Virus record (IMG/VR): IMGVR_UViG_3300038976_000028
Location: 1 to 30,713 of that record
Direction: 5' to 3' (one strand)
Source: a virus
Lineage: Duplodnaviria > Caudoviricetes
Length of the DNA: 30,713 bases
The position numbers were made by a program, and so were the translations under genes. Below are positions 1-30,713 of the stretch, one piece after another. Numbering within the stretch: position 1 is the stretch's first letter; each line of letters opens with the position of its first letter. Below the pieces are notes generated by a model. That model saw nothing but the letters and a program-made list of their open reading frames with translations, was not told the DNA's origin and ran no database searches.

Positions 1-2
1 TT

Positions 3-476
3 GATCGCACCACCGGAGTTCTGCATGACCTGCAACTCCACGTAATCCGTGGCGTTCAGGAAGATCAGCTGTGTGCCCACGGCCATGTCCGTGCCGCCGG
101 CGCTACCTGCATTGCCCTGGGTCTGGGTGCCAGCCTGCACGGTGCCGTTGACCGCGAGCCGGGTACCCCGCTGCCCGGAACCGCTGGCGGAGATCGCGCC
201 GATGCCGCCCACCAGGAACCAGCCGGCGGTCTGCGCGACGTACCGGGACGTGTTCGTGCTCGTGGAGTGCCCGCCGTCGTTGTCGACGTCCTCCACGTCG
301 AAGTTGATCGCCGCCCAGATGGTGCTGCTCAGGGACTGCGCGGCGGTCTGCCGCAGCCGGGCCCGGGGTCGGGAACTCACCCAGAACTGGCCGTCGTCGC
401 GGATGTTGGAGTTCAACATCGCCGCGGTGACGACCTCGCCGTCGGTCCACGTCCGGTAACTCGGGACCGTCGCCAC
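3..476 (-). CDS. Tail fibre / receptor-binding protein with C1q/TNF-like domain (3' truncated; not in ORF track)
   Basis: GTG at 476 after GAGGAG; translates MATVPSYRTWTDGEVVTAAMLNSNIRD...INFDVEDVDNDGGHSTSTNTSRYVAQTAGWFLV...LNATDYVELQVMQNSG, open to the window edge; follows the minor tail gene. Confidence 0.8.
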   Translation of the reverse strand, partial: MATVPSYRTWTDGEVVTAAMLNSNIRDDGQFWVSSRPRARLRQTAAQSLSSTIWAAINFDVEDVDNDGGHSTSTNTSRYVAQTAGWFLVGGIGAISASGSGQRGTRLAVNGTVQAGTQTQGNAGSAGGTDMAVGTQLIFLNATDYVELQVMQNSGGAI

Positions 477-490
477 GGGCGCTCCTCTCC

Positions 491-2902
491 CTACCAGGCC
501 GGAATGGTGGTGGTGCCCAGGACGGACAGGGACGGGTTCCCCAGCGCCCACACCTGCCAGGCGTCCGCGGTCGTGTTCAGCTGCAGGTCGTAGCGGGACC
601 ACGACACGGTCTCGGTGTAGCCCTCCACGAACAGCCCCACCGTCGACGCGGGGGCCTGCGGGGGCAGCCCGGACAGGCTGATCCGGTCCCCGACGTCCAC
701 GGTCAGCAGCTGCGCGACGAGGGTGTCGGGCAGGGTGTTCAGGTCGGCGACCAGGGTCGGGTACCGGCCGGCGGGCTGGGCGAACCTGTTGATCCGCCAC
801 CCCGCCGCCGAGTAGGCATCCAGCGGGTCGCGGGTCAGCAGCGTCAGGGTCTGGTCGTACGTGCCGCGCTGCGTCACCGACGCCGCCGACACCAGCCGGA
901 CACCGGCACCGTCCTGCGTGGTAACCGTGACGTCGTTGACCACGTCGGTGTCGTCGTACACGACGGTCAGGCCGGGATTGACGTCGCCAGAGTCCAGCCC
1001 GACCGCGGTCGGGCGGTTGTACCGGTGACCGCGGGCCTGGAACTGCAGCCGGCCGGTCCGGTCGATCAGCACCAGGCCGCCCTCGGTGGTGGCGACGTCG
1101 TTCATGGCGGCGAGCGGGTCCGCGCCGCCGTCGGCCTGCCCGTACACCATCGCGTTTCCCACCTCCAGGTCCAGCGAGGACGCGGCCAAGGTGGTGGTGG
1201 TGCCCAGCACGGACAGGGACGCCGACCCGAGGACCCACACCCCCGACAGGCTGCCCGGGGTCAGGGACGCCAGCCCGGCGTACGCGGCAAGCCGGGACAC
1301 CCGCTGGTCGGAGCGCTCCCCGCCGAAGCCGTCCCAGCCGGCGTGCCAGTGCGCGGCGAGCCGGTCCGCGGACAGCGCCGCCGCGTACACCCCGACGTGG
1401 TTGATCGTCCCGGCGAACAGGCCCAACTTCGCGCCGCCGCCGACGGACAGGTAGGAGGCGCCGAGCCCGACCGTGGTCGACGCGATCCCGGCGGTGGTGA
1501 CCAGCACACCGTCCACGTACAGCCGGGCCGTGTGGTTCGCCCCGTCGTGCACGTACGTCGCCGCGACGTGGTGGGTGGCGCCGTCGGCGACCGACGCGGA
1601 CGACGTCACCGACAGCGCACCGAAGTCCGAGTCCCACCGCAGCTTCCCGGTGCCCGCCTCGACCGACAGGGTGGGCCCCGCCCCGGTCGACCCCCGCACG
1701 GTGCCCGACAGGTCCAGGATGGCCCGGCCCGTCGTGGGCGTGTTGATGAACGCCTCGACCGTGACCGCCGCCGTCACCAGGAACGACGGCGCGGAGATGT
1801 ACCAGCCCGACGACGCCGACGCCGGCGCGAACATCGGCGCGGACGTGCCATCGGCGGGCGGACCGGTCGACCCGGCGAACGTCAGCGTGCCACCCCCGCC
1901 GGGGTTGACCGGCGTCCCGGCGCCCTGCCACGAACCCAGGTTGCCGACCTGCGTCGCGCCCTGCGGCTCATCCAACGGCAGGTACGTCACCGGCGAGTCG
2001 TACAGGGCCTCCTCGACGTCGAACGGCCGCAGCGTGCCGTGCCGCGGCAGCCGGCGCAGGATGTCGGTGGCGACCAGCTGGGTGGTCGCGGCGAGTCCTG
2101 CAGGCCCGTCCCACGTCATCGACCATTCCAGCGCCGGCCCGTAGAACCGGGGCAGTTTCACCGCGCCCGCAGCCAGCGCGGTCGCCGCCGCGCCCGTCTC
2201 GACCTGCCCGGCGTCCGTCCAGCACTGCCCGCCGCCGACCGACGACGTCACCTGCACCTGCAGGTTGTGGCTCGGCTGCGTGGCCACGAACGTCACCGTC
2301 GCCCGCGTGTAGGCGTCCTTCGTGGTGACCGCGGACCCGGTTGCCGCCACCCCGTCGCCCACCACCAGCTGCACGTCCGGCGAGCCGGTCGGCACGTACA
2401 CGTACCGACTGACCGTGTACTGCGTGCCGACGGTCAGGCCCTGGATGCGGCGCTGCGCGGCGGACGCGGTGGCCTGGTTGACCCAGGTGACCAGCATCGC
2501 CCAGCCGCCACCGTCGGCGTACACGTGGGTGGTCGACTGCGTCAGGCCGGGTCCCGTGCCCGGGCCGGCGGGCTGCCACTCACCGAGACCCTGCTCGTGG
2601 GAGTTGTTGTCCTCCCGGTTGACGGTCGACGGCATGATCACCGAGAGTCGGATAGGTGCCCCGTCGACCACGTACGGCGCGTACGGCGACGTCGCGAGGC
2701 CGGGAGTGAACCGGCCGTCGTCGTCGAACAGCTGGCAGGTCAACTGCCCCGGTGTCGGCAGGGACTGCTCGTTCACCCGGCCCCGGGTGACGGTCAGCGG
2801 GACCGCCTCCAGGTCCAGGAACGTCGACAGGTCATACCAGGACGGCACGCCGAAGAACGACCCGAACTGCGCCTCCAGCACGTACGCGGGCAGGCCCGTC
2901 AC
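491..2902 (-). CDS. Minor tail / baseplate hub protein with carbohydrate-binding (CBM4/9-like) and LamG/concanavalin-like domains, 803 aa
   Basis: GTG at 2902 overlaps the TMP stop (GTGA). VTRGR..PG.LT..L.D.DGRFTP N-terminus; GLTVGTQYTVSRYVYVP..TVTF.AT CBM-like segment; DGATHHVAATY..LYVDG..GTINHVGVY LamG signature; TEGG...DR.G.LQF hub segment. Confidence 0.82.
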   Translation of the reverse strand: MTGLPAYVLEAQFGSFFGVPSWYDLSTFLDLEAVPLTVTRGRVNEQSLPTPGQLTCQLFDDDGRFTPGLATSPYAPYVVDGAPIRLSVIMPSTVNREDNNSHEQGLGEWQPAGPGTGPGLTQSTTHVYADGGGWAMLVTWVNQATASAAQRRIQGLTVGTQYTVSRYVYVPTGSPDVQLVVGDGVAATGSAVTTKDAYTRATVTFVATQPSHNLQVQVTSSVGGGQCWTDAGQVETGAAATALAAGAVKLPRFYGPALEWSMTWDGPAGLAATTQLVATDILRRLPRHGTLRPFDVEEALYDSPVTYLPLDEPQGATQVGNLGSWQGAGTPVNPGGGGTLTFAGSTGPPADGTSAPMFAPASASSGWYISAPSFLVTAAVTVEAFINTPTTGRAILDLSGTVRGSTGAGPTLSVEAGTGKLRWDSDFGALSVTSSASVADGATHHVAATYVHDGANHTARLYVDGVLVTTAGIASTTVGLGASYLSVGGGAKLGLFAGTINHVGVYAAALSADRLAAHWHAGWDGFGGERSDQRVSRLAAYAGLASLTPGSLSGVWVLGSASLSVLGTTTTLAASSLDLEVGNAMVYGQADGGADPLAAMNDVATTEGGLVLIDRTGRLQFQARGHRYNRPTAVGLDSGDVNPGLTVVYDDTDVVNDVTVTTQDGAGVRLVSAASVTQRGTYDQTLTLLTRDPLDAYSAAGWRINRFAQPAGRYPTLVADLNTLPDTLVAQLLTVDVGDRISLSGLPPQAPASTVGLFVEGYTETVSWSRYDLQLNTTADAWQVWALGNPSLSVLGTTTIPAW

Positions 2903-4917
2903 GCCAGCCCCAGCTGCCCGGTGCGGCGCTTCCGGGTCAGCAACGACTCCTGGATCATCTTCCCGTCCAGGAAGAACTGCGCGACCAGGACCTCGCCGTC
3001 GGTTCCTGCCGTCCCTCCCCCGCCCCCGTGGCCGGCACGGTAGGCCCGGGCCTGTGCCACCGTCAGGACTACTTCGCCGGGCATCAGCAGCGCCGGCACC
3101 GAATCCCGGCCTGGTGTGCCCCCGGTGACCACACCACCGCGGGACATCTTCGTGACCGGCCCGTACTTCGTGTACGCGGTCACCGTCACGACGCGACCGG
3201 ACAGCTGATCCAGCTCCCGCTTGACCGTCGTCAGCACGCCGGTGGCCCGGTCCAGCACCCGCACCGTGACGTCCTTGCGGATCGGCTTGGACGCCGCCCG
3301 CCCCCAGGAGTCCACCTTCGCCTGCGCCGCCGCCAACTCCCGGTCGGCCGAGTCGCGGAAGTTGCGGACGGCCTTCTCGGCCGTCCGGAACGGCGCACCC
3401 AACGGCCCGGGCATCTTCCCCGCCGCGTGCAGCACCCCGATCACGAACCCGAGGACCGCATCCAGCATGAACTTGCAGGCCGTGAGCACGCCCCCCGCGA
3501 CCCCGCGGAACACGGTCATCACGACGTCCCGGAACGTCTCCGACCGCTTCCATGCCACGATCAGCGCCGCCGCGAGGCCGATGACCGCCAGTATGATGAT
3601 CCCGATCGGGTTCGCCGCCAGCACGGCGTCCAGAATCGCCTGCACCGCCGCCCACGCGGCCGTCGCGGCCCGGACGACGGCCATCGCCGCCGCGTACACC
3701 CGCAGCGCGGCCACGATGGCCAGGACCCCGGCGATCAGCGGGATCAGCCAGCCGCGGATCTTCAGCAGCCACTGCCCGAACCCGAGCAGCGCCGGCAGCA
3801 CCGTGTCCCGCAGGAACCCGCCGAACGACGCCAGCATCGGCAGGACGCTGCCCATGAAGAACCGGTACAGGACCCCGGCGGCGTTGCCGACCTCCTGCAG
3901 GAACAGGGTGAAACCCTGCCCGTTCGTCACCCCGTTGTGGAACGAGTCGACGATCCGCTTCACGGCGACGCCGATGTGTTCCATCGCGCCGACGAAACCG
4001 CTCGATGTGACGCCCTCGCCCTGGAAGGCCGAGATCAGCCCCTCGACACCGCGCCGCCCGGTGTGGAACCAGCCGATGGCCGTGTCGAGGGCCTTCGGGA
4101 TCTTGTCGGCGAGCCAGTTCGCGACCGCGTTGAACGCCGGCAGCAGGGCTGTCCCGATCGACTCTTTGATGTTCCCCCACACCACGCCGAGCTTCTGCCC
4201 GGCGGTCGCGCTGGCCGCGGCCGAACCGCCGAACTCCTTGCCCAACTCGTTGAGGATGACGCCCTGCGCCTTGGCTAGTTGGCCGTGCTTGATGAACCCG
4301 GCGATCTGGTCCTTCTGCTGCTTGGTGAAGGTGACGCCGACCTTCCCCAGTGCGGTCATGCCCTTGATCGGGTCGTTGAGAGCTTTCCCGACCTGGATCG
4401 TGCTGGCCTTCAGACCCTCGGTGGAGATCGCGCCGTTGTTCATGCCGGCGGTCATGTCGACGATCGCCCGGGTGGCCTGGTTGAAGATGTCTTTGCCTTT
4501 GCCCGATTCGTTGCGGACGTTCGTGAACGTCAGCAGCAGGTTCTCGCCGGACTGGATGGCCTCGTCGTCCACGCCGACTTTGTTGCTGATCGACGAGGCG
4601 AGGTCTCCGATCTGCTGCGCCGAGATGTGCGCGACGCCGCCCGTGGACTTGATGACGGCCGCGGTCTGCGCGCCGGCCTTCTGCGCCTCGACTGCCTCGG
4701 AGTAGAAGCCCTTGAACGTCTCGACGAGGCCGCCGATGCCGGCCGCGCCGACCGCCAGCCCGACACCGGTCCGGACCGCCGCGCCGAAGTGGCCGAAGTG
4801 CGCCGACAGGACCCCCATGTGCTTGCCGGTGGTCTCCGCCGCCCGGCCGACCTTGTTGAACGCGCCCGACGCGTTGTCCTTCGCGAAGATGTCGAAGGTC
4901 AGGGAGCGGTTAGCCAT
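2899..4917 (-). CDS. Tape measure protein, 672 aa
   Basis: FDIFAKDNAS N-terminus, QVGKALNDPIKGMTAL, EFGGSA and ANPIGIIILAV motifs; Ala/Gly-rich helical; directly after the chaperone genes. Confidence 0.95.
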   Translation of the reverse strand: MANRSLTFDIFAKDNASGAFNKVGRAAETTGKHMGVLSAHFGHFGAAVRTGVGLAVGAAGIGGLVETFKGFYSEAVEAQKAGAQTAAVIKSTGGVAHISAQQIGDLASSISNKVGVDDEAIQSGENLLLTFTNVRNESGKGKDIFNQATRAIVDMTAGMNNGAISTEGLKASTIQVGKALNDPIKGMTALGKVGVTFTKQQKDQIAGFIKHGQLAKAQGVILNELGKEFGGSAAASATAGQKLGVVWGNIKESIGTALLPAFNAVANWLADKIPKALDTAIGWFHTGRRGVEGLISAFQGEGVTSSGFVGAMEHIGVAVKRIVDSFHNGVTNGQGFTLFLQEVGNAAGVLYRFFMGSVLPMLASFGGFLRDTVLPALLGFGQWLLKIRGWLIPLIAGVLAIVAALRVYAAAMAVVRAATAAWAAVQAILDAVLAANPIGIIILAVIGLAAALIVAWKRSETFRDVVMTVFRGVAGGVLTACKFMLDAVLGFVIGVLHAAGKMPGPLGAPFRTAEKAVRNFRDSADRELAAAQAKVDSWGRAASKPIRKDVTVRVLDRATGVLTTVKRELDQLSGRVVTVTAYTKYGPVTKMSRGGVVTGGTPGRDSVPALLMPGEVVLTVAQARAYRAGHGGGGGTAGTDGEVLVAQFFLDGKMIQESLLTRKRRTGQLGLA

Positions 4918-5203
4918 TCTTCGCCGCCTCCCTCAGTGCTGCGTCGGCGGCCGCGCGCATCGTGCGGAACGTCTGGTAGGGCAGGTGCTCGGGGTCGCCG
5001 ACGTCACGGTCGAGGTCGCACCAGCGGACACCGAACATCTCCCAGAGGAGGTTCAGGTAGCGGGTGGCGTCGTCGTCGAGGGTCCGCCCCGGTCGTCGTC
5101 GAACACCCCGGCCTCGTCGAGATTCCGGGTCAGCGTCGCCACCGCCCGGGTCGCCGTAGGGTCCGGCTCGACCTGCTCCGGTTCGTCCCCCAGCTGCTCG
5201 AAC
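4910..5203 (-). CDS. Tail assembly chaperone C-terminal extension (gpT-like), reached by a -1 frameshift
   Basis: Open -1 frame with no convincing start: ...TLDDDATRYLNLLWEMFGVRWCDLDRDVGDPEHLPYQTFRTMRAAADAALREAAKNG*, with its stop overlapping the TMP start. Confidence 0.75.
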   Translation of the reverse strand, partial: VRAAGGRTGAGRAGPYGDPGGGDADPESRRGRGVRRRPGRTLDDDATRYLNLLWEMFGVRWCDLDRDVGDPEHLPYQTFRTMRAAADAALREAAKNG

Positions 5204-5418
5204 TCACCGAACTCCATGTCGTCCAAGTCGGTGAACCTCAGCGTCGGCTGCTCGCGTTTCATCGCCACCCAGACCATCGCCTGCATGGCCGTCACACCGC
5301 CCTGATCCCGCAGCTTGTCGAAGGTCATCCCGCAGGCCCGCTCGACCGCGCGTGCCTCCGCGAACGTCAACTTCTCCTCGTCCAGCCCGTACTTGGTGCC
5401 ACGCGCGATGAACTTCAC
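5053..5418 (-). CDS. Tail assembly chaperone (gpG-like), 121 aa
   Basis: GTG at 5418 (GTGA overlap); LTFAEARAVERACG..AMVWVAMKR..LRFTD; acidic tail; located upstream of the TMP. Confidence 0.8.
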   Translation of the reverse strand: MKFIARGTKYGLDEEKLTFAEARAVERACGMTFDKLRDQGGVTAMQAMVWVAMKREQPTLRFTDLDDMEFGEFEQLGDEPEQVEPDPTATRAVATLTRNLDEAGVFDDDRGGPSTTTPPAT

Positions 5419-5576
5419 GTCTGCCTTCCCTGTTCGGCCAGCATTACGCCCAGGATTCGGACTGCCTGCCACTCGGTGAATCCCGATTCGACGAGCGTCA
5501 CGAACAGCTCGTGAAGGCCGGAGGCGGCCTCTGACAACGGCGTAGTCGGATCGCCAGAACTCTTGGCCTGCTCCAC
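5415..5576 (-). CDS. Small hypothetical phage protein, 53 aa
   Basis: GTG at 5576 after GGGGAG; LHELFVTLVESGFTEWQAVRIL motif; stop coupled to the chaperone start. Confidence 0.65.
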   Translation of the reverse strand: MEQAKSSGDPTTPLSEAASGLHELFVTLVESGFTEWQAVRILGVMLAEQGRQT

Positions 5577-5587
5577 GGTCTCCCCCG

Positions 5588-6043
5588 TCAGATCTTCTCC
5601 AGCACGGCGTCCATCGCGGCCAGCATCTCCGCCTGCACCTGCTCGGCCCGGGCAGCCATGGCATCGGTGAACCAGCCCGGCTTGACTGCCTGCGTCACCC
5701 ACACGTTCGCGTTGCCCCACACCGGGTGACGAAGCCGGCCGCGGTCCAATGAGGACAGTGCCCGGACCTTCTTCCCCTTCGCGACCACCCGGATGCCGGG
5801 GCTGTTCCCCGCGCTCCTGGTCCGGATCGAGAACCCCGACGCCGCGACCTCGGTGGCCAGGCCGCCCCCGTGGGGCAGGTCCCGCAGGGCGCCGGCCTTC
5901 GCGGCCTCCGTCAGCGGCTTACCTGCGACCCGCAGCGCGCGCAGGAACTCCTTCCGCATCTCCTTGTCCCCGGCCGCCTTCATCCGCTTGGCGACCTCGC
6001 GCAGCTTGTCCGCGCCGGTCACCCGGATGTCGATCTCGGCCAT
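5588..6043 (-). CDS. HK97 gp10-like tail completion protein, 151 aa
   Basis: ATG at 6043 (TGATG overlap); IRVTGADKL, GRLRHPVWG and PGWFT motifs; basic. Confidence 0.75.
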   Translation of the reverse strand: MAEIDIRVTGADKLREVAKRMKAAGDKEMRKEFLRALRVAGKPLTEAAKAGALRDLPHGGGLATEVAASGFSIRTRSAGNSPGIRVVAKGKKVRALSSLDRGRLRHPVWGNANVWVTQAVKPGWFTDAMAARAEQVQAEMLAAMDAVLEKI

Positions 6044-7101
6044 CAGAGCGTCGTGTCCGTGCTCACGAGCCGCACCTGGAATTGGGCGTTGGTGCCGTCC
6101 TCGAACGCCTCCAGCGTCACCGACTGCTGCACCAGGTCCGGGCCGGACACATTCGGCGCCCCGTCGGTAACCTTGCACGCCGGGGCAATAAAGCTGAGGC
6201 GGAACGGGTTCGACGAGCCGGCGTCGCCCTGCGCGAAGTCGAGCTGGAACGCGGTCGTCGTGTTCGCCTTGAGCAGGTCGTACAGCTCGGTCCGGGAGGT
6301 GTACTCCGCGTCCAGTTTGATCACGTACGTGCAGGGGCCGTTGTTGATCTGCTCGCCCTTGACACCCGCGTTCCCGAGGCCGTACCGGTCGACGGCCAGC
6401 GGCGTCGTCCCGGTGATCGTCACGCCCTTGACCAGCGTCACGACGGGCACCCCGGAGGCGATGGTGATCTGCGGGACCGCGCCACCCGTCGACGGGGTGC
6501 CACCCAGGGTGAACGAGCCGGAGGCGACGTCCTCGAAGGAGAAGATCCCCTGCGACGCCGTGTAAGAGGCCGTCGCCAGGGCCGTGGCCGTGGCCTCCTG
6601 CCAGCCGTCGAACGTCACCTTGAGCTTGGCGATGTCCCCGTCGGTGCAGGTGAACTCCCACTGCACCACCTTGCAGCCCCGGTACGTGTGCGCCCGCACC
6701 GTGCCGCCCGGTTCGGTCCGGCCGACCTGGATCGTCAGCCCCAGGCCCGTCTTCCCCGTCGACGTCGACGGGATGATCACCGACTGCCAGGCGGTGGTCG
6801 CCGCGATCTGCACCGGGATCGTAATCGCCGACCCGATGCAGTGCTTCCACAGCAGGGCCATGTGCCCCCGGTCGGGGTGCTCCATGTTGATGTCCCCGGT
6901 CACCGTCACCCGGGACTGGGTGACGCGGGTGACGCGGGTGCCCAGGAAGCCGGCGCGCAGGCCCTGCCCGCGCAGCCACGTCGGCTGCCACTGCAGGCCC
7001 TCGTCGAGGATCTCGTAGAAGGTGTCGACCACGATCTCGGTGCCGACCGTGGTCTCCGCTTTGAGGCCGAGCTGCGCGCTCAGACCCGAGCCGATCGCCA
7101 C
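6043..7101 (-). CDS. Major tail tube protein, 352 aa
   Basis: GLSAQLGLKAETTVG N-terminus, LTIQVGR..TYRGCKV..WEF; size and position fit. Confidence 0.9.
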   Translation of the reverse strand: MAIGSGLSAQLGLKAETTVGTEIVVDTFYEILDEGLQWQPTWLRGQGLRAGFLGTRVTRVTQSRVTVTGDINMEHPDRGHMALLWKHCIGSAITIPVQIAATTAWQSVIIPSTSTGKTGLGLTIQVGRTEPGGTVRAHTYRGCKVVQWEFTCTDGDIAKLKVTFDGWQEATATALATASYTASQGIFSFEDVASGSFTLGGTPSTGGAVPQITIASGVPVVTLVKGVTITGTTPLAVDRYGLGNAGVKGEQINNGPCTYVIKLDAEYTSRTELYDLLKANTTTAFQLDFAQGDAGSSNPFRLSFIAPACKVTDGAPNVSGPDLVQQSVTLEAFEDGTNAQFQVRLVSTDTTL

Positions 7102-7104
7102 CGC

Positions 7105-7344
7105 CTACACCTCGTCCTTCGTCGTAGCCGGCTTCCGCCTGGCCTTCGGCTCGTCCTCAACCGCCCAGTTCGTGGCCGGAAGCAGGTATTGCCCGTCCGG
7201 GTCGGCCGGGTCGCCGCACAGCCAGCCGCCGTCGACCTGCTCGATCACCTCGCCGGGCATCCCCACCAGTTCGTCGGGCTCGACGGTGCGGCCCAGCAGC
7301 GGCACGTCGTGCGCCTCCGGGCCCTTGAAGCGGACACGCGCCAT
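7105..7344 (-). CDS. Small virion-module protein, 79 aa
   Basis: ATG at 7344 after AGGGAG; MARVRFKGPEAHDVPLLGRTVEPDELV; fills the gap before the tube gene. Confidence 0.7.
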   Translation of the reverse strand: MARVRFKGPEAHDVPLLGRTVEPDELVGMPGEVIEQVDGGWLCGDPADPDGQYLLPATNWAVEDEPKARRKPATTKDEV

Positions 7345-7355
7345 CGGTGCTCCCT

Positions 7356-7832
7356 CTAGACCCTGGTCCGGACGTGGATGGTGAACGGGATGCGGGCCTG
7401 CAGCCCGGTCGGGCCCTGCTCCTGGAACAGCTCTCCGCCGGCAAACTCGGCCCACGTCGGCTGTGGCAGGCCCAGACCGATAGTCGCCGCGGCCCGCAGC
7501 ACCGCCCCGACCGCGTCGAGCACGGCCACCGCCGCGGCCCGCCGGCCGGGAACGTCTTCCGCGTCGCCGGACCACGACACGACGCAGCACTGGATGTCGA
7601 ACTCCTCGTCGCGGCGCAGCGCACCCAGCCCGGCCCACGTCTGCGACCAGCCGTCGGTCGCCGCGTAGTCCCCCTCCGGCTGCCCGTCGTACCCAACGAA
7701 CACCGCCGAGGTCGGCCTGTCCCCGATGACGACCGGCCCGTCATACACGGTCGCCAGCGAGGTCACCGACGGCGCCGCGTTCAGGGCGGCGACGACCGCG
7801 AGGATCGCGTCGTGCAGCCGCGACGTGGTCAC
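7356..7832 (-). CDS. Tail terminator / head-tail joining protein, 158 aa
   Basis: GTG at 7832 (GTGA overlap); VYDGP, RDEEFDIQC and FTIHVRTRV beta pattern; lies between adaptor and tube. Confidence 0.7.
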   Translation of the reverse strand: MTTSRLHDAILAVVAALNAAPSVTSLATVYDGPVVIGDRPTSAVFVGYDGQPEGDYAATDGWSQTWAGLGALRRDEEFDIQCCVVSWSGDAEDVPGRRAAAVAVLDAVGAVLRAAATIGLGLPQPTWAEFAGGELFQEQGPTGLQARIPFTIHVRTRV

Positions 7833-8677
7833 GCGACCGGCGGCATGACCGCGTCCGGGGCCAGCAACTCCAGCGCCCGGTTCGGCACGCCGAACCCCCA
7901 GCCGGGCAGGACCGTGACCTCCTCCGCGCCGAGGATCCGGGCCGGCGACGTCGGGCCGCCGTACTGCGTCTCCCACAGGTGCCCGATGATGATCAGCGCG
8001 GCCTCGGTGAAGTGCGCCGGGACCACCAGCCGGCCGGCGACGTAGGTGATCCGCTGCCCGCCGGAGATCCGCCACCGGTCCGGCCGCCACACCACCCCCG
8101 TCACCGGGTCGAAGTCCAGGGCGGTGAGCGGGTCGACCTGGCCGCCGGTGTAGATCGCGGCCAGAGAGGTCAGAGAGATGACCGGGGTGTGGTGCAAGCA
8201 GATCCGCGGCGCCGGGTGGGTGATGATGTCGACGAAGCTGCGGGGCATGACCGGGCCGACCCGCTGCTCGACCACGGCGGTGGTTGAGGCGATGATCGTG
8301 CGCAGGCCGGCGTCGTTGACGGTGGACGTCTTCCCGATGTCGGTCTTCGCGTCGTCGAGCGACACGATCGGGTAGGTCTCGGTCGGGTCCTCGACGTCGA
8401 AGACGTCGACGATCTGCCCGGCGCCGGTGCCGGTCGGCTGCCACCAGTACCGGTATCGGCCGGCCGTGAGCCCCGCCGGCACGTCGAAGTGGAACGTGCC
8501 GAGGCTGTCGCGGACGATCTCGGCCGGGCTGGGCCAGTGCTTCACCGTCGCCGTCGACCCGGGCAGGGCCAGCGCCCAGGTCAGGGTCAGCGCGGTCGGG
8601 TCCACGAGCGCCTGCGTGGCCATGTCCCGGATCGTCGTCGCCAGGGTGAACGGCTGCCCGGACGGATAACGGGGCAT
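7829..8677 (-). CDS. Head-tail adaptor (HK97 gp6 / SPP1 gp15-like) with an extra N-terminal Ig-like domain, 282 aa
   Basis: C-terminal part IVSLDDAK...ITYVAG..VPAHFTEAALIIIGHLWETQ; N-terminal ~95 aa LVDPTALTLT..GTFHFDV..GRYRYWW reads as a beta-sandwich. Confidence 0.8.
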   Translation of the reverse strand: MPRYPSGQPFTLATTIRDMATQALVDPTALTLTWALALPGSTATVKHWPSPAEIVRDSLGTFHFDVPAGLTAGRYRYWWQPTGTGAGQIVDVFDVEDPTETYPIVSLDDAKTDIGKTSTVNDAGLRTIIASTTAVVEQRVGPVMPRSFVDIITHPAPRICLHHTPVISLTSLAAIYTGGQVDPLTALDFDPVTGVVWRPDRWRISGGQRITYVAGRLVVPAHFTEAALIIIGHLWETQYGGPTSPARILGAEEVTVLPGWGFGVPNRALELLAPDAVMPPVA

Positions 8678-8678
8678 G

Positions 8679-9074
8679 TCAGGCCGCGATGGGGGTCAGC
8701 GCGAACGTGAGCGCGGTGATGTTGAGCGTGTCGCCGTTGGTCACCGTCTTCGACGCGGCGAGCGCGGCGGAGTAGAAGAACGTGCCAGCCGACGACGCCG
8801 ACCAGGCGGAGATGTGCGTGATCGTGTCGCCGCCGGTCGCGGAGAACGACACCGTGGCGACCAGCGACGCCGAGCCGGCCGAGCCGGCGTTCATGTTGAA
8901 CGCGGACCGGGTGGCGATGCCGGTGGATACTGCGGTCGTGCCGGACGCGCCCGGGTCGGCGGTGTGGCACTGGAGGAACATGGTGGTCACGCCGGTGAAC
9001 GTGGCCGCCGACGTGCCGCGGATCGTGTTGAGCCAGGCGTTGGCCGTGTTGACGGCGGATAGGCCGGCGGTCAC
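8679..9074 (-). CDS. Conserved small virion structural protein (fibre-base type), 131 aa
   Basis: LQCHTADPG, TITHISAWSASSAGTF and SKTVTNGDTL motifs, seen in phage structural modules; GAGGAGG RBS. Confidence 0.75.
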   Translation of the reverse strand: MTAGLSAVNTANAWLNTIRGTSAATFTGVTTMFLQCHTADPGASGTTAVSTGIATRSAFNMNAGSAGSASLVATVSFSATGGDTITHISAWSASSAGTFFYSAALAASKTVTNGDTLNITALTFALTPIAA

Positions 9075-9184
9075 TGGTCCTCCTCAGGCTCGGGGGGCGG
9101 CTTGGGTTCGCCGGGGATCACTTCGGCCTCGGCGATGAGGACCAACTCCCAGCGGTTCACGATCGGCTCGGGGTCGGGGGTCAT
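9071..9184 (-). CDS. 37-aa microprotein (not in ORF track)
   Basis: MTPDPEPIVNRWELVLIAEAEVIPGEPKPPPEPEEDQ*; ATGA overlap upstream and GTGA overlap downstream; fills the gap exactly. Confidence 0.7.
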   Translation of the reverse strand: MTPDPEPIVNRWELVLIAEAEVIPGEPKPPPEPEEDQ

Positions 9185-10314
9185 GCCGGGCCTCCTCGGG
9201 ACGACGCGGATGTCAGGGCGCTGGACGCCGTGGCCGCGGTGGTCAGGCCGCTGGTGGCGGTGCCGGCCGCGGTGAGTGCGCTACTGGCCGCGTCGGTGGT
9301 GAGCGCGCCGACGGTGAACGCGCCGACGGTCGTAGCCGTGGCGCTGAGACCAGCCGTGGTGGTGAGGGTGGCGGGGGCGCCGACGGCTGCCGCGGCGGCC
9401 GCGGTGAGGGTGGCCAGGCCGGCGGGCCCGGCCGTGGCCGGGCGAGTGACGGCGGCGGTTGCCGTCAGGGCTGCCGTGCCGGTGAGGCTCGCGGGGGCGA
9501 GGATGGGTGCGGTGCCGACCGAGCCGGTAGCCGTCAGCGTTCCGGCGACTGTCAGGGACGCCGCGCCGGCGGCGGTCACCGCCGACGCCGGCGCGAAGAT
9601 GGCCGTGGCCGCCGGCGCGGCGACCGCGTTGGCGGTGACTGCGACCGTCGGGGCCGCCGCGGCCGTGTTGGCCAGGGAAGCGGTGGCCGGCTGGGTGACG
9701 GCCGGTGTCGGGGTGACGGTGGCTGTGGTCGACGTTGCCGCCGTCGCGTTCGCCGTCACCGACACCGTCGAGGTGACGGCATCCGTAGCGGTCAGGGTGG
9801 CCTGGGCGAGGATCGGCGCGGTGCCGACGGTGGCCGTCGCGGTGAGCGTGGCGGTGACCGTCTGGGACGTGGTTCCGGTAGCGGTGACCGCGGCCACGGG
9901 GGTTGTGGCGACGGTCATCGTGGCGGCGGCCTGGGCGTTGACGGTGGCTGTGGCGGTTGGGGTCAGCGTGGCGGTGGCGGTGAGCGTGGCCGCGCCGTTC
10001 GCGGTCGCAGTCGCGGCCGGGGTTCGGGTGACCGTCGCCGTCAGGGTTCCGGCCGCGTTGGCGGTCGCCGCCACGGCCGGCGTGAGCGTGCCGGTTGCGG
10101 TGAGCGTCGCGTCCCCGGGCGCCGCTCGCACGGCCGTGCCGATGAGGGTGGCAGTGCCGGTGAGGTTGGCCGTGGTCGAGGTGACGACGGCGGCGGTCGC
10201 CGTGAGCCCGGCCGTTACGGTCAGGGTGGCCGTTGCGTTCTGTGTGGCCGGCGCGGACGCCAGCCGGTATGTCGGCCGGTGCTGGAGCGGGAAGCTACGG
10301 CCGTAGACGGCCAC
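9181..10314 (-). CDS. Thr/Ala-rich protein with ~15 copies of a 20-aa repeat; putative fibre or mucin-like virion protein, 377 aa
   Basis: Repeat units such as AATLTATATLTPTATATVNA; VGTAPILA occurs twice; almost no charged residues. Confidence 0.8.
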   Translation of the reverse strand: MAVYGRSFPLQHRPTYRLASAPATQNATATLTVTAGLTATAAVVTSTTANLTGTATLIGTAVRAAPGDATLTATGTLTPAVAATANAAGTLTATVTRTPAATATANGAATLTATATLTPTATATVNAQAAATMTVATTPVAAVTATGTTSQTVTATLTATATVGTAPILAQATLTATDAVTSTVSVTANATAATSTTATVTPTPAVTQPATASLANTAAAAPTVAVTANAVAAPAATAIFAPASAVTAAGAASLTVAGTLTATGSVGTAPILAPASLTGTAALTATAAVTRPATAGPAGLATLTAAAAAAVGAPATLTTTAGLSATATTVGAFTVGALTTDAASSALTAAGTATSGLTTAATASSALTSASSRGGPA

Positions 10315-10317
10315 AGG

Positions 10318-10785
10318 TCACTCCCGCCAGCGGATGTACCCGGCCGTGTTGCATGAGGCCGACGACGTCAGCCTGATGCCGAAGTTCGTTGACTCGGGCA
10401 CCGCGAACTCGTGGTCCAGTGGCCACTGGAACGGGAAGTACATGGGCAGCGGGATCGCAATGCCCGGGTACAGGGCCGCGCCCGCCGTGCCCTGCGTGAA
10501 CGTGGTCGGCTCGACCGTATCCGCGATCTTTGCGGCGGTGATCGCCGAGTCGATGGTGCGGTCACCGCGCCACTTCTGCGGGGTCGCCGCCGTGCCCGTG
10601 CCGGTTGTCGCGAACGTGCCGAACTGGATCAGCAGGTTTCCGACCACGGTCGCGTCGCAGCCGATGACCAGCTCCTCGATCTGCGGGGAGCAGTTCGCCG
10701 GGGACGGCAGCTCGAGGATCGTCTTCGCCGTCGCGGCGACCAGCGCGGTCGACGGCCACGCGATGTAGTACTGGACGACCGTCAC
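10318..10785 (-). CDS. Putative jelly-roll virion protein, 155 aa
   Basis: GGGAG RBS; beta-rich; ends FGIRLT...YIRWRE. Confidence 0.7.
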   Translation of the reverse strand: MTVVQYYIAWPSTALVAATAKTILELPSPANCSPQIEELVIGCDATVVGNLLIQFGTFATTGTGTAATPQKWRGDRTIDSAITAAKIADTVEPTTFTQGTAGAALYPGIAIPLPMYFPFQWPLDHEFAVPESTNFGIRLTSSASCNTAGYIRWRE

Positions 10786-10795
10786 CGGCGCTCCC

Positions 10796-11551
10796 TCACA
10801 GGTAGTACGTCCGGGCGACGGGCTGCCACAGCCGCGCCGGGACCAGCACGGGGGGCTCCGGGATAAGCGCGGGCAGCACCTCCAGCGTCGCCATGTGCCC
10901 GTGGGTGGACGGCGCGGTCGTGTTCGAGGTCACCGCGACCCCGGCGCCGACCGTGGCCGCGTTCTGCTGCTGCACCCAGCCGGCGTCACTGGCGTTGTCG
11001 GTGTACGACACGGCCCTGGCCTGCCCTGTCCCGGGGGTGCCCTGGGTCGCCCCGTCCCAGTTGTAGGCGGCCGACCACGCCCACGACAGGTGCCGCCGGC
11101 TGGTGTACGTGTTCGCGAACAGGCCGGCGGACGAGGTGTCGGTGACGGCCGTGCCGCCGTTCTGCACCGGGTCCGCGCCCGTGAACGTCACGATGGCCAG
11201 GGACGTGGCCAGCGCGGACGTGACCGTGGCGGTGATGGTCTGCGCGGACAGGGCCCCGGCCGCGTACGCGGTCAGGATCGCCGCGCCGCCCCCCACGGTG
11301 CCCGACGTAGTGTTGGCCTGCACGTTGACCACCCAGGCCAGCGACCCGCCGGCCACCGCCGCGGTCAGCGTGGTCGACACGGACGAGTCCCAGGTGACCG
11401 CGGCCAGCAGCAGCGTCCCCGCGGCGCAGGTGACGGACACAGCGGCGGTCGTGGTGCCCTGCCCAGGGGTGCGACTGGTGTCGGCGACGAGAGTGGCCGA
11501 GCCGCCGCCGCGTGGGAACGCCAGCGCCGATTCGAGCAACGGCGTGGTCAC
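10796..11551 (-). CDS. Thr/Ala/Ser-rich beta protein (paralog A'), 251 aa
   Basis: GTGA overlap; shares TGxDPV, TPGxG and ExLP motifs with 12868..13608. Confidence 0.75.
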   Translation of the reverse strand: MTTPLLESALAFPRGGGSATLVADTSRTPGQGTTTAAVSVTCAAGTLLLAAVTWDSSVSTTLTAAVAGGSLAWVVNVQANTTSGTVGGGAAILTAYAAGALSAQTITATVTSALATSLAIVTFTGADPVQNGGTAVTDTSSAGLFANTYTSRRHLSWAWSAAYNWDGATQGTPGTGQARAVSYTDNASDAGWVQQQNAATVGAGVAVTSNTTAPSTHGHMATLEVLPALIPEPPVLVPARLWQPVARTYYL

Positions 11552-12201
11552 GGCAGCGTGTACTCGGCCCAGGCCAGCGACGTGGCCGTCCGCCGGGTGT
11601 CGGAGGTGGTGCCGGCGTCGGCCTGGAACATGACCGCGCCCTCGCCGGCGGCCAGCACCAACTGCTCGTCCTCGGGCGGCGCCCAGGACTGCTCCTGCGG
11701 GGTCGCGCCGCCGACGGCTGTGGCATTAGCCCAGGGCAGGAACGCGAACACGTCCTCCGTCCGGGTGATCGTCATGCCGGTGTTCGCGGTCCGCAGACTC
11801 CCCGTCGCACCGGGAGTGCCCGCCACCGTCGCGGGCCGGGGCGTAACCGTGGCGCCGCTGGCCGTGCCGGTGAAGGTGAACGCGGTGATCAGGAACCGGG
11901 GGCTGGTCGGGGTCGCGAGCACCGACGCGGCCTGCGACGTGAACTGCACGTACCGCAGCGCCACCAGAACCGTAGAGCCGACCGGGTTGATCAGCCACCA
12001 CGACCCGGCAGGGAACGTATCGGCCGTCGCGGTGATGACCCGCACGCCGGCGTGCGCGAGGTACACGCCCGAAGCGATCCGCTGCGAGATCGGGATCACG
12101 TACTCTTCCTGGACCGTCCCCGGGCCCGAGACCGTGCGCTCCCGCATGTGGACCTGCTTGCCGCCCGCGTCGGCCGGCATCACGATCCGCTGCTCGCCCA
12201 C
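11548..12201 (-). CDS. Hypothetical structural protein (paralog B'), 217 aa
   Basis: About 60% identical to 12202..12855 by manual alignment. Confidence 0.85.
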   Translation of the reverse strand: MGEQRIVMPADAGGKQVHMRERTVSGPGTVQEEYVIPISQRIASGVYLAHAGVRVITATADTFPAGSWWLINPVGSTVLVALRYVQFTSQAASVLATPTSPRFLITAFTFTGTASGATVTPRPATVAGTPGATGSLRTANTGMTITRTEDVFAFLPWANATAVGGATPQEQSWAPPEDEQLVLAAGEGAVMFQADAGTTSDTRRTATSLAWAEYTLP

Positions 12202-12855
12202 CTACGGCACCGTGAACTCGGCCCAGGCCACGTTCGTCACGAACCGGCGCGTGTCCGACGTGGTACCCGCGTCGGGCTGGTACAGGACCAGGCCCTCCCC
12301 CGCGGCGAGGACCGGCTGCTCGTCTTCCTTCGGCGCATAGGTCAGGCCCGACGGGGCGTTCCCGCCGACCGCGGTCTCGTTCGCGTACGTCAGCCAGGCC
12401 AGCACCGACTGCGTGAGCGTCACCACGGACGTGACCTGCGTGGTCCGGATCGACGCGGTGGCGGTCGCGTACGACGAGAGGGCCTTCCGCGGCGCGATGT
12501 TCGTCCCGGCCGGGGTGCCGGTGAAGGTGAACGCCTGCAGCAGCAGCCGCGGGCTGGTCGCGGTCAGCAGCGCCGACCCGATCTGGGAGGACAGGTTCAC
12601 CGACCGCAGCGCCACCAGCACCGCGGAGCCGACCGGGTTGTACAGCCACCAGAACCCGGTCGACGTGCCGTTGGTGGCCGCGGCCTGCACGACGTGCACG
12701 CCGGTGTGCGCCAGGTAGACCCCGGACGCGACCCGCGCGGAGATCGGGATGACGTACGGCTCCTGCACCACACCCGGCCCGGACACGGTCCGTTCCCGGG
12801 TGTGGACAGCCTTCCCCACCGAGTCCGGCGGCAGGACGATCTTCTGCTCACCCAC
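12202..12855 (-). CDS. Hypothetical structural protein (paralog B), 217 aa
   Basis: Tandem duplicate; shares RERTVSGPG, WWLxNPVGS, DAGTTSDTRR and AWAE. Confidence 0.85.
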   Translation of the reverse strand: MGEQKIVLPPDSVGKAVHTRERTVSGPGVVQEPYVIPISARVASGVYLAHTGVHVVQAAATNGTSTGFWWLYNPVGSAVLVALRSVNLSSQIGSALLTATSPRLLLQAFTFTGTPAGTNIAPRKALSSYATATASIRTTQVTSVVTLTQSVLAWLTYANETAVGGNAPSGLTYAPKEDEQPVLAAGEGLVLYQPDAGTTSDTRRFVTNVAWAEFTVP

Positions 12856-12867
12856 CGCCGCCCCCTC

Positions 12868-13608
12868 TCACCACAGGCCGACGCCGACGTCCCGCAGCAC
12901 ATCCGTCCCCTGCGACACCTCCGCCGGGCCGGCCGGCGCGGACGGCAGCAGCTCCACCCAGCAGAAATGCCAGTCACCGCCGGCCGTCAGGTTGTCCACC
13001 TCCAACGCCGTGTACGTGCCCGACACCCCGTCCGGGGCGGCCCGGGCCAGCACGATGTAGGAGATCGCCGTGCCGACCTGCCCGGCCGCGACCACCGAAC
13101 AGCCGGCGCCGGGCGTCACCGACGCGACCGCCCCCGTCTGCCAGTCGCACGCCACCAGCATCCCGAGAGACCCGGTGACAGTGGCCAGGTAGACGACCGT
13201 GATCGACGTGCCGTTCTGCTGCCGCGACCCGCCCGCCGCACCCACCGGCGTCACCGGGTCGTGCCCGGTGACCACCTGCAGGGCCAGCGCCGAGTCGCAC
13301 TGCGACGACAGGCCGTTCGTCGCAGTCGCCGTCGACGACCCCGGCGAACCGGCCACCGCCGAATGCCACACCGCCGCCTGCCCGAGCATCGTCGGCGCAC
13401 CCGAATTCGCGTGGTCCCACGCGTCCCGGGTCCACGTGTGCGCCGGCGACGACGCGAACGACGGCGCCGGCGGATCCGCGCCTCCGGTGTTCCCCGCCCA
13501 CAGCGCCACCTGCAGGCCGTCGGCCGGTGGTGTGAACGCGGCCGTCGCGTTGGCCTGCGCCGCCGTGGTGGCGACCGCCGGGGACGACACGTCGACGGCC
13601 AGGCCCAC
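12868..13608 (-). CDS. Thr/Ala/Ser-rich beta protein (paralog A), 246 aa
   Basis: Tightly packed ORF with high GC3; motif similarity to 10796..11551. Confidence 0.75.
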   Translation of the reverse strand: MGLAVDVSSPAVATTAAQANATAAFTPPADGLQVALWAGNTGGADPPAPSFASSPAHTWTRDAWDHANSGAPTMLGQAAVWHSAVAGSPGSSTATATNGLSSQCDSALALQVVTGHDPVTPVGAAGGSRQQNGTSITVVYLATVTGSLGMLVACDWQTGAVASVTPGAGCSVVAAGQVGTAISYIVLARAAPDGVSGTYTALEVDNLTAGGDWHFCWVELLPSAPAGPAEVSQGTDVLRDVGVGLW

Positions 13609-13611
13609 CGG

Positions 13612-13941
13612 TCAGACCGTGACGTTCGTCAGGCCGGACAGGTTCTTCGCGTTGAAGAAGAAGTTGTTCGCCGCCGCGGACGAGCCGATCGTGGCGACGC
13701 CCTGCGTGCCGGTGCCGTGCGCGATCTGCCGCAGCGCGTCAAGGTCCGCGAACGACGCCTGGATCGCGTCCGCGTCCGCCTGCACGATGCCCAGCGCGAT
13801 CAGGTACGCGTCGTTGTGGGCGGAGTCGTTCAGCCACGCGTTGAACAGTCGGACGTCGTCCAGCGCCTTCCACACCGCCACGACGAGCCTGCCGGCCTGC
13901 GCGTTGACGTCCGGTGCGGTGACCGGGAATCCAGCGGCCAT
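13612..13941 (-). CDS. Helical hypothetical protein, 109 aa
   Basis: ATG at 13941, 1 nt after the upstream stop; MAAGFPVTAPDVNAQAGRLVV. Confidence 0.75.
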   Translation of the reverse strand: MAAGFPVTAPDVNAQAGRLVVAVWKALDDVRLFNAWLNDSAHNDAYLIALGIVQADADAIQASFADLDALRQIAHGTGTQGVATIGSSAAANNFFFNAKNLSGLTNVTV

Positions 13942-13942
13942 C

Positions 13943-14194
13943 TCAGGCGCCACCCGTCCGTGTCCTAGCCTTTGCCGCCTGCGAGGCCGGCGCCGGGGGT
14001 GGCGAGGGCGGCGCAGGAGCAGGTGCCGGCTCCACGTCGTACTGCACGACCAGCGGCTCGAACAGATCCTCACGGCCTGCCATGATCGGATGCCCGGCGC
14101 GGACCACCGTGTCCGGGCCGATGAACACCGGCGACCCGTCCACGTCAAACGTGCACGGCTCCTTGCCGCGGAACAGGTCAGGCTGGACTGTCAC
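13943..14194 (-). CDS. Small capsid-adjacent protein, 83 aa
   Basis: GGAGG RBS; VVRAGHPIMAGREDLFEP motif, which I recall from small genes that follow the MCP in actinophages. Confidence 0.7.
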   Translation of the reverse strand: MTVQPDLFRGKEPCTFDVDGSPVFIGPDTVVRAGHPIMAGREDLFEPLVVQYDVEPAPAPAPPSPPPAPASQAAKARTRTGGA

Positions 14195-16061
14195 CGACGT
14201 CCTCCAGGGGTCTCGCGATGATGTACGGCGCGGACCGGCCGCCCGGCAGCGGCGCCACGATCCGCTCCGGGTCGTAGCCCACCTCGGCGAGCAGCGCCGT
14301 CAGGTCCGCGAGGTCGTAGAAGCCGTAGATGGAGTGGTCCTCGATGAACAGGGTCGGCCGGGCGCGGGCCAGCGTGCCGGCCAGGCCGCGGATCGCGTGC
14401 AGGTCCGCGCCCTCCACGTCCAGCTTGACCAGGTCGGGGCTGACGTCGGAGAGGACCGCGTCTAGCGGCCGCGCCTCCACTGTGTCTTCGCCCCCGTCGG
14501 CGGGCAGGACCCGGGTGGACCCGCCGGTGACCTTCCCGTTCGGGTCGGACAGCCGCAGCCGGGTCTCGCAGTCCCACGCAGCCATCTCGACCACGGCCAC
14601 GTTCGTCACGTCGTTCAGCGCGATGTGCGCGCGCAGGACCGCAGCGGTCGCCGGGTTCGCCTCCACCGCCACCACCGTCGACGCCTTCCGCGCCAGCCGC
14701 AGCGCCCACCGGCCCACATGCGCGCCCACATCCACGTACACGCCGCCAGCGGGCAGCAGCCCGTCGAGCACCGGCGCCAGGGACTCCTCGTGGCCGACCG
14801 CGATCCAGTCGTCGGAGTTCCCACCCCGCTGCACCCACCGCAGCCCGTCGGCCTCCGCGGTCGGCAGCGGCACCGTGCCGTGGTTTCGGCCCGGAAGTCG
14901 GACCGGGACCGCGCCGGCGTACTGCTCGAGCATCTCCAGCGCCGGCTTCCAGTACTGCGTCAGCACCCGGTCGGCGTCATAGCCGGCCGCGAAGTCCCGC
15001 GCCGACGCCCGCACGGCCGGCTGCCGGGCGTGCTCGTACGCCTTCTCCCAGGCTTCGACGATCCCGCTGATGATCGGCGCGTGCCACCACGACTCCGCCC
15101 ACGGATGCCAGTACGGCTGCGTCGGCACCAGCCACCCCGACCCGCACAGCTCGGTCCCCGCCGAACCGTCGGAGACGACCACCGGCGTCCCGCACGCCTG
15201 CGCCTCCAGCACCGGCAGGCCGAAGCCCTCACCCCACGAGCAGTTCGACAGCACGTCCGCGCAGCCCATCAGCGCGGCCACGTCCTCCGGCCCGTACAGG
15301 CCGCAGATCTGCTTGTACTGGTTCGTGAACTGCACGGAGTCCTGAATGTCGAGGTCGTAGACCAGCTTCGTCAGGTTCACCCCGCCGCCCGTGTCGAGGA
15401 GGCTGTGGACCAGCAGCACCGCGTCCGGGTGCCGGCGGCGGAACTCGGCGAACGCCTGGAACTGCTCGCCCCAGCCCTTCCGCGGCGGCGTCTTGTCCTT
15501 GTTCGCCGCGACGATCGCGATCACGAACGCGTCCGGGTCCACGTCGAGCATGGCCCGGGCCTGCGCCCGCTCGGCGTCGGACAGCGGCCGGAACACGCCC
15601 GTGTCGACGGCGTGCGGCACGTACACCGGCTGCAGCCCGGCCGCGGTCAGCTCCCGCTCGCCGTACCGGGACATGGCGATGGGCAGCGCCCCCGAGGCGC
15701 GGAAGAACTGCACGTCGGCCGGCGGGACGGGGTGGGACTGGATCGGCGCCCACAGCGCGGTCGCGAAGTCCCGCAGCGGTGCCGGGTCGATCGCCCACGC
15801 GTCGTACAGGACCAGGATCAGGCCCGGCTGGTCGCCGAACATCATCCGCGCGTGGGGGGCGCGGACGTCGTTGGAGTAGGCCGCCATCCCCGACGGCAGG
15901 ACCAGGGTGTCGTTCCAGTTCAGCGTCTGGCCTTCGAGGCCGTTCATCGCTGCCACGGCGACCTCGTGGCCCAGGGCGGGCAGGCGGGACGCGAGCAGGG
16001 CGGTCTGCCCGCCGTATCCGGACCCCGCTGACGGCGGGTTGCTGCTGATCAGGATGCGCAT
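14178..16061 (-). CDS. GT4 (GT-B) glycosyltransferase fused to a FkbM-family SAM methyltransferase, 627 aa
   Basis: ATG at 16061 after GGGAGG. GT4 motifs SGYG, PHAVD, RKG and EGFGLPVLEAQACGTPVV; FkbM motifs VDVGAHVG, VEANP and VKLDVEGAD. Confidence 0.92.
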   Translation of the reverse strand: MRILISSNPPSAGSGYGGQTALLASRLPALGHEVAVAAMNGLEGQTLNWNDTLVLPSGMAAYSNDVRAPHARMMFGDQPGLILVLYDAWAIDPAPLRDFATALWAPIQSHPVPPADVQFFRASGALPIAMSRYGERELTAAGLQPVYVPHAVDTGVFRPLSDAERAQARAMLDVDPDAFVIAIVAANKDKTPPRKGWGEQFQAFAEFRRRHPDAVLLVHSLLDTGGGVNLTKLVYDLDIQDSVQFTNQYKQICGLYGPEDVAALMGCADVLSNCSWGEGFGLPVLEAQACGTPVVVSDGSAGTELCGSGWLVPTQPYWHPWAESWWHAPIISGIVEAWEKAYEHARQPAVRASARDFAAGYDADRVLTQYWKPALEMLEQYAGAVPVRLPGRNHGTVPLPTAEADGLRWVQRGGNSDDWIAVGHEESLAPVLDGLLPAGGVYVDVGAHVGRWALRLARKASTVVAVEANPATAAVLRAHIALNDVTNVAVVEMAAWDCETRLRLSDPNGKVTGGSTRVLPADGGEDTVEARPLDAVLSDVSPDLVKLDVEGADLHAIRGLAGTLARARPTLFIEDHSIYGFYDLADLTALLAEVGYDPERIVAPLPGGRSAPYIIARPLEDVGDSPA

Positions 16062-16077
16062 GTGTGGCCTCCCATGA

Positions 16078-16113
16078 GCCGGCCCGGGCCGCATGGGTAC
16101 GACCCGGGCCGGC
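16078..16113 (-). terminator. Strong GC hairpin after the capsid gene (terminator or mRNA stabiliser; no U-tract)
   Basis: GCCGGCCCGGG-UCGUA-CCCA-UGCGG-CCCGGGCCGGC: 11 perfect pairs plus 5 more including G:U pairs. Confidence 0.7.
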
Positions 16114-16136
16114 GGCCTCGGTAGTGGACGGAACGG

Positions 16137-17654
16137 TCAGGTGCTCTTCACCTGGAGCATGCGGAACGCGTTGTCCGCGAGCACCTTCGACGAGTTGAAC
16201 CAGATGGCCAGCACCCCGCGCTGACCGGTCGGGTACCGGTTCGCCGACCCGAACAGGTGCGGGATCAGCTCGATGCCCATCCCCACCCGGTCCACGATCA
16301 GGAACCGGGAGAAGTCACCCTGCAGCATGACCAGGTTGCCCGTGCCGTTGGTCGTCGACATCGTGCTCAGCTCGTACTTCGGGTAGCCGTTGAACTGCGC
16401 GCCCATGCTGCCCGACGGCCGGGCGAACGGGTCACCCGCGGCCGACGCCTGCGCCTGGAACAGCGCCCGGAACTTGTTGAAGATCGTCTTGGAGGCGACG
16501 ATCGCCGAGTTCGCGATGAACCGCGGCGCCATCGCGTTCTCCAGCAGGTACACGTCGCCCGCGGCGAGCACGCCCGAGCCGGCGGTCTGCACGTACGACG
16601 CGGTGCCAAGGGTCGCCACGATCCCCGACGGGTTCGGCGCGGTGCCGTTCCCCGTCGCGAACGCGGTCGCCTCCTCCACGTCCTTCGCGTCCATCAGCAG
16701 GTTCGTCATCTGTGTCCGCAGCGCACCCCAGGACACATCCAGCTCGATCGAGAACGGGATGAAGCCCTGCACGCGGGTGGTCCGGACCGACGGCTGGATG
16801 AACGCCGGGTCGCCGGTGCCCTGCTCCTGGCCTTCCGTGCCACGCGACACGGTCACACCGGCGGAGGTGACCCCGTCCCATTCCTTCCCGGTGATGGTCT
16901 CCACCCGGCTGATCTGCCGCAGCGGGTTCACCACCCCGTTGGACGTGAGGATCACGGTCGGGTCCAGCTGGAACGGGACGGCGTAGCCGCCGGCGGAGTC
17001 GGTGCCCAGCGACAACGCGCGGGACTCCTCCGCGGTCAGCCCCGCGGTCGACTGCATCCCCAACATCTTCCCGAACGCCCGGTCGTACAGCGGGCTACCG
17101 GTGACCAGGATGCGGCGGGCCAGGGTGCCGTTCTCGTCGTCGATGGTGTCCAGAAGAGCCGCGACCCGCTGCTGCGCCTCCTCCTTCGACGGGGCGCCCC
17201 GCACACCGGTCGCGCCCGGGTACCGGGCCTGCTCGACCGCCCGCTGCGCGTACTCCCGGTACAGCACCGGGACCTCGTCGAGGTTCCGGGCCCGGTTCCG
17301 GATCGCCGGCAGGTCGTAGATGTTCTCCCGGGGGTGGAACGCCGGCCCGGCCTGCCCATAGCGGCTGCCGCCGCCGGCGGGGGCGAAGCCGGCGCGGGAG
17401 TTGTCGACCCGCTCCGTGTGCTCCGGGTGCTCGTCATTGATCTGCCGCAGGTACGCGGCCCGCTCCGACGCGTCGTCGATGGCCCGGTCGTGCTCGGTCA
17501 GCTCGTTCTGCAGCGACCGCCACTCCGACCGGGCCTCGACGGTCAGCTCCGCGCCGGAGTACTCGGTGTCGATCTCGGTGAGCCGGGCCCGGATCTCGCT
17601 CTGCCGCGCGACCCGCTCCTCGACCGTCATTGTCTCCCGGTCCGTGTCCGGCAT
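16137..17654 (-). CDS. HK97-fold major capsid protein with coiled-coil scaffold (delta) domain; internal start, 505 aa
   Basis: ATG at 17654 after AAGGAG; coiled-coil N-terminus; GGYAVPFQLDP, GNGT..PSG and GDFSRFLIVDRVG motifs. Confidence 0.9.
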   Translation of the reverse strand: MPDTDRETMTVEERVARQSEIRARLTEIDTEYSGAELTVEARSEWRSLQNELTEHDRAIDDASERAAYLRQINDEHPEHTERVDNSRAGFAPAGGGSRYGQAGPAFHPRENIYDLPAIRNRARNLDEVPVLYREYAQRAVEQARYPGATGVRGAPSKEEAQQRVAALLDTIDDENGTLARRILVTGSPLYDRAFGKMLGMQSTAGLTAEESRALSLGTDSAGGYAVPFQLDPTVILTSNGVVNPLRQISRVETITGKEWDGVTSAGVTVSRGTEGQEQGTGDPAFIQPSVRTTRVQGFIPFSIELDVSWGALRTQMTNLLMDAKDVEEATAFATGNGTAPNPSGIVATLGTASYVQTAGSGVLAAGDVYLLENAMAPRFIANSAIVASKTIFNKFRALFQAQASAAGDPFARPSGSMGAQFNGYPKYELSTMSTTNGTGNLVMLQGDFSRFLIVDRVGMGIELIPHLFGSANRYPTGQRGVLAIWFNSSKVLADNAFRMLQVKST

Positions 17655-18734
17655 GGTCCCACTCCTTGTCGTCTTCGGCGCCGGGTGCTGCTGCGGCTCG
17701 GCTCTCTGGGCTGCCGGTGCGGGGTCGCGGCCGGAGCTGCTGGTGCTGTCGGGGGCCATGTCGGCCAGGTGCGCCTGGAGGTGCGCCCGGGCCGCCTCGG
17801 GATCGGCCAACTGCATCTGCGACACCTGGTCGAGCGCGACCCGGACCGCGTCCGGGTGTGCCGGCTCCCCCGGGCCGGGATGGTGGGGCAGCGCCCACGA
17901 CGCCCGCTGGGCGGGGTCGCCGCCCGACTGGCCGGCGCACACCTCCGCGTAGGCGACGGCCGGGTCCTCGGCGTCCGCGCAGGCCGCCATCGCGGCCTCA
18001 CCGTCCCAGGCCGCCATGTCCATCGCCGCCCGCTGCGCCCCGCCCGCTGGCTCGACCGGCGGTGTGGCCAGGACGATCGTCTCCCGCCCCTGCTGATCCG
18101 GCTGGGCATCGTCGTCGTCCATGCGTGTCCTCCTGGACCGGACGCCGAGGATCACCGCGTCCTCGTAGGCCGGGATCGGCGTCGGCCCGTACTCGATCAG
18201 CGCGATCTGCTGGCGGGTGACCAGCGGCAGCACCCCGTCACCGCCCGGCCCGTACCGGCCATACCGCGGCAGCGGCGGATCCGACTCCAAGAACACGCCG
18301 GTGTACGACATGCCGGTCAGCGACCCGGACCGGACCGCCTCCAGCACCCGGTCGGCCTCCGGGTCGCTGTTGTACAGGGTGTGCGTCAGCAGGCCGGTGC
18401 GGTCCGGCTGGATCAGCGTCGGCTTCCCCAGCGGCACCGACCACTGGTCCGACGGCGTCCCCGACAGCGTCTTCGCGTGGTTGTACACCGAGAAGATCCG
18501 CCCGGCACGCTCCCGGACCGACTTCGTCATCGACTCCGGCGCGTTCTGCTCCCGGTAGTGCCCGTCGGTGTCGTCGATCTCCGTCGGCACGTTCCACACC
18601 GTCGCGTAGGCCACGACCGTACGGCCCTTCCCGTCCGCGCGGATGTGGATGTCGTCGAGCAGCACCGACCGGGTCACCACCAGCGACGAGTCGCCCTCCA
18701 GTGCCCGCCGGACCCGGCCGCCGTCAGCGCTCAC
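16137..18734 (-). CDS. Prohead protease-linker domain-major capsid protein fusion ORF, 865 aa
   Basis: GTG at 18734 overlaps the portal stop; HK97-type protease motifs YNH, GMSY and EYGPTPIPAY; no stop before the capsid region. Confidence 0.85.
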   Translation of the reverse strand: MSADGGRVRRALEGDSSLVVTRSVLLDDIHIRADGKGRTVVAYATVWNVPTEIDDTDGHYREQNAPESMTKSVRERAGRIFSVYNHAKTLSGTPSDQWSVPLGKPTLIQPDRTGLLTHTLYNSDPEADRVLEAVRSGSLTGMSYTGVFLESDPPLPRYGRYGPGGDGVLPLVTRQQIALIEYGPTPIPAYEDAVILGVRSRRTRMDDDDAQPDQQGRETIVLATPPVEPAGGAQRAAMDMAAWDGEAAMAACADAEDPAVAYAEVCAGQSGGDPAQRASWALPHHPGPGEPAHPDAVRVALDQVSQMQLADPEAARAHLQAHLADMAPDSTSSSGRDPAPAAQRAEPQQHPAPKTTRSGTMPDTDRETMTVEERVARQSEIRARLTEIDTEYSGAELTVEARSEWRSLQNELTEHDRAIDDASERAAYLRQINDEHPEHTERVDNSRAGFAPAGGGSRYGQAGPAFHPRENIYDLPAIRNRARNLDEVPVLYREYAQRAVEQARYPGATGVRGAPSKEEAQQRVAALLDTIDDENGTLARRILVTGSPLYDRAFGKMLGMQSTAGLTAEESRALSLGTDSAGGYAVPFQLDPTVILTSNGVVNPLRQISRVETITGKEWDGVTSAGVTVSRGTEGQEQGTGDPAFIQPSVRTTRVQGFIPFSIELDVSWGALRTQMTNLLMDAKDVEEATAFATGNGTAPNPSGIVATLGTASYVQTAGSGVLAAGDVYLLENAMAPRFIANSAIVASKTIFNKFRALFQAQASAAGDPFARPSGSMGAQFNGYPKYELSTMSTTNGTGNLVMLQGDFSRFLIVDRVGMGIELIPHLFGSANRYPTGQRGVLAIWFNSSKVLADNAFRMLQVKST

Positions 18735-20284
18735 CCGCCCACCCCCACGCTCTGCCCGTTCGCCGACGCGCCGCTGCCCCCGGCCGGCGGCGGCTGCGCC
18801 GGGGCCGGGGAGAGCGCGGGGCCGGGGACGGGCAGGCTCGCGCCGGCCTGATTGAGCAGGCCGCGGGCCTCGTCCTCGGTGATGACCGTCCCGACCCCGA
18901 GGTACACCTTCTGGATCATCTCGACGAGGTTCCTGGCGTTCTGCTGCTCCGGCGGCACCGCGGCCGGACCGCCGGGGGCCTGCAACTGCACCGACAGCAG
19001 CCCGCTGTGCTTCAGCAGGCCGAAGTCGTTCTTCGTCACCGCGGCCACCGAACTCTCGGGGGTGAAGCCGTCCTTCACCAGCGCGACGATCGTCTTCGAC
19101 TGCTCCACCTGGATCGCCGCGACGTCCGCCGCGTCGTCCCGCATGAACGGCACCCGGACGTCGAACCACAGCGACGCCCCCCGCACGGGCTGCCCCGCCC
19201 GGTCGGTGGGCTTGCTGACGATCACTTCCAGTGACGTCGCCGCGTTCGTCCACAGGTGGTACATGGTCCCGTCCGCGAACCGGCGCCGCGCCGACGTGAA
19301 GTTCCCCTCGTTCAGCGCCGACCCCTGCAGGCCCTCGGAGAACCCGACCCATGACGGCGGGACGCCGGCGGCCGACGCCAGCCGCGACTCGCCCTTCCCC
19401 TGCGTCGCGGCGAAGTCCAGCTGCTGAAAGTTCGCGCCGACCACGACGGGATCAGCGCCGCCGCCCAGGTACAGGGTCTTGTACGCGTTCCACGCCCCCC
19501 GGTGCTCAGCTTCCAGCACCTCCTTGAACTGCAGGATCTGCGGCCGGGTGATCGACGGGTCGAACTTGATCGCCAGGTTCGGCGTGGCTGCGTTGGTGAA
19601 GAAGCGGGCCTTGTGCTCGGTCGCCAGCGAGTCGGCCTGCATCTCCCGGATCACCGGCGTCACCCACGACATCCCCAGGAACACGCTGTGCGGGTCCGGG
19701 TAGGGGGCGTAGTGGGCCACCTCGGCCGGCCCGAACGTGCGTGCCCTACCCCGCGACGTCTGGTGCAGGTATCCGACGACCTCGACGTCCGGGGCCTCCG
19801 CCGGGTCGTCCGCGTCGGTCCGCGACCCCATGATGATCGTCACCCGGTCCGGCCGCAGCAAACCCAGCCGGTCCGGCCGCGGCCGGACCACGTACGCGTT
19901 ACCCGCGGCCGACACGTGCATCTCCATCCGGGCCAGCAGGTCCGACGTCGTCCCGCCCGGCCACGGCCGCTCCAGCACCGCCAGCTCCGGCGTGCCGAAC
20001 AGGTCACCGGGCTGCGACCCGGCGAACTGGGTCCACTGGAACCGGGTCTGGCTGAACGCCTGCATCCGGGCCAGGACCAGCGACCACACAGCCGCGTTCG
20101 ACGTGATCCCGCCGGCCGCGGTCGCGCCGATCAACTCCCGGTCGACCGACCCCATCGTCGTCTGGACCAGCGGGTACTCGATCCCGCCGAAGGAGAAGAA
20201 GCCGGCCCAGTCGTCCAGGGTCAGCGTCTGGTCGCGCTGCCGCAGGACGGCCAGCCCGGAATTAACCCGGTCGACCAGCGCCAC
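18731..20284 (-). CDS. Portal protein (HK97 family), 517 aa
   Basis: GNAY, LRPDRV, GMSW, FFTNAATP and AAGVPP motifs; lies between TerL and protease. Confidence 0.93.
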   Translation of the reverse strand: MALVDRVNSGLAVLRQRDQTLTLDDWAGFFSFGGIEYPLVQTTMGSVDRELIGATAAGGITSNAAVWSLVLARMQAFSQTRFQWTQFAGSQPGDLFGTPELAVLERPWPGGTTSDLLARMEMHVSAAGNAYVVRPRPDRLGLLRPDRVTIIMGSRTDADDPAEAPDVEVVGYLHQTSRGRARTFGPAEVAHYAPYPDPHSVFLGMSWVTPVIREMQADSLATEHKARFFTNAATPNLAIKFDPSITRPQILQFKEVLEAEHRGAWNAYKTLYLGGGADPVVVGANFQQLDFAATQGKGESRLASAAGVPPSWVGFSEGLQGSALNEGNFTSARRRFADGTMYHLWTNAATSLEVIVSKPTDRAGQPVRGASLWFDVRVPFMRDDAADVAAIQVEQSKTIVALVKDGFTPESSVAAVTKNDFGLLKHSGLLSVQLQAPGGPAAVPPEQQNARNLVEMIQKVYLGVGTVITEDEARGLLNQAGASLPVPGPALSPAPAQPPPAGGSGASANGQSVGVGG

Positions 20285-20501
20285 GGTTCACCCGGGTCCT
20301 CGACGCCTCACGCCAGCCCTCCCGCGCGGCCACGAACGACCACGCGACCACCAGCCAGCCGACCTGCAGCGTCTTGCACGCCAGCCAGCCGGCGGCGAAC
20401 AGCACCGCGGCCACCCACGTCAGCAGCGTCCGGCCCGGGTGGATCTCCCGGGCCTGCCGGGTGATGTCACCGACAGGCACCCGCTCGGCGAGAGCCGTCA
20501 C
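20262..20501 (-). CDS. Small membrane protein, 79 aa
   Basis: GAGGAGG RBS; hydrophobic stretch LLTWVAAVLFAAGWLA..VGWLVVAWSFVAA. Confidence 0.7.
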   Translation of the reverse strand: MTALAERVPVGDITRQAREIHPGRTLLTWVAAVLFAAGWLACKTLQVGWLVVAWSFVAAREGWREASRTRVNRGAGRPG

Positions 20502-20517
20502 AGCCTGCCTCCTCGGG

Positions 20518-21999
20518 TCATCCCCAGATCGCTATCGGATCAAGTTGGGTGTTGCCGCGGACGGCGTGCCCATAGGCGGCCAGCGTCACCGCCTCGATCG
20601 GCGCCGACGACGCGTTGCGGTCCCACCGCCACATGTCGCCGATGTGGTGCTTGGACGCGTCGGCGACCGACGCGTCCAGTTCGGGCTGCCCGTAGTGCCG
20701 GGCGTCCGGGGCCGGCCCGGCGACCGCGGCCAGCAGCGCCCCGGCGGCGTGACACGCCTCCCGACCGGTGACCTTCACCAGTTCGACCCCGGCCGCCTCC
20801 AGCTCCGGTATCGCCGGCCCGGCCGGCCCGGCCGGGTCGATGACGAACGCGCACGGCTCGTGCTCCTGCAGTTCGTTCGCCCGGGCGGCCAGCCAGCCGG
20901 TCCCCGGCCGCCGGTCGACCACCTGCAGCAGCAGTTCCCCGGCGAGCCGGCCCGCGGACCCGATCGCGGCGATCTCCCCGTCCGGCCACGACGCCGCGAT
21001 GCCGAACGCCACCAGATCCGGCCGCCCAGCCGCGCCGGACCTGGCGGCCCACGCCGCCTCCGGAATCACACCCGTGCCGCCCGGCTCGTCCCACCAGCCC
21101 AGCCGCTCCCGGGCGAACTCGCCCGGCGTGTCCGCCAGCGCCTCCCGCTCCGCCTGCACGTACTCGGCGGTGAGGATCTCCACCGGCCCCTCCCCGGGGA
21201 ACACCCGGGTCCGGCCCATCGCCGGGTTCGCCCGCCGCCGGCGGCGCTCGTCGTCCAGCCGGCACCCCGCGGCCGGGTGCCGGTGGTCGCACCTCGGCTC
21301 CGCGCAGCCGCCAGGCAGGTCGTCGCACCACTCCAGCCACGCCAGCCGCCGCGACGACCCCGCCCGGCCCCGGTCCCGCACACCCCGCCACACCCGCGAG
21401 TCAGCCTGCCCCGCCGAACCGCCATACAGCACCTGCGGGTCCGGGCGAGCAGACAGCGTCGGCAGCAGTGATCCCATCTGCAGTGCCGCCAGGAACATGG
21501 CCTCGTCGAGCACGACCTTGTCACCGGTCAGGCCACGGCCGCTGACCTTCGTCCGCGTCTTGAAAACCACTCGCTGGCCCGACATCAGCTCGATCGACTC
21601 GTCCCCGTGCCCGCCCGGCATCCGCTTCACCCGCCGCGACAGCCACGAACAGCCGTCGATCAGGTCCCGCAGATCCCGGAACGCCTCCGCCGCCGTGGCG
21701 AACTCGTGCGCCGACCACACCACCAGCCGCTGCTCCGTCACGAACAGCCAGCCCAACGCGGCCTGCTTGTACAGGCCCGTCTTCAGGTTCTGCCGGCAGG
21801 CCGCCACACCCACCTCGAACGCCGCCGACTTCCCGCCGGCGCCAAGCGCGAAGATCACGTCCAGGCACAGTTCCTGCTCCGGCTCCGGCGCGAACCCCAC
21901 CAGCCTGGCCAGGTCCGCGACCTCCGGCCCCAACGTCCGCTCGAACGACGGGAACGACCGGAACGCCGGCTCGACCAGCGCCGCGCTCGGCGCCGTCAC
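20518..21999 (-). CDS. terL: Terminase large subunit, 493 aa
   Basis: Walker A-like RQNLKT, Walker B VVLDEA, GSAG, ANP and FARERLGWW motifs. Confidence 0.93.
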   Translation of the reverse strand: MTAPSAALVEPAFRSFPSFERTLGPEVADLARLVGFAPEPEQELCLDVIFALGAGGKSAAFEVGVAACRQNLKTGLYKQAALGWLFVTEQRLVVWSAHEFATAAEAFRDLRDLIDGCSWLSRRVKRMPGGHGDESIELMSGQRVVFKTRTKVSGRGLTGDKVVLDEAMFLAALQMGSLLPTLSARPDPQVLYGGSAGQADSRVWRGVRDRGRAGSSRRLAWLEWCDDLPGGCAEPRCDHRHPAAGCRLDDERRRRRANPAMGRTRVFPGEGPVEILTAEYVQAEREALADTPGEFARERLGWWDEPGGTGVIPEAAWAARSGAAGRPDLVAFGIAASWPDGEIAAIGSAGRLAGELLLQVVDRRPGTGWLAARANELQEHEPCAFVIDPAGPAGPAIPELEAAGVELVKVTGREACHAAGALLAAVAGPAPDARHYGQPELDASVADASKHHIGDMWRWDRNASSAPIEAVTLAAYGHAVRGNTQLDPIAIWG

Positions 22000-22410
22000 C
22001 TACCCGGCCCGCTTCTGATCCCGCCGCGCCCGCAACTCGTCCACCGGGTCCGCTGCCACCGCCGCGCCCTTCACCGCCTCCGCCACCGCAGCCGAATGCG
22101 CCCGCATCACCGCCGCCAGGCCCATCCCCGTATCCCGCACCCCGTCATCAAGCCGGCGCGCCAACAACAGCGCCTTCTGCCCCTCCGACGTGCCAGCCCG
22201 CCCCGCCGCGTCCAACTCCGCCCGGGTCGCCGCCTCGATCGACTCCGCCGGCTCGCGGGCCACGACAGGAGCAGCGGGCACCGGGCGCCCAGCCGGCTGC
22301 ACCTCCCCGCCGCGGCTGTGCCGCTTCCGGCACGTCGCCCCGCAGAACCGGGCCGACGCCCGCGACGCGATGAACGGGCCCCCGCACTGCTCACACGACC
22401 GAGGCTCCAC
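22000..22410 (-). CDS. terS: Terminase small subunit with N-terminal Zn-finger, ~136 aa
   Basis: GTG at 22410 after GGAGG; CEQC..FCGATC; LARRLD and DPVDELRARR C-terminus; abuts terL. Confidence 0.8.
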   Translation of the reverse strand: MEPRSCEQCGGPFIASRASARFCGATCRKRHSRGGEVQPAGRPVPAAPVVAREPAESIEAATRAELDAAGRAGTSEGQKALLLARRLDDGVRDTGMGLAAVMRAHSAAVAEAVKGAAVAADPVDELRARRDQKRAG

Positions 22411-22429
22411 ATCAGCCTCCCGTGACATG

Positions 22430-22520
22430 TGACCACTTCGCGTGACGGCCGGAGAATGTTGACTGTGCGGGGTCATATACGTCCGTGATGTCCGGTTTGA
22501 CCCTCCCCCCTACCCCTGTC
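22430..22520. other. Putative cos / packaging initiation region
   Basis: Non-coding gap between HNH and terS containing GGGGTAGGGGGGAGGG and GACCCCGC on the minus strand; this is where HK97-like cos phages have their ends. Confidence 0.5.
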
Positions 22521-22854
22521 ACCACCGGGGTGGGGTTATCACCGAGCGTGTCCGCCGCGGCCTGTACAGCGCATTGCGTAGGCGTGCGCCCGCCTGCCTG
22601 TTGCAGCGGGCGTGCTCTAGGTCGAGCGGGCCCTGACCGCCGAGCGCGCGGGACTGGTCGTGGCCGAGGTCGAGGCGGCAGTGGAAGCAGCGGCCGTCGG
22701 GTCGGTCGGGGCGCAGGGTGCAGTGCCGGGGGTGGACCATCGGGTGGCCGCAGCGACGGCAGGGGCGCGGGCCGCGGTCGAGGAGCGCTGTCATCTGCCG
22801 GCGGCGCTCGGTCTGGTGTTCGGCGCCGAGGCCGCGCTGGGTCGTGGTGGCCAT
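22519..22854 (-). CDS. HNH endonuclease (terminase-associated, HK97 gp74-like), 111 aa
   Basis: GLGAEHQ..R, CRRCG, DLGH and EHARCN motifs; directly upstream of terS. Confidence 0.85.
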   Translation of the reverse strand: MATTTQRGLGAEHQTERRRQMTALLDRGPRPCRRCGHPMVHPRHCTLRPDRPDGRCFHCRLDLGHDQSRALGGQGPLDLEHARCNRQAGARLRNALYRPRRTRSVITPPRW

Positions 22855-22868
22855 GGGGCGTTTCCCTC

Positions 22869-22886
22869 ACATGACGAACGTCATGT
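22869..22886. promoter_or_regulatory. Palindromic operator-like site
   Basis: ACATGACG-AA-CGTCATGT, a perfect 8-bp inverted repeat between the divergent HNH and lipoprotein genes. Confidence 0.5.
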
Positions 22887-22936
22887 CCGGCTTGGGGCTA
22901 CATCCGGGTGCCGGCGTGCTGTGCCACGCTGCACGC

Positions 22937-23536
22937 ATGATCGCAAGACTGCTGCTTGCCGCCGGTGTCTGCGCCAGCGCCGCCGCCTGCTCGTCGTCCA
23001 GCCCCGCACCCGAGAGTGCGGGCGTGACACCGGGGCCGCCCGTCACGAGCAGCACGGTCGTGGCGAGCACTTCCCGGCCGCCAGTTTCCCACCCGCCGGC
23101 ACCACAGCGGGTGCCACTGTGCCCGGCCAAGCCGCCGACGAACGGTGACCTGACCGACCAGGGCGAGCAGGTTGGGCGGATCGGCGCGAGCTCGTCGACG
23201 TTCGCCGACGACGCGGGCATCGTGTACTGCGCGGCCGTGCTGGCTGCAGCCCGGCATGGCCGGGATGTGGTGGTGACGGTCCGGGTGGTCAACCACGGCA
23301 GCCGGACCGTTGACGTGGGTGAGGGCGAGGATCAGCTGCAGGTCACGCTGTCCTACGGCTCAAGTGGCCAGCAGGGGTTGGAGTCGCTGGCTGGGGCGCG
23401 GATCCAGGGTGTTGTGCCGCCGGGCGGGGTGGCCACGGGCACGTATGCGTTCGAGGTGCCGGCCGGTCAGACGCAGGTCCGGGTCAGCGCCGGGCCGGCG
23501 GGGGCGGCTGCGGTGTGGGCCGGCACCGTTCACTGA
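22937..23536 (+). CDS. Lipoprotein with DUF4352-like Ig fold (moron), 199 aa
   Basis: MIARLLLAAGVCASAAA-C lipobox; Ser/Pro/Thr linker; VTVRVVNHG..G.VPPG..ATG.YAFEVP. Only plausible plus-strand gene in the window. Confidence 0.8.
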   Translation: MIARLLLAAGVCASAAACSSSSPAPESAGVTPGPPVTSSTVVASTSRPPVSHPPAPQRVPLCPAKPPTNGDLTDQGEQVGRIGASSSTFADDAGIVYCAAVLAAARHGRDVVVTVRVVNHGSRTVDVGEGEDQLQVTLSYGSSGQQGLESLAGARIQGVVPPGGVATGTYAFEVPAGQTQVRVSAGPAGAAAVWAGTVH

Positions 23537-23810
23537 CACCGGCCATGTCACGCTCCGTAGGTATCCAGCCCGGAGATCCCGGTAAGCCGACTACCGACTG
23601 TGCGCGGCAGTGCGCGGCAGTGCGGGCTTCGGCGTGCGCGCGGTCGTAGTCGGCCATGCCGAGGTACCAGACCGGGCAGCCACGCCGGTCCCGGTGGAAG
23701 TCGATGCCCTGACCTTGCTCGAATGTGAACGACCAACCAGTGCAGCGTGGTGCGCCGTCGGGGTCGATGCGGTCGGCGATGGTGCGTAGCCAGCGCGCGA
23801 TGCGGGTCAC
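23484..23810 (-). CDS. Hypothetical phage protein (C-terminus possibly extended by a frameshift)
   Basis: GTG at 23810 after GGAGG with GTGA overlap; RIARWLRTIADRIDP..WSFTFE..GCPVWY. Confidence 0.7.
   Translation of the reverse strand: MTRIARWLRTIADRIDPDGAPRCTGWSFTFEQGQGIDFHRDRRGCPVWYLGMADYDRAHAEARTAAHCRAQSVVGLPGSPGWIPTERDMAGVSERCRPTPQPPPPARR
23600..23624. repeat. 10-bp tandem repeat, 2.5 copies
   Basis: GTGCGCGGCA GTGCGCGGCA GTGCG. Confidence 0.8.
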
Positions 23811-24076
23811 GGTGTCCTCCGGGCGCAGTGCGGGCCGGAGGTCGGACACTCAACGGCCAGCGTGGTCAGTTCAGCACGCATGATCATGGCCTGTCCAGTG
23901 AAACGCCGCTGTTGGGCTGCGCGGATGGCGTCGATGGACCAGACGGTGACCCAGGATCGGCCGATACGGGTACGCCTGAGGGGTTCGACCCCGAGGTCGG
24001 CGGCCCAGCGGTGGAAGGAGCGGGCGTCCTTGCCAAGCAGTTGCGCGGCCTCCCGGGTGGAGACGGTGAGCTTCAC
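23807..24076 (-). CDS. Small HTH DNA-binding protein (MerR/excisionase-like), 89 aa
   Basis: GTG at 24076; VSTREAAQLLGKDARSFHRWA. Confidence 0.75.
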   Translation of the reverse strand: MKLTVSTREAAQLLGKDARSFHRWAADLGVEPLRRTRIGRSWVTVWSIDAIRAAQQRRFTGQAMIMRAELTTLAVECPTSGPHCARRTP

Positions 24077-24243
24077 GGCGCGGCCATCCCGCCCAGTGGC
24101 GGAGTGAGCCAGCGCTCCATCCATGCCCGCGCCGGGCATCCCTCGGCGCAGCCGGTCCAGTGGTCGTGGTGGCCGCAGCAGATCAGCAGGCTGTGCAGCG
24201 GTGGCTTCGGGATCTCGTTGATCGGATGGGCGAGGTCAGGCAT
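24073..24243 (-). CDS. 56-aa Cys/His-rich protein (not in ORF track)
   Basis: ATG at 24243 after GGAGG; MPDLAHPINEIPKPPLHSLLICCGHHDHWTGCAEGCPARAWMERWLTPPLGGMAAP*; coupled to the next gene. Confidence 0.65.
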   Translation of the reverse strand: MPDLAHPINEIPKPPLHSLLICCGHHDHWTGCAEGCPARAWMERWLTPPLGGMAAP

Positions 24244-24499
24244 CGTGCACCTCCGCGCCGACGATGCGGCCGACGTAGGAGTGCACCTCGAAGGACTCGG
24301 CCATCTCCTTCTCGCCGGGCAGGGTCACCAGTGTCAGGCCGACGTCCGACCGCATCAGCTCCTCGACGACCACGAACAGGTACTCGGCCGGACCTGGCGG
24401 GTCGCTCATCTCGGCGGCCCGGGCGGGGAGGTCGTCGGCCCAGAGACCAGGGATCTCGACGTGCAGGACGAGCTTCTTCTTCGGCAGGTCCAGGCTCAC
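24236..24499 (-). CDS. Hypothetical protein, 87 aa
   Basis: GTG at 24499 (GTGA overlap). Confidence 0.7.
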   Translation of the reverse strand: MSLDLPKKKLVLHVEIPGLWADDLPARAAEMSDPPGPAEYLFVVVEELMRSDVGLTLVTLPGEKEMAESFEVHSYVGRIVGAEVHDA

Positions 24500-25344
24500 G
24501 CGCCCACCCCCTCGATCGCGGCGCCGAGCAGCAGCCACAGTTCCCGCGCCCAGTCTGCCCCGCACTGCGGACAGCGGATCACCCTCGCCTCGGGACGCGC
24601 CGACAGGGTCTCCCCGCACGGCAGCCCGTCGTCCAGGACGCGGATGCAGGCCCCGATCCGCACCCAGCGTTCCGCCTCGCCGGCCATCCGGCGGGCGGTG
24701 GACCACAGCCGGTGGACCTCCCGGGCGTAGTCGTCCGACCAGGGCTGCTTGACAATCTCGCCGTGCCAGCGGAACAGGAACCCGAGCAAGTCGGCCACCG
24801 TGCGGGGCGGGACATGGACGGCCAGCGCCTCGGCGGCCATCCGCGCCCAGCCGGTGAGGACCGAGGCGAGGGGCGCCGGGCCGGTCTGCAGGTCAGCGTC
24901 CAGGCAGTACAGGTTGGGGCCGATCGGAACCCACCGGGAACAGATGGGGCAGTCCGCGGCGTGATGCACGTCGGCGGCCGGGCCGAGCCAGGACAGCCGG
25001 TCGGCCCCGCCGGGCAGGGGACGCTCCCGGGACCCGCCGACCCGCTGGCCGGCGGCCGGTGCGGGGATGTCGCCGGCGCGGGCCGGGTTGGGGTGGGACG
25101 GCTGGTACGGCAGGTGCGCCTTCACCGCGAGCTGGCCGAGCGCGCCGCGGCGGGGTGGTGGGGTGGCGTGGTCGGGACAACAGGGCATGTCCAGCGGTTC
25201 GGTCAGGGCGTGGACGTAGTCGGGGAGGTCCCGCAGCCAGCCGTCGAGCCGGTCCGCGCACTGGTCGCACAGGCCGGGGTGGCCGGCGGTGCCCATGCGG
25301 GCGCAGGCGCCGTTACGGCAGCGCGGCGGGTCGGGGGCGGTCAC
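24496..25344 (-). CDS. Zinc-ribbon protein, candidate late-transcription regulator, 282 aa
   Basis: N-terminal CRNGAC..LCDQC and C-terminal GAC..CG..IRCPQCG..W; sits near the end of the early operon. Confidence 0.65.
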   Translation of the reverse strand: MTAPDPPRCRNGACARMGTAGHPGLCDQCADRLDGWLRDLPDYVHALTEPLDMPCCPDHATPPPRRGALGQLAVKAHLPYQPSHPNPARAGDIPAPAAGQRVGGSRERPLPGGADRLSWLGPAADVHHAADCPICSRWVPIGPNLYCLDADLQTGPAPLASVLTGWARMAAEALAVHVPPRTVADLLGFLFRWHGEIVKQPWSDDYAREVHRLWSTARRMAGEAERWVRIGACIRVLDDGLPCGETLSARPEARVIRCPQCGADWARELWLLLGAAIEGVGA

Positions 25345-25550
25345 GGCTGATCCTCGGCCGGGTAGACCAGCACCTGCCGCACGCCGTCGAGCAGGGTGAA
25401 GGTGACGCCGGGGAACGCCTTTCCGAGTTCGGCGAGGACGCGCCGGAAGTTGGTCGGGTCGGCGCGCTCGGTGAGCGTGACCAGCACCCGGTCGCCGAGC
25501 TTGAGTCGAAGCGCGGTGCCGAGCAGGTCGGTGTCCTGGGCGGCGGTCAC
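25341..25550 (-). CDS. Hypothetical protein, 69 aa
   Basis: GTGA overlaps at both ends. Confidence 0.7.
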   Translation of the reverse strand: MTAAQDTDLLGTALRLKLGDRVLVTLTERADPTNFRRVLAELGKAFPGVTFTLLDGVRQVLVYPAEDQP

Positions 25551-25762
25551 CGGCGTTCGACCTGGAACGTCATCGACCAGGACGTCTGGGTGGTTTCCTG
25601 CTGGACGCTGATCAGGTCACCGCGGGCGCGGGCGGCGTTCAGCGCGAGGGACACCTGCCGCAGGTGGCCTTCGAAAGCGGCGTCGGTGAGCAGGTGCGTC
25701 CCGGTGTCGGCTTCCGGTTCTGGGTCGGGCTGTGCGGTTTCTACGGTGTGCAGGCTAGTCAT
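25547..25762 (-). CDS. Hypothetical protein, 71 aa
   Basis: ATGA and GTGA overlaps. Confidence 0.65.
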   Translation of the reverse strand: MTSLHTVETAQPDPEPEADTGTHLLTDAAFEGHLRQVSLALNAARARGDLISVQQETTQTSWSMTFQVERR

Positions 25763-26097
25763 TCCATCCGCCCCAGGGTCTCGCTGACGTGGGAGTTCCA
25801 GGTCTGCCGGCGGGTGCTGTTCGGGAGCAGCGTGTTGTCGTCGAGTTCGAGCACGTCGTTCATCCGGTCGACGTCCCCGCCGATGATCACGGTGACGGTT
25901 AGCCGGCGACAGCAGAGTCCGCGGAGCAGGTCGCGCCAGCCGAGGTGGACGTCTGTGCGGGCGAATGGGTCGTCGATAGGCCGCTGGAACGTGATGGTCC
26001 GGGTGTTGATCCGGGTCGTGACGTGGTAGGCGGGGCCAGTGTCACGGCTGTCGTAGGTGGCTCGGATCGACTGCCGTTGTGGGCGCTCAGTGGTCAT
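25759..26097 (-). CDS. Hypothetical protein, 112 aa
   Basis: ATG start; stop coupled to the next gene. Confidence 0.7.
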   Translation of the reverse strand: MTTERPQRQSIRATYDSRDTGPAYHVTTRINTRTITFQRPIDDPFARTDVHLGWRDLLRGLCCRRLTVTVIIGGDVDRMNDVLELDDNTLLPNSTRRQTWNSHVSETLGRME

Positions 26098-26147
26098 CGT
26101 CCCCCCAGGGTCGGGTCGGAGCAGGATCAGGGCAGGTCAGGGGTGCG

Positions 26148-26840
26148 TCACGACGCTTCCTCGCGTCGGCGGCGTCGCTCGTCCCAGGCGGCTTCCAGCG
26201 CCGGGCACAGGTCGGGTGGGATGCGGGAGCCGGCGGTCAGCGCGGCGAGCATGCGGTCGGCATCGTCGGGCTCCGACCGGTACGCCCGGAACTTCCCGCA
26301 GAAGGCGCACTGGCCGTAGTCGCCGTGGTTGAGGCCAGGGTCGGCGCAGAGGCACATTCGGTGGACGCGCTCGACCATCGAGCAGTCGTGGTGGAACAGG
26401 TTCGGCTCCCCCTGCCACCAGCGGCCCCGGGGTCCGTCCCACTGGTTCGACACGTTCACCGGGTCGCGCTTGCGATGCCGACCCCCGCACCAGGCGCAGC
26501 GGGTCAGCAGCCGACGGCGTAGCTCCTGGGCGGGATGGACCTGTAGGTGCCAGTGATGGATGTGCCAGCGCCACCCGTTCAGGAGCTTCGTCTGCCACTG
26601 CCCCGTGTCGTCCTGCCAGCGGCGGTAGTGCTTACAGACCTCGCCGCAGTCGCGGCCGCCGGGTTCCTGGTGCCAGACGGTTATGAACGACGGCCAGCGG
26701 AAGCCTCGGCCGGCCAGCGTGAAGGTCCGGCCGGCCGACCAGCGTGGTTGGTCGGGCTTGGCGTCGTAGAACCGATCACGACGCGGCCAGGGACGGCGCA
26801 TCTCGAACGCGACCACGTCCGGGTCATGCATTGGGCTCAC
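26148..26840 (-). CDS. Trp/Cys/His-rich hypothetical protein, ~230 aa (start 26840 or 26831)
   Basis: CAWC, CLC, CAFC and HIHHWH; long ORF in the operon direction. Confidence 0.75.
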   Translation of the reverse strand: MSPMHDPDVVAFEMRRPWPRRDRFYDAKPDQPRWSAGRTFTLAGRGFRWPSFITVWHQEPGGRDCGEVCKHYRRWQDDTGQWQTKLLNGWRWHIHHWHLQVHPAQELRRRLLTRCAWCGGRHRKRDPVNVSNQWDGPRGRWWQGEPNLFHHDCSMVERVHRMCLCADPGLNHGDYGQCAFCGKFRAYRSEPDDADRMLAALTAGSRIPPDLCPALEAAWDERRRRREEAS

Positions 26841-26988
26841 CCTCTCGGCACCACGGACGGTGCGGTGCGTTGATCGGTGGTTCGCACGGGCAGACCTGGA
26901 CGACCTCGGCGTCCGGGCAGCGCGACGGCCGCTGCGAGGTGGCCGGTCGAGCGGAGGGCGCGTCCAGCGCTCGCCACGGCTCGGTCAT
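26824..26988 (-). CDS. Hypothetical protein, 54 aa
   Basis: ATG at 26988 after GGAGG with ATGA overlap; CPC..H..WC. Confidence 0.55.
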   Translation of the reverse strand: MTEPWRALDAPSARPATSQRPSRCPDAEVVQVCPCEPPINAPHRPWCREGEPNA

Positions 26989-27158
26989 CGGAAGTCCTCC
27001 AGTTGCCGGGTCAGGTCGACCACGGCAACCGTTGCCAGGTCCACGTCGTGGTCGGTGGCCATGTGCGCGAGGAGTTCGGCGGTGGTGAGGTCGGTGGTGT
27101 GGCACAGGTGGCAGTGGGACTGCGGGCCGGCGTAGCCGCAGGAGCAGGAGTCGGTCAC
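26985..27158 (-). CDS. C2H2-type zinc-finger microprotein, 57 aa
   Basis: GTG at 27158; CHLC-x12-H-x4-H (CHLCHTTDLTTAELLAHMATDH). Confidence 0.65.
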   Translation of the reverse strand: MTDSCSCGYAGPQSHCHLCHTTDLTTAELLAHMATDHDVDLATVAVVDLTRQLEDFR

Positions 27159-27502
27159 GGCGCCTTCGCCGCCCGTTCGACAAGCAGCGGCGCAACCCTC
27201 CACAGCACTGTCTCCAGGTGCGTCTTGCTGAGCAGCATCTTGGCGTCCGTGCCCGACAGGCCCTCGGGTGGCAGGTCGGCGTACGCGCAGGCCACGGCCC
27301 ACGCCAGCCCCACCACGTCGGAGTCTGGGGCGACCAGCGGGAAGGACTGCGCAGTGGCCTCGGCGAGCACTTCGCGGACCATCGGGACGTGACACATGCC
27401 GGCTTCGTCGTCGCACTCGTAGTGCTCGCACGGACCCCAGCGTTTCCGGAGGGCGACCGCGATGGCCTGCACGTCCTGTTCGGTGATGCGCGGTTCGATC
27501 AT
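27155..27502 (-). CDS. Hypothetical protein, 115 aa
   Basis: GGAGGAG RBS; overlaps at both ends. Confidence 0.7.
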   Translation of the reverse strand: MIEPRITEQDVQAIAVALRKRWGPCEHYECDDEAGMCHVPMVREVLAEATAQSFPLVAPDSDVVGLAWAVACAYADLPPEGLSGTDAKMLLSKTHLETVLWRVAPLLVERAAKAP

Positions 27503-27771
27503 GCCCGCTCCTCCAGTTCTGCCCGCACCAACCGGTCGATCTCGGCGGCGATCAACGCTCCGGCCTTGGTCAGGTCACGGATGCGGTCGTCTCCCCGGCT
27601 GCGCGGGAGTTCGTCCCACGGCCACTCCATTGCCGAGGTCGCCTCGTCGGCGTAGAAGATCGCGGCGGCGATCAGTTCGCCGTTCTGGTGGTGACCGTCG
27701 TGTTCGACGGTCCAGCCCTCGACGTCGATCTGCCGCTGGCGTTCCTGGATGATCAGTTCAGCGCCGGTCAT
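27499..27771 (-). CDS. Conserved phage protein of unknown function, 90 aa
   Basis: ERQRQIDVEGW..HD..GEL..AA..YA..WPW..RDL.KAGALIAAEIDRL, a family I recognise from many phages. Confidence 0.8.
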   Translation of the reverse strand: MTGAELIIQERQRQIDVEGWTVEHDGHHQNGELIAAAIFYADEATSAMEWPWDELPRSRGDDRIRDLTKAGALIAAEIDRLVRAELEERA

Positions 27772-27798
27772 ACCGTCGTCTCCAGTTCTGCCCGCACC
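27511..27798. repeat. 19-bp perfect direct repeat pair (27511-27529, 27780-27798)
   Basis: CTCCAGTTCTGCCCGCACC occurs twice. Confidence 0.9.
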
Positions 27799-28217
27799 CT
27801 GGTCGGGGTGCGATGGACGGGATCGCCCGGCTTCAGCCGGTAGCAGACGCTGATCTGCCCCGTTTGCGTGGTGCTGTCGCCCCGGTACATGGCCTGGCAC
27901 CAGCCGTTCTCGGCGGGCAGGTACTCATGGGTGACCTGGAACAGCGCCTCGGTCAGCAGCACGTTCTCGGCGTGCAGCGCGACCACCATCGCCCGCAGCC
28001 GCTCGACCGCCGACCCGGGCTGAATCGCGAAGGACGGCAGGCTGGACAGCTCCTCGGTTGCCCAGTCGTTGAGTTCCGCATCCTGCTTCGCCTGCTCGGC
28101 CAGGATGCGGTCCAGCCGGCCGGCCTCGCGCGGCCCTGTGCCGGTCTCTGCCGTTCCCGGGGTGACAGGACCCGGGGAAGGGACGGCTGGGGGCGTGGGG
28201 GCAGGCTGGGGCGTCAC
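27768..28217 (-). CDS. Hypothetical protein, 149 aa
   Basis: GTG at 28217 (GTGA overlap); coiled-coil segment and H..C..C..H C-terminus. Confidence 0.7.
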   Translation of the reverse strand: MTPQPAPTPPAVPSPGPVTPGTAETGTGPREAGRLDRILAEQAKQDAELNDWATEELSSLPSFAIQPGSAVERLRAMVVALHAENVLLTEALFQVTHEYLPAENGWCQAMYRGDSTTQTGQISVCYRLKPGDPVHRTPTRVRAELETTV

Positions 28218-28457
28218 GCCGGTACCGCCGCTCCGATGTAGGTGTCCGCGCAGAGACCTGCCCACCGGATGATGTGGGCGAAGTTCGCCAGGCTCGGCGA
28301 CTCGCCGTACCGGGTCAGCCTGGACAGCACGATCGGGGGCACGCCCGCCTCCCGGGCGGCCTGCCGCAGGCTGACGTCGCGGCGCTCCATGACGGCGAGC
28401 ACGTCGTCGCCCAGCCGTCGCAGGTCGACCGGTGGCGCGGTCATGCCGGTACCGCCG
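28213..28457. repeat. 18-bp direct repeat pair with 1 mismatch (28213-28230, 28440-28457)
   Basis: GTCA(C/T)GCCGGTACCGCCG occurs twice. Confidence 0.85.
28214..28444 (-). CDS. XRE-family HTH protein, 76 aa
   Basis: ATG at 28444; SLRQAAREAGVPPIVLSRL..G.SPS. Confidence 0.8.
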   Translation of the reverse strand: MTAPPVDLRRLGDDVLAVMERRDVSLRQAAREAGVPPIVLSRLTRYGESPSLANFAHIIRWAGLCADTYIGAAVPA

Positions 28458-28782
28458 GCTTCTCCTGCCGCTCCCAGCAGTGATCCCGGTCGCAGTACCG
28501 AATCTGCGGACAACCCGCCGCCGCGTGCGGCGCGATCCGGCCGTTACAGCCGCAGTCCCGCCAAGCCTGCCAGTCGTGACCCAGCGCGGCGCAGTCCTCC
28601 CGGCTGGCGTGCACCGGGCAGACGACGGTGCCGTCCGGCTTCCACCGCCAGTCCTCGCACGCCTTCCGCGCCTCCGCCTCATCCGCGAACAGCGGCGTAA
28701 CGCCGCTGTCGCTGTCCTTCCAGTAGTCGCATTCGGGGTCCGCGTCGCAGACCACTTCCACCACTTGCTGCGGCTTGATCAC
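28441..28782 (-). CDS. Cys-rich hypothetical protein, 113 aa
   Basis: AGGAG RBS; CD..C, CPVH, GHDW, CGC and CDRDHC. Confidence 0.7.
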   Translation of the reverse strand: MIKPQQVVEVVCDADPECDYWKDSDSGVTPLFADEAEARKACEDWRWKPDGTVVCPVHASREDCAALGHDWQAWRDCGCNGRIAPHAAAGCPQIRYCDRDHCWERQEKPAVPA

Positions 28783-28973
28783 AGCCGGTCTCCTGTCGTC
28801 TCGATCGACACCACACGCCGCGACGGCGGCGCCTTAGGTCCGTCATCCCAGTCCAGGCCCGGGCCGTCGTCGTCCGGGCCGCACGCCGCCGAGTTGTCCT
28901 CCACGACCTCCACGTAGTCCGGGTCGAACCCGAGACCGGCCAACATCGCGCGGTCGTCGTCGTCCAGCGTCAT
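28779..28973 (-). CDS. Acidic hypothetical protein, 64 aa
   Basis: ATG at 28973; overlaps at both ends. Confidence 0.65.
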   Translation of the reverse strand: MTLDDDDRAMLAGLGFDPDYVEVVEDNSAACGPDDDGPGLDWDDGPKAPPSRRVVSIETTGDRL

Positions 28974-29182
28974 GACCTCTCCCTCGCCGCTTCCGCCGCC
29001 GCGCAGTACCGGCAGTCGGCCGGCACACACGACCCCTCCATGTGCGCCTGCTGCGCCGCCGTGCCACCCCACGCGTTGGACGGCGGCAGGGTCTGCCGGG
29101 CCACGAACCCCGGGTCGTCCACCGGGCCGCCTTTCGGCACCTCGAGCAGCGGCGGGGTCACGTACTCCGGTGTGCCGGTCAC
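28970..29182 (-). CDS. Hypothetical protein, 70 aa
   Basis: GTG at 29182 after AGGAG; H..C..CRYC. Confidence 0.6.
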   Translation of the reverse strand: MTGTPEYVTPPLLEVPKGGPVDDPGFVARQTLPPSNAWGGTAAQQAHMEGSCVPADCRYCAAAEAARERS

Positions 29183-29225
29183 GTCCGGCTCCTGTCCGGG
29201 TCGGCGGGAAGCCCGCGAGTGATCA

Positions 29226-30473
29226 TCACGGCTGGCCTCCCACCGCGCGGATGCCCATCTCGTCCCACACAGCGCGCCACGGCCATGCCGTGTCCCGCTC
29301 GAGCGCCGCCGGCCACGACCGCTCGTCACGGGAGCCGCGGAACCACTCCACGTGCATCAGCCGCTCCCGGACGTTGCGGTCCTTCCGCAGCGCCAGGCCG
29401 AACTCCGGCCATCGCGACCACAGCGCGCTGCCGAACGGCCGCAGGTCCCGCTGCCCCTGCTGCGCCAGTGGGGCGTGGTGCTCGAGCCACATCGTCAGGC
29501 CGTACCGCTCCCGCAGCCGGTCCAGCACCGCCCGCGCCTCGTCCGCGGTCTGCTCAGGGCCGTCGCCGTGACTGGCGAACGCCTTGTACAGCGGGCCCAG
29601 CACCAGCAGCGCCGGCCGGGTCTCGGCGATGACCCGCTCGAGCAGCCGGGCATCGCCAGGGCGGCGAATGTCCAGGCCGCCGGGCTTCGTCCACCGGAAC
29701 GCCCGCCCATCGGCCCAGATCCCCAGGTTCCGCGCCCGGTCCACCAGGTGCCGCGTCTTGCGGCGGACCAGCGCCGGCGGGTTCTCGAGATCGACGATCA
29801 GCGTCCGCTGCGGAGGGATGGGGGTGTCCGGCTCGAACGGGTGCCGGCCGGCCGCGGTCAGCACTGCCACCTGCCGGCCCAGCGTCGACTTTCCGGCGCC
29901 CTCCCCGGCGACCACGATCACCCGGTCCTGCCGTTCGAGCAGCCCGGGGATCACCCAGTCGTACTGGTCGTCGGTCTCGTCCACGAACGACTCGAGCGTC
30001 GACAGGCCAGCGACCGGCTGCTCCTCGGCGGGCGCGTCGACGGACACCTGCAGCTCGAGCAGCAACGTCGCCGCGTTGTCGAGCACCACGTCGATGTCGG
30101 ACTGCTCGGCGATCTGCGACAGCCGGACGCCGAGCGCGGCGATGCGCCGCCGCTGGGCGTACTCGCGGACCTTCCCGGCGTACCAGGGGGCGTTGCCGTA
30201 CGCCGGGCAGTCGGTGACCAAGTCGTGCAGCAGGCCGCCGCCGGCGAGCCGGGCCAGGTGCCCGACGCGGCGCAGCTCTTCGATCACCATCAGGTGGTCG
30301 GCGCCGGCTCCGTCCCGGTCGGCGACGGCGTGGATGGCGTTGAAGATCGTGGCGTGGCGCTGGTCGGCGAAGTCGTCCGCGGTCAGCGTGCCGACGGTCT
30401 CGACCGTGCGGGGCCGGATCAGCAGGGCGCCGAGCAGGGCACGCTCGGCCTCGAGCGCCGGGTCGGTGCTCAC
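29226..30473 (-). CDS. Replicative helicase: DnaB N-terminal domain plus RecA-like (AAA_25) ATPase, 415 aa
   Basis: EAERALLGALL..DF...HATIFNAI DnaB-N motif; Walker A GEGAGKST; EHHA and RPFGSALW; GTG at 30473. Confidence 0.9.
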   Translation of the reverse strand: MSTDPALEAERALLGALLIRPRTVETVGTLTADDFADQRHATIFNAIHAVADRDGAGADHLMVIEELRRVGHLARLAGGGLLHDLVTDCPAYGNAPWYAGKVREYAQRRRIAALGVRLSQIAEQSDIDVVLDNAATLLLELQVSVDAPAEEQPVAGLSTLESFVDETDDQYDWVIPGLLERQDRVIVVAGEGAGKSTLGRQVAVLTAAGRHPFEPDTPIPPQRTLIVDLENPPALVRRKTRHLVDRARNLGIWADGRAFRWTKPGGLDIRRPGDARLLERVIAETRPALLVLGPLYKAFASHGDGPEQTADEARAVLDRLRERYGLTMWLEHHAPLAQQGQRDLRPFGSALWSRWPEFGLALRKDRNVRERLMHVEWFRGSRDERSWPAALERDTAWPWRAVWDEMGIRAVGGQP

Positions 30474-30712
30474 ACGTCCCACCCCCCGGCGGACTCGACT
30501 GCCTGCGCCGGTCGGGTGGCGGCGGCAAGTCGCAGCAGTTCACGGCCGATGTCGTCCCAGCCGCGGGACCCGGCGGACCGGGCGGCGGCCTCGAGCCGGT
30601 CGGCGGGGTGGCCCTCGGCGAGCAGCGCCCGGGCCTGCTTGCCGACCCTGGCGACGAGGTTCCCGGCAGGCCGGCTGCCCTGAAGTGCCTTCGCGGCATC
30701 AACCCAGGCGCC
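30470..30712 (-). CDS. C-terminus of a probable replication initiator (5' truncated)
   Basis: Open frame GAWVDAAKALQG...VGKQARALLAEG...GWDV* with GTGA overlap into the helicase; function inferred from position only. Confidence 0.55.
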   Translation of the reverse strand, partial: GAWVDAAKALQGSRPAGNLVARVGKQARALLAEGHPADRLEAAARSAGSRGWDDIGRELLRLAAATRPAQAVESAGGWDV

Positions 30713-30713
30713 T

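Follow-up and report, generated by a model that had tools for sequence, protein, structure and literature searches.

What is built by the eleven genes that lie between the capsid and adaptor genes of this phage, and what would the glycosyltransferase (GT) among them modify? The source is an uncultured high-GC tailed phage, represented by a contig that breaks off within a tail gene; the window is this whole stretch of DNA (30,713 nucleotides, 30.7 kb), and all of its genes lie on the minus strand. Between the capsid stop (16137) and the adaptor start (8677) lie 7,459 bp, filled by 11 ORFs, the GT and ten others including an ORF of 37 aa. Neighbouring genes in the block are spaced by -17 to +12 bp, and a gap of 75 bp follows the capsid gene. 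The features are as follows.

16137..18680, minus strand, prohead protease-major capsid protein fusion (PF04586, E 2e-7; PF05065, E 1.5e-22; start from the gene call)
16078..16113, minus strand, GC-rich hairpin between the capsid and GT genes, a possible but weak attenuator (z -2.0; 7 of 200 shuffles fold equally well)
14178..16061, minus strand, GT4 glycosyltransferase (approximately residues 1-370) joined to an FkbM-family SAM methyltransferase (441-598), 627 aa, from profile matches and conserved motifs
13943..14194, minus strand, 83-aa protein (g83), overlapping the GT stop and adjoining the GT in relatives
13612..13941, minus strand, 109-aa protein (g109), usually just upstream of an A-domain gene
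12868..13608, minus strand, A1, 246 aa, likely a fibre-tip domain, from its position in long rope-type proteins
12202..12855, minus strand, B1, 217 aa, predicted to fold as one jelly roll bearing an N-terminal arm (pLDDT 88.5)
11548..12201, minus strand, B2, 217 aa, paralogue of B1 (60% identity, E 7e-87)
10796..11551, minus strand, A2, 251 aa, distantly paralogous to A1 (profile E 4e-8 before inclusion)
10318..10785, minus strand, J, 155 aa, possible cap for the rope N-terminus, from gene order
9181..10314, minus strand, rope, 377 aa, a Thr/Ala protein containing 10-15 units of 20 residues each, from autocorrelation; its C-terminal tail is distinct
9071..9184, minus strand, acidic ORF of 37 aa, coupled to the bead gene, from gene order in relatives
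8679..9074, minus strand, bead, a Gp80-family fibre protein of 131 aa (PF23140, E 5e-20; phrog_240; profile match to 8jou_a)
7829..8677, minus strand, head-tail adaptor, 282 aa, whose N-terminal Ig-like domain (1-97) is likely a fused collar (phrog_442, E 7e-15; model)

The gene spacing suggests that the block is one likely late operon. A promoter scan returned none, terminator-like sites were no more frequent than expected by chance, and the hairpin was missed by the terminator scan. An earlier note on this DNA had described ten co-transcribed genes (~7.4 kb) parting capsid from adaptor, which agrees with the measured interval, the co-transcription being read from the spacing. Its inventory of a glycosyltransferase-methyltransferase fusion, two paralogue pairs, a jelly-roll-like protein (a fold predicted here for B1), a Thr/Ala repeat protein, an adaptor with an extra Ig-like domain and no sugar-synthesis genes also agrees with the results given here. 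Its description of the cassette as Thr/Ser-rich holds for seven proteins (Thr+Ser 19-32%), but the tail tube (20%) and one tail protein (19%) are as rich, and g83, g109 and the 37-aa ORF contain only 3-10%. The block splits into two separable modules, a chain-like fibre and a capsid-linked GT4-FkbM enzyme, and precedents are already known for both.

The bead is a member of the Gp80 family, scoring 72.6 bits against PF23140 (cut-off 27) and matching 8jou_a (8JOU) by profile at E 4.8e-10; sequence matches to the 110-aa proteins of 9C39/9MT4 reach E 0.2-0.4 only. ORFs of 36-47 aa also occur just ahead of the Gp80 gene in L030, L031, L035, L044, L050, L051 and L073. The period of the rope appears as autocorrelation at lags 20 and 40 (z 8.4 against 300 shuffles), with 13 units scored, or 10 under a stricter cut-off, and the conserved unit was seen in 45 stretches. 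Alternate residues of the repeat are Thr and would lie on one face of a strand. A periodic neighbour (z ≥ 5) was found in 38 of 50 non-redundant Gp80 loci, in 34 of these at lag 20 or 40, and 7 of the 12 loci lacking one have less than 1.3 kb downstream. No solved rope was matched in the rope profile search. The bead-position genes of the L014 and L147 groups had no profile match to Gp80 or PDB; their putative bead role is judged by position. The block likely builds a neck fibre of the GP4/Bas63 "beads-on-a-rope" type, with folds that are predicted and an assembly deduced from the genes, and the neck appendage that had been proposed can be given this name on account of its Gp80 bead, periodic rope and Ig-bearing adaptor.

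The second module is an enzyme for which both domains are matched (PF13692, E 6e-12; PF05050, E 1e-17; TIGR01444, E 2e-25). In the GT4 part, a GT-B domain of the retaining type, PF00534/PF13692 score above cut-off, E278 and E286 of the E-x7-E motif are present, the second Glu being Gln in most homologues, and R194-K195 supply the basic residues for phosphate binding. TIGR01444 scores 89.8 bits (cut-off 37.7) in the FkbM part, where the SAM-binding motif columns are invariant. Across 15 homologues H150, R194-K195 and E278 do not vary, nor do methyltransferase columns D444-G446 and K546-E550. The enzyme looks intact, and virion glycosylation with a methylated sugar is plausible. A lone GT4 is not necessarily what starts a glycan on protein, and the window holds no GT-A partner for it. 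No sugar-synthesis genes were found among the window genes scanned. An epimerase is likewise lacking from four GT4-FkbM relatives (79-98% complete), which is consistent with host-derived sugar donors.

The position of the enzyme points to the capsid. A capsid gene lies at most 1.5 kb upstream of the GT in 17 of 20 relatives, and GT identity tracks the capsid (rho 0.77) more than the adaptor (rho 0.57) over 15 loci. In the close relatives L007, L008 and L011 (69-89% complete) the GT is 75-79% identical and stands beside the capsid gene, and their contigs gave no bead, rope or accessory-gene match; the PF23140 search of the contigs of fibre-less relatives was run with three positive controls, all detected. 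Periodic matches in fibre-less contigs were rejected as ropes, being dinucleotide-type runs, off-frame ORFs or ~600-aa tape-measure-sized ORFs. An 83-aa gene is found directly behind the GT in L007-L011, L013 and L025, and it goes with the GT/capsid module, not the fibre. The cultured phages phiPsal1, with the gene order capsid, GT4, methyltransferase, GT2, neck protein, and Mae-JY09, which resembles it in having a GT4 homologue behind the capsid, have no fibre block annotated; among the 2018 papers none naming phiPsal1 was found. Since the GT stays by the capsid gene even in fibre-less relatives, the enzyme likely coats the capsid and not the fibre alone, and it likely puts a methylated sugar on virion proteins, capsid foremost. 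Ser/Thr in the last two capsid residues (counted by eye) is common with and without the GT; with no clear enrichment where the GT is present, it was discarded as an uninformative acceptor signature.

The alternative that survives best, though unlikely, is one integrated system in which GT4-FkbM mainly glycosylates the Thr/Ser-rich fibre proteins to give a neck fibre coated with methyl-sugars. Among adaptor-selected loci, 8 have GT and rope, 4 GT only, 1 rope only and 11 neither, so that eight of nine rope loci carry a GT (Fisher p 0.009); phylogenetically independent pairs, which number 3.4 same, 0.1 opposite and 3.5 unchanged, do not make the association significant (median p 0.25). Opposite pairs are nearly absent, and GT and rope may share a function. 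The L044 record, which has Gp80, J and rope, is a complete provirus whose GT is of the GT2 type. Unrelated GT sets (GT2, GT4, epimerases, methyltransferases) occupy the same slot before fibre genes, and the alternating Thr of the repeat would suit a glycosylated face, but beta-strand repeats explain Thr richness equally well. Of the three GT-less loci, two have rope units with 24-25% Thr+Ser, where those of 13 GT loci have 26-37%, but the third GT-less rope reaches 39%, and Gp80 proteins of GT-less loci (25-32%) are on par with those of GT loci. Against this reading, the nearest capsid relatives (85% identity) keep the GT and lack the cassette, and L051, L073, L090, L111 and L005 have ropes with no GT in the capsid-adaptor interval, on GT-less contigs that are only 29-54% complete. 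Retention of the GT by a capsid without cassette genes, together with GT-less bead-and-rope cassettes, weakens the claim that the cassette is the substrate. The earlier note had placed enzyme and substrates in one operon, a link that is partly supported: the co-occurrence stands as a raw count and is no longer significant on phylogenetic correction. The pairing of GT4/FkbM with the capsid gene was recovered, and 13 of 20 GT4-FkbM relatives do have a cassette. Cassettes independent of the GT, which that note had named as contrary to its proposal, do exist in part, on the incomplete contigs just described.

The adaptor and the accessory genes bear on where the fibre is attached. The adaptor model (pLDDT 79) aligns through its core with 6tba_2A (Z 11.8, rmsd 4.0, 159 aligned), and residues 1-97 of the predicted structure match Ig folds at Z 8-9; no adaptor match was found in GenBank phages, or in PDB by sequence. 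This predicted Ig-like domain likely serves as the collar. Ropes accompany 31 of 44 Ig-bearing adaptors and none of 7 short ones. Similarity of rope C-termini follows that of Ig domains, given the adaptor core, weakly (partial r 0.14, p 0.004; mid-rope r 0.03; 44 loci). The A1 domain is N-terminal to the repeats of long rope-type proteins in 12 other loci (e.g. L031, L035, L054, L051), and g109, with 7 homologous genes in the fetched loci, precedes A1-like or A1-rope genes in L001, L002, L013, L031, L035 and L046. A1 and A2 are remote paralogues, since the iterated A1 profile reaches A2 although BLASTP gives no match at E<0.01; A1 and g83 had no family match in profile searches, and the nearest atlas clusters of A2 are unnamed viral proteins. 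B1 has 83 sequence relatives at E ≤ 0.001, itself included; its BFVD matches are uncharacterised phage proteins, the atlas yields only unnamed viral clusters, and Foldseek gave no PDB match at E ≤ 0.001. J is usually directly upstream of the rope gene, and its role is suggested by the order of the genes, and by N-termini that the ropes have in common, in L012, L044 and L046; its profile has 19 matches, some from duplicate contigs, compares with the B profile at E 0.004 (probability 9%), and its family has no match in PDB.

It is improbable that these accessory genes decorate the capsid as cement trimers or vertex turrets, with a fibre docked on the head and not hung from the neck. Among the nearest folds of B1 are a phage cement and turrets of archaeal viruses (Z 7.7-8.2), the fibres of GP4 are docked on its capsid, and rope genes occur also with other head modules and other adaptors; the B1 scores, however, lie in an unspecific range that takes in TNF-like folds (best Z 8.2), A-type domains are fused to ropes in other loci, and none of the seven loci with an Ig-less adaptor has a rope, though L013 has the cassette behind a short adaptor. 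Slightly less probable still is an off-virion enzyme, carried as late-operon cargo, whose target would be a glycan of the host surface, a glycolipid, a small molecule or DNA (e.g. in superinfection exclusion), for although its best solved relatives are lipid/small-molecule GT4s (PIM mannosyltransferase, MshA-type; E ~1e-6) and its PHROG category is moron/host takeover, its position behind the capsid gene is fixed across divergent phages, it has no membrane segment (peak 19-residue hydropathy 1.28) and it is tightly packed amid structural genes.

With moderate confidence we favour a reading in which a single operon, likely a late one, encodes two modules: a predicted neck fibre of the beads-on-a-rope kind, and a GT4-FkbM enzyme linked to the capsid gene, which likely adds methylated sugar to virion proteins, the capsid being the most probable target. 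Gp80 dimers would clamp along the 377-aa rope, one per 20-residue repeat (10-15 dimers), each repeat completing the incomplete beta-sandwich of the beads as in GP4 and Bas63, and the C-terminal tail of the rope would dock on the adaptor-fused Ig-like domain. J, A1/A2 and B1/B2 would be accessories that form the tip or decorate the fibre, probably to attach to surfaces of the host or the environment, and the enzyme would use host nucleotide-sugar and SAM in the cytoplasm. A wider version is offered tentatively and is rather doubtful: GT4-FkbM would put methyl-capped sugars on the capsid and also on the rope-and-bead fibre, on the Thr face that points outward, and siphoviruses of probable actinobacterial hosts would exchange enzyme blocks and fibre tips in one capsid-adaptor slot. 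Natural relatives with the enzyme only, the fibre only, both or neither make the glycosylation target directly testable.

The enzyme module has several known counterparts. Phage GTs are reported to modify capsid and tail tube in Che8, Corndog and Myrna (Freeman et al. 2023, as cited in PMC11256854, PMC11600133, PMC12363180), which resembles the present case in combining a phage GT with a methyltransferase and in the capsid and tail tube as proposed targets. As described there, an O-methyltransferase is followed by three separate GTs in Cluster O phages, and the GTs of F1 are found close to the 3' end, whereas here there is a single GT4-FkbM fusion; homology of the Che8 gp110/Corndog gp38 type was not found by tblastn against 50,697 phage records (7 matches at E ≤ 1e-5, no Mycobacterium phage). 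PBCV-1 A064R, a GT-methyltransferase fusion that builds a methylated capsid glycan (PMC9614988), is analogous by description in its GT with C-terminal SAM methyltransferase, but differs in its GT-A-type and novel domains, algal virus and N-glycan. Pontimonas phage phiPsal1 and Microcystis phage Mae-JY09 have homologous GT4s (35-39% identity) just behind the capsid, as here, but with no FkbM fusion. The capsid-linked GT4-FkbM is a compact candidate virion glycosylation enzyme, unlike those of mycobacteriophages.

For the fibre, the closest system is that of the Ralstonia podophage GP4, described in the available text as gp80 dimers, a separate rope and an Ig-like collar (PDB 8JOU; PMC13730344, PMC12609058). 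Both have a Gp80-family bead, a rope-like protein as its own gene and an Ig-like domain at the adaptor; here, in a siphovirus of a probably actinobacterial host known from genes alone, the Ig domain is fused to the adaptor, extra accessory genes are present, and the rope is long enough for 10-15 dimers against 5 in GP4. Passage of the rope through a groove and its anchoring by an Ig-like collar have been reported (PMC12609058). In the collar-whisker of myophages Bas63/Sf14 (PMC12609058) and the A1002 fibre (PMC13730344), dimers are threaded on a rope by strand completion, as proposed here; A1002 has 11 dimers over approximately residues 243-468 (PMC13730344), i.e. ~20 residues each by our own calculation. 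In Bas63 the rope forms one protein with the collar and in A1002 with the nozzle; here it is a free gene. The A-1(L) neck fibre is, in the available part of its description, a different design of trimeric gp81 beads, no rope and a 15-mer neck (PMC10966104); the present bead matches GP4 gp80 and the adaptor ordinary adaptors, in a comparison with proteins other than those of A-1(L). In a literature search that covered the main text of mostly openly available papers, neither glycosylation of a chain-like fibre nor a siphophage bearing one was reported. The chain-like fibres in the papers found belong to podophages and myophages that infect Gram-negative bacteria. The present locus and its relatives carry the design over to siphoviruses of probable actinobacterial hosts, and add to it an adaptor-fused collar, a ruler whose 20-residue units can be counted, and tip domains that can be exchanged, some of them enzymatic.

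The window is the complete 30,713-bp virus record (GC ~71%), and the record itself is a fragment, because its end falls within a tail gene. The genes on the minus strand follow the order terminase, portal, protease-capsid fusion, a gene block, adaptor, tail tube, tape measure and tail proteins. The block and its borders are marked by:

16137..18680, minus strand, protease-capsid fusion gene
14178..16061, minus strand, gene of the 627-aa GT4-FkbM glycosyltransferase-methyltransferase fusion, first ORF of the block
7829..8677, minus strand, adaptor gene

A tail protein with CBM_4_9 and LamG domains (491-2902), an HNH endonuclease close to the terminase genes (22519-22854) and a DnaB-like helicase (29226-30473) are also encoded. 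The gene block that the earlier note saw between capsid and adaptor is real and comprises 11 closely spaced ORFs across 7,459 bp. The GT4-FkbM fusion heads it as described, with both domains and the conserved motifs present and a membrane segment absent. Two pairs of accessory proteins are paralogous; B1 and B2 are 60% identical, and A1 and A2 are remotely related. B1 is predicted to be a single jelly roll, with unspecific structural neighbours. The extra Ig-like domain of the adaptor occupies residues 1-97 of the predicted model, the core of which resembles the adaptors of a gene transfer agent particle, DT57C and Mycofy1. High Thr+Ser content was found in seven cassette proteins, but the tail tube protein also reaches ~20%. 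The observation thus stands, and its interpretation changes in part.

The 131-aa bead protein belongs to the Gp80 family (PF23140), and its profile matches the 140-aa gp80 of phage GP4 (8JOU, E 4.8e-10). According to two reports, Gp80-type proteins are dimers strung on a rope, which supplies what their incomplete beta-sandwich lacks, and the GP4 and Bas63 fibres are anchored at the adaptor by an Ig-like collar (PMC13730344, PMC12609058). The 377-aa Thr/Ala protein, the putative rope, shows a period of 20 residues (z 8.4), with no peak above z 3.1 in A1, A2, B1, Gp80 or the tail tube; 10 to 13 units score, and the repeat region could fit about 15. A scan for Gp80 retained 80 of 410 confirmed loci, or 50 after removal of near-duplicates. 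A periodic neighbour at z ≥5 was present in 38 of these 50 (lag 20 or 40 in 34), and seven of the 12 loci without one end within 1.3 kb. Other small proteins hold the bead position beside ropes of period 18-22 (L014:13585-14112, L147:6682-7110, L176:5130-5753); they have no Gp80 match by profile and are possibly further bead families. A second type of rope-position protein, rich in Pro, Arg and Trp, has a period of ~32-36 where scored and lies directly before the adaptor (L002:12954-14135, L004:12444-13523, L005:10421-12335, L013:11662-13545, where it instead lies behind a short adaptor, and L025:8822-10972). These five loci gave no Gp80 match, and the C-terminal tail of the L002 protein resembles that of the Thr/Ala rope. 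Mycobacteriophage Gardann and relatives (L029:7001-9673) encode their Gp80 homologue, gp23, within a set of minor tail genes and ahead of a 761-aa protein, a placement by which the bead may be used at the tail too. Long microsatellite-like tracts of dinucleotide phase were seen in contigs G006 and G007 (L188:3-1110, L190, L191).

Of 51 intervals from capsid to adaptor, 44 have a long adaptor, and 31 of these contain a rope; the seven with a short adaptor have none. L013, outside this set, is an exception in which a short adaptor has a cassette behind it. With the adaptor core held constant, the Ig domain shows weak covariation with the last 55 rope residues (partial r 0.14, p 0.004, 44 loci) and none with the middle of the rope. 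The closest partner of the window for both parts is L153. The A domain precedes the repeats N-terminally in long proteins at 12 other loci, which suggests a position at the fibre tip. The gene of the accessory protein J mostly lies just ahead of the rope gene, and glycoside hydrolase, LamG or Fn3 domains occupy the same slot in some relatives. Apiosidase-like glycoside hydrolase domains at or near the rope position (L019:16002-20264, L023:11013-14864, L062:11038-14346, L016:9318-10661) are suggestive of enzymatic neck fibres. Bead-rope binding and fibre assembly in the window phage are inferred.

A capsid gene lies at most 1.5 kb upstream in 17 of 20 viral GT4-FkbM loci; two end there and one shows none. 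Downstream, a cassette follows in 13, four (L007, L008, L010, L011) lead directly to neck and tail genes, and three end early or are ambiguous. The entire contigs of L007, L008 and L011 (53, 52 and 48 kb; 79, 69 and 89% complete) carry enzymes 75-79% identical to that of the window, and held no Gp80, no rope and no match to 11 bead and accessory profiles. L007 and L008 are also the closest capsid relatives (85%). Their portal genes (L007:39-2972, L008:398-3871; 977 and 1,157 aa) are far longer than that of the window and carry two large insertions, which may be inteins or inserted domains. Pairwise enzyme identity tracks the capsid (rho 0.77) more than the adaptor (0.57) across 15 loci, the pairs being non-independent. 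In two cultured phages a GT4 homologue follows the capsid gene, and no fibre block is annotated; in a third, TJE1, the homologue belongs to a sugar cluster located upstream of the terminase. Many relatives have a second, Methyltransf_24/CmcI-like methyltransferase fused to or following the enzyme (L009:5736-8210, L012:10010-12442, L014:11877-12545), which the window lacks, and several have an extra GT4-like gene flanked by the neck genes and that of the tail tube (L002:15283-16323, L004:15244-16275).

The earlier note took the enzyme and its substrates as one system. Among 25 intervals found by adaptor query only, reduced to 24 by exclusion of L127 (a GT-like gene without family match), eight have a glycosyltransferase (GT) and a rope, four a GT alone (including L163, with a borderline rope at z 4.4), one a rope alone and 11 neither of the two (Fisher p 0.009); the nine contigs seeding the adaptor alignment, all with both, lie outside this count. 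On a capsid tree of 49 rows (quick method, long-branch warnings, two rows removed for short capsid sequence), seven independent pairs gave 3.4 concordant, 0.1 discordant and 3.5 unchanged (median p 0.25). Ropes also occur without a GT in the interval at L051, L073, L090, L111 and L005, whose contigs, only 29-54% complete, gave no PF00534 or PF00535 match. Co-occurrence thus amounts to a tendency rather than a dependence. Fibre glycosylation is possible, because Thr alternates along the rope repeat; against it, Gp80 is equally hydroxyl-rich in loci without a GT.

The capsid-adaptor slot is most likely a collector of surface modules. In other lineages it holds GT2s, GT4s, epimerases, sugar C-methyltransferases or an aminotransferase; 2OG-Fe(II) oxygenases, polysaccharide deacetylase, cytidylyltransferase and DegT aminotransferase were noted upstream of the adaptor in L044:6756-7388, L108:7304-8390, L062:8688-9104 and L130:1277-2791. 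The fibre module would probably form beaded neck fibres for reversible binding or neck bracing, roles proposed for the Bas63 whiskers (PMC12609058). The putative enzyme would most likely add and methylate a sugar on a virion protein common to all its carriers, with the capsid as best candidate. Precedents are mycobacteriophage capsid and tail-tube glycosylation (PMC11256854, PMC11600133, PMC12363180) and the glycosyltransferase-methyltransferase fusion A064R (PMC9614988). The closest relatives of solved structure have lipids and small molecules as substrates, which counts against a virion-protein target. No epimerase was found in four GT4-FkbM relatives, while the positive control had one, which fits host-supplied sugar donors. 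The host would be actinobacterial, because a Kutzneria MAG contig carries an enzyme 79% identical, one homologue of the B proteins belongs to a Pseudonocardiaceae MAG, and 352 of 379 bead-gene matches among GenBank phage records are Mycobacterium phages; phage contigs can be misassigned by MAG binning.

No full-length GT4-FkbM match was found among 50,697 GenBank phage records, and a literature search, with most subscription journals outside its coverage, returned no report of a chain-like fibre that is glycosylated or of one that belongs to a siphophage. The setting, the putative collar fused to the adaptor, the unnamed accessory families and the GT4-FkbM family are new. The bead-and-rope fibre and the phage glycosyltransferase are both of kinds already known. 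In A1002, 11 dimers span ~226 residues (computed from PMC13730344), a residue-to-dimer ratio near that of the window rope.
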